Below are positions 1 through 64,000 of a stretch of DNA of 64,000 nucleotides, piece after piece. The notes below the pieces were generated by a model. That model saw only the letters and a program-made list of their open reading frames with translations. It was not told the DNA's origin and did not search any database. The position numbers and the translations under genes are program-made. The stretch's first letter is position 1; every line of letters starts with the position of its first letter. The DNA is from Candidatus Brocadiia bacterium (GTDB taxonomy: Bacteria; Planctomycetota; Brocadiia; SM23-32), in contig JBKHIT010000022.1 of NCBI GenBank assembly GCA_046538485.1, forward strand, positions 1-64,000. Direction: 5' to 3'.

Positions 1-51
1 TACGATTGGGACTTACACCCAACAAGTTTACCCAGCCTTAACTGGGCACAC
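1..51 (-). mobile_element. Probable group II intron 5' end (continues beyond window edge)
   Basis: Minus strand reads GTGTGCCCAGTTAAGGCTGGGTAAACTTGTTGGGTGTAAGTCCCAATCGTA. It has the GUGYG 5' consensus, a CCCAG/CTGGG hairpin, and a GGGTG-nAAGT-CCC domain I motif. It begins where the prepilin reading frame breaks. Only 51 nt are visible. Confidence 0.7.
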
Positions 52-85
52 GCTCAATCAACGTGAACGCCTGTGACTTCTTCAT
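52..85 (-). CDS. 5' exon of a prepilin-type N-terminal cleavage/methylation (DUF1559-like) gene, interrupted
   Basis: GGGGG RBS-like run, then ATG AAG AAG TCA CAG GCG TTC ACG TTG ATT GAG C = MKKSQAFTLIE(L). The expected LLVVIAII is replaced by intron-like sequence with an in-frame TAA. Confidence 0.75.
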
Positions 86-349
86 GAGAACCCCCAACAG
101 CAAAAACACACTGTCTGAATTCACCTTATACAAGAATACCTCCGTTTTTGCCAAATCGCAACATAATCAGTGGGAGATGAAGGGACATAAGGGACGAAAG
201 AGACTACTGGTTCATGACTTTTGATTTCCAGCTTACAGCTGGCTATGACGTCGCGAAACAGCGAGATTGCGCGGGGCTTACGGGCCCCTTGCAATGACCT
301 GGGTCCCCGGAACTTCTGACAAAATTGACACCGGCCCACGATTGCTTGT

Positions 350-379
350 ACAGGCTGGAGAGCCTTGTGCTACATGCGT
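350..379. repeat. REP-like palindromic repeat
   Basis: ACAGGCTGGAGAGCCTTGTGCTACATGCGT; near-identical copy at 32641-32669. Confidence 0.7.
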
Positions 380-507
380 GCTTTGGCCACCCCCCGCATT
401 CTGAACTTCAGCCCCGCCAGAGCGGTGCTGAAGTCCAGTCTGCTCAATGGAAGCGGTAGTTGAGGCGGACAAAACCAGTCGCAACTGAAGCCGTTTTCAA
501 ATAGCAA

Positions 508-1947
508 TTAAACCGAGCGCGGCTGTTCTCTGTAATTATCCAGCAATTCCCGCAGCTCATCCACTTTCTGAGGGAGGGCTTTTGCGAGATTTGTGGTTTC
601 GCCGGGGTCGCGTTCCAGATCGTAGAGTTGCACGGGCGGCAGACCCATTTCTTCGGCTTCATCTTCCTTCGGAAAACTCCAGCCTCCCGAGCCGCGGGCT
701 TCCAGAAGTTTCCATTTGCCCTTCCGGATTGCGAATTCCCCGCTCACCGAGTGATGCACTGTTGCCTCCCGGAAATTGCCCTCGATATTCTCGCCGCGCA
801 GAAGCGGCATGAGATCGTAGCTGTCCCCCGCCGCATTCTCCGGGATCGAATCATCGACGATGGATCCGACCGTCGCAAAAAGATCGGGCGTGCAGATCGT
901 CCGGTCGCAGACCGACCCCGGTTCCACAACACCGGGCCATCGCGCGAGGAAAGGCGTCCGGTGACCGCCTTCATAGATGTCCGCTTTCGTCCCCCGCCAC
1001 GGGTAATTCGGGTCATGGCCCATTTCCTTCAGTTCGCCGATTTTTGCCGCCGGGGAGGCCCCATTGTCGCTGGTGAAAATCACCAGCGTATCATCGGCCA
1101 GCCCGTTTTGATCAAGACACGCAAGGACTTCACCGACGACGGCATCGATCTGGGTCACGAAATCGCCATAGAGTCCGATATCGGTTCGTCCCCGGTATTC
1201 TGAAGTTGGGACGATGGGGGTATGCGGAGCTGACAACGGGAAGTAGATGAAGAACGGCTGGTCGGCCCCGTCACTGGACCGTTCTTCGATCTTTGTCAGG
1301 ACTTTCTCTGTGAATGTCGGCAGTACGTCAACGGCTTTCATTCCCGGCACGGCCATTCCGCGTCGCATGAGATACGGCGTATCGACACCGATCTTGCTTT
1401 CTTCGCTCGGGATTCCGGTGCACTGGCCGTTCTCGATGTAGACATACGGTGGGATATCGAGCGAACTCGGGATCACAAAGGAGTAATTGAATCCCCGGTC
1501 GTTCGGGCCTTCGGTGACCGATTTCGTGTAATCGATTCTCTTGAGCGCTTCCCCTTCCCAATCGTTGCTGTTTTCGGCGAACGGCTCTCCATCCTCTGTT
1601 TGCCATCCCAAACCCAGATGCCATTTCCCGACGCATGCGGTCCAGTAACCGTGCTCCTGCAGGTAAGACGCAACCGTGGGCCGGTCCTCTTCCAGCAGCA
1701 TCGGGCTTTCTCCGGTGAGAACGCCGGCTTTCAGGCGGCTCCGCCAGTTGTACCGACCGGTCATAATGCTGTAGCGGGTTGGAGTGCAGACGGCCGAACT
1801 GGTGTGGGAATCGGTAAAACGCATTCCATCGTCGGCCAGCTGATCCAGCACGGGAGTGGGGGCTTTGCAGTTGGGGTTGAAGCACCCCACGTCGCCATAG
1901 CCCTGGTCGTCAGCAAGAATGTAGACAATGTTGGGAAATTGGGGCAT
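508..1947 (-). CDS. Arylsulfatase (S1, Cys-type)
   Basis: PNIVYILADDQGYGD, CTPTR (CxPxR), GKWHLG and FTSDNG motifs. Start moved to MPQFPN, which has a GGAG RBS. Confidence 0.95.
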   Translation of the reverse strand: MPQFPNIVYILADDQGYGDVGCFNPNCKAPTPVLDQLADDGMRFTDSHTSSAVCTPTRYSIMTGRYNWRSRLKAGVLTGESPMLLEEDRPTVASYLQEHGYWTACVGKWHLGLGWQTEDGEPFAENSNDWEGEALKRIDYTKSVTEGPNDRGFNYSFVIPSSLDIPPYVYIENGQCTGIPSEESKIGVDTPYLMRRGMAVPGMKAVDVLPTFTEKVLTKIEERSSDGADQPFFIYFPLSAPHTPIVPTSEYRGRTDIGLYGDFVTQIDAVVGEVLACLDQNGLADDTLVIFTSDNGASPAAKIGELKEMGHDPNYPWRGTKADIYEGGHRTPFLARWPGVVEPGSVCDRTICTPDLFATVGSIVDDSIPENAAGDSYDLMPLLRGENIEGNFREATVHHSVSGEFAIRKGKWKLLEARGSGGWSFPKEDEAEEMGLPPVQLYDLERDPGETTNLAKALPQKVDELRELLDNYREQPRSV

Positions 1948-2073
1948 TTTCAGACTCCGATTGGAACAGAAGGCGATACAAACCAACAAAATGCTTTATT
2001 TGACGGACGCTCCGTCTCCCTGACACTCCGATCCCACAAATGACGGAGGACGCATAAGTCGTGCAGAAGTTTG

Positions 2074-2463
2074 TCAGGCTTTCTGGCTTTTCAAAAAATC
2101 TTCCACTTCTCTGGTGAGTTCTTCAATATCCTTGATTCCCTGAAGCAACTGATCGACGGGCAGCCAGCGAGGCAATTCGCCACTGATGTTGGTCGGGATA
2201 TTATGACCCTCCCAGGTGAATGCCAGTTTAGGTGTTTTTTCCAGCTCAGCCCACCTGTCCACCCATCGGCAGAATTCAGCCCCGTCCATACCCGGCAGAT
2301 ACAAATCGAGCACCAGCGCATCGTATTCTTCATGGTCATTAATCCGCAACATAGCGCGTTCTGCGCAATGCGCAACTTCGACACAGTGTCCCCTTTGCGC
2401 CAGTTTTTCCTGGACGCAGCTCGTACAGTAGCTTTTTCCTTCAACGTATAAGATTCTGGCCAT
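2074..2463 (-). CDS. Stand-alone atypical response-regulator receiver protein
   Basis: ILYVE...ALVLDLYLPGMDGAEFC receiver motif; conserved Lys-Pro not evident; N-terminal CTSC. Confidence 0.8.
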   Translation of the reverse strand: MARILYVEGKSYCTSCVQEKLAQRGHCVEVAHCAERAMLRINDHEEYDALVLDLYLPGMDGAEFCRWVDRWAELEKTPKLAFTWEGHNIPTNISGELPRWLPVDQLLQGIKDIEELTREVEDFLKSQKA

Positions 2464-2501
2464 GTTCTACATCCTCCGCTTCGGAGGGCAAGAGCCGCGA
2501 T

Positions 2502-3602
2502 TTAACTGGTCCCGTCACTACCTATGATTTTATCCAGTGCTACATGTTCTTGAATCAGATTTTGGGCAAGTTCCAGTTTGCTACGATCACGCGGAGTAAT
2601 CTTCGCCACCAATCGGCGGGCCCGATATGCAGCGGTAGCGGTATCCTCCTCGGAGAGCAAAACCGGCACATCCACCTGGCACATTAGATTCACTATGCTC
2701 AAATGCGGGATTAACCCACCGGTCAGCAAAAGTCCTGACACCTGAGACGTCGGTGCTTTATCTTGCATCAAATGGGCGTTAATACAGGTCACAATATTAT
2801 CGACGCGGTCGCCTGGTACCACGACCAGGCATCCTGTTTCCAGGTAACCCACCATATTCTGCGGTTCCATTGCGCCCACAATAATATCGCGCACTTTATT
2901 ATCCAGGTGCTCCGTTCCAGTCAGCACTTCCAGATCGAGTTCGTCCCGCAGTTGAACCATTGTGGGATAAGTCAGCTCGGTTTTATACGGGATCACGCCG
3001 AGGCAATCGATTCCTATATTCTGGAGGCCCTGTCTTACGGCTCGGCTGACTTTCTCATATTTGCTTTCGTAAACTTTGTTTATGACCGCCCCGAGGACAT
3101 TCACACCCCGTCTCTCGAAGAGCGCCCGGTTCAGCGCAATCTCATCGATGCAACTTCCTATACCCCCGCCGCTAACAATGATGCATTCCGCGCCCAGGAG
3201 CCTGGCCACCTCAGCATTCGACGCATCGATCACCGAACCTACGCCTGCGTGACCGGTGCCTTCAATAATGGCAACATCTTTCCCGGTGGCTACTTCCTCG
3301 AAAGCCTCCAATATTTGCCCCCGAATGTGCTCCGGGCGACGGTCAAAGATATAGTCCCGGGTGAAACCTCTGGGGATCAGAACGGGACTGATTTCCTGCA
3401 GGTCGCCGTCAGCGGCCAGAGCCTTTTTGAACAGGACCGCATCTTCGTCGGCCGCCACCCCATCGGTCTCGATGTATCTCTGGCCGACCGGCTTTATGAA
3501 ACAGGCCGAAAGGCCCCGTTCCAGCGCTGCCTGGTACAATCCGACCGAAATGGTTGTCTTACCGTCATGCTGCTCAGTGGCAGCGACGTAGATCTTTTTC
3601 AT
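2502..3602 (-). CDS. BioD-like AAA_26 + DRTGG protein (phosphotransacetylase N-terminal-like, no catalytic Pta domain)
   Basis: GKTT P-loop, FIKPVG, IIEGTGH and VVPGDR...LLLTGG (DRTGG) motifs. Confidence 0.88.
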   Translation of the reverse strand: MKKIYVAATEQHDGKTTISVGLYQAALERGLSACFIKPVGQRYIETDGVAADEDAVLFKKALAADGDLQEISPVLIPRGFTRDYIFDRRPEHIRGQILEAFEEVATGKDVAIIEGTGHAGVGSVIDASNAEVARLLGAECIIVSGGGIGSCIDEIALNRALFERRGVNVLGAVINKVYESKYEKVSRAVRQGLQNIGIDCLGVIPYKTELTYPTMVQLRDELDLEVLTGTEHLDNKVRDIIVGAMEPQNMVGYLETGCLVVVPGDRVDNIVTCINAHLMQDKAPTSQVSGLLLTGGLIPHLSIVNLMCQVDVPVLLSEEDTATAAYRARRLVAKITPRDRSKLELAQNLIQEHVALDKIIGSDGTS

Positions 3603-3623
3603 GATCTCTGAGCCCTGCCGCTA

Positions 3624-4253
3624 TTAGCCACAGGGCCCCTTGCCCTCAAGAACGGAAACCAGTCTCTCGGCCGCGACGATCATACTTTCGATACTGATGA
3701 CGTCCAGTGCGTTATCCGAAAACAGCACTTCGCAGCAAGAGGGGAGTTCTTCGTCCCCCTCCTGGCGGACAACCTGCATCTCGAAGTTGGGGAAAAAACG
3801 GAACAGGTAGCGCAGGGGATCCTGCTCCCCCATCGCTCCTCCCAAAGCTTCAGCCGCTTCTCGAAGGGTCGCTTCCTCGGCGCCCACGCCGTGGGTGAGA
3901 CGCTGGGTGACCCGCTGGTCATAGGCCTTCTGGTAGCCGCGCGCTTCCCCAAAATCCGTAAACCCTTCAAAAGTCGACGGTTTAGAGGGCGTCTGGCTGT
4001 TAAGATAATCCAGAAAAAGGATCTTCCACACAGTCCGGGGTGCGGTCTCCTCTTCTTCGACGGTCACCGAAACCGAATCGGGGTCAAGCACAAAATGCCA
4101 TTTCAGAACTTTAAGTCGGACATTACCGTCTTCGGTCATATCGGCACCGAGCTGCTCGAAGCGTTCAGGATCGAAGGTCTCCTTCAGACACTGGCTCTTT
4201 TTCCGCAAAGCAGACTCGTACTGTTCTCGTTTTTTCTTTTCAGGCTTTGCCAT
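3624..4253 (-). CDS. DUF3786-like protein of acs clusters
   Basis: FRFFPNFEMQVVRQEGDEELPSCCEVLF resembles the DUF3786 C-terminus; lies downstream of acsE. Start taken at MAKPEK. Confidence 0.75.
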   Translation of the reverse strand: MAKPEKKKREQYESALRKKSQCLKETFDPERFEQLGADMTEDGNVRLKVLKWHFVLDPDSVSVTVEEEETAPRTVWKILFLDYLNSQTPSKPSTFEGFTDFGEARGYQKAYDQRVTQRLTHGVGAEEATLREAAEALGGAMGEQDPLRYLFRFFPNFEMQVVRQEGDEELPSCCEVLFSDNALDVISIESMIVAAERLVSVLEGKGPCG

Positions 4254-4272
4254 CTGCGAAACCTTCCACAAA

Positions 4273-5064
4273 TCAACGATTGCCGAGATATGCGTCGATG
4301 TAGTCGTCGCAGTAAATCTGCTCTTCAAGCAACAGTTCGGCCGTAATTCCCGCTTCCATCAAATCCGTATCGGTCGCGTCCATGATCGCTCCGTCCAGTC
4401 CTGCGCCAATAGCCATCACGAGGAACGTCCGGTTGATGAGGCTACGGAGTTTGCAGCTCTGACTGACGTTCGAGAGGCCGACGATAAACTTGGGCGGCGG
4501 ATCGCTGAAGACTTTAAGCTGCCGAATCGCATCGCAGACAACCTGAGGTTGTTTTGGCGCAACGTTCACGGGGATAATGACCGGGTCGATGATCAGATCC
4601 GGGATATCCAGACCGTATTCCATGGCTTTTGTCACCATAGTCGCCCCCATGCTGACCCGCGAGTCGACATCACTCGGGACGCCGCTGGCAGAAATGGTCA
4701 GGGCCACCAGTTGGCTATCGGTCTCGACGGCAAGCGGGATGTAGCGGTCCAGCTCTTCTTCGGTCGCTTTTGTCGAGTTAATGATCGTCGGATTGTTACA
4801 TTCTTTGACCGCTTTTTCCATCACCTCAAATTTCGGCGTATCGATGCACAGCGGAGCGTCGGTGACCTCTTCGGTGGCTTCTATGAGCCAGAGCATGTTT
4901 TCGAGGGCATCGCCTTTAGCGGTCCCCACGTTAATATCCAGCACATCGGCGCCGCATCCGAGCTGCTTCGTAGCCGTTTCCTGGATAACCGATTTGTCAT
5001 CTCCCTCGATCGCCTCTTTAACCTCACTGAACATTCCGTTGATACGTTCGCCAATCACAAACAT
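4273..5064 (-). CDS. acsE: Methyltetrahydrofolate:corrinoid Fe-S protein methyltransferase
   Basis: MFVIGERING, LDINVG, LCIDT, IINS, IDP, GLSNVS pterin-binding TIM barrel; located in the acs operon. Confidence 0.95.
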   Translation of the reverse strand: MFVIGERINGMFSEVKEAIEGDDKSVIQETATKQLGCGADVLDINVGTAKGDALENMLWLIEATEEVTDAPLCIDTPKFEVMEKAVKECNNPTIINSTKATEEELDRYIPLAVETDSQLVALTISASGVPSDVDSRVSMGATMVTKAMEYGLDIPDLIIDPVIIPVNVAPKQPQVVCDAIRQLKVFSDPPPKFIVGLSNVSQSCKLRSLINRTFLVMAIGAGLDGAIMDATDTDLMEAGITAELLLEEQIYCDDYIDAYLGNR

Positions 5065-5124
5065 CGAATCGTTCTCCTTCTGACCGTGAGTTCAATTTCT
5101 TATCAACCCGCTCGCTGGAAATTA

Positions 5125-6099
5125 TCATGCGCCCGCGTTTTCGGGCCACATCTCGTCGAGCATTTCTCGGGCCTGTTCCATAGCTTCGGGATTCCTCAAT
5201 ACGAACAACTCGCCGCCGGCTTCAGCAAGACCCAGGACGCTGGCGGCTTCCCAGAGGGGTGCACGGATTTTCTCCGAACCCCAGCTCGGTTCTTCTTCCT
5301 CGGGGGTTTTCGCTTCTTTCACTCGTCCGGTTTCGGCCCCGACATTCAGCACAATTGGTTGCTGCATGAGTTTATCGCCCTGCAGAGCGGCATTGCGAGC
5401 CCGTTCCATTACCGAGTAAATGTAAATCATACCGAATCCAAGCGCACCGGTCGTGGGATAAATGACGATATCGTTGAGGTCAACACCGACATCCTGCAGC
5501 AGCATATTGACCTGTTTGGCCAGGTTGATATCACACGGAGACTCGGCAATCACCTTATGCCCATCGGCCAGACAGGACGCTCCCAGCGTGCGGTAATCGT
5601 CTTCTTTGGCCGTACCCAGCAGCAGGTTCTCTCCGGCCGCCGCCTGGGAAACTTTTGGCAGGACATCATCGTCGACCTCGGGCACATCCACGCCCCAGAC
5701 AATGAGGGGAAGACCGCAGCTATCGAGCACTTTTTTAACATCATCAGCACACTCATCGGCCGATCGCCCACCGTCATCGGGATGGGCAGCATCAAGGCGC
5801 AGGCAGACCAGATCGGCGCCCCATTCTTCCGCTTTTGCGGCCCAGGCACCGACATCGCCGGCCACATCTTCGACGTGTTTGCGAACTTCGGGCTCCCAAT
5901 CATCGGCGCCGAGATTGGACACCTCCATTGCAAAGGCGGGAGGATTCGGGAATTCCCCTTCGAATCCCAGAAGCGGCAAACCGGTGTCACCGCCGATCGT
6001 AACAGTCTTCTCGCGGGAACCTCCTTCATCCGACGTTGCGCCTATCGTGACCTCATTGATCGTCCCGCTATAGTTTTCTTCAACAGATGGCACGGACAT
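5125..6099 (-). CDS. acsD: Corrinoid Fe-S protein small (delta) subunit
   Basis: IGGDTGLP, AESPCDINLAKQVN, TGALGFG..YIYSVMERAR.AALQGD motifs. Confidence 0.95.
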   Translation of the reverse strand: MSVPSVEENYSGTINEVTIGATSDEGGSREKTVTIGGDTGLPLLGFEGEFPNPPAFAMEVSNLGADDWEPEVRKHVEDVAGDVGAWAAKAEEWGADLVCLRLDAAHPDDGGRSADECADDVKKVLDSCGLPLIVWGVDVPEVDDDVLPKVSQAAAGENLLLGTAKEDDYRTLGASCLADGHKVIAESPCDINLAKQVNMLLQDVGVDLNDIVIYPTTGALGFGMIYIYSVMERARNAALQGDKLMQQPIVLNVGAETGRVKEAKTPEEEEPSWGSEKIRAPLWEAASVLGLAEAGGELFVLRNPEAMEQAREMLDEMWPENAGA

Positions 6100-6173
6100 G
6101 TTTGGCCTCCTGACAACAGTAAGTATCTTCGCGTAATGTTGAACTTAGTTTCATACGGCTCGCTCCAACCAGC

Positions 6174-8030
6174 TCATCCCGCCGGTTCCGTCTGGCAAAC
6201 GGTGGGGAACCGCGCCGGGTCGGTATGCGGCAAAAAACGTGCCGCCACAAACTGATCCATGTAATCCGGGTGCGTCGACAGTTCAAAATACGTCATTCGA
6301 CGGGCCACAGACTGGCACGTGGCAAAACATCCCTCATCCACAGCCGCCATGATACCGCCTTCCAGCGATGTATTCCCGGCAAACTCAATTTTCTCGCGAG
6401 GCACATCGGGCAGCAAACCGATTCGTACGGCATTTCCCTTATCCATCTTTTCACCGAATGCACCGGCGAGCATAATCGATTCCAGATCGTTCCATTCCAT
6501 CCCGAGGCTATCGAGCAGCACACTGGCCGCGGCGTAGATCGCCCCCTTCGCCCGCACAAGATTGTCAATATCGCACTGGGTCAGAACGATATCCTCGTCT
6601 TTCATGGCCGTCTCCTCGCCGATTAAAACGCATTCTTGCGTGCCATCATCTCGCTTTCGGAGACACGAAGATGCATTTTCACGGAATCGACCGGTACGGT
6701 CAACAACACCATGTTCCACCAGTTCGGCCAGCAGGTCGATATACCCGGTCCCGCAAATCCCGACGGCCAGTCTATCTTCGATTGTTTCCCAACACAGGCC
6801 GTCATCCCACCATACGCTTTCGATGGCGCCGGGCATTGCGCGGGTACCAGACGCGCTGGCTTCCCCCTCGAACGCCGGCCCGGCCGAAGCACTGCAGCAC
6901 GCCAGAAAATCGCGGGACCCTATCACGATCTCGCCATTTGTGCCGAGATCTATCAGCATTTTAGGCTTCGGGCTTTCATGGAGTCCCGTAGCCATAACCC
7001 CGGCCGTTACATCTGATCCGACAAACGAGCTGACCGATGGCAGGCAATAGGCCATCCCCCGGGGATTGATATCCAGCCCGAGCTCAGAAGCAAGAATCTG
7101 CGGGACGCGGTAGCTGCATCCCACGTAAGGCTCGCGGCGAATCCACAGGGGTTCCATACCCATAAGCAGATGTATCATTGTGGTGTTACCGGTCGCGACA
7201 ACTCCCCAGACGCGTTCCCTTTCCATCCCTGCGGCCTCAAGTAGGGCCGTGAGCAACCGATTGACATCCCCGGCCACCGTCGATTGCATATCTCGGAGTC
7301 CGTCTTCATTTTGCTGACAGTGGATAATCCGCGTGATGACATCGGGGCCGTAAATCAGCTGGCTGTTGTAGCAGGATGCTTTCCAGTGGCAGCCGGGAGC
7401 CAGGAGCTCCGCTTTCAGACTGGTCGTCCCGACATCGACCGCGAGTATAGCCGGACGGGTATCGGTGCGCTGGTTGACATCGAGTATCTGCGAGCCGCAG
7501 GTGCCGATGGCAAGTGTGACTTCCGGATCCCACTCGGCTCGGCGGAGCCGTCCGGGGAGATCTTTGAGGACCTCGGGGGGGAAACTGTAGTTACCCGGAC
7601 GCCATTCCTCAAGGGCTGCAACCACCCGCTCGTCGTCGGGCAGATTATCTTCAAGACTCGGAGGGGACAGGGACAGGTTGACTCTTTTGACCAGCGCTCC
7701 GTCAGGGGGGAATTTCTCCGGCAGCGCTTCGATCTCACGAACCGTCACATCTTCGGTGGCCTCACGGCTCGAATCTGGCACGCGGACCGCCACATCGGAT
7801 TCGAGCGTCAGACACCGACAGGCCAGATCCTCCCCTTCTTCAAGCTCAAAGCGAGAATGAAGACGATGGACCTGGCCGGACTCCACCCGGATCCGGCAAC
7901 GTCCACATGTACCGCGCCCGCCGCAATCGTTGCGCAGACGGACCCCGGCCGACCTCGCCGCATCCAGCAGGCTCGTGCCGGTTTCCACGTCCACGCCTAC
8001 GCCATCGGGCTGGAAGGTGACTCGGGGCAT
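6174..8030 (-). CDS. acsV: ASKHA-type reductive activator of corrinoid proteins (RACo)
   Basis: N-terminal 2Fe-2S (CGGRGTCGRC...LAC), DVGTT, GNTTM, DLGTNGE, SAGPAFEG, GICGTG and LAGAFG motifs. Confidence 0.93.
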   Translation of the reverse strand: MPRVTFQPDGVGVDVETGTSLLDAARSAGVRLRNDCGGRGTCGRCRIRVESGQVHRLHSRFELEEGEDLACRCLTLESDVAVRVPDSSREATEDVTVREIEALPEKFPPDGALVKRVNLSLSPPSLEDNLPDDERVVAALEEWRPGNYSFPPEVLKDLPGRLRRAEWDPEVTLAIGTCGSQILDVNQRTDTRPAILAVDVGTTSLKAELLAPGCHWKASCYNSQLIYGPDVITRIIHCQQNEDGLRDMQSTVAGDVNRLLTALLEAAGMERERVWGVVATGNTTMIHLLMGMEPLWIRREPYVGCSYRVPQILASELGLDINPRGMAYCLPSVSSFVGSDVTAGVMATGLHESPKPKMLIDLGTNGEIVIGSRDFLACCSASAGPAFEGEASASGTRAMPGAIESVWWDDGLCWETIEDRLAVGICGTGYIDLLAELVEHGVVDRTGRFRENASSCLRKRDDGTQECVLIGEETAMKDEDIVLTQCDIDNLVRAKGAIYAAASVLLDSLGMEWNDLESIMLAGAFGEKMDKGNAVRIGLLPDVPREKIEFAGNTSLEGGIMAAVDEGCFATCQSVARRMTYFELSTHPDYMDQFVAARFLPHTDPARFPTVCQTEPAG

Positions 8031-8031
8031 A

Positions 8032-9372
8032 CTATTTTAGCAGGTTAGCCCATTCGTTCTTGAGGAAATTGGGAATTCCGGTGGCCTCTTTGGGCCCCAC
8101 GATGACATCCTGGCCGATCTCTTCCTGCAGCTCTCCGCTGATAACGGCCACGAGCCCGGGAATGACCGGACAGCGATGATCTTCATCCAATTTTTCCAGC
8201 GCTTCCGTGCTTTCCAGCGCACCTTTGATCTGCTCGGGGCCAAACTTATCCGCCGCCCAGGCTGTCAACACGCTCGTACCTTCGGTATCGACCGGAAGGA
8301 TGTAGGCGCCGACACGACTGGCTTCGACCTCGCTCAGCACGCTATAGTAAGTAAGCGAAAAGTTTGTGGTGATCAACAGCGGAGACTGCGAATCCGGCTC
8401 GTTGGCTTCACGCAGAGACTGTTCAACCTGAACCGGAACCTGCGGATCGATGTAGATGCTCTGTCGCATCGTAAGCACGGGCAGGACATATTCGGGACCA
8501 TCCGGCTCGAGCACCACGATCCCCGCGTATTTCGCCACGTAATGACAGGCTTCCAGCGACGCCTCATTGGGGTCTTCTTTCCAGGCGCGCAAGAGAACGG
8601 GATAGCCGAGGGGACGGTGGCTCTTGTTCAAAGCCGCCCTTCTGGCTTTTGTTGTGAACTCGAGAGCTTCGGCCGGGCTGACTTCGCCGGGGCAGAGGAC
8701 CATGTCTTCCACGCCGGCGTCTTTTGCTTTCTGGGTATCTTCATTGCACTTTTCCAGGTCCCCTTCCACAACAACTGGAAGGCCGGCATCAGAAGCCAGT
8801 TCGATCAACTGATCGGACGGGCCTTCTCGTTCCCAGAGCAAGGGATTGCTATCGGCGAGCGCATTTGCCGCATCCGCAAGCAGATCCGCGGACTCGGCCA
8901 CCAGCACGAGCGGAAGTCCCAAAGAATCATCGAGCTTCTGAGCCACATCTTTGAGCTTCGATCCGTCCCCACTTTCGCATTCGACGGTAACGACATCGAC
9001 CGCGATCTCTTCTCCGACCCGTTCGAATCGGATCGATTCGATCTGTTCCGCCTTCGCATCGATATCATCGGTATCCTTCACCACAATAGCGACACCGCAC
9101 GGTTTCTGGAACCGTTCTTCGTGGCGGAACATCACGGTTTCGTTGCCGATTTCCAGTTTCTTGGGGCCAGCTCCAACAGTCACCAATTTTTGCGGAGGCG
9201 CACTGGCCGCGCCGAGTTCTTCCATCGCATCGTCCGAAACATGCGGGCATTCCTCAACCGAAGCCTGTTTGTTCGCGACCTTCATCGCAAAAGCCAGGCA
9301 AGTCGGAACACCACAGTCCCCACAATCGGTCTGGGGAAGCAGCTTGAAGATATCCAGTCCTGTTAAGGCCAT
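8032..9372 (-). CDS. acsC: Corrinoid Fe-S protein large (gamma) subunit
   Basis: MALTGLDIFKLLPQTDCGDCGVPTCLAFAMK, ETVMFRHE, TTNFSLTY and SVLTAWAADKF motifs. Confidence 0.97.
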   Translation of the reverse strand: MALTGLDIFKLLPQTDCGDCGVPTCLAFAMKVANKQASVEECPHVSDDAMEELGAASAPPQKLVTVGAGPKKLEIGNETVMFRHEERFQKPCGVAIVVKDTDDIDAKAEQIESIRFERVGEEIAVDVVTVECESGDGSKLKDVAQKLDDSLGLPLVLVAESADLLADAANALADSNPLLWEREGPSDQLIELASDAGLPVVVEGDLEKCNEDTQKAKDAGVEDMVLCPGEVSPAEALEFTTKARRAALNKSHRPLGYPVLLRAWKEDPNEASLEACHYVAKYAGIVVLEPDGPEYVLPVLTMRQSIYIDPQVPVQVEQSLREANEPDSQSPLLITTNFSLTYYSVLSEVEASRVGAYILPVDTEGTSVLTAWAADKFGPEQIKGALESTEALEKLDEDHRCPVIPGLVAVISGELQEEIGQDVIVGPKEATGIPNFLKNEWANLLK

Positions 9373-9452
9373 AAATCTAATTCCTCTCTTTCATAGAGGC
9401 ACAATGGTTCGTGTCAAAGGCTTTTGAGTCGGGTCCCGTACCACAGATTCCA

Positions 9453-11639
9453 CTACATCAGCGGATCCATTTCAAGCACGGGATGGTTCACTTTTTGCAA
9501 ATGTTCCAGAAGTTCTTGCGGATCGCCCTCAACAATTGTCTCGTCAGCGATCTGGTCGTAGAGATCCGGTTGTCCGATACTTTCGCACTGCTCTCGCAGT
9601 TCGTCGCCAAGATCTTCCTTCAGGTCCTTGGGCATCCAGACGATGCGCCGAAGGCCACCTTCGTAGCTGATGAACTTGTCGCTGAGCATGTAGCGTCGTC
9701 CCACGCCGAGGAAGCCGGGCGTCTGAACCCCACCGCCAACCTGACCGGCCAGAGTGCTGAAAGGCATCCCAATCGGCGTATCTCCACCGTATTCGCGGTT
9801 TACAACCAGGAAACCGTTTGCATGGGGAACAATGGCCACGATGCACTCGAAACATCCGCAGGAAGTCATCGGATGGTTCATGATTGAATACTGGCAGTAT
9901 CTCTCGACGTTACGGTTGCTGTGTTCGTAAACGAACTGGTTGACGTTCTCCCATTCGCCCATTTGCTCGTCGATTGTCTTCCCCTTGGGGATAGGCTGAT
10001 TGCAGCCTTCGGGGCTGATCTGGTGAGCTGCTTTGCAGTCAAGCCAGCTGTAAGCTCCACACAGGCCCAGCCGCTCGGGGCTGACCACGCAGACGTGATC
10101 CGGCGCAAAAGTCTGGCAGAGGGTGCAGGAATAGTAAACATCAACGTTCTCGTCCTTCATCCCTTCGACCTTTGCATCACGCTCGTGGAAAGCCTCTTCG
10201 GCTCTCTGAAGCAGATCCTCCCGCTTTTCCGGATCAGTAATGAGTCGCACGGCCACTTTATCCACGATCTGCCCGTACTCATCATGAAGTTTCGCGTGGA
10301 TAATCGTCCCGATATGTTCGAGTCGGAATCCTTTGTCGTAGGCGTCTTTGCTAATACGGACCCAGGCGATGTTTCTCTGGCCCATATGCATCACGCCGCT
10401 GGCATGATTGACGTAGAGATGTATCTGGCGCTCGAGGATACCTTCAAAATCTTCCTGCATCTCACGCCCGGCCACAAGGACCTCGACGCCCAGGTCTTTG
10501 GCTCCTCCTTCCTCAACATCCTCAATGCCCTCACCGACAACCTCGATGGAGCCATCGTCGATCTCGTCCATTTCAACGAGGCGGAGGTATTCCACGCAAT
10601 GGGAATGTTTGCCACCAAATTCAAGCTGCAGGTCGTCCCGCCTGACACGTTCGCCTTCAAAAGCGGCCGCAAACGGGACGGGCACGTCGACCTCTTCCAC
10701 CTTCACTTTGACACCACGCGTCTCGATACATGTGGGGACCAGTTGCTCGTGGTCGGTTTCCCGGACGACAGCTTCGTAGGTCGTCACACCCGTGGGCAGA
10801 ACCTCGGGGGTTGTTTCATGGTCACTGATCACCGGGTAGCCCATCAGAATAGCCCCGGCGCCGGTCGCATACCAATCGTCCGGAATCTCACCGAAAGTGA
10901 TGCCGAACGCGAAGACGCGATCGCGGGAATATTGGAGAATTTTTTTGTATTCCCCCGGCTCCAGCCCACCGAAGGTCAGGGCACTGCGAACGGCCCAGTT
11001 CAGCACATGGATACCGTGTTTCGGTTCGGGACCGGTGGGAACGATGTAGGTATCCCATCCGGTCTGGACCTTCTCTTTTTTCAGCTGTTCCACCATCGTC
11101 TCGCCGTCACGGTTGGCGAACGGGAAAATCAGAATATTCCGCTTCTGCAACTCTTCTATAATCATCGCAGCTGTTGCACTATCGGGAGCAGGGCCAAGAA
11201 TGGCAGCAAACCCCGGCATCCGGCCATCGACCAGCTGGATACCGACCTCCCGCTGATTTGTATCAGTGAGAAAGCCGAGGAAGCCTTCCGGCGGTTCCCA
11301 GCCGTTCAGGTAATCGATCGCGCAGATAATCTCCTGGGCGAACATCGTCGCAGCACCTTCATCCAGACCGTGGCCCAGATAGGGAACCCACACTTCTTTC
11401 TCCGGGACCGGGTGCAACAGGTCGTTCCGGCAGTGTTCCAGAACCGGCTTCATCTCGCCCAGGGTCTGGACTTTGCGCCCAGTCAGGGCCAGGATCATCG
11501 GAAGTTGAAACGCCGTCTCGGGAAATCCAACTTCCTGATCTTCACCATACTCTTCGATTGCGCCCCTCAGTGCTTCTTCGGCCTGGTCAACAAACTGATG
11601 CGCGCCGCGGGCTACAGCGCTGAAAATCTTATGAGACAT
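9453..11639 (-). CDS. acsB: Acetyl-CoA synthase (bacterial type)
   Basis: A-cluster ligands CTLCQTFAPDHVC, LGLCGA and PMTSCGCFEC; 728 aa. Confidence 0.98.
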   Translation of the reverse strand: MSHKIFSAVARGAHQFVDQAEEALRGAIEEYGEDQEVGFPETAFQLPMILALTGRKVQTLGEMKPVLEHCRNDLLHPVPEKEVWVPYLGHGLDEGAATMFAQEIICAIDYLNGWEPPEGFLGFLTDTNQREVGIQLVDGRMPGFAAILGPAPDSATAAMIIEELQKRNILIFPFANRDGETMVEQLKKEKVQTGWDTYIVPTGPEPKHGIHVLNWAVRSALTFGGLEPGEYKKILQYSRDRVFAFGITFGEIPDDWYATGAGAILMGYPVISDHETTPEVLPTGVTTYEAVVRETDHEQLVPTCIETRGVKVKVEEVDVPVPFAAAFEGERVRRDDLQLEFGGKHSHCVEYLRLVEMDEIDDGSIEVVGEGIEDVEEGGAKDLGVEVLVAGREMQEDFEGILERQIHLYVNHASGVMHMGQRNIAWVRISKDAYDKGFRLEHIGTIIHAKLHDEYGQIVDKVAVRLITDPEKREDLLQRAEEAFHERDAKVEGMKDENVDVYYSCTLCQTFAPDHVCVVSPERLGLCGAYSWLDCKAAHQISPEGCNQPIPKGKTIDEQMGEWENVNQFVYEHSNRNVERYCQYSIMNHPMTSCGCFECIVAIVPHANGFLVVNREYGGDTPIGMPFSTLAGQVGGGVQTPGFLGVGRRYMLSDKFISYEGGLRRIVWMPKDLKEDLGDELREQCESIGQPDLYDQIADETIVEGDPQELLEHLQKVNHPVLEMDPLM

Positions 11640-11706
11640 TAGTACCTCCTGCTTGGTTGCTCTTTCTGGACAACAGGTTATGAGTCGCGTTCATATTTTC
11701 GGTGTG

Positions 11707-12477
11707 CTAACTTCGTTTGACGGCACCGACGGGACAGATCTCGTGGCAGGTGCCGCAGTGAATACATTCTTCCTGGTCTATCACAAACGGCTCGCCGACT
11801 TTACCCTTCTCCTCATCCTCGGGCTTCGCACGGGCCGGGGGTTTACCCCGTTTGCCATCAATGCAGTCAACGGGACAGTTCTTCGCACACCGTCCACAGC
11901 AGATGCATTCCTTGGAATCGATGTCGAATTTGACGCCGGGCCCGGCAGTTTCCGTCCGGGATTCATCCCTGAGCAGAGCATCGTATTGCTCGCTCTCCTC
12001 CCCTGCGTGAGCTTCCTCCACGGTAACGGTCACGAGTGCGGAAGTCGGACAGGCCCGCACGCAGTAAGGGTCGTCGCCCCCGGCAATTAATCCCTCACAG
12101 ACATCGCATTTGACCGCGACGTCTGCCTCCTCATCCCAGCTAACGGCCTCGTAGGGGCAGACCCTGACGCAGGCTTTGCAGCTGATGCATTTTTCGCGAT
12201 CGGTGAGGACCCGGCCGTCTTCGGCTTTATAGAGTGCACCGGTCGGGCAGGCCTCAACACACGGTGCATTTTCGCAGTGCCGGCACTGGACGGGCACGTT
12301 ATGGTCCTCAACATCAATGACGTGGACACGAGGGATCAGGTGGGCGTCCGAGAGCAATGCCTCGGCAATGTCCTCGAATCCCGCATGGGCCTTCGCACAC
12401 GCCAGCTCGCAGCTCTTACAGGCCACGCACCTGTCCACTCTGATCCGGACGGCACGCGAACTGGTAGCGGTAGTCAT
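11707..12477 (-). CDS. CooF/HydN-like Fe-S protein with an extra C-terminal 2x[4Fe-4S] ferredoxin domain
   Basis: Four CooF-type Cys motifs plus CICCGRCAKNCP and CIHCGTCHEICP. Start taken at MTTATSS. Confidence 0.88.
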   Translation of the reverse strand: MTTATSSRAVRIRVDRCVACKSCELACAKAHAGFEDIAEALLSDAHLIPRVHVIDVEDHNVPVQCRHCENAPCVEACPTGALYKAEDGRVLTDREKCISCKACVRVCPYEAVSWDEEADVAVKCDVCEGLIAGGDDPYCVRACPTSALVTVTVEEAHAGEESEQYDALLRDESRTETAGPGVKFDIDSKECICCGRCAKNCPVDCIDGKRGKPPARAKPEDEEKGKVGEPFVIDQEECIHCGTCHEICPVGAVKRS

Positions 12478-12496
12478 AGCGGAAATCCTTTCGGTA

Positions 12497-14455
12497 TCAT
12501 TCAGCAGGAGTCGGGGCTTCCTGAGTCGCTTCGCTAATTTCAAGCGGCTCATACATCATATCGTCCAACCCGAGGGCTTTACGTTTTTTGTCGATATGAT
12601 CGATCATAAGATGTGCAGCTTCGATCGGATCCCGTTCGAAGGCCAGTTTGCCGCCGAAATCCTCCTCCATTCCATCGGTAATATATTCCATAACTTTCGG
12701 CGCACCGACCACGGGGAATGGTTCCGCACAGACCGTGAAGACGCCGCTGGCGGCGAAATATGAGGCGATCGAGATGGCTTTCTCGCTCATCCATTCGGGT
12801 GCTGCGCCGGCGACCGGCAGTTCAGAGATGTCCTCTCCGATACCGCCTTCGTTAACCATCTCAACGCATGCCAGAAGAATTCGGCTGTTATCGACGCACG
12901 AACCCACGTGCAGGACCGGCGCACAACCGACGGCGGCACAGATCTCTTTCAGCCCATCTCCGGCATATTTCTCCGCCGCCTCCGGTTTCATCAGTCCGGC
13001 CTTGGCGCAAGCGATCGCGCTGCATCCAGTCTGGACCACCAGCACGTCATGACGGATCAGCTCTTTGACCATCTCCAGATGTCCCCAATCGTGGATAATC
13101 TTCACGTTATTGCAACCGACAACCCCCGCTACGCCGCGGAGACGTCCGTCAGCAATACCTCGGTTCAGCGGACGATAGAGGGGACGATAGAAGCCGCCGA
13201 GAGTGCGAAAGATGCTCTCGACCGTATGACCCGCAATCAGGTCTTCTTTCTGCTCGGGAACGACCGCATCTTCCGGGTCTCGTTCTTTGAACGCGTCGAT
13301 AGCCTTCTCGATAATTTCTTTTGCGATCTCCAGAGCACGGTCTTCCTCAAACTCAATATGTTCCAAACCTTCAAACTCGGCTTTCTTGGAGGTTGAAATC
13401 AGCCGAGTCGCAACATGATCGGAATAATTGGCGATAGCAGGGAAGATGCATTGAACATCAACGATCATCGCATCGACGGCGCCCGTGGAAAGAGCGAGTT
13501 CTTGCTGCAGAAAATTCCCGGCAACAGGTATACCGTGGCGCATCAAGATTTCATTGGCCGTGCAACAGATTCCGCTGAGCTGGATTCCATCGGCCCCCGC
13601 CTCCGAAGCTTTTTGCTGCATCTCCTTATCATAGGCAGCCGCTACAATCATCTCTGACAACGTCGGCTCATGACCGTGGACAATGACGTTTACAGCTTCA
13701 GGGCGGATCACACCGAGATTTGTCTTTGCTTTGATCGGGTCCGGGCCTCCGAAAAGCACGTCACTGGCGTCGGTGGCATACATGCTGCCCCCCCATCCAT
13801 CGGAAAGCGCGGTACGGAAGCCGGTCTTAACGATATGTATGGGATCGCTGTCTACACCTATGTGCGTCGCGTGCAGCGCCCGGACGATATCAGCGTCCAC
13901 GCCCGCGGGAGTCACACTCTGTTCTTTCCATTTCTTTTGGAGCGGCTCCGGCGCTCTTTCGACGGATCTCAATTCCCCTTCCTGGCGCCCAAAATCCGCC
14001 AGAGCGAGTTCAGCCACTTCCTGGGCAATGACACCGATCCCCTTGTCCTCGGTCTCAAGGCCATAAAACTCGGCAAGTTTCTTAAGTTTTTCCGGATTCT
14101 TAATCTCGTAATTCGAATCCTCGTCCTGTCCGGCCAGTCTGAGGGTATGGACCACGTCACGGCCATGGTCAGAGTGGGCCGCCGCACCGACAGCCGTATG
14201 TCGGACAAGATTTCGGGCGGCGATGACATCGGCCGTGGCTCCGCAAACACCGCATTCGGCGCCTTCACCGAACGGGTCAATGCGGCAGGGCCCGAGGACA
14301 CAATTCTTGCAGCAGAGCCCGAGTTCGCCGAAATCGCACTGCGGCTGAATAGCTTCGTATCGGTCCCATGCCAATTCGTAGCCCTGCTGGGCACTGTGGT
14401 CAATCATCTGCTGAGAAGCCGGATCTACGCTTTTGTTTTTCTTTTCGTCGGCCAT
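12497..14455 (-). CDS. cooS: Anaerobic Ni-CO dehydrogenase catalytic subunit
   Basis: QCDFGELGLCCKNCVLGPC, HGHEP, CCTANE, DVQCI, GCNN, GSCVDN and PEWMSEKA motifs. Start at MADEKK with GGAGG RBS. Confidence 0.98.
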   Translation of the reverse strand: MADEKKNKSVDPASQQMIDHSAQQGYELAWDRYEAIQPQCDFGELGLCCKNCVLGPCRIDPFGEGAECGVCGATADVIAARNLVRHTAVGAAAHSDHGRDVVHTLRLAGQDEDSNYEIKNPEKLKKLAEFYGLETEDKGIGVIAQEVAELALADFGRQEGELRSVERAPEPLQKKWKEQSVTPAGVDADIVRALHATHIGVDSDPIHIVKTGFRTALSDGWGGSMYATDASDVLFGGPDPIKAKTNLGVIRPEAVNVIVHGHEPTLSEMIVAAAYDKEMQQKASEAGADGIQLSGICCTANEILMRHGIPVAGNFLQQELALSTGAVDAMIVDVQCIFPAIANYSDHVATRLISTSKKAEFEGLEHIEFEEDRALEIAKEIIEKAIDAFKERDPEDAVVPEQKEDLIAGHTVESIFRTLGGFYRPLYRPLNRGIADGRLRGVAGVVGCNNVKIIHDWGHLEMVKELIRHDVLVVQTGCSAIACAKAGLMKPEAAEKYAGDGLKEICAAVGCAPVLHVGSCVDNSRILLACVEMVNEGGIGEDISELPVAGAAPEWMSEKAISIASYFAASGVFTVCAEPFPVVGAPKVMEYITDGMEEDFGGKLAFERDPIEAAHLMIDHIDKKRKALGLDDMMYEPLEISEATQEAPTPAE

Positions 14456-14680
14456 AAGTTTCCTCCGGGTAACTATCCGTTGAATTGACGTTTCGTTCGC
14501 AGGCCGCCCTGAAAGACCAGAATCACAGCCTGGGTGGCAAGTTCGCCCTCGGCCTTCGAGGCCAGAGCGCGCGCTACCAGGGTAGATACAGGGCAATCGC
14601 TGGATTGTTCTGGGAAGTTAAGGACCACCACACTGGCGTGGGGGCCGTACACAAAAAGCCGCCCCGTGTTCTTGGCTTTC

Positions 14681-15448
14681 TCAAACCGCAGGGGCGGAAA
14701 TGTGCGCCAGAATATCGCGGGCCCATTCCTTCTGGCGAGCGTCTCCTGTGTAAGGGCACCCGCCTTCCAGATCGGCAGCGGCGATTGTCTCGTTGTAAGA
14801 AATCCTCCCCGCTATCGGAAGCGGAGATAGTTGTTTTTCAATGAGCTCAACTTGTTCGTCAGATCTATATTTATTTATCACGACCTCAACCTCTTTCACT
14901 CCAATATCGGCGGCGAGGTCATGGATATCACGTGCGGTTTGTATGCTGCGGCGCCCGGGCGTCACGACCACCAACATCATATCAACCCCTTGAGCGGTGC
15001 CCCGTCCCAGATGCTCAATCCCGGCTTCCATATCGAGGATAACCGTTTGTTGTTTCTGAAATACCAGGTGATTCAGCAGAGATCGCACAAACGCATTTTC
15101 CGGGCACATACAACCGGTTCCACCCTTTTTCAGCCTGCCCATGCGCAAAAGTTTCACACCGTCAGCTTCGACGGAAAAACGCTCGGGGATATCATCAACT
15201 TTAGGATTGAGCGAAAAATACTGTCCTGCGCCCTGATCTGCCCCTGTGCGCTCTTTGATCAATTCCTCCAACTCAATGACCGGTTCCGGGGAACCATCTT
15301 CCCCCAGACCAAGCGCCATAGCCGCATTCGCATCCGGATCAGCGTCTATAAGAACGACCTCTTCATTCTGATCGGTAAGGTATCGTGCAAGTATAACTGC
15401 GATTGTTGTCTTGCCGGTTCCACCTTTGCCAGTAATTGCAAGCTTCAT
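14681..15448 (-). CDS. cooC: CODH nickel-insertion ATPase
   Basis: MKLAITGKGGTGKTT, DADPD, GCMCPEN and DMEAGIEHLGRGT motifs. Confidence 0.95.
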   Translation of the reverse strand: MKLAITGKGGTGKTTIAVILARYLTDQNEEVVLIDADPDANAAMALGLGEDGSPEPVIELEELIKERTGADQGAGQYFSLNPKVDDIPERFSVEADGVKLLRMGRLKKGGTGCMCPENAFVRSLLNHLVFQKQQTVILDMEAGIEHLGRGTAQGVDMMLVVVTPGRRSIQTARDIHDLAADIGVKEVEVVINKYRSDEQVELIEKQLSPLPIAGRISYNETIAAADLEGGCPYTGDARQKEWARDILAHISAPAV

Positions 15449-15735
15449 ACTTCTCCGTTCCAGCATTTTGGCGGCCCCGCTGTAGCGGACAACCGCCTTA
15501 CTACGCTCCAGCTCCGGTAAGAGCTGTTAATACACCGTGGCATCAAGATTCCTTGTAGGAACTCGCGCCTTCCGGTCAAATCACTCCAGATATGAATCCA
15601 CCAAATACGCTTATATTCTAATCAGCTTCCATCAACTCGTCAAGGAAACGATTCCGCACCGAAACACGCTTCAAAATGGGCCGAAAACCGAGCAGTAGTC
15701 TGCCCCCAATTCGCGCTCTTATGGCAAATTTCGGC

Positions 15736-17319
15736 TCAAAAATACATGTTCTCGGCCACGATGTAGGGAAAATCGGGTTCCCTCTCGTTGGGTTTGGCGT
15801 GTTCGATGCTTCTGGCCAGTTCTTCCGATTCTTCTCGGGTCGATTTCGACAAAAGCATTGCCCGGGCTCCGGCCAGCGCAGCATTGCCGATTCTGGCGGT
15901 TTTGGATGCCGCATCGGGCAACAATCCGATCAAAGCGGCATTTTCAACGTTGATGAAATTCCCAAATCCACCCGCAAGATACATCCTCTGCACAGCAGAA
16001 ATATCAACTCCGTAGTACTTCATCAGCAAATCCTGGTCAGCCCGCAACCCGGCTTTGGCTGTGATCAATTCGTAGATATCTTCCTGTGTAAGCTTTATTT
16101 TCTCGCTAATTTCAAAATCGTCTCTCAGCTTCGCTTTTCGGCTCATCGTCTCCGTGCGTAGCAACTCGGCCAACAAATCGATCAGACCCGAACCGCACAC
16201 GCCCACTGCAGGTTTGTTCCCGATGGTCTCATAATCGACGCGTCCGTTGTGCAACCATACGTTCTTAATCGCGCCTTCTATCGCCCCGGTCCCACAGCTC
16301 ACAGTAGCTCCTTCGTACGCCCCCCCGGCCGCGCACGAAGCGGTCATCATTTTTTTGCTGTTCCCAATCGCGACCTCACCGTTTGTCCCGATATCAATCA
16401 TCACATTCACCGCATCATCAAGATGCATCCCGGCCGCAATAATGTCTGCAAGCGCATCGGACCCGGCGTGTCCCCCGATCAAAGCCGGCCCATAAACCTG
16501 ACAGGAAGGATTCACCCGAAGGCCGATCTGGCGGGCGGTGGCATGGAGCGGATCGAGATTGCCCGCTTCATAGGGAATGACCCCGAGACTCTCAACCTTC
16601 TGCCCGAAAAAGATGTCTCGCATGGTGCTGTTACCAACAATCACCACTTCGTAAACTCGGTCGCGAAATTCTCCGGTTTCATCCGCGTGCTGGGCCAGCA
16701 GCTCGTTGATCCCATTGACAACCACTTTTTGCAATTGTTTCAAACCGCCTTCATGCTCCATCGTATACCCGATTCGGGAAATGACGTCGTTGCCGTAAGC
16801 AATCTGCGGATTCTTGCGGCTGAGGGTGGCCAACCGCCGGCCATCCTCCAGATCCACCAGCTCAACAACAACCGTCGTCGTCCCCACATCAATGGCAAGC
16901 CCGTAGATCTCACCCCGATGTGCCCCAAGATCCCCCGACTCATCGTGAACGACACGTCGGCCTTCCTGATGGACAAAGGGATCGAGGTCGATTTTGTCTT
17001 CCATCGAATCCGAAAGAATGCTGTAATTGCCAAAATCCTTCATAAACACCCGAACAGTGGCCGAAGTGTCGATCACCGAAGCCTGGCAGGCAAGACGCTC
17101 GTTTTCCCCAAGGTTGAACTCCCGTTCGGCCGCCGTCCGGTCGCTCAGAGCCCCCTCTCCCCTTTCGATGCGAACCACACATCGCCCGCATGTGCCCAAC
17201 CCTCCGCATTCAGACGCGATCTCGACGCCAAGTTTCTGGGCATGTTCCAGCAATGTACCTTCAAACAATTCGACTCCGTCGCGTCCCTTCCGGTACTGCG
17301 GGAAATAAAGACATCCCAT
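15736..17319 (-). CDS. Second, shorter ASKHA-type RACo corrinoid activator
   Basis: CGGLGTCGRC, DVGTTT, YGNDVISRI, GNSTM, DIGTNGE, GVCGSG and LAGGFG motifs. Confidence 0.9.
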   Translation of the reverse strand: MGCLYFPQYRKGRDGVELFEGTLLEHAQKLGVEIASECGGLGTCGRCVVRIERGEGALSDRTAAEREFNLGENERLACQASVIDTSATVRVFMKDFGNYSILSDSMEDKIDLDPFVHQEGRRVVHDESGDLGAHRGEIYGLAIDVGTTTVVVELVDLEDGRRLATLSRKNPQIAYGNDVISRIGYTMEHEGGLKQLQKVVVNGINELLAQHADETGEFRDRVYEVVIVGNSTMRDIFFGQKVESLGVIPYEAGNLDPLHATARQIGLRVNPSCQVYGPALIGGHAGSDALADIIAAGMHLDDAVNVMIDIGTNGEVAIGNSKKMMTASCAAGGAYEGATVSCGTGAIEGAIKNVWLHNGRVDYETIGNKPAVGVCGSGLIDLLAELLRTETMSRKAKLRDDFEISEKIKLTQEDIYELITAKAGLRADQDLLMKYYGVDISAVQRMYLAGGFGNFINVENAALIGLLPDAASKTARIGNAALAGARAMLLSKSTREESEELARSIEHAKPNEREPDFPYIVAENMYF

Positions 17320-17406
17320 TGTTCCGAATCTCCATCAAAACCAGCGCAAAAAAAAGCAATCAACGGTAACTGAAGACAAAAAGAGCCGCACCCTCACTTA
17401 TTTGTG

Positions 17407-17459
17407 TTGCATGAACTCTATTCGCATGTTATTCTATTGTTCAATAACATGAACGTCAA
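17407..17459. promoter_or_regulatory. Overlapping divergent sigma70-like promoters with palindromic operator GTTCA-N6-TGAAC (17439-17454)
   Basis: Minus strand: TTGACG(17459-54)-17 nt-TAGAAT(17436-31) toward the acs cluster. Plus strand: TTGCAT(17407-12)-17 nt-TATTCT(17430-35) toward the regulator. Operator GTTCAATAACATGAAC. Confidence 0.75.
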
Positions 17460-17476
17460 CCGAGGGGTTATAATTC

Positions 17477-17983
17477 ATGACAAAAGAACTCAGTTCCACT
17501 CTCGAGGACTATCTGGAAGCCATTTTCAGGCTCGAAACTGCAAAGGGATTCGCCAGAGTTCGCGACATCGCAGAGAACCTCGAAGTCGCTAAATCTGCCG
17601 TAACGGCCGCGATACAAAGTCTCTCTTCAAAAGGGTTCATCAACTACGAACCGTACGAACCGATAACGCTTTCAGAGAAAGGCCAAAAAAAGGCCGAGAA
17701 AATCGTCCTCCGCCATCGGATTATCGAAAACTTCCTGCAGAAAGTCCTCGGTATCGAGTATGAGCGTGCCGAAGCCGTCGCCTGCGGCATGGAACATGCC
17801 ATTGACGAAGATGCTCTTCAGCGGTTTATATGTTTTCTTGCTTTCCTCAATCAATCACCCGAGACCGGACAGGAATGGCTTCAGGATTTCCGGCAGTTTC
17901 TCGACGAAGGAGCCGAAGGGCAATCGTGCAAAGAATGCGTGGAAGCTTATAAAGCCACGCTCCACGAAAACACCGAAACGTAA
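17477..17983 (+). CDS. DtxR/MntR-family metal-dependent transcriptional regulator
   Basis: LEDYLEAIF, ARVRDIAENLEVAKSAVT HTH, RHRII..FL and ACGMEH motifs; C-terminal CKEC. Confidence 0.93.
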   Translation: MTKELSSTLEDYLEAIFRLETAKGFARVRDIAENLEVAKSAVTAAIQSLSSKGFINYEPYEPITLSEKGQKKAEKIVLRHRIIENFLQKVLGIEYERAEAVACGMEHAIDEDALQRFICFLAFLNQSPETGQEWLQDFRQFLDEGAEGQSCKECVEAYKATLHENTET

Positions 17984-18195
17984 TACAGCGCTCACTCCGG
18001 CTATTTGATCAACGACTGAATGATATCAGTGCCAACAGTATAACTGTTTTTTATCTTACGGCCAGTAAAATAAAGGGGCGCAGCTTCTTTTTGTTTCTGT
18101 TCGTCGTTGCAAAAAAGCACCTCGCGAAACAGTTCCTCGTGTCAACGTCCCCGGTATAGCCTGCAACCAATTCAGAAAAGACCAGAGGGCTCACA

Positions 18196-21100
18196 GTGAG
18201 CGGAAAATTCATCAATCGGATCGGCCAGCGCCTGATCATTTTCGACGGCGCCATGGGCACAAATATCCAGGCATTAGACCTGAACCTCGAAGACGATTTC
18301 TGGAACAAGGAAAATTGCACGGAGGTTCTGGTGCTGAGCCGGCCCGATATGGTCCAGCAAATCCACGCGTCTTTCTTCGAAGCCGGATCCGACGCCGGCG
18401 AAACCAATACGTTCGGCGGTATGAAACATGTCCTCGCAGAATTCGGTCTCGAAAATCGTTGCCGCGAATTGAATCGGAAAGCCGTTCAGATTGCGCGCAA
18501 AAGCGCCGACGAATACAGCACTCTCGAAAAACCCCGTTTCGTCGTCGGCGCAATGGGCCCGGGCACCAAACTCATCAGTCTCGGTCAAATAAACTGGGAT
18601 GATCTCTATGACAGTTACCTGGAACAAGCACGAGGGTTGATCGACGGCCACCCCGACGCGATCCTGCTCGAAACCCAGCAGGATGTCCTGTGCATCAAAT
18701 GCGCCCTTAACGCCATCCTTGATGCCATGGAGGAACAGGGAACGCAACCAGCGCTCGAACCCGGTGATGACGGCATTCCGATCATGGTCCAGGTCACCAT
18801 CGAGGAAACCGGAACCATGCTGACAGGCACGGATATCGGCACCGCCGCCGTGGCTCTGCAAAATTTCCCGATCATCTCACTGGGAATGAATTGCGCGACT
18901 GGCCCAGAAGGCATGGCCGAGCATGTGAGGTGGCTGTCCGACCACTGGCCGCGATATATCAGTGTCCTCCCGAATGCCGGCCTGCCCTCCCTCGTCGAAG
19001 GGGAAACGGTCTATCCATTACAACCCGAAGATTTCGCAGAGAAAATGACACAGTTTGTCGCTGATTTCGGTCTCGATATCGTAGGGGGGTGCTGCGGCAC
19101 AAGACCGGAACATCTACGTATGCTTGTGAATGCCCTTGAGGGCCAAGATGTACCTCCACACGAAAAGAAAAGAATGCCGATCGGCTGCACGTCTCTCTTC
19201 TCCACCGTCGCCTATCGCCAGGAATCTTCCCTGCTGAACATCGGCGAACGTTGCAACGCCTCGGGATCCCGACACTTCAAACGACTTCTCGAAGACGACA
19301 ATTGGGACGAAATCGTCTCCCTCGCCCGGGAACAGGTTGCGCAGGGATCTCATGTGCTCGATATCAATGTCGATTACGCCGGACGCGACAACGCCAGCGA
19401 CATGAAAACGATCATCCGAATGATGTCGCGTCAGATCGACACACCGCTGATGCTTGATTCCACCAAACCGGAGACCATTGAGGCCGGTCTCCGATGTGCC
19501 GCCGGAAAATGCCTGATCAACTCGGCCAATCTGGAAAATGGCGAGTCGGATTTCGGCAAGATGTGTCAGCTCGCACGTCGATACAACGCCGGCCTTGTCC
19601 TGGGAACCATCGACGAAGATCCCGAAGAAGCGATGGCCCGCACCGAAGAACGCAAAATCGAAATCGCCCGGCGGATGTTCAAAATCGCCACCGAAAAATA
19701 CGGCCTGGCCAGAGAGGACCTCATATTCGACCCGCTTGTCCTGCCAGTATCCACCGGGATGGAAAAAGACAAACGTTCGGCCCTTGAGACAATTAAAGGC
19801 ACCCGGCGTATTGCCGAGGAGTTCCCGGATTCCCAGATCACTTGCGGTTTAAGCAACGTGAGTTTTGGCCTGAAGCCGGCCGCTCGCCAGGTCCTTAACT
19901 CCGCTTTTCTGCGCGAACTTCAAAAAAACGGCATGACCTCCGCCATCGTCCACGTCTCAAAAATCATCCCCCGCAGCAAAGTCGACGATGAACTCTGGAA
20001 CGCAGCTCTGGATGTCATTTACGCCCGTCAGCCCGAAGAGCCCGTTGGGCTCGCCGACGGATCCGAAACGTTCGACCCATTGCAGATATTCATCGATAAA
20101 TTCCCGGATGAAGGCGGCGAGATATCCGTAAAACAGGATATCAGCCAGCTGCCGTTGGAAGAGCGATTGCAAAAACATATCATCGACGGGGAGAAGAAAA
20201 ATCTTCATGCCACGCTCGATGAAGCCATGGGGGAATATGCTCCCCTCGACATCATAAACAACCATCTCCTCGCGGGGATGAAAATCGTGGGCGAGCTGTT
20301 CGGCTCCGGCCAGATGCAATTGCCATTCGTGCTGCAATCCGCAGAAGTCATGAAAATGGCCTTCGCTTACCTCAACCCCTATATGGAAAAAACAGAGGAC
20401 TCAACAAAAGGTACAATCGTCCTGGCGACCGTCAAAGGCGATGTCCATGATATCGGCAAAAATCTCGTTGACATTATTCTGACGAACAACGGTTATAAAA
20501 CGGTTAATCTCGGCATCAAACAGCCGATCGATGACATTCTTCAGGCATGTGAAAAACACGATGCCAACGCGATCGGTATGAGCGGATTGCTCGTCAAAAG
20601 CGTTAATGTCATGGAAGACAACCTGAAATATCTCGTTCAGCAAGGGATCACGGTGCCCGTCCTGGTGGGCGGAGCCGCTCTGAGCCAGGATTACTGCGAA
20701 AGTTACCTCCGCGAGATTTATGCGCCAGGCGGAGGCAAAATATATTACGGAAAAGATGCTTTCGAAGGGCTCCGTTTGATGGACCACATCGTGGGCGGCA
20801 GAACGGATATACTCGAGCAGGAAATCGCGTCGCGCCTTGAAAATAAACAAAGAGCTAACACATCCAGGGGAACAGAGGAAAAAGAAACGTCTGATAAAAC
20901 AGCCCCTGAGTTCCGCGCCGAACCGATTTCTGAGTCTTCAAAGCCTGGTTTAGTCCCCGAACCGCCCTTCCTCGGCTCGCGAGTTGTTCAAAATGTACCG
21001 CTTGAGGATTTTGTGCCTTACATCAACCGCGTTGCACTCTACAGCCGGCAATGGCAATTCAAAAAGAAAGGCCTGGATCGTGATGAGTATGAGAAACTCA

Positions 21101-21747
21101 TCCGGGAAACTGCCGCCCCCCTGTTCGATTCACTGATCGAACGTTGCCATAAAGAAAACATCCTCCGACCGGCGCTTGTCTACGGATACTACAGGTGTAA
21201 CAGCGATGGCAATGATTTGCTCATTTATGACCCACAAAAGGACGATAAGGTGCTGGAACATTTCCGATTCCCACGACAGACCGAACAGGGGCATCTGTGT
21301 CTTAGCGATTTCTTCCGACCGGCTGAATCGGGCGAAAAAGACATCGTCGCGATGACCTGTGTAACGGTCGGCCAGCACGTTGCCGATACCACCCGCGAAC
21401 TATTTGCCAAAGATGAATACCAGGAGTATCTTTACCTTCATGGTCTGAGCGTGGAATCGGCCGAAGGCCTTGCTGAATACTGGCATAAACGGATTCGAGA
21501 AGAACTAAATATCGCGGATAGGGACGCCGACGATCCGCAGAAACTGCTCAGGGGAAAGTACCGCGGCGCCCGCTACAGTTTCGGTTATCCGGCCTGCCCT
21601 GACCTTTCTGACGAAGCGAAACTTTTCGGGCTCATGCAGCCCGAACGTATTGGCTGCACGCTAAACGAGAACTATCAAATTGAGCCGGAACAGTCCACGA
21701 GCGCCATCATTGCCCATCACCCGGATGCAAAATATTTTAAAGTGTAA
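18196..21747 (+). CDS. metH: Cobalamin-dependent methionine synthase
   Basis: DGAMGT, GMNCATGP, GGCCGT, IGERCN, DVHDIGKN B12 motif and C-terminal RYSFGYPACP activation domain. Confidence 0.98.
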   Translation: MSGKFINRIGQRLIIFDGAMGTNIQALDLNLEDDFWNKENCTEVLVLSRPDMVQQIHASFFEAGSDAGETNTFGGMKHVLAEFGLENRCRELNRKAVQIARKSADEYSTLEKPRFVVGAMGPGTKLISLGQINWDDLYDSYLEQARGLIDGHPDAILLETQQDVLCIKCALNAILDAMEEQGTQPALEPGDDGIPIMVQVTIEETGTMLTGTDIGTAAVALQNFPIISLGMNCATGPEGMAEHVRWLSDHWPRYISVLPNAGLPSLVEGETVYPLQPEDFAEKMTQFVADFGLDIVGGCCGTRPEHLRMLVNALEGQDVPPHEKKRMPIGCTSLFSTVAYRQESSLLNIGERCNASGSRHFKRLLEDDNWDEIVSLAREQVAQGSHVLDINVDYAGRDNASDMKTIIRMMSRQIDTPLMLDSTKPETIEAGLRCAAGKCLINSANLENGESDFGKMCQLARRYNAGLVLGTIDEDPEEAMARTEERKIEIARRMFKIATEKYGLAREDLIFDPLVLPVSTGMEKDKRSALETIKGTRRIAEEFPDSQITCGLSNVSFGLKPAARQVLNSAFLRELQKNGMTSAIVHVSKIIPRSKVDDELWNAALDVIYARQPEEPVGLADGSETFDPLQIFIDKFPDEGGEISVKQDISQLPLEERLQKHIIDGEKKNLHATLDEAMGEYAPLDIINNHLLAGMKIVGELFGSGQMQLPFVLQSAEVMKMAFAYLNPYMEKTEDSTKGTIVLATVKGDVHDIGKNLVDIILTNNGYKTVNLGIKQPIDDILQACEKHDANAIGMSGLLVKSVNVMEDNLKYLVQQGITVPVLVGGAALSQDYCESYLREIYAPGGGKIYYGKDAFEGLRLMDHIVGGRTDILEQEIASRLENKQRANTSRGTEEKETSDKTAPEFRAEPISESSKPGLVPEPPFLGSRVVQNVPLEDFVPYINRVALYSRQWQFKKKGLDRDEYEKLIRETAAPLFDSLIERCHKENILRPALVYGYYRCNSDGNDLLIYDPQKDDKVLEHFRFPRQTEQGHLCLSDFFRPAESGEKDIVAMTCVTVGQHVADTTRELFAKDEYQEYLYLHGLSVESAEGLAEYWHKRIREELNIADRDADDPQKLLRGKYRGARYSFGYPACPDLSDEAKLFGLMQPERIGCTLNENYQIEPEQSTSAIIAHHPDAKYFKV

Positions 21748-21766
21748 TCAGTGGCACGAGAAAATC

Positions 21767-22639
21767 TCACGATTCTTCGTTTAAGCCATAAGCATCGGGC
21801 TCCGGCGGGCGAGAAAGGCTGTGTGTCAGCAGCCATGCGCCCACCAAAACCACCGGAATCGTGAGCAGCTGGCCCTTGCTCATCCAGCCAAAATAAAGGA
21901 TTCCATCCGCGGGTGCGCGCCAGAATTCATCGATAAAACGGGCCAGGGAATAGACACAAAGCACTACCCCGAGCGTTAGCCCGGGCCGTCGGTGGCGACG
22001 ATGTACGATCAGTGCCACGGTCAACACCAGCACGCCTTCAAGCGCGGCCGCGTAGAGCTGGCTGGGGTGGCGCGGAACCATTTCCCCGTCCACCAGCGGC
22101 GCCCGGGGAAAGATGACCGCCCACGGAACTTTGGTCGGACGTCCCCACAGTTCCCCATTAATAAAATTCGCGATACGACCGGCAATCACTCCGATCGCTG
22201 CGACGGCCCCCACAGCATCTACCAGAACCAGGGGTTTCCTCGCCCGGGATCGGGCAAACCATACACACGCCACAGCCAAACCAACCATCCCCCCATGGCT
22301 GGACATCCCACCATGCCAGACTTTAAACACAAAAAGCGGATTGGTAAAAGTCATATGGGGAGCGTAGAAGAAACAGAAACCCAGCCGCCCGCCGATCATG
22401 ATCCCCAGGAAAAGACTTATAGCAAAATCGGTCAGCTCGTTCTTCTTCAGAGGCAGGCGGTCGGCGCGGCGCCATCGGTCCAGCAGCCAGACACCCAGTA
22501 TCAATCCCAGCAGGTAAGCCACACCGTACCACCGAACGCCAAATCGTCCAAAAATCCGCACGATGTATGGATCCAGATCATGAACCCACCAATCGAGAAT
22601 CAGAGCTATGCAATTTCCTGAAAGCCCGGATTTTTGCAC
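21767..22639 (-). CDS. lgt: Prolipoprotein diacylglyceryl transferase
   Basis: VRWYG, GGRLG, GGMSSHGG, GRIANFINGELWGR and RHPSQLY motifs. Exact start uncertain. Confidence 0.95.
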   Translation of the reverse strand: MQKSGLSGNCIALILDWWVHDLDPYIVRIFGRFGVRWYGVAYLLGLILGVWLLDRWRRADRLPLKKNELTDFAISLFLGIMIGGRLGFCFFYAPHMTFTNPLFVFKVWHGGMSSHGGMVGLAVACVWFARSRARKPLVLVDAVGAVAAIGVIAGRIANFINGELWGRPTKVPWAVIFPRAPLVDGEMVPRHPSQLYAAALEGVLVLTVALIVHRRHRRPGLTLGVVLCVYSLARFIDEFWRAPADGILYFGWMSKGQLLTIPVVLVGAWLLTHSLSRPPEPDAYGLNEES

Positions 22640-22709
22640 GAAGATTTCACCGTTCGATTATACGTTGAGAACATGCGCCATTGAACCCGGGCGCGCCCCC
22701 CGGGGCAGG

Positions 22710-23537
22710 CTATCTTTTCTTAATCGCCAACAGCAGGGCCGGCAGATGTTTGTCCAGATACTCGTTGGGATTGGAAGCCGGCGCCTTCTTCTTATCCAGC
22801 TCGTAGGTGATCATTTTTAATCCCAGCTTCGGACCGACGTAACTTCCCATCGAGCCGGGATGGGCCGGCAGATCTTTGAAAGGCAAAGGGCTCACCGCCA
22901 CCATCTCATGGGCCAGAAGCGTCGAAGCCTCCCCACCGTCAGGGTCTATGCAATTCAAAGGCGCATGAACGGATACGACGGTGGACGGCCCGTACTGCCC
23001 GATCACGCCGACCAGAGCGAGTGTTTCTGGCTCACTGAGAGGTTCCTTGCCGTGGCGTCTAGACGCTTTGAAGTTGGGCGTCAGAAAATTGCGGTTCAGA
23101 TCAATGCCGCGTGCGTTATGACGTGTGCCTGCCGCCAATCCATCGGGGTTAGCGCGGGGGATGAGCACAACCGTCTTCCCGGCACAATCCTCGCGGTGTT
23201 CTTTTAGATGCTCGCAAAGCCGGTCCACCAGCTGTGTGCTGGAGGGTTCACTCCCGTGAATCCCACCGAGAATCAGCACGCAACGGGAGTCCTTCGGGCC
23301 GGGAAAAACCGTCGCCTTGATAAGACGGTGCTGAACAGACAGACCCAGTTCCGCTTCGTGAATGGGACCGGGTTCTGAGACTTCCGTCGTAGCACTGAGG
23401 GGGACGTTTCCCATCTCACCAGGACTCTTTTCCGCCGTGTCATCACGAGACGGCGTGGAAGTGCATCCCGCGAAACATACGGCCAGAACGGCTCCAATAA
23501 CGAGTAAGACGCTTCGATCAAACAGGATATTTTTCAT
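22710..23537 (-). CDS. M14 zinc carboxypeptidase lipoprotein (MpaA-like murein peptide amidase)
   Basis: Lipobox FAGC; GGIHGSE, NPDG, NARGIDLNRNF, EPET and SVH motifs. Confidence 0.85.
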   Translation of the reverse strand: MKNILFDRSVLLVIGAVLAVCFAGCTSTPSRDDTAEKSPGEMGNVPLSATTEVSEPGPIHEAELGLSVQHRLIKATVFPGPKDSRCVLILGGIHGSEPSSTQLVDRLCEHLKEHREDCAGKTVVLIPRANPDGLAAGTRHNARGIDLNRNFLTPNFKASRRHGKEPLSEPETLALVGVIGQYGPSTVVSVHAPLNCIDPDGGEASTLLAHEMVAVSPLPFKDLPAHPGSMGSYVGPKLGLKMITYELDKKKAPASNPNEYLDKHLPALLLAIKKR

Positions 23538-23821
23538 CAGCGTATTTTTCTCCCTGAAGAATAATCGTTACATACAGGGATCCACAAAGAATGGCACCAC
23601 GGGGCAAATCTAATCCATATTTTGCAGAGCAGATAGAACCAGGCGTTTCGTCATTGTGAGCCACAACTTCCGAGGAATTCTGCACGACCTTCTTGCAGCA
23701 AGTCAGCAGTATATCCCTGCCAATGCTATTATATGCAGAACTTAAGGCCTTTTCCCAGCTGTAATTTGTGCCACGCCGCCGTCTATCTTAATTCCCCCCC
23801 GTGGATAGCCGGCAATACGAG

Positions 23822-24310
23822 TCATCCTTTGACCTTCTGACCGAATAACCGCCCAAACGTCCGGCTGAGAGGCGTCCGCACGTGCGCGGGCAGTTCAAAG
23901 TGCTCCTTTGAAAAGGTCAGGAAAATCCACCTGTGCTCCCAGAAATTCACCACCGCAAAAATGTCCCAGAGAGGCGGGATAACAACTGTCACCTCCTCGC
24001 CCACGCGTTGCAGTTCGTCATAAAAACGGTCCGGTTCATTTACATGTTCCATCGTATGGGAACACAATACCGTCTCGAACTCGCCGTCCTCGAAAGGCAG
24101 ATTGTAAATATCGTCCACTTTCACAAAATTGGGCATATCGACGTGCTTGATAATGTCCGCGTTGACACCCCCGCCATCCGTCTTTCCACAACAGATGTTC
24201 AGATCCCAGTCCTGCCGCCTCACTATCCGGCCTTTCAGAATCCGGTAGCTGAGAATATTAAGCAGCTCAAAAACCATTACCAATAAAGCTATCAGACCCA
24301 ATATTTCCAA
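23822..24310 (-). CDS. Small class I SAM-dependent methyltransferase-like protein with N-terminal TM
   Basis: LNICCG and LPFEDGEFETVLCSHTMEHV motifs. Confidence 0.75.
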   Translation of the reverse strand: MEILGLIALLVMVFELLNILSYRILKGRIVRRQDWDLNICCGKTDGGGVNADIIKHVDMPNFVKVDDIYNLPFEDGEFETVLCSHTMEHVNEPDRFYDELQRVGEEVTVVIPPLWDIFAVVNFWEHRWIFLTFSKEHFELPAHVRTPLSRTFGRLFGQKVKG

Positions 24311-24493
24311 TTGAACTCCTTCCCGCCTCTCTTCAGAAACCTCGGCATGCTCGACACCTTTTTCCCTTCAACTTCTCCCCACATCCTACTGCTCAGAGCC
24401 CGCGCACGCAAAAAATGCCAGGGCTTCAACTCTCAACTATCTCTGGGCCCGAAAAGTGGGCGGTCAGTCTTCGGCGTACGAACACGTCAGGGA

Positions 24494-25402
24494 TTAGAAT
24501 CCGAACCACAATCTCTGGTACTCTTCCGAACTGGTATTTGCCTGCCACCTGATCGGTGCCGTTCCAGGATTGTCAACGACCTGGTGACTGTCCAAACGCC
24601 AGTTTTCCGCATGCCCATCGAAAAACAGAATATTGATAGACTCTCGCCCGCCGTGCCGCGCATGGGGATAAGGGGGTAATTTGCCTCCCGCCGGATCCCC
24701 GCACCAGCTGAGAGTTGACTCGTCCCATCCGGAAGCCCAATTGTATTCAGCGACATAGTTGGCCGTCCACTCCGGTGCGTTGCTATCTGCCACAAAAAGT
24801 GCATCAGCGGGGTGTTTAATCAAAGCTGGATTGACCGGATTTGCGTAACACTCCGGCCAGGGGTGTGATGGCTCAGGATCTGTCCCGTCAGGCAAAGTAT
24901 CCCACTGGCCCATATTCAGCCCGCCCGAACCTCTACCATGCAGGTACAGGTTGATCCCATATTCCATCGCGTTGTGCGAATACTGTCCGCAATACTTATT
25001 GGCCGGTGTTGAAACAAAACCTGTGGCGTCGTGGGAAATACAATCGAAAATTCCCGGGGTCACATACCCGGGATCAACCATAAAATCCGCCCAGCACTTG
25101 GGAAAATCGCTCGCCGATGTGCCGACCGTTCGCATATCATAAGCATATTCCAGGAAACTACTTCCAGCGCCCATGTCGTAGTGGCGGGCCGGCATAATCA
25201 GCCCCATGTTGTCATTCTTATACATCTCATTCGCCAGCCCCATCTGTTTCTCATTTGAGAGACAAGCAGCCATTCTGGCGGCTTCGCGTGCTGATTCCAA
25301 AGCCGGCATCAGCATCGCCGCCAGAACGGCAATGATCGCGATGACAACCAAAAGCTCGATCAGAGTGAACCCAGGCCCTGTATGCCTTTTTCCTTCTTCC
25401 AT
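24494..25402 (-). CDS. Prepilin-type N-terminal methylation / DUF1559-like protein with H-X9-DG motif
   Basis: [31 protein letters not shown]...C.SN.KQ and C-terminal [18 protein letters not shown]. Confidence 0.92.
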
Positions 25403-25707
25403 ATTAAACCCTCCCGCAAAATCTCGATTTCTTCTCTGATATATTCTCATTAGACCATATTGACAACATTTTACAGACCAGATACAGAACACCAAATCAA
25501 TGCATATATTCTACCCTGCGGGATAAGCTTATCAAAGAATTCTCTCTGAGTACGAACCGTTTGGCACACCAGGGGTTTCCCCGTCGGCACATGGATCACA
25601 GGAGAATACTATTGGCCTGAACGTCTTCCAATTTGTGAACAAAACCTTATAATAATTATCGCCTTACATTCAGAAACTGTCCGGGCTAAATACCGAAACC
25701 GTTACGT

Positions 25708-25752
25708 TTGACAACCACCCCTCGTGTGCTACCATAATGCAATTCGTAATAC
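25708..25752 (+). promoter_or_regulatory. Sigma70-like promoter overlapped by a NikR-like box
   Basis: TTGACA(25708-13)-16 nt-TACCAT with extended TG; GTGCTAC-N13-GTAATAC at 25726-25752. Confidence 0.6.
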
Positions 25753-25792
25753 TACTGGATTGTAATACCTCAGCTTCTGTTTAGAGCAGCAA

Positions 25793-25883
25793 GGTTGTGG
25801 CATCGTTCGCCGTGCAGCGGAACGCCTCGCAATGACGTTTTAAGAGTCTTCCGTGTCATTAAGAGCAAAGCGAAGCAATCTCG
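25793..25883. repeat. Degenerate palindromic REP-like element (CTCGCAATGAC / GTCATT..GAG..AAGCGAAGCAATCTC type)
   Basis: cctcgcaatgacg followed by gtcattaagagcaaagcgaagcaatctc in intergenic DNA. Confidence 0.55.
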
Positions 25884-26159
25884 TCGTTACGCCATAATCG
25901 GCAAATTCAATTTTTATACTGCACTCCACCTATTTTCCAACGGTTCGACACCCCGTTGAACAGGAGAATGACTTTTGTCCCCCGAAACCGACGCCCAGCC
26001 ACATTCCGAGCATCCAAGAGCGCGTGATGGAAACACGGGCCCGCCTGCAAAAAGGACAACCGACCTGCCTCTCATGCTGCGAAGCAAAACACTATCTGGT
26101 CGATGGTTCCGGAATTCACATTTCGGATCTGTAATTTTCAAACAGCGAAGGAAATGTAA

Positions 26160-27245
26160 ATGAAATACCTGAAAAAAGCGCTAATTCTGGCGTTCGTGCT
26201 GGTTCTGTGCTCTTGCAATGTCCCCTCCAGGTCCGGAAGCCCCACAAAAAACGACCCGCTGCTGTCGCCCTGGCAAAACAACGCGGCGATGGCCCTTTCC
26301 CGGGCCATGACGGATCTCAATGCCCGCCGCGGAGACTCTGATCTGCTGACCATCACCAATGCCGGGTACGCCTGCCTGGACGGGGAAAGCACGCTTTCCC
26401 TCGCCGATATCGTGCGCAATGAGACAGGATGCACGGTCGGACAACGCTCGCTGCTGTTCGTTCACGCCCCAGAATCCGCTCCGCTGTGGTTCGCCCTCTA
26501 CCGTCGTGATACGCACGAGGCAGTATTTTCAAAATGGGCAGACGGCAAGTTTCAGCACCAGGCATTGGGCCTCAATCCAGACCACATTCTCACTCCGGAT
26601 GGATGGGAAACGGCCGGCGAAGGCGTTGTTTCCGGCAACCTCTTCCAGGTCGTCTCTTTCTGTCTGGTATGGTCTGCTGAACCGCGGACTGGGCTGCTGA
26701 AAAGCGCCGAACTCCACAATCACATCTGTCCGGGCGTCAATGCCGGATACGCGCTGGCACAATACATTAAAAAACGGCTCCCCCTGCGCGATGGCGAAAA
26801 ATATGTCCTTGTCAGCGCCCCGCCAGCCTGCCCCGTTGATGGTTTGCAAACCGCCCTCGACTGCACGGCCGGGAAAAAAGCGATGTTCACCATGAAGACC
26901 AGCCACAAAGTTCTGGGACAACATGAATACAAGAAACTCAAGCCGTCTGTCATTGTCCTTCGTATTAATTCCGCCGCCGATAGCTGCGAAGGCTCTGTCC
27001 TGGCGTTTGATTTCGAGAAGGCCTGCAACGATCTCGGCGTCAGTCGCTCCAATCTCTCCCCGCCGGGGGGCCACGACAATCCTCTTTTCTACATCTCCCG
27101 GATCCGCATCGCGCGGAAGATGGCAGGCATGAAGACGGAACAAAAGATGGGATGGATCAAGGTGCTGAAGACGTTTTCCGGCAAAGCCGAGTTAGCCGAT
27201 AAGCTGGCCGGTGCATCGTTCGATCCGTATGCGGATCTACCGTGA
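26160..27245 (+). CDS. FmdE-family lipoprotein
   Basis: Lipobox LCSC; TNAGY, TGCTVG, ELHNHICPGVNAGY and C..DGLQ..LDCTAGKK motifs. Confidence 0.8.
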   Translation: MKYLKKALILAFVLVLCSCNVPSRSGSPTKNDPLLSPWQNNAAMALSRAMTDLNARRGDSDLLTITNAGYACLDGESTLSLADIVRNETGCTVGQRSLLFVHAPESAPLWFALYRRDTHEAVFSKWADGKFQHQALGLNPDHILTPDGWETAGEGVVSGNLFQVVSFCLVWSAEPRTGLLKSAELHNHICPGVNAGYALAQYIKKRLPLRDGEKYVLVSAPPACPVDGLQTALDCTAGKKAMFTMKTSHKVLGQHEYKKLKPSVIVLRINSAADSCEGSVLAFDFEKACNDLGVSRSNLSPPGGHDNPLFYISRIRIARKMAGMKTEQKMGWIKVLKTFSGKAELADKLAGASFDPYADLP

Positions 27246-28888
27246 ATAAATCGAAAGTGCCATTTCAAATGCCCTCAAAAAATGCTCGCCCCCTGCTGAA
27301 AATCGTCCTCGGCCTCTTTGTGGCAGCCGGTCTTCTGAGCGCCTCCCTGTCCTGCCAACGCAACGGGAATGGAACCAACGGGCAGGAATCGACCACAACA
27401 TACACGATTGCGGACGCAACGGGTGATTGGGGCTATCCAACCCCCTACGGGATGTATCCGCGCGGCCCGGGATACATCCGCATGAGTTTCATTTTCGACA
27501 CGCTTATCTGGAAGAATAAGGACGGCGAACTCACGGGCGCGTTGGCGGAAAAATGGAGCTATGACGAAAAACAAAAAACCTACACTTTCTCCCTGCGAAA
27601 AGATCTCAAATGGCACGACGGCCATCCTCTGACGGCGCGGGATGTCGTTTTTACGTTCCAGTACATGCAGAATCATCCGTGGCCATGGATGAAATCGGGT
27701 CTTATCCGCGATGTCAGGACAACGGACGATTCCACCGTTGAGATTGTGCTCACAAATCCGTACGCGCCTTTCCCCACCAACATTGCCGGGACCGTTCCGA
27801 TTCTGCCCGAACACATCTGGAAAACCGTTGAAGATCCGAAAAAATTCCGCGGCGAAAAAGCGGTCATCGGAAGCGGGCCATACCGTCTGTCAGACTACAG
27901 TCCGTCGCACGGCACTTATCTGTATCTGGCGTGGGACGATTATTACCTGGGAAAACCGAAGTTCGACCGCATCCAATTTGTAAAATACAGTGAGGAAATC
28001 ACTCCGACCGCACTGAGAACGGGGAAAGTCGACGCGGGCGGCGTACCGCCTGAAACCGTGAACGACCTCAAAAAAGACGGCGTCACCGTGGCGAGTCAAC
28101 CGCCGGTCTGGGCAGCAAAATTGATGTTCAATCGCAAAAAGGCCCCCTTCTCCCACGCAAAATTCCGCCGTGCGGTTGCGTACGCCATCGATCGGAAGAG
28201 ATTGACCAAAATCGTGCGCCGGGGACACGGCATCCCCGGCAGCCCTGGTCTGCTCCCTCCCAGCAACGAATTCTGGCACAATCCCGACACTCCCAAATAC
28301 GAATACGATCCGCCGCAGGCCCAGAAATTGTTACGGCAACTGGGTTATGAACGCGGCGAGAACCAATTTTTCCGGAAAGATGGAAACGTTCTTCAGGTAG
28401 AACTCCTCGTCGCGCCCGGCCGCCAGGAATTCGGCCGAACCGCCGAAGTCATGAAACGTCAACTGGAATCCGTGGGAATCCGGGTTGAAATACGGGGTAT
28501 GGAAGCGAAAACGCTCGATGCTATGCTGAAACAATGGCATTTCGAAATTGCCCTGAGCGGCCACGGCGGACTCGGAGGCGATCCCGAAATACTCAATAAA
28601 ATGACCCTCGGAACGAGTTTCAACAGCGCCCGATACCGGCAGAATAAACGGCTTGTGGAAAAACTGCAAGAACAACTCCGTCAGGTCGATCGCACAAAAC
28701 GACAGAAACTGGTCTATGACATTCAAAAGCTTTACGCCCGCGATTTGCCCGCCCTCACCCTCTATCACCCGACCTGGTACTGGGCGCACAATGAAAAAAC
28801 GAACATCGCATATACGCCCGGCGGGCTGGCTGCTGGGATCCCAATTCCCCTCAATAAAATATTTTTTGTCTCAGACCGGGAAAAATGA
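27242..28888 (+). CDS. ABC transporter substrate-binding protein, family 5 (NikA/DppA-like)
   Basis: GDWGYPTPY, IFDTL, LAEKWS, LKWHDGHPLTARDVVFT, IGSGPY and FRRAVAYAIDR motifs. Confidence 0.93.
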   Translation: MNKSKVPFQMPSKNARPLLKIVLGLFVAAGLLSASLSCQRNGNGTNGQESTTTYTIADATGDWGYPTPYGMYPRGPGYIRMSFIFDTLIWKNKDGELTGALAEKWSYDEKQKTYTFSLRKDLKWHDGHPLTARDVVFTFQYMQNHPWPWMKSGLIRDVRTTDDSTVEIVLTNPYAPFPTNIAGTVPILPEHIWKTVEDPKKFRGEKAVIGSGPYRLSDYSPSHGTYLYLAWDDYYLGKPKFDRIQFVKYSEEITPTALRTGKVDAGGVPPETVNDLKKDGVTVASQPPVWAAKLMFNRKKAPFSHAKFRRAVAYAIDRKRLTKIVRRGHGIPGSPGLLPPSNEFWHNPDTPKYEYDPPQAQKLLRQLGYERGENQFFRKDGNVLQVELLVAPGRQEFGRTAEVMKRQLESVGIRVEIRGMEAKTLDAMLKQWHFEIALSGHGGLGGDPEILNKMTLGTSFNSARYRQNKRLVEKLQEQLRQVDRTKRQKLVYDIQKLYARDLPALTLYHPTWYWAHNEKTNIAYTPGGLAAGIPIPLNKIFFVSDREK

Positions 28889-29853
28889 AAACCCATCTGG
28901 TCAATTATGCCATCGCCTTTGCGATCATCCTGTGCCTTAATTTCGCTCTGCCCCGTTTGATGCCCGGCGACCCCCTCACGGCCATATACGGGGAAGAAGC
29001 GATGCTGCAGATGGATCCCGAGATGGAAGAGCAGCTCGCCGACCAATACGGACTCAATGATCCCCCCTGGAACCAATTCACCACTTACCTGAACCGGCTT
29101 GTGCACGGCGATCTGGGCTACTCCTTCTATTTCAAAGCGCCCGTGACATCGGTCATTCTTTCCTTTCTTCCCTGGACGATCCTGCTTGTGGGAGTGGCGT
29201 TTTTAATTTCCTGGGGGATTGGTATCGTGGCGGGGATTGAATCGGGCTGGCGGCACGGGAGCAATCTCGATCGGGGGCTACTGGTTTCGATCATGTCCCT
29301 GTCCGGGTTCCCGAGTTTTTTTGTCGCGGTCATTCTGTTGCTTGTTTTCGGTGCTTTGCTGCAGATCCTCCCTTTGCAGGGAGCCCATACGCCTTATGCC
29401 GGTCTCAGCGGGTTAAATCTCCTGTGGGACGTGCTCAAGCATCTCATTCTCCCCCTGACCTCACTGATTCTGGTCTACGTGCCCGGCATGTTCCTGCTCA
29501 CGCGGAATTCTTTGATAAGTACCATTGGCGAACCATTCGTGCTGACCGCCCGCGCGAAAGGACTGGCGGATCGCAGGGTGCGCTATCATCACGCCGCCCG
29601 AAACGCACTCCTTCCCGTGATCACCGCCAGCGGTATTATGATCGCCACCCGTCTTATCACCGGCGCTTTGTTCATCGAAATCGTCTTTTCGTATCCGGGG
29701 ATGGGCAACCTCATTCGCCAATCGCTTGTGAACCGCGACTATCCGGTCCTGCAGGGAGCGGTTCTGATGACGGCCGTCCTGGTTCTGGGGATAAATTTGC
29801 TCGTGGACCTGCTCTATTCGAAACTCGACCCGAGGGTAAGCCGTGCACATTAA
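28885..29853 (+). CDS. ABC permease (NikB/DppB-like)
   Basis: PRLMPGDP, GDLGYS, TARAKGL, FSYPGMG, RDYPVLQG and LDPRV motifs. Confidence 0.93.
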   Translation: MKTHLVNYAIAFAIILCLNFALPRLMPGDPLTAIYGEEAMLQMDPEMEEQLADQYGLNDPPWNQFTTYLNRLVHGDLGYSFYFKAPVTSVILSFLPWTILLVGVAFLISWGIGIVAGIESGWRHGSNLDRGLLVSIMSLSGFPSFFVAVILLLVFGALLQILPLQGAHTPYAGLSGLNLLWDVLKHLILPLTSLILVYVPGMFLLTRNSLISTIGEPFVLTARAKGLADRRVRYHHAARNALLPVITASGIMIATRLITGALFIEIVFSYPGMGNLIRQSLVNRDYPVLQGAVLMTAVLVLGINLLVDLLYSKLDPRVSRAH

Positions 29854-30676
29854 ATACGCCCAATCCGTCGTGCGGAGTGGTATGGGAAAAGCGGGTTCCT
29901 ACCTGCTGATCCTGATCGCGCTGATCGGGATCGTGGGCCCTCTGCTGACTCCCGACCCCACCGTAGAGAGTATTAACGTGCTGGAAGCCCCCTCAGCCGA
30001 ACATTTGCTCGGAACGAACGAAGTGGGACAGGATGTCGCCGCCCGCCTTGCGGCCGGAGCCCGCACGTCCATCTTGGTCGCCATCGGCGTCGGGGTATTT
30101 TCGACCTTCTTGAGCGCACTTTTCGGCATCTCAGCGGCGCTCGCGGGAGGTATTTACGAGCAAACGACCATGCGATTCGTCGATGCCTTACTGGTCATCC
30201 CTTCGCTCATACTTCTGATTCTGCTCTCCGCTTTCCTTCAACCCGCCCTGTGGGGCATGATCTTGCTTATCTCATTTCTGCTGTGGCCCGGAGGAGCGCG
30301 CGTGCTGAGATCCCAAACGCTGTCTCTGAAAGAAAGACCCCACGTCCTGGCGTCGCGGACATTCGGCGCGGGACACGTCCATATCGCTGTGTGCCACATC
30401 GTTCCCGACCTCAGTCCCCTGCTGGTGGCCTCTTTTATCCACAGGGCCCGCAGGGCTATCTTCCTCGAAGCCGGGTTGGCTTTCATCGGCATCACCGATC
30501 CGGCCACCATAAGCTGGGGGACCATGATTCGTAATGCGCTGGGATTTTACTATACCCCGTCCTGGAGCTGGTGGTTGCTGCCGCCCGGCATCTGCCTCTC
30601 AGTCCTCATCCTCGCTTTCCTGTTCCTCGGACACAGCCTCGAAACTTTGCTGGAGCCCCGGCTCAAACATGCTTGA
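29843..30676 (+). CDS. ABC permease (NikC/DppC-like)
   Basis: PSAEHLLGTNEVGQD, GARTS, EAGLAFIG, SWG.MI and WWLLPPG motifs. Confidence 0.93.
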   Translation: MHIKYAQSVVRSGMGKAGSYLLILIALIGIVGPLLTPDPTVESINVLEAPSAEHLLGTNEVGQDVAARLAAGARTSILVAIGVGVFSTFLSALFGISAALAGGIYEQTTMRFVDALLVIPSLILLILLSAFLQPALWGMILLISFLLWPGGARVLRSQTLSLKERPHVLASRTFGAGHVHIAVCHIVPDLSPLLVASFIHRARRAIFLEAGLAFIGITDPATISWGTMIRNALGFYYTPSWSWWLLPPGICLSVLILAFLFLGHSLETLLEPRLKHA

Positions 30677-32339
30677 TGTAAGAAACTTACGGGTTGCCTA
30701 CGACCGAACAACCATTCTGCGGGATATCAATCTGCACGTTTCCCCGGGAGAAACCCTCGCCGTCGTGGGTGAATCCGGGACGGGCAAGACCACGCTGGGC
30801 ATGAGTCTTATGGGACTGCTGAAGGAGCGTTCCGATAACGTCAGCGTGGAAGGCGAAATCCTTCTTGACGGCATGGATATCACCGAACTCTCCCCTGAAA
30901 AATTGCGCGGTATCCGGTGGACAGAGATCTCCATGGTCTTCCAGAACACCGATGACGCACTCAATCCCGTCCAAAACGTGCTGGTTCAGGTTCGCGAACC
31001 GCTCCTGGAACACGGCATCTGCCAGGGCAAAGAAGCCGATGAACGCGCACGAAACATGCTCGAAAGAACGGGACTGCCAGTCGATCGTTTCGACGCCTAC
31101 CCCCATCAGCTCAGCACGGGTGAGAAACAACGTGCCCTGATCGCCATGGCGATGGTTTGCGACCCGGAAGTAATCGTTCTGGACGAACCGACGTCCTCAC
31201 TCGATGCCGTGTCCAAGAAAGCCGTAAATCAAATCGTGGCCGAGTTATGCCGGGATAAAGTCTCGTTGGTCATCACGCACGATCTGGGCGCAGCGGCCAG
31301 CCTGGCCGACCGCGTGGCCGTCCTTTGCGGAGGACGCATCGTCGAGGTTGCCGAGACAGAAAACGTTTTCAGCGACCCACGCCATCCATACTCTCGCGGT
31401 CTTATCCGTTGCTATCCGGATATGGACCGCAGCAAAGACCTCCAGGGCATACGCGGGCGCTCCCGCTTCATCGAACGCGGTTGCCCTTTCTTCGGACGTT
31501 GCACCCAGGCGATCGATGTCTGTGGAAAGCAAACCCCGCCGCTCAAGGAAGTCGACGGAAGACTCCTCGCCTGCCACCGGGGAGGTGTGGTCCCATTCCT
31601 CACCGTAAAGGATCTCTCGAAATCGTACGGGGGAAAACTTATTCTCGATGGCATCAACCTGACGGTGTTCGAGGGAGAAACGCTGGCGCTGGTTGGCGAA
31701 AGCGGTTCGGGGAAAACGACGCTGGCCCGGTGTGTGGTCGGATTGCTGGAGGCCGACAGAGGAGAACTGGAACTCGAAGAGAAAAAAATCCAGAACAGAG
31801 ATCGCGCCTTCCATCAGCGGGTGCAGTTGATATTCCAGAACCCCCGAGAAGCCATATCGCATCGGATGAATGTCCTCGAGGCGGTCCGCGAACCGCTGGA
31901 TGTGCAGAAAACAGGTTCGCCGGGGGAGCGAAAACTCAAAGTCAAAGCCGCCCTGCGCGATGCGGAACTGCCCGACGACGAAGATTTCCTGCATCGGTAT
32001 CCCCATCACCTGAGCGGCGGCGAGATCCAGCGGGTTGTCATCGCCCGAGCCCTGGTGCTCGAACCAGAGGTGCTGATCGCCGATGAACCGACATCTTTCC
32101 TTGACGCCAGTGTTCAGGCAAAAATCATTAAACTGCTTAACAATCTTCAGGAAGAGCGGGGCTTGAGCATGCTGTTCATAACCCATGACATTGCTCTGGC
32201 GCGAAAATCGAGCGATCGGATAGCGGTATTGAGCGAAGGTCAAATCGTCGAAACCGGTCCCACCGGCCGCGTGCTGTCGCGCCCGTCGCATCCCTATACC
32301 CGCACCCTCGCAGACTCAGCATCCCACCTGTCGGGGTAG
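30669..32339 (+). CDS. Fused double ABC ATPase (NikDE/DppDF-like)
   Basis: Two Walker A motifs (GESGTGKT, GESGSGKT), YPHQLS/YPHHLSGG, and an oligo_HPY Cys segment. Start at MLDVRN. Confidence 0.93.
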   Translation: MLDVRNLRVAYDRTTILRDINLHVSPGETLAVVGESGTGKTTLGMSLMGLLKERSDNVSVEGEILLDGMDITELSPEKLRGIRWTEISMVFQNTDDALNPVQNVLVQVREPLLEHGICQGKEADERARNMLERTGLPVDRFDAYPHQLSTGEKQRALIAMAMVCDPEVIVLDEPTSSLDAVSKKAVNQIVAELCRDKVSLVITHDLGAAASLADRVAVLCGGRIVEVAETENVFSDPRHPYSRGLIRCYPDMDRSKDLQGIRGRSRFIERGCPFFGRCTQAIDVCGKQTPPLKEVDGRLLACHRGGVVPFLTVKDLSKSYGGKLILDGINLTVFEGETLALVGESGSGKTTLARCVVGLLEADRGELELEEKKIQNRDRAFHQRVQLIFQNPREAISHRMNVLEAVREPLDVQKTGSPGERKLKVKAALRDAELPDDEDFLHRYPHHLSGGEIQRVVIARALVLEPEVLIADEPTSFLDASVQAKIIKLLNNLQEERGLSMLFITHDIALARKSSDRIAVLSEGQIVETGPTGRVLSRPSHPYTRTLADSASHLSG

Positions 32340-32381
32340 CCTGCCCATTGGCATCCGGGGACAGGACAAAATGAAATCCAT

Positions 32382-32860
32382 TGGAGTGGAGGAAGGAGAA
32401 AAGGCGGGAAACCTCCAGGAAATGATGGGCTGAAGTTTATGCGCCTCGGACGCATTCCATCACAAAACGACGGAAGACAACGGCAAAAGACAACGGCACA
32501 GCGGCGAAAAATCGCCGCACTCCAGAGCCGGCTGGCGCCGGCGGGGTTCATACACGACCCGGTGCTGATACGATTGTGCGGCGCGGAGCATATTCCGTTG
32601 CGGAAAAAACGACAACGATCCGGGTCTGACGACCCGGTCCACAGGCTGGAGAGTCTGTGCTACATGCGTTTGTGGCTCACCGGAAGGCTACACAGGCACT
32701 CGCCGCATGGCGCATTGCAAAGACAAGACTGCCTGAAAGGCGGTTCTGAGGGCCAACGGCCCGGCAGATAACAGCCCAGGGTACAGAGGGCTGAAAGTCC
32801 TCGGCGCCCTGGGGTCCGAGTATGCGCGAAGAAATGGTGGGCTGAAGGTCCACCACAGAT
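32382..32860. repeat. Cluster of several different REP-like palindromes
   Basis: GCGGCGA-AAAA-TCGCCGC-ACTCCA (32501-24), CCGGGTC-TGAC-GACCCGG (32620-37), ACAGGCTGGAGAGTCTGTGCTAC (32641-63), and CCCAGGG..GAGGGCTGAAAGTCCTC..CCCTGGG (32775-812). Confidence 0.65.
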
Positions 32861-33423
32861 CTGGCTCCAGGATGCATCCAACCTTTCCGGAGACAGGATA
32901 CTTCCAGAAATATCCCCGGCCTCACATATCCGGGACGCAACGTCGATGGAGGGCAACCGATCTCATTTTGCGAAGATGAAATCGGTAGAGCAGAAGAAAG
33001 GAGAGAGTGGAGAGGCGATACAGCAAAAACAGAAACTTCCACAAAACAAAATGCTCAATAAAACGCTCTCTCCTGCGGTCCCCTTTCTACATTCTCCTTT
33101 CACGTCCAGAGAATCGCCGAGCGCGCCCCGCCGTTCTGCCCAATACACAAACCGGCTATCACAAACCGCTAACCCGCATATTTCAAGCCCCCTCAGCGCC
33201 GGATATGCGCGGAGGGCAAAGGCGGGTGTATTCGTATACCCCAACTGCAGCCTGACAAAGGATTACTTACTGCCTCAAAAAAGCGAAAAGGGGTGAGACT
33301 TGTTTCAGCCGGTTAAAATAAGTTGCAAAATATTTGCCGGCCGTTGGTCGGTATGGTAACATTTATTATACAGGAGGTAGCAGAAACAGGCGTAGCAACC
33401 GCCCCGACAAAAAAGGAGAGCGC

Positions 33424-34218
33424 ATGCTATGGACCACCTCAAAAGCGGGCACTATGGCGAGGGGAAAGGGCTCGGGCGATTTCGCCTGTGTAAGAAAACC
33501 GATGCGGCACAGCGGAAGGGCTTTCACTTTGATAGAACTGCTGGTTGTGGTCGCCATCATCGCGATCCTTGCAGCCATGCTCATGCCGGCACTTGAATCA
33601 GCTCGAGAAGCCGCGCGGGTTACGACCTGCGTGGGCCAACAGCGACAGGTTCTTCTTTCCGCCCACATATATATGGACGATTATGATGGCAACGTGCCCA
33701 CACCCACTCCCGACAGGCATGATCCCAGTAGCCATGTGCTGAACAATAACAACTGGGTGTATGCCGGGTTGCTCTGGCAAGGGGGGTATTTGGGAACGAC
33801 GGCTGTTCTCTGGTGCCCGTCAATGAAAATGAAGTTGCGGAAAGAAAAATTTTGGACCCGAAACCGGGATTTTTGTCTGACGGGAGAAGTGGCTAACGAC
33901 ACGCACTGGGGAAGTTACGCCTGGGCATATCAAACAAAAAGCGACGGTGAGCCCTATTATTACTCGCCCGGGCTTCACCGTCTTGATTGGGCGAAAAACA
34001 GTAAGACAGGTTTTTTCCTGGGAGAATATCATTACACGCGTTTGAAGTATGATTATCATACTTACCTGCACGGAGGGTGGATGGGATATGGAGAAGATTT
34101 CAAGGCGAATATGGGCTATATGGACGGCAGCGTCTCCACAACGAGTAATGACCCGCATGTCATGAACTGGCGGCTCCATAATGATTTTTGGAGATACTGG
34201 CGCAATAATCGACCGTAG
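33424..34218 (+). CDS. Prepilin-type N-terminal methylation / DUF1559-like protein
   Basis: [35 protein letters not shown]-terminal H...[19 protein letters not shown] before ATG 33424; upstream TTGCCG-17-TAACAT promoter (33334-62). Confidence 0.9.
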
Positions 34219-34443
34219 GGGACGAACACCGTTGTTCTGGAATGCTGCGCCCTGGCACCCCCTTTTTTTACCGCCCGCCGTCGCTGCCCTCTGGCCGTCC
34301 CTGTTCTCCATCGTTTCGGGTCCGACCCCGTAGACCCCGATACCCCTGCAGCTTTCACCCGGGGCCTGAAAAGATAGCAGCTTCGGCCGCTGTAAACAAA
34401 AAACCTACAAACTGTCCCCGGAATAATATACGGGCGCAGGGAT

Positions 34444-35352
34444 TTACCGAAAGAAGGTTAGCAGCATTGTAATCGTCACAACACTGACCAGAGTGGTCCA
34501 GAAGACAAACTGGGAAGCGAGGTCCTGGTTCTGTCGGTATTTCGCTGAAAGGATATAGACGTTAACCGCGACCGGTAGCCCTGCCACTACGATGAGGAAG
34601 GAGGTCACAGTGCCCGAAAATCCCATCAGAAGCGCCAGCCCGGCGGCCAGGAGCGGTGACAGGACCAGCCGTACTCCGCTGATCGCGGACAGTTCGGGAA
34701 GATTGCTGGTGAGGCGGCAGCGCGATAGCTGCACCCCGAGAGTCAGCAGAGCCACCGGCACCAGCCCGTCCGCCAGGTAAGTCAGTGGTTCCGCGAGCTG
34801 CTCCGGCACATTTACGCCCAGCCCCTGCATTGCGAGCGCCAGAGCGATCGCCGGAATCACGGGAATTCTGATCAATCGCCCCAGAGTCCGCCGACTGAGG
34901 TCGAGGTCCTTCTCCAGCAGCCCTACCCCTACCGTGAAGCACAGCAGATTCTGAACCATCAAAACCGCTGCGAGCTGTCCCATAAATTTCTCCCCGAACG
35001 CCAGAAGGGTCAGGGGGATACCGTAGTTGCCGGCGTTGTAGAACAGAGCCCCGAGGGTAAGCGTGGTGCGGGAGTCGCGGAATGGCGGAGCGGAGAAGAT
35101 CAGGCGAGCCGCCCCGTAAAGCAGCGCAGCGTGGCCCAGAGTGAACAGCACGATCTTCCCCATCTGCCCCACCGCCAGGTCGGACTCGATTATTTTGACA
35201 AAAAGCAGTGCGGGGACGAACACATAGAAGTTCAGTGCCGAGAGGGTATCCTGATCCAGTTCCAGTTTCCGGTCCAGTACCATCCCAACCCCAATTATCA
35301 GGAAGATGGGGAATATAATATCTATCAGTATCTGCAGAACCTGCGCAATCAT
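34444..35352 (-). CDS. AEC family transporter
   Basis: About 10 hydrophobic segments; YVFVPALLF, NAGNYGIP, VALLTLGVQL and GLPVAVN motifs. Confidence 0.9.
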   Translation of the reverse strand: MIAQVLQILIDIIFPIFLIIGVGMVLDRKLELDQDTLSALNFYVFVPALLFVKIIESDLAVGQMGKIVLFTLGHAALLYGAARLIFSAPPFRDSRTTLTLGALFYNAGNYGIPLTLLAFGEKFMGQLAAVLMVQNLLCFTVGVGLLEKDLDLSRRTLGRLIRIPVIPAIALALAMQGLGVNVPEQLAEPLTYLADGLVPVALLTLGVQLSRCRLTSNLPELSAISGVRLVLSPLLAAGLALLMGFSGTVTSFLIVVAGLPVAVNVYILSAKYRQNQDLASQFVFWTTLVSVVTITMLLTFFR

Positions 35353-36416
35353 TAGTCCTCGGAGCTGGTTATTTTTTTGATTCGATCGAAGAAGCGCCGC
35401 TTCCGCTCGGTATTGATACTCCAGTTCACGGGCACGGTTTGGAATCCGCTCAGGTCCTCGTAGCGCTCCTCACGGGGTCGCTCGTTCCATTTGTGGCTGC
35501 CGTTGCAGTCGCTGCCGTAGCCCTGGCTGAAGTAGCCCCAGGAAGCATACTCATCCACCGCCGCCGCCAGATTCTCCAGATGGATGCTGTCCTCGTTTAT
35601 CACGATTGGCCGCGGCCGCTCCCTGAACTCGGGGGTATCTTTCAGGTTCCGGAGCATGGTCCGCAGTTCCTCGGGTGTGCATCCATTACCGTGTGGGAGC
35701 GAGAAGTCTTCGACGCTGCGCCGCTTCGCGTCCGGGATCACCCCGCCGGGTGTGCTTGAACTCGCGAGCAGCCGTCGTCCCTCCAGCGAGCGAGACTGAA
35801 CGGTCTCGATCAGGTTATGGATACCGTCCGACTGGAAAATGGGCCGGTCCCATAACTCCCCCGCCTCGTTGGCCACATCGACCAGCACGTTTTCATGACC
35901 GCTTTCCAGCAGCCAGTCCGTGACCTTTTCAGTGATCTCATAGACCGTCGCCTCGTCCTGGATGCGGCGGCCATGCATGACGTAGAAGTAGTTTACTATC
36001 ACCACCATGCCCGCCCGGTCCGAAGCTTCCAGGATCCGGGAGAGCCTGTCGAAGTACGGCTCCCTTAACTGTCCGTCCGGGGTATACGCGGAATTCTCGT
36101 ATTTCTCGTAGATTTCCGGAGTATAGATGGAGCCTCCCCCCTGCAACCCGACCGTGACCGCCAGAAGTCCGTACGACCGGTAGGTCGGGAGCTGTTCACA
36201 GAACTCGTTCGTATTCCGATCCGGATCCCACTCATCGGTGTCGGGATAACGCCAGAGGTGGCGTGTTTCGGCGCATTGGTCATCGAAAATAGCCTGAATC
36301 ATGCGGGAGTTAAGCAGCAGGCCCTCAACGGGTCTTCCCCGGTCCCTTACTCCTTTGTAGGTGAGTCGGCCGTTGATCAGGAATTTCCGTCCCTCAATTG
36401 ATACGCTGGTGTCGAT
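35352..36416 (-). CDS. Glycoside-hydrolase-like TIM-barrel protein, apparent ATC start
   Basis: DVANE, PHGNG and INED motifs. The frame extends 38 codons upstream of the ORF-track Met (IDTSVSIEGRKFLINGRLTYKG...GLLLNSRM) to an ATC 8 nt after GAGGAG. Confidence 0.8.
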   Translation of the reverse strand: MDTSVSIEGRKFLINGRLTYKGVRDRGRPVEGLLLNSRMIQAIFDDQCAETRHLWRYPDTDEWDPDRNTNEFCEQLPTYRSYGLLAVTVGLQGGGSIYTPEIYEKYENSAYTPDGQLREPYFDRLSRILEASDRAGMVVIVNYFYVMHGRRIQDEATVYEITEKVTDWLLESGHENVLVDVANEAGELWDRPIFQSDGIHNLIETVQSRSLEGRRLLASSSTPGGVIPDAKRRSVEDFSLPHGNGCTPEELRTMLRNLKDTPEFRERPRPIVINEDSIHLENLAAAVDEYASWGYFSQGYGSDCNGSHKWNERPREERYEDLSGFQTVPVNWSINTERKRRFFDRIKKITSSED

Positions 36417-36466
36417 TGTAAGTTCTCCTCAGTATATCGATTCACCGTCCAGACCGTACGCTCCAG

Positions 36467-37051
36467 GTGAATTATGAATTATGTACCGTGGCGCCGGCAA
36501 ATTACAAGCCCGGGTTCTCTCCATCGTCCCAGAGAGACCCGGGGTACGGGTGGTCCGCTGTGGGCCGTGGGGGGACGTCCCACCGCATCTTATTGCTCAA
36601 AAAGCGTTTGCGGGCCAAGGGGCCAGAGGGCTTACAAGCGGTTTTCACCCCCCAAAAAACGCGGCTAAAGCCCCTCTGAGAGGGGCATTGTTGTCGTATC
36701 CCGTTCGCTGGCGAGCACTTGCTATGGTACGTCCCCCTTCTCCGCATCAATTACAATATGATCTCCTTTTGGGGATTCGCTCAGGAAGATTATACGCTGC
36801 CCTATGGCGGGCCGCCCAAACGGGTGATAACGGGAAATCATTCCATAGCTCCCCTCATGGGAGCAGTGGGTGGATATAGCGGGGACCGTTTAGGACAATA
36901 TAACAACCTGGGTCCGGCGGTCTGGTTTCACTCCGGTGATACGGCGAACTGGTTGTTCGTTGACCAACACGTCGAAAAGGTGGGGAATTACGGGGAAGTC
37001 TCTCAAAAGGTCAGCAACGGCGAGATTGACATGCATCCGCCATACAATTGA
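36467..37051 (+). pseudogene. C-terminal remnant of a prepilin/DUF1559-like gene
   Basis: 36719-37051 ends with WFHSGDTANWLFVDQHVEK (H-X9-DG-like). No FTLIELL N-terminus; upstream frame is broken. Confidence 0.65.
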
Positions 37052-37086
37052 AGCTCTGCAGTCCAAGCTTTCGGTTCTCAACAAAC

Positions 37087-37452
37087 TCAGAGCGGCCGTG
37101 AGATTGAGCCGTATTCGGTATTGGTTTCTGGTTTCTGGTTTCTGGTGAACGAATTAACCGTCTTTAACCCATAAACGAGAATAGTTTTGTCGGCAAATCC
37201 ATGAGAATCAAGATGAGAAAGCAACATCTTGTCAGCGTCAAGAATCTGTAACACCCGGAAAGTACCGGGTAATATTCCTACATCACAGTTGGCGTCCGTC
37301 ACTTCTGGCATATCACCCTGGCGCCGACACTCCGATACAAACAAGGTGGTCTTTTTCCATTCAAAGCTCCCAGCAGGGACCTGCATAGTTTTGTTCAATG
37401 TCTCGCTTACGGAGTCTACCACCTTGCCGGATGAGAAAAAAAGATGATGCAC
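37087..37452 (-). CDS. Hypothetical protein, possibly a fragment
   Basis: ORF in AT-richer DNA; its 3' end runs through a heptamer tandem repeat. Confidence 0.3.
   Translation of the reverse strand: MHHLFFSSGKVVDSVSETLNKTMQVPAGSFEWKKTTLFVSECRRQGDMPEVTDANCDVGILPGTFRVLQILDADKMLLSHLDSHGFADKTILVYGLKTVNSFTRNQKPETNTEYGSISRPL
37122..37146. repeat. Heptamer tandem repeat (TGGTTTC)x3.5
   Basis: tggtttctggtttctggtttctggt; similar degenerate run at about 62334-62352. Confidence 0.75.
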
Positions 37453-37557
37453 CGCATACTTTGTTGGCTATAGTAGGTTGATCTCTCAAGCATACTTCCG
37501 TAGAATGATATCAGTAGATTATGTCTGGACTACAATGCTTGTAAAAAGGGAGGAGAG

Positions 37558-37692
37558 ATGTCGAAGAAAGAGAGTGCCATCAGTAAAGCTAAAAAGGCGG
37601 CTGCTAAAAAGCTCGAGGGATTGGATCAAATAGCCGAAAAAGGAAAAGAAAAGTATCCCCCGCTGTTTTCCAAAAAACAGAAAACGGGCTAA
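37558..37692 (+). CDS. 44-aa Lys-rich small protein
   Basis: GGGAGGAG RBS then MSKKESAISKAKKAAAKKLEGLDQIAEKGKEKYPPLFSKKQKTG*; ends 38 nt before the dGTPase gene. Confidence 0.6.
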   Translation: MSKKESAISKAKKAAAKKLEGLDQIAEKGKEKYPPLFSKKQKTG

Positions 37693-37730
37693 CAATCCCC
37701 CGAGAATCGAGTTCTGCTTTTTGGGGACAA

Positions 37731-39155
37731 ATGGGTGTGGTGGATCTATACCAAAACGGTGACAGGAGCCGGGAACGGGCTGCCGCGCAAACGCATGAAG
37801 CGAGGACACCTTGGCGGAGGGATTATGCGCGGGTAATCCACTGTTCCTCTTTCCGGCGACTCCAAGGGAAAACGCAGCTTTTCCCAACACACGAATCAGA
37901 TGTTTTTCGGAACCGCTTGACGCACTCTTTGGAAGTAGCGCAGATAGCCAAAGGTATAGCGGGACGACTGAACAAACGTCATTGCTACTTCCGCGAGAAC
38001 AATCTAAGCATCGAACTCATTGAAACTGCGGCGCTGGCGCACGACCTAGGACATCCTCCTTTCGGCCATGATGGCGAACTTGCCTTGGATAGGGCTATGA
38101 AAGCGTTTGGGGGGTTTGAAAGTAACGCTCAAACTCTTAGAGTTTTATCAAAACTTGAGAAAAAAGCTACTTGCGAAACGGAGAACAGGCCGGCAGATTC
38201 TGTGGAAGTTCTAAAAGGGCAGGATAATAGGCTTGGTCTAAACCTGTGTTACAGGACATTGGCCTCGATCTTGAAATATGATACCAAGATAAGCCGAGAC
38301 AGGTCAGACGCTAATCACCTGCAAAAAGGTTATTACGAGACTGAAGCTCACATTGTCAAGACTATCAAAAATCAGGTTCTGCAGGGGGAAAAAGCCAAAC
38401 ATTTCAAGACTGTTGAATGCAGCATAATGGATGTTGCGGACGACATCGCTTACTCTACATACGATCTTGAAGATGCTCTCAAAGGCGGGTTTCTGAACCC
38501 TTTGAGCATGCTTGCTGCTGACGACGAGATCCTCGATTATGTTGCTAACAATGTCGAAAAAAGGATCGGTGAAAGCTTTACCAAACAGGATGTGCAAGAG
38601 GTACTCTGGGCTGCATTCCGCGAACTATTTGAAGGTTACGAAAACATTGATAGCCCCAGCAAACTACAGAACATTGTAGCGCAAATCTACGAGGCGTCCT
38701 CAGCGTTATGTTCGAACGGATATTTCAGGACGGACTTTACTTCCGATCTGATTAAAACTTTCATGGACGGTGTGGAAGTGGATTTTTGCGAGGGGCATCC
38801 GTGCCTTTCCGCCCTACATTTGAAATCGAAAATAAAGAAACATGTCGAAGTGCTGAAGCATTTTGTATATAAATCCGTTGTGACTTCTCCACACCTTAAT
38901 ATCGCGGCCGAGAGAGCGCGAACAATAATACAACAGCTTTTCGAAGACTTGGCCGGTGAAGACTCGTTTGAACGATCCAAGCCTGGTGCATTCTTGCCAG
39001 CAGATTTCAAGCAAATGTTTGAGGCTCTCGAAGAGGATTTTCTAAAAAAGCGCGTTGTAGCAGATTTCATCGCGGGTATGACAGATCGATACGCAGTCGA
39101 GTTTTATGGAAGGCTGCATTCTGAGGATCCCGCAACGATTTTCCGACCTCTTTGA
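37731..39155 (+). CDS. dgt: dNTP triphosphohydrolase (dGTPase, HD domain)
   Basis: RDYARVIH..SFRRLQGKTQ, RNRLTHSLEVAQ, LAHDLGHPPFGH.GE, FESNAQTLR, ADDIAYS and DFIAGMTDRYA motifs. Confidence 0.95.
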   Translation: MGVVDLYQNGDRSRERAAAQTHEARTPWRRDYARVIHCSSFRRLQGKTQLFPTHESDVFRNRLTHSLEVAQIAKGIAGRLNKRHCYFRENNLSIELIETAALAHDLGHPPFGHDGELALDRAMKAFGGFESNAQTLRVLSKLEKKATCETENRPADSVEVLKGQDNRLGLNLCYRTLASILKYDTKISRDRSDANHLQKGYYETEAHIVKTIKNQVLQGEKAKHFKTVECSIMDVADDIAYSTYDLEDALKGGFLNPLSMLAADDEILDYVANNVEKRIGESFTKQDVQEVLWAAFRELFEGYENIDSPSKLQNIVAQIYEASSALCSNGYFRTDFTSDLIKTFMDGVEVDFCEGHPCLSALHLKSKIKKHVEVLKHFVYKSVVTSPHLNIAAERARTIIQQLFEDLAGEDSFERSKPGAFLPADFKQMFEALEEDFLKKRVVADFIAGMTDRYAVEFYGRLHSEDPATIFRPL

Positions 39156-39283
39156 ACCGTCTGATAGCCCCATACAAGCTGCAACCGGGGAAGGGAGCTG
39201 ACAATGAATGGTTACATGGCAAAAAAGCTGAAATGAAGGACGCAATTCGTCCTGGGCCAGCCTCGGGCGCTTTCAGAACAACA

Positions 39284-39946
39284 TCAAACCTCTTCATCCG
39301 CCCCGGACAGCCGAAACGACATTGCCACGAAACCAAATCCTTCGTCGATCCTGTCCACGACCGGAATTAATGACAGATCATCGTCGGGGCCCATGGGCAA
39401 TGTGCTGGCGCCGCCTTCACAGCTGAAACCCACCGACTCCGCCAGCTCAATCGACTCCTCGCAACTGTAGAAACGCGTCACCGAATAAAATGGATTTCCT
39501 TTCCGCCCTTTCTGCTGGTAAAACTGACCCCACGAACTATCGGCCGGCACGATACCGATCACGAGTTGCCCTTCCGGTCTCACAACCCGCGCGATTTCTT
39601 TCAACGCCCGTTCCGGATCGTCGAGAAAACACAACGTCACCACAAGCAGCACGCCATCGAACGAATCAGGAAGATACGGCAATTCCTCGGCGACCGATTC
39701 ATGCGTTCTGATCCCGCGTTCGTGGGCTTTCTCAAGCATCGGCCCTGAAGGGTCGACGCCTTCCGGAATCCCGAGCGCATCGGCAAAACGTCCCGTTCCC
39801 ACACCGATTTCGGTCCATCCGCTCAGATCCGAAGGCAGGACCCTCTTCAAACACTCCACCTCCGCGGGGAACACAGCCCGGCCTTTCTCGCTCTCAAACC
39901 AGGCGTCGTATCGATCCGATTGATGATTGAACACTTCGTAAACCAT
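39284..39946 (-). CDS. Class I SAM-dependent methyltransferase
   Basis: YDAWF, EIGVGTGRF, GVDPS..ML and LCFLDDP motifs. Start at MVYEVF. Confidence 0.9.
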   Translation of the reverse strand: MVYEVFNHQSDRYDAWFESEKGRAVFPAEVECLKRVLPSDLSGWTEIGVGTGRFADALGIPEGVDPSGPMLEKAHERGIRTHESVAEELPYLPDSFDGVLLVVTLCFLDDPERALKEIARVVRPEGQLVIGIVPADSSWGQFYQQKGRKGNPFYSVTRFYSCEESIELAESVGFSCEGGASTLPMGPDDDLSLIPVVDRIDEGFGFVAMSFRLSGADEEV

Positions 39947-40035
39947 TTGCGATGTCTTTCTCAGAGATAGACTTGACGGCAAAAACAGCAATGAAAGCGG
40001 CGCCGAGGTGCCGCAGCATGCTTTCTCTATGCAAT

Positions 40036-40725
40036 TCAGCGGGAAACGTCTTCACTCTGCAAGACATATTCCACGGCATTTTCCAGCAATTTCAAAGTCC
40101 CGGTCTCGGCCGGGTTCACTTTCTTTTCAAGACTTCCTTCCGGATGCGGACTGAATATGACAATTCTCCCTTTTCCCCGGTTTCCGCAGACAATGGCTCC
40201 GCCGCCATCTTCGTATCTGGCCAGCATCCGCACATCCTTCCCGGGTTCAATAAGAGGACCATTCTGATAGTAGATTTTTTGTCTCCGCGGGCAACCAGCC
40301 GTCACCGGATGCCGGCCATCCACAATCTCGATCGTTTTCATGGTTTTGCCCGACCGGCGGTGATTGTGTTTCAGAAAAGCGGGCAACCCTCCACAATGGT
40401 CCTGGTGGATGTGCGAAATAACGACCGCATCCACATCATCCGGATCGACGTGGAGTTTTTTCATATTGTCCATCAAAATGTCGCCCTCGCCCCCCGTATC
40501 GAAAAGGATCGTTTCCTCAAGACCCTCCACGAGACAGCCGAATCCCCAGGCGGTTTTCAGGCCTTTTTTGTACGGATTATTATCGTAAACTATCGTAATC
40601 CGAATGGAATTATCTTTTACCAAATTAGATCGAGAACCCCGGTTGGCTGAGGAAGTGGTCCCGCAGAACAAGAGAATGCCCATCAAAAAAGCGCCCCCGA
40701 CACTTTGCTGAAATGATGAGAACAT
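40036..40725 (-). pseudogene. Chimeric ORF: N-half of an MBL-fold hydrolase fused to the C-half of a BPL_N/GATase1-like protein
   Basis: ITIVYDN..WGF..LFDTG..SHIHQDHCGG, then an abrupt switch to YYQNGP...LARY...GKGRIVIFSPHPE. Start uncertain. Confidence 0.65.
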
Positions 40726-40854
40726 TCTTGTGTTCGCTGTTATTTTGGCGCGCGCTCGCATTGCAGGTGATCCCGCTGGAAATCGTGGATCTCCGAAACG
40801 GATTTTTGCGAAACCCGGGGGGCCGGTGTTCAGAGTCACATAAGTCCCGGCATA

Positions 40855-41319
40855 TCAACCCTCACCATCGGTCTTCACCTTGATTTTCGGCACCATTGCA
40901 ACTTCAAACTCGAGTGCGTTGGAGATCAGACAGTTTTTCTCGGCAAGTTCCAGATTCTCGCGGACGCTTTCAACGTCTTCCTGCGAGGCCACGGTGACCT
41001 CCGCTTCGATTGTAATCTCAGTAAAAGTCAGTCCGTCCATTCCATAGACAACTTTGCCCTGGCCGGTGCTGCGGTAGCTCAAGAACTTGATTTCCGCTTT
41101 TATTTGATAATAAAGAAAGGTCGTCATGATGCAAGAATTTACCGCGGCCACCAGAAAATCTTCCGGGCTCCAGACCCCTTCTGGCCCCCTGAAATCGGCC
41201 GGGGTGGCGACTTCCAGGTCGGGTTTGCCCTCCGAACTCAGAACGCCTTTCCTTCCCTCTTTCCACTCGACTGTATTTTTGTACGTCCAGGACTTCTCGC
41301 GCGTCTGCGACTTCGCCAT
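40855..41319 (-). CDS. OsmC family protein
   Basis: WSPEDFLVAAVNSCIMTTF and AEKNCLISNAL motifs. Start at MAKSQT with GGAGG RBS. Confidence 0.9.
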   Translation of the reverse strand: MAKSQTREKSWTYKNTVEWKEGRKGVLSSEGKPDLEVATPADFRGPEGVWSPEDFLVAAVNSCIMTTFLYYQIKAEIKFLSYRSTGQGKVVYGMDGLTFTEITIEAEVTVASQEDVESVRENLELAEKNCLISNALEFEVAMVPKIKVKTDGEG

Positions 41320-41528
41320 ATTTCCCTCCCTGGATTTTTTTGAGATGGTAACGGCCATTGAAAAACTGACTTTCCCGAGGCCGGCAAGGCCCCGGATATC
41401 TTTCCGAAAATAGGTGCCTTCTATGGTTGAAAAATTGGCTATCCGTCGGAACACCCCTTCATTTTAAGGACACCGAACAGAGAGACGCAAACGTTCCCGA
41501 GGCGTCGCTCGATGGGAATTGGGCGATT

Positions 41529-42107
41529 CTAACGACTTCCTCGACCTGCGACTTTTTTCGAGCATGTAAATATCCGTCCTCGCACCAGTCGGCCGTCATG
41601 CACAAGTTTGCGCTTCGACTCACCGAGCAGATCAAAACCGGCATTGCGTACCTCTCGTAGTTGTTTGCGAAACGTCATGCCGTATTTTTTTAAATGTGTT
41701 GGGTAAAACGAAAGGCGTCCATCCGGTTTCAAAACTCGATGTACTTCTTCCAATGTTCGCGCTCTCTGTTCCGGCTCGGGAGCATAACCCCTATGCACCA
41801 CATCGTAGAGCAAAATCATATCGACTGTGCTGATTGAAAGCGGGATGGGATCTTCTTCGGACACATGCAAAAACTCAATATTGTTCAGGTCAGACTCAGC
41901 GACCTGGTTCTGAAGGTCCGTGAGGACTTCCCGATCCTTATCAAGAGCATAAACTTTGCCATCGGGACCCACGATTTGGGCAGCGGGTTTTGTATAGTTC
42001 CCATGATGGCAGCCGAAGTCAAGTACGGTTTGGTTTGCTTCAATACCAATCCTTCTCAAAAAAGACACCGCCTGCTTCTGCACCCACTGTTCGGCATCAG
42101 GTTCCAT
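41529..42107 (-). CDS. Class I SAM-dependent methyltransferase
   Basis: VLDFGCHHG, GKVYALD and RVLKPDG motifs. Confidence 0.88.
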   Translation of the reverse strand: MEPDAEQWVQKQAVSFLRRIGIEANQTVLDFGCHHGNYTKPAAQIVGPDGKVYALDKDREVLTDLQNQVAESDLNNIEFLHVSEEDPIPLSISTVDMILLYDVVHRGYAPEPEQRARTLEEVHRVLKPDGRLSFYPTHLKKYGMTFRKQLREVRNAGFDLLGESKRKLVHDGRLVRGRIFTCSKKVAGRGSR

Positions 42108-42146
42108 GGTTATTGTGCATCTTCAGCCGCTATTTTGAGTGAGTTA

Positions 42147-42273
42147 CGCACGGATACCGCTCCGCAGCAGATTCGCTTCCGTACTGCGGAGCGGGTCCAG
42201 AAACCGTGCGCGTGTTCCCGCAACCTGGCGAGTTTCCTTCGAGTCGGTCACCCCAAACTCGCCGTTTTGCGGG
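42147..42273. other. Two long nested intergenic hairpins
   Basis: CGCACGG/CCGTGCG enclosing CCGCTCCGCAG/CTGCGGAGCGG; CCCGCAA/TTGCGGG enclosing GGCGAGTTT/AAACTCGCC. Confidence 0.6.
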
Positions 42274-42295
42274 CGGCTCGAATATAGATCAGAAT

Positions 42296-42640
42296 TTAAA
42301 TGTCCAGCGTATCCAATCTTTCCAAAGATTCTTCGGCGATTTTTCTCTGAATTTCGAAATGGCGCCGCATTCGTTCGACGAACCCTGCGCGCTCCTCTTT
42401 CGTGTCGTAGTGTTTCAGCAAATCCTGCGTCCATTCCATATTCGCATCAATTTCAAGAGGCACGCGCTCGGCATCATGCCGCACAGCATCTTCGGGGCAA
42501 ACACCGTGGCAGATGCCGCACCGAATGCATTCTTCATTATCAATGTAAGCCGTTTCATCCGGCATGGCAATACAATCAACGGGACATTCCTCCACACATA
42601 CTCCACATCCAACACACGTGTCTTCATCTACCCAGGGCAT
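42296..42640 (-). CDS. 2x[4Fe-4S] ferredoxin with C-terminal helical extension
   Basis: CVGCGVCVEECP and CIRCGICHGVCP motifs. Confidence 0.9.
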   Translation of the reverse strand: MPWVDEDTCVGCGVCVEECPVDCIAMPDETAYIDNEECIRCGICHGVCPEDAVRHDAERVPLEIDANMEWTQDLLKHYDTKEERAGFVERMRRHFEIQRKIAEESLERLDTLDI

Positions 42641-42685
42641 ATGGTTCTGACCTCAACAAAAGTAAACAGGATTCAGAAAACGGGT

Positions 42686-43318
42686 TTATTCGGTTTTTTT
42701 GAGTTCATCGAGCAGCAATTGCCGCAGCCTATCGAGCGTAACGGGGTGCGGTTCCACCGGTATTTTCATGAAATCGGAAAATCCCAGCAATAATTCAGGA
42801 TCTTCCTGAATTAGTTCGTCATAATAGCCGTAAGCGTCGAGAATGATCGCTTTGCTGTTCTGAGGAAACGTTTCGTTCGCCAGCCCTGCGTCCCAGTCTT
42901 TGAAAATAAATTTCCAGTTCGCAACCCAACCAGGCGTAAGCCAGTAAATTTTGTCCTCGCCCGCGATCGATTCGCGCTCTTCGGCGTCCGCCATCATATC
43001 GATACAATTGGAAGCCTTCAGACGGGTGACCTGCGGCCCGTGCTCCTTGATAAGCGTCCTGAGGTCGCGCGAGGGATTACTCAGATCAACGAAACATTTT
43101 CCTCCGTAGGCCACAATCACTTTATCAGACGTTTCTTTCGCCTTCTCCAGCTGTTTGTGCAACTGTTCTTCCAGCTTCCGAGGCCACTCATGCAGACCGG
43201 GTGCCGTGAAATAAATGTGATCGGCGTCGAGAAAACCTTCCTCTTCCAGAATATGCATTTCCTGCCGTAAAGTGCCGCAAGAAACGACGCACGAGCCGGC
43301 GAAACTTTCCTCTGGCAT
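42686..43318 (-). CDS. DUF1638-like protein (corrinoid-methyltransferase associated)
   Basis: SCGTLRQE, GLHEWP.KL, AYGGKC, NCIDM and YWLTPGW motifs; divergent from the RACo gene. Confidence 0.8.
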   Translation of the reverse strand: MPEESFAGSCVVSCGTLRQEMHILEEEGFLDADHIYFTAPGLHEWPRKLEEQLHKQLEKAKETSDKVIVAYGGKCFVDLSNPSRDLRTLIKEHGPQVTRLKASNCIDMMADAEERESIAGEDKIYWLTPGWVANWKFIFKDWDAGLANETFPQNSKAIILDAYGYYDELIQEDPELLLGFSDFMKIPVEPHPVTLDRLRQLLLDELKKTE

Positions 43319-43371
43319 CACTCCAATTCCTCACGCAAGAGATTCCGCTAAATTGCGGAAAGTTTTGGTGC

Positions 43372-43415
43372 TTGACATTAATTCGCGAGGTATTATACTG
43401 TTCAATAGGTTGAAC
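43372..43415 (+). promoter_or_regulatory. Sigma70-like promoter followed by GTTCA-N6-TGAAC operator
   Basis: TTGACA(43372-77)-16 nt-TATACT(43394-99), then GTTCAATAGGTTGAAC (43400-15), 13/16 identical to 17439-54. Confidence 0.75.
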
Positions 43416-43516
43416 ATCAAGCCGCGAAGCGGGGCCGGGAAAATCCATTTTCGTCTCCCGCAGAGGTATTGGCGGTTGGAAATTGTTACATGCAGGACTC
43501 CCAGGAGTAGATTCCG

Positions 43517-45382
43517 ATGCCGGTTGTAAAGTTCGAACCTTCCGGAGCCGATATAGAGGTGGAATCGGGCACCAGTCTCCTTGATGCCGCGAGAGACGCT
43601 GGTGTTCGAATTCGCAACGATTGCGGGGGACAGGGCGTTTGCCGGCGCTGTGTTGTCCGCGTGGATCAAGGACAGGTCCATAGTTCGGGATCGACCGAGG
43701 ACCTGGCGGAAAATGAAACGCTCGCCTGCCGCACCCTCGTGCTCGAGTCGGACGTCACCGTGCACGTGCCGGAGTCAAGTCGAGAAGTCCAGGAAGATGT
43801 AACGATCTCAAAAGGCGAACCCTCCCCTGTATCGCATGATCCTGAAAAGAGCCCTGTACGAAGATTCGATCTATCGCTCAGTGAACCCACCCTCGAAGAC
43901 CATCTCCCCGATACGGAACGTCTGGTTCGGGCCCTGGAAGCTCAGGAAAAGGGAAACTACTCTTTTGCTCCCGGTCTCCTTCGCGTGCTTCCATTGCGCC
44001 TCAGAGACGCTGATTGGGAGCCCCGGGTCACTGTTGCTCGGGGACCGTGCGGCTATGAGGTCCTGGACGTTGAAGCCCGTGAGAGTTCCTGGCCCGCCGT
44101 CCTGGCTGTTGATATCGGGACGACCTCGTTGAAAGCGTCGTTGATAGCCCCGGGACCGCGCTGGAACGCATCGTGCTACAACAGCCAGATCGTTTACGGG
44201 CCCGATGTTATCTCACGCATAATTCATACCCAGCGGAACGACGGTGGGCTGAAGCAACTTCAAAGGCTTGTCATTGGGGATATCAACCGATTGCTCACAG
44301 CTCTTCTGAAAAAAGCTGACGTTGATCGTCAGGAAGTGCTCTCGGTTGTCGCCAGCGGGAACACCACCATGACGCATCTGCTTCTGGGCATGGAACCGGC
44401 CTGGATTCGACGGGAACCGTATGTCGGCTGCAGTTACCGTCTGCCACCCATGCGGGCCGCCGAACTGGATCTGCGTATTCATCCAGACGGGCTGTTGTAT
44501 TGTCTGCCATCGGTCAGTTCCTATGTCGGCGGGGACATCACCGCTGGCGTGATCGTCACAAAACTCTACCAGGCTCCGGCCCCGCGTATGTTGATTGACC
44601 TCGGCACAAACGGCGAGATTGTCATTGGGAGTCAGGACTTCATGGTTTGCTGCAGCGCGTCCGCGGGGCCGGCTTTTGAGGGCGAATCCGGCGCCTCGGG
44701 AAGCCGCGCCAAACCGGGCGCCATTGAATCCGTGCAGTGGCATGATGGCTTGCAGGTCAACACGATAGGTGGCAAATCTCCGGTCGGGATCTGCGGAAGC
44801 GGTTACATAGATCTTCTGGCGGAGTTGGCCGGACACCAGGTTATAAACCGATCGGGCAAACTTCAGCCCGGGGCATCGCATCGTGTTCTCGGCAACAGTG
44901 TGGACCAGATGGCATATATGGTTGTAGAAGCCGACGAAAGCGCGACCGGGAACGACATCGTGCTCACTCAGGCAGATATTAACAATCTCGTGCGGGCGAA
45001 AGGTGCCATTTACGCCGCGGCAAGCGTCCTGCTCGCAAGCCTCGGAATGGAATGGAAGGATCTCGATGAAATCATGCTTGCGGGCGGTTTTGGAGATAAA
45101 ATAAACAAAGAGAACGCCGTCCGCATCGGATTGCTGCCGGATATTCCCCGGGAGAAGATCCACTTTGTGGGTAACACTTCTTTGCGCGGGACAACTCTGG
45201 TGGCGGGCGATGCTGATCTGTTTGCCCATTCCGGTTCCATTGCACGTGCCATGACATATTTTGAGCTATCGACGCATCCGGATTATATGGACAATTTTGT
45301 GGCCTCGTGTTTTTTGCCGCACACACACGCGGATGAGTTTCCATCGATGGATCTGGAGAGAATCGCCAAAAATCGAGTCTGA
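43517..45382 (+). CDS. Third ASKHA-type RACo, close paralog of acsV at 6174-8030
   Basis: Shares long identical peptides with 6174-8030 (ASCYNSQ..YGPDVI, WIRREPYVGCSYR, MLIDLGTNGEIVIGS, MTYFELSTHPDYMD). Confidence 0.93.
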   Translation: MPVVKFEPSGADIEVESGTSLLDAARDAGVRIRNDCGGQGVCRRCVVRVDQGQVHSSGSTEDLAENETLACRTLVLESDVTVHVPESSREVQEDVTISKGEPSPVSHDPEKSPVRRFDLSLSEPTLEDHLPDTERLVRALEAQEKGNYSFAPGLLRVLPLRLRDADWEPRVTVARGPCGYEVLDVEARESSWPAVLAVDIGTTSLKASLIAPGPRWNASCYNSQIVYGPDVISRIIHTQRNDGGLKQLQRLVIGDINRLLTALLKKADVDRQEVLSVVASGNTTMTHLLLGMEPAWIRREPYVGCSYRLPPMRAAELDLRIHPDGLLYCLPSVSSYVGGDITAGVIVTKLYQAPAPRMLIDLGTNGEIVIGSQDFMVCCSASAGPAFEGESGASGSRAKPGAIESVQWHDGLQVNTIGGKSPVGICGSGYIDLLAELAGHQVINRSGKLQPGASHRVLGNSVDQMAYMVVEADESATGNDIVLTQADINNLVRAKGAIYAAASVLLASLGMEWKDLDEIMLAGGFGDKINKENAVRIGLLPDIPREKIHFVGNTSLRGTTLVAGDADLFAHSGSIARAMTYFELSTHPDYMDNFVASCFLPHTHADEFPSMDLERIAKNRV

Positions 45383-45408
45383 TTTGCCCCGAAGAGAAAG
45401 TCCTGCAG

Positions 45409-45528
45409 ATGGCCAATATTCTTTACGTGGGAGACAAGTCCAAAGAAATCGAGGAACTGTCCGGAACTCTGCAGGAAAACGGACACTCTGTTGAGCGTGC
45501 GGAATGTGCCGAGCGGGCGATGTTGTAG
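45409..45528 (+). pseudogene. Truncated paralog of the receiver protein at 2074-2463
   Basis: MANILYVGDKSKEIEELSGTLQENGHSVERAECAERAML* aligns with MARILYVEGKS...GHCVEVAHCAERAML; stops at TAG after 39 aa. Confidence 0.8.
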
Positions 45529-45565
45529 CCGAACATTGAAAGACTTATTTCTGGAAACCAACACG

Positions 45566-45943
45566 ATGAAAACTGCAAAAGGCGAGACGGAAACGACGGA
45601 TATGACCAAACCGGACCCGTTACAGAATAATCTTGCAAAATTAAAGCAAAGGGTTTCGGTACTGCTTGAAAAAGCCAAAACGACCAGAGAGCGGATCGAA
45701 AAGATCAGCGATTCCTCTGATACTGAGACGGTGCCCCGCCGTGCGGTGGTTGAACGATCGAGATGTACGGCGTGTGGTATCTGCCGGGAAAACTGCTCCC
45801 ATAATGCCATTCGGATCACTTATATCGCTCAAATTGATACCGACAAATGTACCGGATGCGGTACGTGTGTTGACGTTTGCCCCCGTGGAGCCATTCGATT
45901 GGCTGCTGCCGATGAAGACAGTGCAAAAATAGCGGAGATCTAA
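45566..45943 (+). CDS. 2x[4Fe-4S] ferredoxin with N-terminal coiled coil
   Basis: CTACGICRENC and CTGCGTCVDVCP motifs. Start 45566 or 45602. Confidence 0.85.
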   Translation: MKTAKGETETTDMTKPDPLQNNLAKLKQRVSVLLEKAKTTRERIEKISDSSDTETVPRRAVVERSRCTACGICRENCSHNAIRITYIAQIDTDKCTGCGTCVDVCPRGAIRLAAADEDSAKIAEI

Positions 45944-45947
45944 CGCA

Positions 45948-46547
45948 ATGTTTGAATGGATAGAAGGTGCGGATCACCTTGATTCGATTAAGCAAGATGG
46001 TGAAGATTTCTTTCTGCTGGCTTTTGTTGGCGAATTCTCCGATGCTGCCCAACGGGCCATCGACGAACTGAAAACGTTCGCCGGAAATTACGAGGATATT
46101 CCCGTTTACGCCGTGGATGTCGGAAAGGTAAAAGGACTGCACAAGCAGTTCGACGTGGAGCGCGTTCCGACTGTCCTCGCCATCGAGGACGGCGAAATCA
46201 AAAAATCCATCGAGGGCGTGCAAAGCGCCCGTTTCTATGGATTGCATTTCGGCGGTGCGGCTCCCAGCGCGGTGGCAGGACGGTCCGACGAGAAAAAACC
46301 GCTCAGGGTTACCGTCTACAGCGGGCCCGGATGCCCTGCGTGCGGGACGCTGAAAACTTACCTGCGAGAACATGATATTTCCTATCGGGAAATCGATATC
46401 TCACGCAACCAGAAAGCGGCCCAACAGATCGCCCGCCGGAGCGGAAAAATGGCCGTCCCTCAGACGGATATCAATGGACACCTGGTCGTCGGGTTCGACC
46501 GGGCAAAACTCAATAGACTTCTTGGAATTCAGGAGGAAGGAAGATGA
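45948..46547 (+). CDS. Thioredoxin-like + glutaredoxin/NrdH-like fusion
   Basis: N-domain Trx fold without CxxC (FDVERVPT); C-domain GCPAC, GKMAVPQ, VVGFD. Confidence 0.85.
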   Translation: MFEWIEGADHLDSIKQDGEDFFLLAFVGEFSDAAQRAIDELKTFAGNYEDIPVYAVDVGKVKGLHKQFDVERVPTVLAIEDGEIKKSIEGVQSARFYGLHFGGAAPSAVAGRSDEKKPLRVTVYSGPGCPACGTLKTYLREHDISYREIDISRNQKAAQQIARRSGKMAVPQTDINGHLVVGFDRAKLNRLLGIQEEGR

Positions 46548-46828
46548 AGATCGTGCCGATCAATGGCTATGTGCTGGTCAAACCTCTGGAAGCCCCCAAC
46601 ACAACTCCCGGAGGAATCCATCTGCCCGACAGCGCGAAAGAGCAAAAGGCCGAAGGCGAAGTTGTGGCCGTAGCTGACGACGCCACCGAAGACGTCGCTG
46701 TTGGCGACCGAATCATCTACAAGGAATTTGGCGGCACAGAGGTCAGCATCGAAGGTGAAAAATACGTTCTCCTTGCGACTGATGACCTTCTCGTTAAATA
46801 CGTCGCCGCCGATACGATCCCCGAATAA
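46544..46828 (+). CDS. groES: Co-chaperonin GroES (no adjacent groEL)
   Basis: TPGGIHLPDSAKE, GEVVAV and VGDRIIYKEFGGTEV motifs. Confidence 0.93.
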   Translation: MKIVPINGYVLVKPLEAPNTTPGGIHLPDSAKEQKAEGEVVAVADDATEDVAVGDRIIYKEFGGTEVSIEGEKYVLLATDDLLVKYVAADTIPE

Positions 46829-46853
46829 AATCAGCAAAAACAAGAGGACAAAA

Positions 46854-47027
46854 ATGGCTGCTATTGTCGACGAACAAATTTGTACAGCATGTGGGATCTG
46901 CGAGGATGAGTATCCTCAGGATGCCATTGTGGTCGACGGAATCGCAAAAGTCGATCCGGATCTGTGCACAGAATGTGGAATATGCGTCGATGAATGCCCC
47001 AATGAGACAATTTCTTTGCCAGAATAA
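46854..47027 (+). CDS. Small clostridial-type ferredoxin, 57 aa, one Cys replaced by Tyr
   Basis: GAGGA RBS; CTACGICEDEYP and CTECGICVDECP. Confidence 0.85.
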   Translation: MAAIVDEQICTACGICEDEYPQDAIVVDGIAKVDPDLCTECGICVDECPNETISLPE

Positions 47028-47111
47028 GACTCTTGAGCTCCGGGCACCAGTGCATCGCATTGAAGAAGGCAACGGAGCTGCACATCGGCTGAAGAAAGGT
47101 GGGAGGAACGG

Positions 47112-47798
47112 ATGATTGCCCAGGAATTGAAACCCATTGATGAAATCCTTGGTTACCTGGACGGAAAAAAGAGAATTGTGCTCTACGGTTGCGGAGGGTG
47201 TGCGACAGTATTCCATACTGGCGGCCCCCCGGAAATTGAAAAAATGGAAACGACACTCACTGAAAATGGCAAAGAGATTCTCGCCGCAATTGCCCCACCT
47301 TTCGGTGAATTCACATGTTATCTCCCGTGGAGCCGCGAAAGACTCGCGAAACACCGCGATGCCGTCGAAGAGTGCGATGCTCTTCTCATGATGACCTGCG
47401 GCGATGGTCTTCAAACCGTCTGGGATAACATCATCGAGGATGAATACGGGCTTGTGAAACCTGTGTATCCTGCCACAAATCCCATTGGCCATATGGGAGG
47501 GGGCCCCGCCAGTTTCCAGGAAAAATGCCAGCAATGCGGAGAGTGTGAACTGGGGAAACTGGCGGGCATCTGTCCGCTCACACAATGCGCCAAAGGTATG
47601 ATTAACGGACCGTGCGGTGGTGCATCTCAGGATGGAAAATGTGAAGCCAATCCTGAACAAGATTGCGCCTGGTTGCGAATATACCGGCGTCTGGACGCAC
47701 TGGGCGAACTGGAAAAATTTCAGGAGACCAGGGCCCCAAAAAACTGGAGCAAGATGAAACGTCCCCGGAAAATCGAGGTTGAGCCGCTCAAGATGTAG
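47112..47798 (+). CDS. metV: Methylene-THF reductase Cys-rich subunit MetV-like
   Basis: GCGGCATV..TGG, CGDG.Q, CQQCGEC, GICPLTQCAKGMINGPCGG and CAW..IY.RL motifs. Confidence 0.88.
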   Translation: MIAQELKPIDEILGYLDGKKRIVLYGCGGCATVFHTGGPPEIEKMETTLTENGKEILAAIAPPFGEFTCYLPWSRERLAKHRDAVEECDALLMMTCGDGLQTVWDNIIEDEYGLVKPVYPATNPIGHMGGGPASFQEKCQQCGECELGKLAGICPLTQCAKGMINGPCGGASQDGKCEANPEQDCAWLRIYRRLDALGELEKFQETRAPKNWSKMKRPRKIEVEPLKM

Positions 47799-47829
47799 AC
47801 GGCATTTCCTCAAACTGCGGTGACAGAAG

Positions 47830-48384
47830 GTGAACATCAAAAATTGGAAACAGAAGCTCGAAACCGAGCGCGGGGAGAAGGATCAGTTTTTCGCTCTGCA
47901 CCCACAGTCTCCCCTGCCACAAAGCGATCGGGAAGATTTTACGGCGCTGGACTATTTCCCCCCCGATCCGAAGTACCGTTTCGAGCTTATGCTCCACGAG
48001 TATAAAAATCAGGAACTCATCCACGTTGCGGACACAAGGGGACAGCAGAGGGGGCTGCTGGTGTGGGGGGAGTTCCAGTTCCAGGTTGGAGATCTTACCT
48101 GTTCGCTTCAGGCTTACCGTAGCGACGCACGGGAGGAAAGGCTTTTCCTCCCATTCAAAGACGAGACAAACGACGAACAGACTTACGGCGCAGGTCGTTA
48201 CATGGACCTGGAACCGGAGCATCATCTCACGGACAACGGTTTGTGGGTTCTCGACTTCAACAAAGCATACAACCCCTGGTGCGCCTACAGCGAACACTAC
48301 GCATGCCCGTTTGTACCGCGGGATAACTGGTTGCCCTGCCCTATCCAAGCCGGTGAAAAAAAATATCCTCTCAATGGTAAATGA
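47830..48384 (+). CDS. DUF1684 protein
   Basis: R.EKD.FF..HPQSP, LFLPFKDETN, TYGAGRY, LDFNKAYNPWCAY and AGEK motifs. Confidence 0.9.
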   Translation: MNIKNWKQKLETERGEKDQFFALHPQSPLPQSDREDFTALDYFPPDPKYRFELMLHEYKNQELIHVADTRGQQRGLLVWGEFQFQVGDLTCSLQAYRSDAREERLFLPFKDETNDEQTYGAGRYMDLEPEHHLTDNGLWVLDFNKAYNPWCAYSEHYACPFVPRDNWLPCPIQAGEKKYPLNGK

Positions 48385-49240
48385 TAGAGACCTCAAGATG
48401 GATACTTTCATTTACAATCAAAAATTTAAACAGGAACTTCGCCAGGATTTGCATCCTTTCGGTGAAGTAACTTTTCTGGAATCCATCGCCGAACCGGGCA
48501 TGGTCGCACTCGATATCGGCGCCAATAAAGGTCTCAGCACCGTCGCTATCGCCAAAAGTGTCCACCCTCGGGGACGCGTTTTCGCGTTTGAACCAATTCC
48601 GGAATACCACAAAAACCTGGAAACCAACCTCGCCGAGAACAATGTGGAAAATGTCCGCACATACCAGTTCGCTCTTGGCGGCCAAAACGGCCGGGTCGAT
48701 TACTACAAAAACGGAGGCGGGAGCGGAATTGTTCCGCAAGACGGTGCGGAAAAACTATCGGTCGAAGTGAGCACACTCGATCGTTTCGCACACAAGGAAA
48801 AGCTGAAAACAATCGATCTTATCAGCATGGACTGCGAAGGAAGCGAATTGATGGTTCTGGAAGGCGCCAAACAAGTGCTTCAGTCCGGCCCCCTGAAATT
48901 GTTCTGCGAGATACACCGGAGCTACCTCCAATCCCTCGGACAGACGCTCGATGACATTGTGAAATGGTTGGAAGACCATAATTTCGAAGTAACCCCCGTT
49001 TTCGTCGACGATCTCGATAAAAAAGTGGGCTATGACGAATGCACACATATCTTCGCATCGCGCGAGGAAAATGACCAAGATATCGATGAAGAAATCAAAA
49101 GACTTGAAAAAGAACTCTCCGACCTTGAGGCCCGCTGGCCGGCACATTCCACACCCCCGTCGATGATCCAGGAACGCGAAGAACTCGAAGAAAAATTGGA
49201 AGAAGCAAAACACCGAAAAACATCGGAAAATTCCCCATGA
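48374..49240 (+). CDS. FkbM-family methyltransferase with C-terminal coiled-coil (WPAHS) tail
   Basis: LDIGANKG, VFAFEP and MDCEGSE motifs. Start 48374 or 48398. Confidence 0.88.
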   Translation: MVNDRDLKMDTFIYNQKFKQELRQDLHPFGEVTFLESIAEPGMVALDIGANKGLSTVAIAKSVHPRGRVFAFEPIPEYHKNLETNLAENNVENVRTYQFALGGQNGRVDYYKNGGGSGIVPQDGAEKLSVEVSTLDRFAHKEKLKTIDLISMDCEGSELMVLEGAKQVLQSGPLKLFCEIHRSYLQSLGQTLDDIVKWLEDHNFEVTPVFVDDLDKKVGYDECTHIFASREENDQDIDEEIKRLEKELSDLEARWPAHSTPPSMIQEREELEEKLEEAKHRKTSENSP

Positions 49241-49386
49241 AAATATAGCCTCGCCTTCCAGCGGGTATAAACCGCGCCGGTTCTCAACTGACCTTCGGTG
49301 CCGTGTGGACGACGCAACGCGCGCGAAAAACATACCACCGTAAGTCGCCGTTCAGACAACAGAACAACCAGTAAAAGGCAAAGACA

Positions 49387-49875
49387 ATGTCAGAAAACAC
49401 ACTCGAACGGTTAACCCTCAAAATCTACCCGGATTCGGTCCTTACTCAGGTCTGCGATCCGGTTGAAAAATTCGACCCGGGGCTCAAAAACCTTCTCGAA
49501 AAGATGCACCGTCTCATGAAATCGGAAGAAGGTATCGGACTGGCAGCTCCCCAGGTCGGGATCACGAAAAGATTCTTCGTCTGCAGATTGCCTGAAGGAC
49601 CAATTTCCATCATCAATCCCAAAATAGAAAGTTCCAAAGGGAATCACAAAATGGTGGAAGGGTGCCTGAGTATGCCCTACACCCGCGTCAACGTGGCCCG
49701 CAATCAAACCGTCCGGGTTTCGGGCTACGACGCCGACGGGAATAACATCCAGGCCATTGGTAAAGACCTCTGGGCCCATATATTGCAGCACGAAATTGAT
49801 CACCTGAACGGCGTGCTCATTTCCGATCATGGTAAACCCATCTCCGATTCCGAAACCGGGGGCCGTGTTTCATAA
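49387..49875 (+). CDS. def: Peptide deformylase
   Basis: GIGLAAPQVG, EGCLS and QHEIDHLNG motifs. Confidence 0.96.
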   Translation: MSENTLERLTLKIYPDSVLTQVCDPVEKFDPGLKNLLEKMHRLMKSEEGIGLAAPQVGITKRFFVCRLPEGPISIINPKIESSKGNHKMVEGCLSMPYTRVNVARNQTVRVSGYDADGNNIQAIGKDLWAHILQHEIDHLNGVLISDHGKPISDSETGGRVS

Positions 49876-49929
49876 ATTCTGTGGAATGCTCTCCCAGCAC
49901 TGAAACTGAAACTGGAAAGGATCGTCTCG

Positions 49930-51342
49930 ATGAAAGACACGGTAAAAATATATACGGCATTTACTTCGAATCAGCTCTTCAACAGCTCTCAAACCTATCC
50001 ACTGCATCATCCCGACCAAAAAGTTCTATCAAACGAAGAGATTCTCGATGAATTGCGTGCTCGCACGAACGGGGTGGAGTTCCTCGGTTCCACGGAAATC
50101 GAAAAACCCGAGTTCACCGTCGGAAACATCCAGGGACGGCGGCAGAACATCGATGGCGTGCTGTATTTCGGGTCTGTCCCGGACGAACTTCTTGAGCTCA
50201 ACATCCCTATCGTCGCGGTCTATCCGCTGTGGAGTCAGTGGCAACAGCCTTTCAACGGCTACACCGGCCACCGCGTTCTGACGGCCGCCCTGCCGGTGAT
50301 CCCCGATATCTCCGAAGAAAAGTTCCACCTGCGGCTTGACGGCATCGCCGAGAAAATCGGCCTGCTGAAAGCCGTCGCGCAAATGGGCGACCTGAGAATC
50401 CTCTGTGTCACAGACAAACCTGTCCTGGGGCGATACGAACCGACGGGTTATCAGACGGCCGAAGAAGGATGGGAAACCTACCAGACAAACTATTTGCACA
50501 ATCTCGACGCACTCGGCTCAGAAATCATCGCCCGCCCCCAGGACGAAATGCTTGTGGAAATGGAAGCCGTCTCGGACGCCGAGGCCGATCAGGTGACACA
50601 GGAGTGGATTGCCGAAGCCGAAGAGGTCAAAGGCACAACCAAGGAAGAAATCAAGAAATCCGCCAAACTTTACCTGGCTCTGAAAGAAATGACGGAACAC
50701 TATGACGCAAACGCCGTCACAACGGAAGGTTACGGGGTCTTTATGAATTATCCAAACGGCCCTATCCCGTCCCAGGGACTGCCCTCTTCTCAATTCTGCA
50801 CCGATGGCATCGTCGCGACCTCTGAAACTCTGGTCGACTCTTTGATCACTCAGCAACTCGGACTGTTTGTTACCGGAAGCACTGGATTCAACGGCGACTA
50901 TCTGGTGGATGCGGAGAATGGTGCGGTGTATATCGGGCATTGTGAATGCCCTTTCAATCCTTACGGCGATGATCAGAACGTCCCGTTCGTGATTCGGAAC
51001 CTGCCCCAGTGGCCCGAAAACCAGCAGGAGAAAGGAGGCGCCTGCGTGGAGGTCAAACTTCCCGCCGGAGAACCCGTAACCGTCGCGAAGATCAGCGTAC
51101 ACGACAAAAAAATGGCGGTTCTCGATGGAGAATCCCTCGCCGGTGACGAACTATTCCCCGGCTGGGGCGACATCCTCTGCCGAACAAAACTCGCCGTCGG
51201 GACCGATGCGGCCGCGGCCCTCAAAAATCTCGACTGGGAAACTTTCGGCAACCACCGGGTGGTATTCTATGGCGATTACAGGCAGCAGTTTATCGACCTT
51301 TCGACCCTGCTCGATTTTGATATCGAGGAAAAGGACTGCTGA
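49930..51342 (+). CDS. L-fucose/L-arabinose isomerase-like protein 1
   Basis: SAKLYLALKEM...DANAVT, IGHC, VTVAK, CRTKL and FGNHRVVFYGDY, typical of the C-terminal fold. Confidence 0.75.
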   Translation: MKDTVKIYTAFTSNQLFNSSQTYPLHHPDQKVLSNEEILDELRARTNGVEFLGSTEIEKPEFTVGNIQGRRQNIDGVLYFGSVPDELLELNIPIVAVYPLWSQWQQPFNGYTGHRVLTAALPVIPDISEEKFHLRLDGIAEKIGLLKAVAQMGDLRILCVTDKPVLGRYEPTGYQTAEEGWETYQTNYLHNLDALGSEIIARPQDEMLVEMEAVSDAEADQVTQEWIAEAEEVKGTTKEEIKKSAKLYLALKEMTEHYDANAVTTEGYGVFMNYPNGPIPSQGLPSSQFCTDGIVATSETLVDSLITQQLGLFVTGSTGFNGDYLVDAENGAVYIGHCECPFNPYGDDQNVPFVIRNLPQWPENQQEKGGACVEVKLPAGEPVTVAKISVHDKKMAVLDGESLAGDELFPGWGDILCRTKLAVGTDAAAALKNLDWETFGNHRVVFYGDYRQQFIDLSTLLDFDIEEKDC

Positions 51343-51389
51343 ACAATCCACACGAAAAAATGCCCTTGAAGTTGGGAAGGAGACAAAAG

Positions 51390-51574
51390 ATGAACATTGA
51401 CCTGGAAGTGGCGCCCGATTTCGAAGAAATGGAAGCCGTCATAACCGGCGAAAAAGAGCCTTCCCGCCTGCATCCGTAAGATGCAGGCTAGGATCGGGCA
51501 ATACCGTCGCCAATTATATCCCTGTCAAAAACTATTTGATCATGGTCGAAGAGACCAATCGATGGTCGACCTGA
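51390..51574 (+). pseudogene. Internally deleted UroD/MtaA-family gene remnant
   Basis: AAGGAG RBS + MNIDLEVAPDFEEMEAVITGEKEPSRLHP*, followed within about 10 nt by LGSGNTVANYIPVKNYLIMVEETNRWST*, the characteristic C-terminus of UroD-family proteins. Confidence 0.7.
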
Positions 51575-51623
51575 CGACAACATTTGGAATTCTCATTTAC
51601 TTTCTCTAACAATGGAGTAAATC

Positions 51624-53028
51624 ATGAATGGCGAAAGTGCGGCAAACGTCCAGGTTGCCATGAAACCGGTTTTTGTTCAGCTCTTGCACTCGAACGCCTA
51701 CGAAGGCCCCTGTCGCGTTGGGAGTCCCGAAGATCTCGATCCGAAAAAGGAAAAACCCAGGGGCGAAGAGCAATTCGCACAGTGGACCAAACAGGTCGAA
51801 AATGAACTCTCCGATGAAGCGCGCGTGCTCGAGCCCGTGAAACTCGAATGGACCGACGACTGGCATCTCTCTAAAGAAGAAATCGGCAAACTTGACAGAG
51901 ACATCAGCAAAGTCGACCTTTTCCTGATCCAGGGCGGGCTCTCGCAGTATCCAGCTATTTCCATCGGGCGCCGCTATGAAAAACCTGTCGCCATGGTCGG
52001 CACCGTGGTCCCCATCGACGTGAGCGCCAATCTGCGCGCCCGCGGACTCGAAGGTTTTGCACCGCTCGATTACGGCGAACTCAATGACCTGATCTCCCTG
52101 CTCAGGATAAGGAAAAGCTTCCAGAACACAAAAATCCTCCATGCTGTCGAATCAGAAGTCGTGCCCGTCGGCGTCGTCAGCACAATTTATGATATGGAAG
52201 ATCTCTACAACCGCTTCGGGGGTTAAGCATCACGGCATGCCTGCCGGGCACCTGATGAACCTGATGAAAAATCTCTCGGACGAATCGAAGAAACAGGCCG
52301 AACAGCTCACCGATAAACTCATTGAAGACGCGGAAGAATGCCATATGGAGAGAGAAGATCTCCTGCCATCGGTTGAGTTTTATGTCGCCGTCAAAGAGGA
52401 AATGGAAAAACGCGAATGCAACGCCTTCGCTATACCGTGTTTTGAGCTCTGCGCGCGGCAGGTGCCGGCCGAAACGAAAGTGGGTTTCTGCCTGGCTCAC
52501 ACCTTGCTCAAGGATGAAGGCTGCCCATCGGCCTGCGAAGACGACATGAACGTTCTTATGTCAATGGCGGCGCTGATGTACACTTCGCGCAAATCCAGCT
52601 ACATGGGCAATTCCAGCCTGGTCAGTAAAGAAGACAACATTATCCGGGTCGGCCACGATGTTCCGGGGCTGAAAATGAACGGATTCGATTCCGAAGACCT
52701 GCCCTACACAATCACACCGTTCACACAGGGTGGTTGGGGCGGGACAATCCGGTACGATTTTGCACGCGACGTCGGTCAGCGCGTCACACTGGCCCGTTTC
52801 AACCCGAACGCAACACGCCTCCTGGTCGCCACCGGCGAAGTCACCGGAGGCGGAGGCGTGGATACGGTCGGATGTTCTTTGAGCGCCAATTTCAAGGTGA
52901 ATGATGCCGTGGAGCTCTTCCACGCTGAACAGGATTTTGGCCACCATCTGGCCATGGTCTACGGAGATTACTCCGAGCAGCTCCATGAGCTCGAACAGGT
53001 AATGGATATCGAAATCCTCGAAGTATAA
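51624..53028 (+). pseudogene. Fucose-isomerase-like protein 2, split by an extra base in a G5 run (52218-52222)
   Basis: ORFs 51624-52226 and 52141-53028 join as ...YNRFG-VKHHGM if one G is removed; the paralog has EDRLGVRVRH here. Confidence 0.85.
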
Positions 53029-53046
53029 CCAGAGAGGGAGCAAATA

Positions 53047-54309
53047 GTGGAACGAGGAACTGTCCGAATCAAACCCGTTTTTGTCGGAATCTCTCACTAC
53101 CGGGAGATCTACGGAAGCGTATGTTCGGCCGATGTCGAAGGGACTCCACCGATACCCGAGAAAGATGAGACGGAAGTTGAGAACCGGGCCTCTGAACTCG
53201 TCGACAATTTCACCGATCAGCTTGATGTCGATTTTGTGGAAATCGATCCACCGCTGGTGGTCAAAGAACACGTCGATTTGCGGCGTCTTCCGGGAGAATT
53301 GACGCGTGATACGGACGCCATTTTGGTGGGGAAGCTGGGGAACACGCCGCTGATTACCCGGACGCTCAACGGCTATGGACTCCCTGTCCTTGGGAGATAT
53401 CCGGGAGAAGCATATCTGCGGGCTTTGCGCGTAAAAAAGTACCTCTCGGAAAGCAAATTCCTCTATATCGGCGAAATCCCGTCATTCTCCGCCCCATCCG
53501 GGCCCTACGATTTCCCCACGATCGAAGATCGGCTGGGGGTGCGAGTGCGCCACATCGAGACAAATGAATTTTTCCGGTGGTTTGATCGCTTCGACCAGAA
53601 AGAGGTTGAAGCCGACCTGAAAACATGGAGCGAAGATTTCGAGGAAGTTCTCGAACCTGAACAGAACGATCTTCTGGACGCAACGCGGGTTTACCTCGCA
53701 CTGAAAGGCCTTGCGGAACGCGAAGACGCAAACGGAATCACCGTGAACTGCGGTCGGCTTACCGAGGAACGTCCCGTCGTGCCCTGCCTGGCATTCGACC
53801 GGCTTATTGATGAAGGTATCATGTGCGCGTGCGAAGGTGATATAACCGCCATGTTGTCTTCTTTCATCATCCATGCTGTAAGTCAGAAGTCGATGCTCAT
53901 GGGGAATTTCGGCTCGCGCCCGGGCCGTTTCGAAGCCAGAGAAGGCGAGGTGACAATCGAGCACGATATCATCCCCCGCTCCATGGCCAGCACGGGTTTC
54001 ACCGTTCGCGATTATCACGAACGACAGTTCGGCGTCACAGGTTACGCTCCCATTCAGGAAGATCAGCCGATGACGCTCGTGAACACCGACCCCGCTCTCG
54101 ACCGGATAAGTGTCCTGGAGGGCACAATCAAAAACAGCGAGGATGGTGGTCATTGCCGGATCATCGTCCACATGTCGATTGAGGGAGACGTGGAACGAGT
54201 CCCCGAAGTCATCGTAGGTTCACAACACGTATCGATGAGTTTCGGGCACTGGCTCGCGGCATTGCAAGAAACCGGCAAACTGCTGGGAATGGAAGTGCAA
54301 CACCTCTAA
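53047..54309 (+). CDS. L-fucose/L-arabinose isomerase-like protein 3
   Basis: RVYLALK, GITVNC, PCLAF..LIDEGI.CACEGD, HCR and GSQH motifs. Confidence 0.8.
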   Translation: MERGTVRIKPVFVGISHYREIYGSVCSADVEGTPPIPEKDETEVENRASELVDNFTDQLDVDFVEIDPPLVVKEHVDLRRLPGELTRDTDAILVGKLGNTPLITRTLNGYGLPVLGRYPGEAYLRALRVKKYLSESKFLYIGEIPSFSAPSGPYDFPTIEDRLGVRVRHIETNEFFRWFDRFDQKEVEADLKTWSEDFEEVLEPEQNDLLDATRVYLALKGLAEREDANGITVNCGRLTEERPVVPCLAFDRLIDEGIMCACEGDITAMLSSFIIHAVSQKSMLMGNFGSRPGRFEAREGEVTIEHDIIPRSMASTGFTVRDYHERQFGVTGYAPIQEDQPMTLVNTDPALDRISVLEGTIKNSEDGGHCRIIVHMSIEGDVERVPEVIVGSQHVSMSFGHWLAALQETGKLLGMEVQHL

Positions 54310-54599
54310 CCCACATTTTTTATCGAAATTAAATCTGAGCGTTATTCAGTAGGACAGATGCTGGTTGGTCCCTCGTCGGCCCTTTTAGGCTGGCCGTAAG
54401 ATCCAGGCAAGTTCCAGTGGTAACCCAAAATCTTGCCCATTCGGGATTAAATAGATGGCCAGAAGTTAATCTTACTGGGCAGCAAATTCGCTGAATGTCT
54501 TTTTTCTGCTTTGACCAGGGGGAAAGTTCTTTCCAGTCCCCATACTTTGCGTCGTAAAACTTTTTGACAGCTTCATAATTCCCCTGTCCGGCACCGATT

Positions 54600-55700
54600 C
54601 TACACAATCAGATCTTCCGTGTCAGCATCGAACAGGTGAGCTTTCTCCATCAGAATCGGCAATTCAAGCGTTTCGCCCACCGAAACCTGCATATGCGATT
54701 CAACCCGGGCGATAAATCGAGATTTCTCCGTTTTTAGATACAGGTACGTCTCCGACCCCATCGGTTCCATAACATCGACTTCGGCTTTTATAGTGGGGAG
54801 CGCTTCGCGTCCTTTGGTCTGTTCGGAACCGATATCTTCCGGACGCGCCCCGAATACGACAGCTTTTCCTTGCTGATCGGCCAGGGCTTTTTCCCACTCT
54901 GAGGGCAGAGCAATCTCCACATCTCCGCCTGTGAAATACAACTGGCCGTTGCTCGCTTTGAGCGTCCCGTGGAACAGATTCATTGGCGGTGTGCCGATGA
55001 AACCGGCCACAAATATATTGGCCGGGCGTTCGTACAGTCTCACCGGTTCATCCACCTGCTGAATTGCCCCTTCCCGCATCACGCAGATCCGGTCCCCCAT
55101 AGTCATTGCCTCCACCTGATCGTGCGTGACGTAAATCATGGTAGCATCCAGTCGATGGTGCAATTTGCTGATTTCGGTCCGCATCTGCACGCGCATCTTG
55201 GCATCCAGGTTGCTCAACGGCTCATCCAGCAGAAAAGCCTTGGGATCCCGCACGATGGCCCGTCCCACCGCGACGCGCTGGCGCTGACCTCCGGATAAAG
55301 CCTTGGGTTTGCGCTGGAGCAATTTCTCAATTCCGAGAATTCGCGCCGCGTCACGCACCCGACGGTCGATCTCGGCTTTGTCAACTTTTCGGAGTTTCAA
55401 GCCGAAAGCCATGTTATCGTAGACTTTCATGTGTGGATAGAGCGCGTAGTTCTGAAACACCATGGCAATATCACGGTGTTTGGGAGGCACTTCATTGACG
55501 GTTTTGCCATCGATGGTCACGGTTCCTTCGGTTATTTCTTCCAGCCCGGCGATCATACGTAGCGTCGTGGACTTGCCACAGCCGGACGGCCCAACCAGGA
55601 CCACAAATTCGCGATCCTCGATATCCAGGTTAATATTATCGACCGCTTTGACCGTGCGATCATAGATTTTGGTCAGGTTTTGGAGACTCACTTGAGCCAT
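54600..55700 (-). CDS. Carbohydrate ABC ATPase (MalK/UgpC-like)
   Basis: [37 protein letters not shown] motifs and TOBE tail. Confidence 0.96.
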
Positions 55701-55747
55701 TGTCAGTCGCTCCTATTGTAAAGATCGAACCCGTACCTGCAGGACTT

Positions 55748-57625
55748 CTATTTCTCCGATGGGACGGCTATCCCGCGCATAATGGTGCGTTGTGCAAACA
55801 GAAAAATCAGCAAGGACGGGATACTGGCAATCAGAATCGATGCAAAAACTGCCGTCCCTGGCGCCTCCAGCTGGAACTGCTGCAGCCAGACGGCCAGTAC
55901 GTGCATATCTTTGTCCGGACAGACGATCAAAGGATACAAAAAGGCCCTCCATGCCCGGTTGAAGGTCTGCAACGCCACAACGGCCAGAATCGGCTTACTC
56001 ATGGCCATCGTTATCTGCCAGAAGATGCGAAATTCCGATGCGCCATCGATCACGGCGGCGTCATAGAGATCCTGCGGAATAGAATCGAAAAATCCTTTAA
56101 GCAGGAAGATCAACATTCCGTTGATCGTCAGTGGCAAAACGAGCGCAATAAATGTATTGAGCAAACCGAGTTTCTTGATGATTAGAAATCGCGGAATCAT
56201 GCTCACCATCGGTGGAAAAGCCATCGTAGCTACAAAAATGAAAATTATTTTCCACATGCCGGGGGGTTTGAACCGCGAGAGCGCATATGCCACGAGTGGC
56301 ATGACCGTCAGCGAGAAAAACAACCCCAGCACAACATAAATAATCGTATTGAGGAACGGGCGTCCCTGCACAAACATCTGCGCGAACACAATCCGGAAAT
56401 TCCGGCCGGCATAGCGTCTGCGCAACGTTCCAGAATTATCCAGGACATATCGTTTCTCAAGCTGGGCAAGCGGTATTTTGCAGGCCTGCCAGTCGGCATA
56501 ATCCATGTTATGGGCTTTGGAAACCGCCTGGATGTCATCGTAGGCACTTTGCAGCCAGCTGCGCCAGGCAAACTCCGGCCCGACCAGTCTCAGCGATTCG
56601 GGTTTCAAGGTTTTGAGAAAATCACGGTAAGCACCGCGCCGGTAATCAAAGACCCACTCGCGGTCGCCGGGAAGCTCAATATTTTCGAACGACTTATACT
56701 CGGTGTGCCAGTACAGGTTCAGGTCGTCGATGTTCTTATACTGCTCCCGGAGAAATGCCCGGTATTCCTCGTCGGAGGCGTCACTGCGGACAAACGACAT
56801 ATTCAAGTGGCCTTCAAAAACGAACTGAAGCCATTCTTTCCGCAGAGTCTCGTGCCTCGGTGGGGGGACCCGTTGCGGCAGGGAAAACTCCTCATAGGAT
56901 TCGATGTTCAGATCATGGGCTTTTTGGAAAGCTTCGAATTTCGATCGGCCGTATTCGGGGAACACAAGACGCTCGAGGAAAAGCCCCGTAAGATTCACAA
57001 AAGCTCGCTCCGCAGGTGGCCTTTCCCGCATCAGATCCAGATACGCCTCCCACAAAGGCGTATCGCGCCTGACGGCCCGGGCTTCGCCCCAACGGGGCGT
57101 TCTGGCGTTAATCTGCCACCACGAAGGAATCGGCGCGCCCACTTTTGAGTTGAAAGCATCCAGATCGCCGTCAAACCGATCTCGCAACATATCAACGAGT
57201 TTCCGCTGGTTCAAAGAACCGATCTGCTGGTAGATCACGGTTCCCCCGAGGACCTGCCAGTGGTCGGGCAATTTAGATTGACGCACAAACGCGTTCAAAT
57301 CCTCGACTGCCATCCCTCTGGTTTTTTCGGGCACCCACGCGTCCCTGAAACTGTAATCCCGCGTCTGGCGGAACCGATTCATTAGAATGGGATCATAATT
57401 ATATTTTGTCTCCAGAAATTTCCGCACCAGTTCCTTATCATTGGTAAGGAATTTCGGCACAACCCCCATATCCTGAGAATCCATATTGCTGCGCATGGCC
57501 CCCGACATCATAAGCAGGAAGGGATAGACCATGGTTGCGCCGCCGATGATCAACGCCAGGGTCACACCGGTCAGGAACAACCGGCCCCGCCACCCTTTCG
57601 CCTCGACTTTTGTCAGCACAGGCAT
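55748..57625 (-). CDS. Carbohydrate ABC permease (MalG-like) with a large repeat-containing extracytoplasmic insert
   Basis: N-terminal TM (YPFLLM), about 370 aa loop, then FLNT, AYALSR and FFDSIPQDLYDAAVIDGASE (EAA motif). Confidence 0.9.
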   Translation of the reverse strand: MPVLTKVEAKGWRGRLFLTGVTLALIIGGATMVYPFLLMMSGAMRSNMDSQDMGVVPKFLTNDKELVRKFLETKYNYDPILMNRFRQTRDYSFRDAWVPEKTRGMAVEDLNAFVRQSKLPDHWQVLGGTVIYQQIGSLNQRKLVDMLRDRFDGDLDAFNSKVGAPIPSWWQINARTPRWGEARAVRRDTPLWEAYLDLMRERPPAERAFVNLTGLFLERLVFPEYGRSKFEAFQKAHDLNIESYEEFSLPQRVPPPRHETLRKEWLQFVFEGHLNMSFVRSDASDEEYRAFLREQYKNIDDLNLYWHTEYKSFENIELPGDREWVFDYRRGAYRDFLKTLKPESLRLVGPEFAWRSWLQSAYDDIQAVSKAHNMDYADWQACKIPLAQLEKRYVLDNSGTLRRRYAGRNFRIVFAQMFVQGRPFLNTIIYVVLGLFFSLTVMPLVAYALSRFKPPGMWKIIFIFVATMAFPPMVSMIPRFLIIKKLGLLNTFIALVLPLTINGMLIFLLKGFFDSIPQDLYDAAVIDGASEFRIFWQITMAMSKPILAVVALQTFNRAWRAFLYPLIVCPDKDMHVLAVWLQQFQLEAPGTAVFASILIASIPSLLIFLFAQRTIMRGIAVPSEK

Positions 57626-57672
57626 CTACCAGGACTCCTCATTCGTCGTGAAATCAATACCAAAATCATCTT

Positions 57673-60546
57673 TCAGCGCGGGTTCTCCTGTTCGGCTTCG
57701 GCCTGAGCGGCCGTCCTGAAGGTTGCGCGGGACATCCGGCGGAGCTGGAAGCAAGTCAGCACGATAACCATGGCACCCAGCACCCATCCCATGGCCGCAC
57801 CGACACTGAAATCAAGTTCCATCCAGGCCCTCTGGAAAATGTCCAAACCCAGGGTGCGCGTGGCCCCACTCGGCCCTCCACCGGTCAGGACCATGATGAA
57901 GCTCGCTCCACCCTTTAATCCCCCGATTACAGCCCCCAGAAGATTGATCAAAATCAGAAACTTAATCCGTGGCAGGGTGATGTAACTGATCCTCTGGATT
58001 ATGCCCGCTCCGTCAATCGTCGCGGCTTCCACAAGATCCTCAGGAACGGTCTTCAGGGCCGCCAGATAGATAATACAACCGGGTCCGGCCGACGCCCAGA
58101 CCATCGGAATCACAACGCATATCATGGCCATGCCCGGATCTTCGATCCAACCGAGCGGCTCCATGTTGAACTGACCGACAAAACTCCCAAGGTAGGATTT
58201 CAGACCGTTCCAGCCGCTGACCAGTTCCGGGTCCAGATTCTGCGCCTCGATCACCAGTTCGTTTGGACCCATGTACTCGCGAACCAGCGGCCAGATGGTT
58301 GCCGCCAGAAGAGCAAACGCGAAAGCTCCGACGGCCGCGCGCACCGGCCAGCTGAGCTCTTTAAGTTTGATCGCACAGGAAAAAACGAATCCGATCAGTG
58401 ATAGCCAGCACAACAACATTACGACTTTCACCAGCGTGGCACCGACCGGTCCCAGGTAGTTCACGGACATGACGATCTGGTTCAAGAAGCCGGACTCCGA
58501 AGGATCGTAAAACTGGCGCCATAGAAACACCATGATGATCCCACTGACGATCGTCGGCAGATAGAAGATGGTCCTGAAAAAGTACTTGAGAGCTTTCGTT
58601 GGCACCTCATCCAGCAGTATCGCCACCAGGATGGGCGGCCAAAAACCCAGCCCCACTACCAGAAGCGCATAGTAGAACGTCCGGCCCATGGAAGCCCAAA
58701 ACCGGGGATCGTACAGAATTTTTGCGAAATTGCCCAGCCCGGCAAACTCGCTCTCTATGGCCAGTTCATAATCAAACAAAGCCAGTGGAATTCCCAGAAT
58801 CAACGGCAAATAACGCACGAAAACAACCAGCGCAAGCCCCGGGAGCAACATCAAATAGGCATATCGTAATTTGCTGAATGATGGACGATCGCCCATCTGT
58901 TCCTCCTGACGGGTAAATGCGCGCCAGGCGAACGTTACAGTGGTGACGAAAAGAACAATGATAATCACCAGAGCAATCCCACCGACGGTATAACGGATCA
59001 TCCGTTCCCTTTTCGTCAGTTCACCGAGCATGTGCTCATTCACTCGGGCGGCCCCCTCGTCCAGTTTGTGTTTTATCCGGGACAACGCCTCATCCTTCGG
59101 CAGGTTCAGCAACGCCGCATTTTCAAGCGTCCAGTTTATGGGCTCGCTTACGTACCGATAGATCATCTGCGTATTCTTGCCATAAGGCTCCGGAACACCC
59201 GATTCGAAAGCCGTCTCGATGGTCTTGCTCCACGCTTCCGGAACCCGTCGGGCAACATCTTCGTATCCATAGCGTTTCAGGACTTCCGGCTCCAAAAATT
59301 CTCCGTAGCCGGCATCGACGAAAGAACGGGTTCGCAGTTCCTCGGCGTGGCGGCCGGTCAGGAACCAGATGTAACGCATCACGCCAAGTTGCTGTTGCGG
59401 AGATGACCCCGAAAATGTCCCCAGCATGCGGCAGTTCAGTTCGCTCGCCGCCCGACCTTCGGGAGGCGTTGGCACGGGAGCCACACCCACCATTGCAGGA
59501 TTAATATCCTGTGCGCGCTCGTAAGAAAGGTAAGTAAATTTCATGCCGATCTCGCCCCGGTTCCATTTGATCCGCATCTCTTTACCGCCGCCCATCGGAG
59601 CAAAAGCAACTCCCTCAAGCATCCGTCCGTCTTCCGTCTCGAATTCCTCATGCACCAGTCGGACGATGTAGTAGAGCGCTTCCGCAGCCTCCATCGTATT
59701 GAACGCCGCGCGCCACTCCCCCTCCTCATTCCGCTCGACGTAACGCACACCCTTTGATACCAGAAAACTGTACGCCGACCAGCTGACAACGGGGCCGGTT
59801 ATGAACATGATCCCGAAATGTCCTGATTGCGCTGCGCGGATCTGCCGGGAAAATTCCATCAGTTCTTTCCACGTGCGCGGCGGTCGTTCGGGATCCAGCC
59901 CTGCTCGGTTGAACACATCCTTGCGGTAGAGGAGAGCTCGCACAAGGTTATCAAACGGCATTGCCCAGACGTGTTTGCCTCCCGGCACACCCTTGCGGCC
60001 CCCCGTATCCGCCATGCGATAAACAACGGGCCACGCCGGTCCGACTACCCGTTCCTTTATCCTTTGCAGTGCATCCTCCACGACCTCGGGTTTCGGATCG
60101 GCCAGCCAGTTGCCAGCATCATCCGCCTGACGAGTTCGGGGATTATCACTGATGAGACGAGCAAGAAGAATCTCCAGGGGCGCCAGGAAACCGTGATTGA
60201 TGTAGGTCGAAGACTGACGGAAATTGACATATATTCCGTGTGGCGGAACCCCGGTCGCGATGGACATCAAGGGGCCCTGATCCATCGCCATTCCTTCGAT
60301 CTCGGGGAAGGTAAATGGTATCAGCTTGTACTGCGGAAATTTCTGGGCGAATTCCCGGACAATCTTACGATTGACCTGAGCCTCCACGCCCGTCTGAATC
60401 GGATTGGGCAGGGTCTGCATCCGGAGGAGGATATCTTCTTCCGATTGCGCTTCTTTCGTCCCGGCAGCGGCAGGAGTTAAAGAGATTATGAAGAGTATAG
60501 CAACCAGAACGAAGCAAAATTCTTTCAATCGCCCGCTATTCAACAT
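57673..60546 (-). CDS. Fused solute-binding protein + MalF-like permease
   Basis: Signal peptide, SBP family 1 motif LLYRKDVFNRAGLDPERPPRTWKEL, then TMs with GLGNF, FRTIFYLP and EAATIDGA. Confidence 0.9.
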   Translation of the reverse strand: MLNSGRLKEFCFVLVAILFIISLTPAAAGTKEAQSEEDILLRMQTLPNPIQTGVEAQVNRKIVREFAQKFPQYKLIPFTFPEIEGMAMDQGPLMSIATGVPPHGIYVNFRQSSTYINHGFLAPLEILLARLISDNPRTRQADDAGNWLADPKPEVVEDALQRIKERVVGPAWPVVYRMADTGGRKGVPGGKHVWAMPFDNLVRALLYRKDVFNRAGLDPERPPRTWKELMEFSRQIRAAQSGHFGIMFITGPVVSWSAYSFLVSKGVRYVERNEEGEWRAAFNTMEAAEALYYIVRLVHEEFETEDGRMLEGVAFAPMGGGKEMRIKWNRGEIGMKFTYLSYERAQDINPAMVGVAPVPTPPEGRAASELNCRMLGTFSGSSPQQQLGVMRYIWFLTGRHAEELRTRSFVDAGYGEFLEPEVLKRYGYEDVARRVPEAWSKTIETAFESGVPEPYGKNTQMIYRYVSEPINWTLENAALLNLPKDEALSRIKHKLDEGAARVNEHMLGELTKRERMIRYTVGGIALVIIIVLFVTTVTFAWRAFTRQEEQMGDRPSFSKLRYAYLMLLPGLALVVFVRYLPLILGIPLALFDYELAIESEFAGLGNFAKILYDPRFWASMGRTFYYALLVVGLGFWPPILVAILLDEVPTKALKYFFRTIFYLPTIVSGIIMVFLWRQFYDPSESGFLNQIVMSVNYLGPVGATLVKVVMLLCWLSLIGFVFSCAIKLKELSWPVRAAVGAFAFALLAATIWPLVREYMGPNELVIEAQNLDPELVSGWNGLKSYLGSFVGQFNMEPLGWIEDPGMAMICVVIPMVWASAGPGCIIYLAALKTVPEDLVEAATIDGAGIIQRISYITLPRIKFLILINLLGAVIGGLKGGASFIMVLTGGGPSGATRTLGLDIFQRAWMELDFSVGAAMGWVLGAMVIVLTCFQLRRMSRATFRTAAQAEAEQENPR

Positions 60547-60856
60547 GCTCTATTCCTTGATTACTCATTCAGTAGCCCTGATCATAAGGAACTGGCCAGA
60601 AATTTCAAGAGGCAGCCTTTTGTTACTGCAATCTTTCCCGTAAGATTTCCCCGTAAACCCGGAGGCGGATGCGAAGTCCGGGCGAGCGAAAAACGCTGCC
60701 ACTCTGCTGGATAAGACTCCCACGATTCTCCAGTCAACGCCCCACCCCGCCCCGCGAATGTATATCAATATTCCCGCGGCAACTTGACGTTACCAGAAAC
60801 CAGCTCTAAGCTTTGGGTCGGTTGCAAAAAACAAATCGTTTCCGGGAGAATTGATC

Positions 60857-62257
60857 GTGAGTGCACCAAGCCAGAGGCCAAACTTTGTTTTCATCTTCGC
60901 CGATGACTGGGGATGGGGCGATCTGGGATGCTACGGACATCCGCACATTCAAACCCCCAACCTCGACCGGCTGGCATCCGAGGGAACCCTGTTCTCGCAA
61001 TTCTACGTATGCAGCGGTGTATGTTCGCCCAGCCGAGCCGCCGTGATGACCGGCCGGTTCCCCGCGCGACACGGCATCCACGGACACCTGGCTTCCCATG
61101 AAGCGAATGATCGGCGGGGAATGCCACATTGTCTGGACCCCAACGCCCCCACTTACACCAGTCTCCTGCAGAAAGCCGGATACCGGGTGGGGCATTTTGG
61201 CAAATGGCATCTCGGACACGGTGAAGGCGTGCCGGAACCTTCCGAATACGGTATCGATAAGACCCGGGTCAACGCTGGAAACGGCCCGCAGCTCGAATAC
61301 AGACGTCAGGATTGGAAACCCGGGCTGCGTAGTAAGTCCAGCGAGTTCATCGTCAAGCATACAATGCGTTTCATCGAGGAAAATCAAAAAGAACCGTTCT
61401 TCGTCAACTTCTGGCTCAACGACACACACGCCATACTGGATCCGAGCGAAGAACAAACCGAACCCTATGATCACCTGAAACCGGATCTTGTTGGTGAAAA
61501 AGACCGCGGAGCTCTGGCCATTTACTACGGGACGGCCACCGGTGCCGACCGGCAGATCGGACGGCTCCTGGATCGGCTGGACAAACTCGACCTCGCGGAG
61601 AACACGGTCGTAATTTTTTCATCCGACAACGGCCCGGAGGACATCCTCATTCACAACGCCAGCCACAGTGGGGTTGGCAGTGCCGGACCGTTTCGGGGAC
61701 GAAAACGCAGTTTCTACGAGGGAGGAATCCGCACCCCGTTCATCCTGCGATGGCCCGCGGGCAACGGATCGCGCGGCGTGGTTGATAATACCACACCGCT
61801 CTGTGGTGTAGACCTGTTGCCGACCTTCTGCCGTCTTGCCGGTGTGGACCTGCCGGAAGGACTCAACCCTGACGGCGAGGATATGTCGGAAGTCTTCCAC
61901 GGTGCACAGCGCCGGCGCCGAACACCGCTTATGTGGGAATGGCGTTTCCGGATCTTCGGGCATCCGCTTCATCGGAGCCCGATGCTGGCTGTTCGGGAGG
62001 GGGATTACAAGTTGTTGCTGAATCCCGACCGAAGCCGCACAGAACTCTACAACATACCCGACGATCCGCGGGAGATGAACGATCTTTCAGCCGCCGAACC
62101 CGACGTGGCGGATGAACTTGCCGGCAAAGCCCTCGAGTGGCAGCGGTCGTTGCCCTCCGGTCCGGTGCTGCGGAGCGCCGGTTCCGACCACTACCCATGG
62201 CCCGGCGAGCACTATAAAAACGAGGGCGGAATGTACCGTCCCAATTGGTACGGCTAA
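60857..62257 (+). CDS. Sulfatase (N-acetylgalactosamine-6-sulfatase-like, S1)
   Basis: PNFVFIFADDWGWGD, CSPSR, GKWHLG, SSDNGP and EGGIRTP motifs. GTG start 8 nt after GGAG. Confidence 0.95.
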   Translation: MSAPSQRPNFVFIFADDWGWGDLGCYGHPHIQTPNLDRLASEGTLFSQFYVCSGVCSPSRAAVMTGRFPARHGIHGHLASHEANDRRGMPHCLDPNAPTYTSLLQKAGYRVGHFGKWHLGHGEGVPEPSEYGIDKTRVNAGNGPQLEYRRQDWKPGLRSKSSEFIVKHTMRFIEENQKEPFFVNFWLNDTHAILDPSEEQTEPYDHLKPDLVGEKDRGALAIYYGTATGADRQIGRLLDRLDKLDLAENTVVIFSSDNGPEDILIHNASHSGVGSAGPFRGRKRSFYEGGIRTPFILRWPAGNGSRGVVDNTTPLCGVDLLPTFCRLAGVDLPEGLNPDGEDMSEVFHGAQRRRRTPLMWEWRFRIFGHPLHRSPMLAVREGDYKLLLNPDRSRTELYNIPDDPREMNDLSAAEPDVADELAGKALEWQRSLPSGPVLRSAGSDHYPWPGEHYKNEGGMYRPNWYG

Positions 62258-62456
62258 TCACAGGGCGCATTCGGCGTCCGATGTTCGTCTGTGCTTGCAA
62301 AGTCGGCAGCCGATAGTCGTTCGTGGGGCGTGATTTCTGGTTACTGGTTTCTGATGCAAACAGCTCAACTTTCGGTGCTTCTTCGGTCAAACGGATGGGC
62401 CATTCCTGTCCCTTGCAGCTCTGTCGTCTGTTTGTCCATTGTTTAACCCGCGTAGT

Positions 62457-62942
62457 ACCGGGCTATCGGGGTTACCGGGCTATCGGGGTCGGACCAACAC
62501 AAGTCTTTCATAAGAAACTTTTTGCAACCGGGCTATCGGGGTCGGACCAACACAAGTCTTTCATAAGACACTTTTTGCAACAAAAAAGCTCCTGTATAGC
62601 GCTTAGAACGGGGTTTTTGACCCCAAAATCGTCCGGCTAAGAACTCCTCTGGTGCCGGGCGCCACCTGAACCAGCGCATCCCGCCCACCACGCACGAGGG
62701 CTTGACCGGTCGCGTTCAGCTGTCAAAACCAACTGAAACCAGGTTGTTGATTTTCGTTTCCGCCGTCCTCCACAACGCGGCGTTATCATTATTGTACTGA
62801 GGCCAACCTAATACTTCAATCCCTATTACCAAATCGCTTAGCAGCCCCATTTCACCCCCAAAATACCCCATCTAAGCCATATACAGGAGCTCTTTGTGTC
62901 ATAACTATTGTTTCGAAAGCAACTTCGGATGGTCCGACCCGG
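62457..62942. repeat. About 490-bp element bounded by imperfect ~105-bp inverted repeats, with a 53-bp tandem duplication at the left end
   Basis: 53-bp units 62474-62526 and 62527-62579 (1 mismatch) plus a 16-bp partial copy. Left GGGTCGGACCA...AGCTCCTGTATA..GCTTAGA...GCTAA mirrors the reverse complement of 62838-62942. Confidence 0.75.
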
Positions 62943-64000
62943 ATGCCCCGCCCGAACAGCTTTATCGACGCCGCCCGGGCCCACCGCGAAAGCGCGCACC
63001 TTTTCGGCAGGCCGGAAGGCGGTGCCGGCGGCCACGGCGGGACTGTCCTTGCCTTCAACGCATCCGGCGAGAACGCTCCCATGCACGGCCTTGTGGAGCT
63101 GAAGCCGACGGGACAGACCCAGAGGCAGGTGGAATTCGTGAAGCCGGGCGCTCCAGGCGGCGCCGGAATCTACGGTATCGCCGTCGATCCCGTGCCCGCC
63201 GAATCGATGGGCACCGTCGCCTGCAGCGGCGGGCCGTGGCCTCTTCTTGTGGACGCCCCTGATGTGGCGTCAACCCCCGGTCGCGTGTGCGGGCCGGATA
63301 TGAGCAGCGACGGCACTCCTTCATCTTCCTGGCTGGCAACGTCGGGATCGGCTGTGTTCGCTGTCGTGCGGGCCGCCGAGGAAATCGACGGTGCGCACCG
63401 GGCGCTGGTCCGCTTTCGCGATGCCGAGGGTATATACCAGGTCACGGAAGTTGCCGGTGATTCCTGCACCGTGGGCTGGCCGGACAGCGACGGAGACGTC
63501 GTGCCCGGAACCGAGATTGAGGGCGTGCTCTACGATGCCACCCGACCGCCCATCACCGGGGACCGGGGCATCCTGACGGTGACCGCCGACAGCCACCTCT
63601 TTTTTTTAGCCGTGGCCTCTCGCGCATCTACTGCCCACCGAACTGGAGGATGGTCTGTGATGAGGGTTCCGGCGAGGACGATCCCGTCCTGCGTCTCACC
63701 TACATGGCCGGCACGTGGGTACAGACGGCCCATAGCTGGATGGTATGGAAGCTGGATGAGCCCATCCGGGTCAGTCCGGGCATGCGCCTGCACGTGCAGG
63801 TGCCGCTCTACGGCTGCGTGACCCGTTACCAGTCGCCCAGCGGCGAGGGCGAGATGAGCGATGCCACCTTCGGATACGGCAGCACGCGCATCATCCTGGA
63901 GGATTTCGATCTCGACGCGCTGACCTACGACGAGCTGACCGGTCTTGATACCGAGAAGTCCAATCACCTGGTGGTCTTCCAGGTCAGCCCGAATCCCTAC
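62943..64000 (+). CDS. High-GC phage-like (tail-associated?) gene, 5'-truncated, continuing in the -1 frame after a T8 run
   Basis: Frame 0 ORF NSFIDAARAHR...SHLFFL. The -1 frame from 63608 is open for 131 codons to the window end with GC3-rich codons. The phage call is a resemblance only. Confidence 0.5.

Follow-up and report, generated by a model that had tools for sequence, protein, structure and literature searches.

What interrupts a prepilin-type gene in the middle of its own signal-coding sequence, at the very end of a planctomycete contig? The stretch of DNA analyzed here (the window, 64,000 nucleotides of contig C54) comes from G000, a metagenome-assembled genome (MAG) of a Candidatus Brocadiia bacterium that is 88.3% complete, with 4.02% contamination, in 143 contigs; all of the sources used in this work are MAGs or metagenome contigs. 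On the minus strand of the first 85 bases, the initial annotation had described a start reading MKKSQAFTLIE plus a C, followed at once by an intron-like 5' end, and the sequence reads exactly so (Table 1). Base 52, this C, is the first base of the Leu codon after the Glu, and the last seven bases of the exon (58-52, ATTGAGC) form its IBS1; direct reading gives the motif A-F-T-L-I-E, the exon alone being too short for Pfam or TIGR scoring. The stub that follows, bases 51 to 1 of the minus strand, begins GTGTGCCC, and its GTGTG at 51-47 agrees with the GUGYG that marks the 5' end of group II introns, a type of start common to all eight copies in this genome and to the copies designated G016, SL, and L042.

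Very probably, positions 1-51 (minus strand) are the 5' terminus of a mobile group II intron that encodes an RT and homes specifically to prepilin-motif codons in pilin-like and pseudopilin genes, a judgment that covers intron identity and site specificity jointly. The copy in the window is a stub, the intron body and the 3' exon not being joined to it in the assembly. Base 1 of the window is the end of the contig, with no sequence further left in the assembly, and the length of the stub matches an assembly-graph break at k=55 (51 nt plus four shared exon bases): the contig stops inside a multicopy repeat. Comparison of window positions 1-3000, stub included, with Rfam gave four matches, all at E 0.67 or worse and none of them related, the stub drawing a blank because 51 nt are too short. 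A promoter-like site was looked for upstream of the window exon, and none was found.

Table 1. Position of the interrupted gene, the intron stub, and the empty target sites in the window
Feature	Position	Strand	Description
5' exon of prepilin-type gene	52..85	minus	direct reading: ATG 85-83, M-K-K-S-Q-A-F-T-L-I-E + base 52 (C)
probable group II intron, first 51 nt (5' GUGUG...)	1..51	minus	contig end cuts off remainder of copy
empty target site	33523..33538	+	F-T-L-I-E codons + C, then TGCTGG; 264-aa prepilin-type gene 33424-34218
empty target site	25354..25369	minus	F-T-L-I-E codons + C; 318-aa prepilin-type gene 25450-24494

A Complete Copy Reveals the Anatomy of the Intron

The initial annotation had expected the intron to contain domains V and VI and an RT/maturase ORF, and the exon to resume after it with LLVVIAII. 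The window begins where its contig begins, so these parts were found on other contigs of the same genome. Contig C44 holds one complete copy, in which the RT/maturase ORF is accompanied by domains V and VI (DV and DVI), and splicing it in silico restores an uninterrupted prepilin reading frame. The 424-aa RT ORF matches RVT_1 (142.7 bits), GIIM (43.3 bits), and TIGR04416 group_II_RT_mat (415.1 bits, cut-off 300); an endonuclease domain is absent, RVT_1 and GIIM being the only domains present and the ORF ending 24 residues past the GIIM match. Longer copies of the family score 34.6-44 bits (including 39.2) against the Rfam model group-II-D1D4-4, below its gathering score of 49, and the DV model Intron_gpII, with a gathering score of 40, gives 33.6 bits (E 0.0012) for C44 and 36.6 bits (E 0.00029) for L030. 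The DV/DVI folds have z values of -5.7 and -5.9 with the DV helix visible, and DV, which itself lies outside the window, is conserved across lineages. DVI forms a 16-bp stem in the same register in all four compact lineages (64/64 cells paired), with 9 of the 16 pairs changed on both sides, an unpaired branch-point A at -8, and a 2-nt tail (the last two features again in 4/4).

The RT frames are intact in the C44, G016, SL, and L042 copies. Other copies are degenerate: in C20a the RT is largely missing and DV is disrupted, C20b/C120 is truncated at its 3' side, and L035 is a remnant of 118 nt. The C20a and SL copies have a 3' architecture outside the compact DVI model, their minimum free energy folds pairing the part that follows DV with an FTLIE-coding segment that lies 130-190 nt downstream. 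The intervening sequence differs strongly among these copies, so this downstream segment may be the start of the next pilin gene instead, and we left it out of the evidence on the exon mimic described below. Contigs made by an independent assembler (run X1) bridge both C44 junctions with no differences, and among the joints listed from four DNA runs there was no intron-less joint at the C44 site, in contigs, which drop rare variants.

All Copies Follow the Same Prepilin Codons

Five further places in the genome match the stub over 42-51 nt with 100% identity, two more copies having diverged, and all eight 5' ends directly follow the FTLIE-coding motif TTY-ACN-YTN-ATY-GAR+Y in the same phase. 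Given this recurrence and the agreement of 8/8 copies, the association with the motif is far beyond chance. In a second Planctomycetota MAG, the eight copies with at least 25 nt upstream all follow the motif in the same phase and a ninth, with 6 nt upstream only, is consistent with it; the intron 5' ends on metagenome contigs L039, L041, and L042/L043 do so as well. All 19 junctions with at least 16 nt upstream lie in prepilin signal-coding sequence, the insertion point splits the codon next to the Glu of the cleavage/methylation motif (G/A)FTLIE, on its downstream side, between first and second bases, and the first base of the 3' exon is always U. Related introns with an RT identity of 58% or more (in the second MAG and on metagenome contigs) are inserted at this same position, and those at 49% identity or less are not. 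The proposal that the element targets the multicopy FTLIE-coding motif, and the expectation of further copies at such sites, are thus borne out by the 8/8 copies in this genome and by the position of the relatives.

Five contig ends in the genome (of C143, C140, C99, C138, and C118) carry the 3' end of the family (47-53 nt, making 55 with the shared exon bases) and then continue into a pilin body beginning LLVVIAII, a number equal to that of the 5' stubs; the matching of the five stubs to the five 3' ends is based on these equal numbers, on k-mer logic, and on homology to the C44 copy. Pieces resembling family A, the family of the window, have a depth of 167-182, against 24-35 in single-copy flanks, a ratio that hints at about six family-A copies, depth being no copy number. 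The presence of several near-identical copies at cognate sites is an indirect sign of mobility.

The homing motif is common to ~130 paralogues in the genome. Both of the unoccupied sites that had been pointed out in the window are present, with FTLIE+C ending at 33538 on the plus strand and at 25354 on the minus strand (the latter first given as 25355). The IBS1 of the plus-strand site, ATAGAAC, pairs with EBS1 at six of seven positions, with a mismatch at -5, and that of the minus-strand site, ATCGAGC, at all seven. The corresponding genes score 31.3 and 28.3 bits, respectively, with Pfam N_methyl, and 21.2 and 22.3 bits with DUF1559 (PF07596, Pfam SBP_bac_10), both below the cut-off of 23.3; in all, three of six Planctomycetota pilin-like ORFs have such subthreshold DUF1559 scores (20.7-22.3 bits) and three have none.

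EBS1 Reads the Motif but Does Not Explain Specificity

EBS1 is a 7-nt hairpin loop in domain I, GUUCGAU, facing the exon sequence AUYGARY, and its G and U tolerate synonymous variants of the Ile-Glu-Leu codons; with the window exon it pairs at 7/7 positions, two of them G-U. It lies in a hairpin loop in all seven variants. Across four covarying variants of EBS1/IBS1, with covariation at positions -1, -5, and -7, each of the 19 junctions with 7 nt of exon pairs 7/7, which supplies the EBS1 complementarity that the initial annotation had suggested looking for. EBS1 plus IBS3 fit 1,637 sites in the genome, however, only 92 of which are in pilin context, and therefore cannot account for the specificity: there is an additional determinant. 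The exon bases from -8 to -13 differ from one occupied site to another, and no EBS2 has so far come to light.

The Element Is Related to Group IIC but Does Not Share Its Targeting

The element had been called IIC-type, a label that may suit its RT and fails for its target. The RT is nearest to solved IIC RTs (7uim, 210.5 bits; GsI-IIC, 199.6 bits), ahead of a IIB RT (169.9) and LtrA (148.9). In the RT tree, the seven pilin-site RTs fall on one branch (SH-aLRT 100, in a quick tree only), and the IIC-like RTs proper of this sample form a separate clade of 46 rows (L090 scores 387 bits against GsI-IIC). Three features define IIC targets in the available parts of two published accounts, namely an IBS1-EBS1 pairing of 3-4 bp, a terminator or attC stem-loop upstream, and a location outside ORFs (PMC1702495, PMC4424553), and all three differ here. 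The pairing is 7 bp; none of 17 pilin-site 5' flanks has a significant hairpin (z -1.9 to +1.6 in 40-nt folds), whereas 4/8 outgroup flanks have strong ones (z -1.9 to -4.5); and, as described above, 19/19 junctions are in coding sequence. We therefore regard as very improbable the reading in which this is an ordinary group IIC intron, following the usual rule of a stem-loop and a short IBS1, with a pilin motif that adjoins such stem-loops by coincidence: the nearest solved RTs, the missing endonuclease domain, and the insertion of neighboring clades after hairpins speak for it, but it is contradicted by the hairpin counts and by the length of the pairing. Judged by its sequences, the element is a distinct IIC-related lineage that homes to a coding motif of pilin-like and pseudopilin genes.

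Domain VI Encodes a Second Prepilin Signal

The 3' strand of DVI spells out F-(T/S)-L-(I/V)-E and then the same first codon base, in a reading frame that continues into the 3' exon. A transcript that stays unspliced could therefore still code for a prepilin. In the initial annotation, restoration of the pilin signal depended on splicing; with this second in-frame FTLIE signal, splicing may not be required. In family A, the exon mimic is preceded by an ATG and a basic leader (M-RLWRRG-FTLIE), and ORFs starting from the ATG in the DVI loop score 34.3-34.5 bits with Pfam N_methyl (cut-off 21.2; three of three tested) and 35.3 bits with TIGR02532 (cut-off 16.3). In L042, an ATG preceded by AGGAGG overlaps the RT stop and opens a frame that crosses DV/DVI and continues as a GspG equivalog (123.9 bits, cut-off 88.85), the signal having Cys or Met, not Gly, at -1 and scoring only 16.6 bits with N_methyl; G016 has an in-frame ATG just 5' of DV. 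The C44 mimic is degenerate (G-F-L-L-I-V, with Ile replacing the Met of family A) and its unspliced ORF fails N_methyl, so the coding function of the mimic is not universal. Among three long post-DV regions, one has a forward sigma-70-like promoter site. The idea of an intron promoter was dropped, because the TTGACT/TATAAT pairs picked by eye have spacers outside 16-18 nt.

Whether the spare signal allows translation of the interrupted gene from RNA that has not been spliced is, in our estimation, evenly balanced. The gene would be translated as a cistron after the RT ORF, and the leader of the spare signal would then be cleaved off, so that splicing would make no difference to the mature protein. 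Insertion would thus come at almost no cost, and the intron could have spread among the more than 100 members of a gene family. A broader proposal, to which we give slightly less than an even chance, is that DVI has a dual use, as a catalytic RNA helix and as a portable start codon, leader, and FTLIE motif, its complementary strand perhaps being an antisense guide; insertion would be phenotypically silent whether spliced or not, and this would be the first "self-complementing" intron.

Alternative Explanations of the Mimic and the Stub

The mimic could instead be a by-product of target recognition, with the G/U-rich 5' strand of DVI serving as an antisense guide of degenerate specificity that pairs with exon positions -9 to -19. 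This EBS2-like strand would replace the stem-loop contact of IIC introns, and the 3' strand would resemble the exon since both pair with the guide. Such a guide is compatible with our main explanation, and the two do not exclude each other. It would address the specificity problem, as EBS1 and IBS3 leave 1,545 non-pilin candidate sites in the genome and yet 8/8 insertions are at pilin motifs: the family-A strand pairs at 8-11 of 11 positions with 92/92 pilin-context sites and reaches at least eight positions at only 66 of the 1,545 others. The strand also places G opposite the third base of the Phe codon and opposite the first base of the Leu codon, and the IIC ribozyme is described, in the part of the source available, as recognizing a stem-loop at the IBS2 position (PMC1702495). 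Occupied sites, however, are no better paired than empty pilin sites (mean 9.43 versus 9.57 of 11; permutation p = 0.73), and the G016 exons mismatch the DVI 5' strand of their own intron at about 5 of 16 positions by hand count. Since DVI must stay folded for branching, a strand swap would be required, for which we found no precedent, and a guide leaves unexplained why the family-A loop contains an in-frame ATG with a basic leader and why L042 has its AGGAGG-ATG. On this evidence, we think guidance by DVI unlikely, with a real though minor share of the probability.

A role for the mimic in regenerating the target site (giving tandem arrays), or in providing direct repeats for precise loss of the intron at the DNA level, appears improbable. 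It would fit the second copy in L041, which starts right after an FTLIE+C segment downstream of the DV of the first, the IIC-like relative L059 directly after the DVI of another copy, and the mimic of the G016 type-2 intron, which pairs 7/7 with its own EBS1; imperfect direct repeats of 16-19 nt also flank the intron, by construction. Selection for self-targeting is nevertheless disfavored, because the mimic mismatches its own EBS1 at -5 in three of the four compact lineages (family A 6/7, L042 6/7, C44 5/7). Loss through the repeats likewise finds no counterpart in the joints listed for C44, and the one deletion derivative seen, L035, does not stem from recombination between them; tandem copies, moreover, bring the intron no clear benefit. 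It is extremely improbable that the stub is an assembly artifact (a chimeric contig end) or a dead relic abutting a pilin start by chance, readings to which the status of the genome as a MAG and the clear degeneration of C20a, C20b/C120, and L035 lend something. Against them, the same junction is seen eight times in this genome, nine times in the second MAG, and also in metagenomes assembled independently; the stub lengths match exact k=55 repeat boundaries; contigs of another assembler bridge both C44 junctions; RT frames are intact in four copies; and the covariation in EBS1-IBS1 and DVI shows selection on function.

Comparison with Known Systems and Distribution

Some integrative elements carry a copy of the 3' end of a tRNA gene, and their integration regenerates an intact gene. 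The intron resembles these tRNA-targeting elements in carrying a duplicate of the displaced part of its target gene; they use an integrase, whereas a ribozyme and RT operate here, and the duplicate here is the 5' coding part and doubles as a catalytic RNA helix. With group IIC introns (B.h.I1, GsI-IIC, and the E. rectale intron) it shares an RT without an endonuclease domain and recognition of the 3' exon via its first base, and it departs from their short pairing and stem-loop targets outside ORFs, as described in the available parts of PMC1702495 and PMC4424553, in its 7-bp covarying pairing, its flanks without hairpins, and its coding motif. The IIC-attC intron S.ma.I2 has signals (Pout) that keep the downstream gene expressed despite insertion, according to the part of the report available (PMC3001079), much as we infer here; Pout, however, promotes a separate intact cassette, whereas the present intron would contribute a start codon, leader, and first five mature residues built by DVI and fused in frame.

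The IIA and IIB introns Ll.LtrB and RmInt1 also retrohome to a defined sequence by EBS-IBS pairing, which for the present intron is deduced from sequence, and the length of its EBS1 is like theirs, given as about 6 bp in the accessible part of PMC1702495. They have one cognate site, usually in one gene, in contrast to a motif found in ~130 paralogues and to a lineage that spans gene families, from Planctomycetota pilin-like genes to the GspG pseudopilin. C.te.I1 of Clostridium tetani, like the present intron, lies within protein-coding sequence, and the frames across its junction matter; alternative splice sites there yield several mRNAs, and the part of that account available describes neither an exon-mimic DVI nor multigene homing (PMC4024640).

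A DNA search of 400 other genomes sampled across the phylum found one with the intron, and an RT search of 131 other genomes of the class found none at E 1e-100 or better. Two pattern scans of viral contigs gave one match each, neither at a pilin motif. The pattern scan of the genome collection also matched a Thermoanaerobaculia intron, away from pilin sites. In the literature, subscription-only papers apart, we found no paper that describes group II introns in pilin signals, those that mention both being about knockout tools or unrelated.

Implications

The target types of bacterial group II introns, in the available part of a review, comprise unique homing sites, terminator stem-loops, and attC sites, with coding genes mostly avoided (PMC4424553). 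The lineage described here adds a fourth type, a short protein-coding motif of a whole superfamily, read by a 7-nt wobble-tolerant EBS1, and one intron therefore has ~130 cognate sites per genome. For the engineering of group II introns ("targetrons"), it offers an example from nature of targeting by a degenerate rule that covers a whole gene family. The intron also explains many of the contig breaks at pilin genes in Planctomycetota MAGs, and annotators should be warned that N-termini reading "MRLWRRGFTLIE..." at contig ends are intron-derived.

If it is translated, the exon-mimic DVI shows how a retroelement removes the cost of gene interruption, which bears on the spread of introns through coding sequence before efficient splicing existed. 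If the dual use of DVI is true, the intron could colonize the 5' ends of a family of over 100 pilin-like genes and reshuffle them through recombination, its colonization reaching even a single-copy pseudopilin gene of the type II secretion system (T2SS).

An Intron End Recurs within Prepilin Motifs

Read on the minus strand from base 85, the gene at the edge of the window encodes M-K-K-S-Q-A-F-T-L-I-E, with base 52 (C) opening the next codon, and then passes directly into the 5′ end of an intron, confirming the initial annotation's placement of this end in a prepilin motif. Window positions 1–3000 gave no relevant match in Rfam. Contig C54 begins at window base 1, and we therefore sought the adjoining sequence elsewhere in the source MAG (143 contigs, 88.3% complete, 4.02% contamination). 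Searching its contigs with the 51-nt stub identified eight places, including the window: six copies identical over 42–51 nt (C54, C56, C20:82316, C38, C49, and C42) and two diverged ones (C20:86865 and C44:128384). Directly 5′ of all eight lies TTY-ACN-YTN-ATY-GAR plus one pyrimidine, which encodes F-T-L-I-E and opens a Leu codon, so that the further copies at such sites anticipated from the window are present here, as they are in a second MAG and in metagenome contigs. A sequence of ~29 nt 5′ of the window's pilin gene recurs at ~30 other places on many contigs with 93–97% identity; it is likely to be a short repeat dispersed among intergenic regions.

Five copies are contig-end stubs of 51, 51, 48, 42, and 42 nt, each of which, added to the exon bases common with another copy, gives 55, and exact 55-nt overlaps occur at many other contig ends of this genome. 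The breaks are therefore repeat-induced products of a k=55 assembly rather than chimeric joins, which argues against the assembly join raised initially as an alternative origin. Exactly five contig ends (C143, C140, C99, C138, and C118) open with the same 47–53 nt, which again sum to 55 with shared exon bases before the pilin body continues; this segment is homologous to domain VI (DVI) of the complete copy on contig C44, with which it shares its length, 19-nt loop, and fold. We take these ends to mark where the five stub copies, the window's included, meet their 3′ exons, and the expected resuming pilin exon is thus found at these ends and at the C44 3′ junction; any of the five may carry the 3′ exon of the window's gene. 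The MAG lacks the intron body of the stub copies; a plausible reason is that the repeat collapsed into one contig of ~2 kb, too short for an assembly whose smallest retained contig is 3,454 nt.

The C20:82316 copy lacks intron positions 324–1630 and has a disrupted domain V (DV) and a non-pilin 3′ flank, and the C20:86865/C120 copy is truncated 3′ of the reverse transcriptase (RT). These two degenerate copies are co-oriented and separated by 4.5 kb; the ORFs between them presumably encode, judging by their translations, relatives of Gfo/Idh/MocA-type oxidoreductases and a sugar-phosphate isomerase-like protein.

Locations of features in the window and in related loci
Feature	Location	Strand	Reading
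5′ exon start ATG	window 85–83	minus	direct reading
Intron 5′ stub	window 51–1	minus	GTGTGCCC..., right after base 52
Repeat 5′ of pilin gene	window 350–379		
Two degenerate intron copies	C20:82316–87082 (L009)		
High-depth segments downstream of C44 pilin gene	L010 138–274, 412–548, 686–822		
Acido-Lenti-1-like match	L010 415–479		
Head-to-tail intron copies	L041 1420–1660 onward		
Intron-bearing GspG gene directly 3′ of T2SS protein F gene	L042 23–865		
IIC-like relative beside its second copy	L059 ~495–535		
Mini-derivative	L035, start at locus base 2601		

A Complete Copy

The RT/maturase and the DV/DVI domains predicted for the window's intron are found in the C44 copy, which spans 2,067 nt and carries a 424-aa ORF matching RVT_1 (142.7 bits), GIIM (43.3 bits), and the group II RT/maturase model TIGR04416 (415 bits; cut-off 300); no endonuclease domain was found in this ORF. 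Its DV/DVI match to Rfam Intron_gpII (33.6 bits, E 0.0012) lies below the gathering score of 40, and the DV–DVI fold has z = −5.7. In-silico removal of the intron joins ...R-T-G-F-T-L-I-E in frame with the pilin 3′ exon, and both junctions are bridged, with 0 differences, by another assembler's contigs from a public run. Of the group II introns represented by the genome's seven DV/DVI matches (C44 among them) and seven RT matches, only C44 has a pilin exon 3′ of it.

Another group II intron family, also multicopy, on contigs C65 (two), C79, and C113, has none of its copies at a pilin site; its four DV matches share ~60 nt of near-identical sequence 3′ of the predicted DVI. Downstream of the C44 pilin gene, three segments reach a summed depth, in public-run contigs, of up to ~4,470 vs ~30 in the flanks; this depth, the many joints and loose ends there, and an Acido-Lenti-1-like Rfam match (30.2 bits, below 37) suggest high-copy short repeats.

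Target Recognition

Alignment of the 5′ ribozyme parts reveals, around intron positions 280–330, a hairpin loop in which seven bases (EBS1) complement exon positions −7 to −1 (IBS1), covarying in four variants. Each of the 19 junctions that retain seven exon bases pairs 7/7 (Watson-Crick or G-U), including the window's ATTGAGC with two G-U pairs, which bears out the complementarity initially proposed for checking. Loop G and U tolerate synonymous Ile, Glu, and Leu codon choices, and the first 3′ exon base is T in all cases. There are 1,637 ATYGARY+T sites in the genome, 92 of them with pilin context, and 8/8 insertions are at pilin motifs; EBS1 plus T is therefore insufficient, and a further determinant must exist. 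We counted 129 empty prepilin-type sites, 88 of which pair 7/7 with EBS1, and the two unoccupied window sites already noted belong to the 129.

Target recognition and domain VI mimic by lineage
Lineage	EBS1	5′ exon	DVI mimic
Window's intron family (A)	GUUCGAU	AUYGARY	G-F-T-L-I-E
C44	GUUCGAU	AUYGARY	G-F-L-L-I-V, degenerate
SL (three metagenome contigs)	GUUCGAU	AUYGARY	
Second MAG			G-F-S-L-I-E
Second MAG, subfamily 1	GUUCGAC	GUCGARC (6/6 sites)	
Second MAG, subfamily 2	GUUCUAU	RUAGAGC (3/3 sites)	
L042 (metagenome locus)	UUUCAAU	AUUGAAA	M-F-T-L-V-E

The Lineage in Other Genomes

We scanned 185,579 species, one genome each, with an exon-blind pattern of intron 5′ bases only. Nine of the 10 matches fall in one other Planctomycetota MAG, where all eight with at least 25 nt upstream follow G/A-F-(T/S)-L-(V/I)-E + C and the ninth, with just 6 nt, is consistent with the motif; the tenth, in a Thermoanaerobaculia MAG, has no pilin motif at its site. 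This second MAG also contains a 118-nt mini-derivative (~83 nt of 5′ end and ~35 nt of 3′ end, without DV) between M-R-R-N-G-F-S-L-V-E+C and a pilin body, an internal-deletion relic for which self-splicing is impossible. Among 80 loci kept from an RT-based scan of metagenome contigs, the five with RT identity of at least 58% are all pilin-type, and no pilin motif was found in the other 75. L039 and L041 are preceded by F-T-L-I-E+C, L040 has 4 nt of exon only, and the 5′ exon of L042/L043, two nearly identical contigs of separate assemblies, reads M-N-S-K-C-F-T-M-I-E+A. The gene interrupted in L042 encodes the GspG pseudopilin (TIGR01710, 123.9 bits vs 88.85), directly 3′ of a T2SS protein F gene (PF00482, 120.1 bits), so that the generic prepilin signal is targeted, not one gene family. 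This secretion-system operon is apparently single-copy, and one of the two assemblies is titled human-gut metagenome.

In a quick, midpoint-rooted maximum-likelihood tree of 81 RT rows, the seven pilin-site RTs form one branch (SH-aLRT 100). Neighboring clades include introns a few bases 3′ of strong hairpins or T-runs, and bona fide IIC introns form a separate 46-row clade (L090 vs GsI-IIC RT, 387 bits). The lineage is patchy, occurring in 1/400 other sampled genomes of the phylum and 0/131 other genomes of the class. One IIC-like relative (L059; 43% RT identity) sits 3 nt 3′ of the DVI of its own second copy; that DVI serves there as target hairpin, a possible bridge in evolution to an exon-mimicking DVI.

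Domain VI Mimics the 5′ Exon

A compact DVI in four lineages (family A, C44, the second MAG, and L042) consists of a 16-bp stem whose register is identical throughout, leaves one A, at intron position −8, unpaired, and ends in a 2-nt tail. Every one of the 64 stem cells holds a standard pair, and 9/16 pairs are changed on both sides between lineages. Read in the frame of the 3′ exon, the 3′ strand of DVI encodes the target motif, in degenerate form in C44. The other three mimics differ from one another by synonymous or motif-allowed (T/S, I/V) changes, and Ile/Val codon changes are compensated on the opposite strand. The family A loop further supplies an ATG and basic leader (M-R-L-W-R-R-G|F-T-L-I-E-L-L-V-V...), and the resulting ORFs pass Pfam N_methyl in 3/3 tested (34.3–34.5 bits; cut-off 21.2) and TIGR02532 in the one tested (35.3; cut-off 16.3). 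An ATG preceded by AGGAGG overlaps the RT stop in L042, its frame running through DV and DVI into GspG, and the second MAG has an ATG in frame immediately 5′ of DV. In C44, Ile replaces Met and Val replaces Glu, and the unspliced ORF does not pass N_methyl. The initial view that splicing is needed for the pilin signal may not apply to family A, whose DVI encodes a signal of its own.

The two C20 copies and the three SL contigs have a common, different post-DV stretch, followed 130–190 nt further on by a ribosome-binding site, ATG, basic leader, and F-T-L-I-E+C. Folding pairs the post-DV segment with this downstream motif, and the intervening sequence varies between copies. The region may be an expanded DVI loop or the next pilin gene's start, and we left its motif out of the mimic evidence. 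L041, an SL contig, holds two head-to-tail intron copies, the second directly after F-T-L-I-E+C, ~190 nt past the first DV.

Alternative Explanations and Known Introns

The DVI 5′ strand may act as a degenerate antisense guide to the target, as at least 8 of 11 positions pair in 92/92 pilin-context sites vs 66/1,545 others; however, pairing is no stronger at occupied than at empty sites (p = 0.73), and a guide has no need of an ATG and leader. That the mimic re-creates the target site is weakened by its mismatch to its own EBS1 at −5 in 3/4 lineages. Copy-number logic, independent assemblies, and the EBS1-IBS1 and DVI covariation contradict the stub being an assembly artefact or relic.

An ordinary IIC intron is likewise contradicted. 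By RT similarity the lineage is IIC-related, but the initial assignment to IIC fails on three published traits: in the available text of PMC1702495 and PMC4424553, IIC introns have 3–4 bp of IBS1-EBS1 pairing, target stem-loops, and lie outside ORFs, whereas these introns pair 7 bp, have hairpins at 0/17 pilin sites, and lie inside prepilin coding sequence. The nearest functional precedent, as far as the available text of PMC3001079 describes it, is the outward promoter by which IIC-attC introns restore downstream cassette expression; it supplies transcription, whereas the pilin-site intron supplies coding sequence. In the open full-text literature we found neither group II introns described in pilin or pseudopilin signals nor a DVI that mimics an exon.

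Sequence comparison thus establishes a lineage of group II introns whose site-specific target, within the prepilin signal, is defined by EBS1. Whether the DVI mimic would also serve as a spare N-terminus for the interrupted gene we consider about evenly balanced. The leader of type IV pilins is cut off by prepilin peptidase. Spliced mRNA would carry the chromosomal leader and unspliced mRNA, in a cistron after the RT, the intron's leader; since the peptidase removes either, the mature protein would start with the same F-T-L-I-E, with or without splicing, so that insertion would be nearly neutral. As judged from sequence, these introns represent a new target class with an unusual dual-use domain VI, for which splicing, mobility, and internal translation are predicted.
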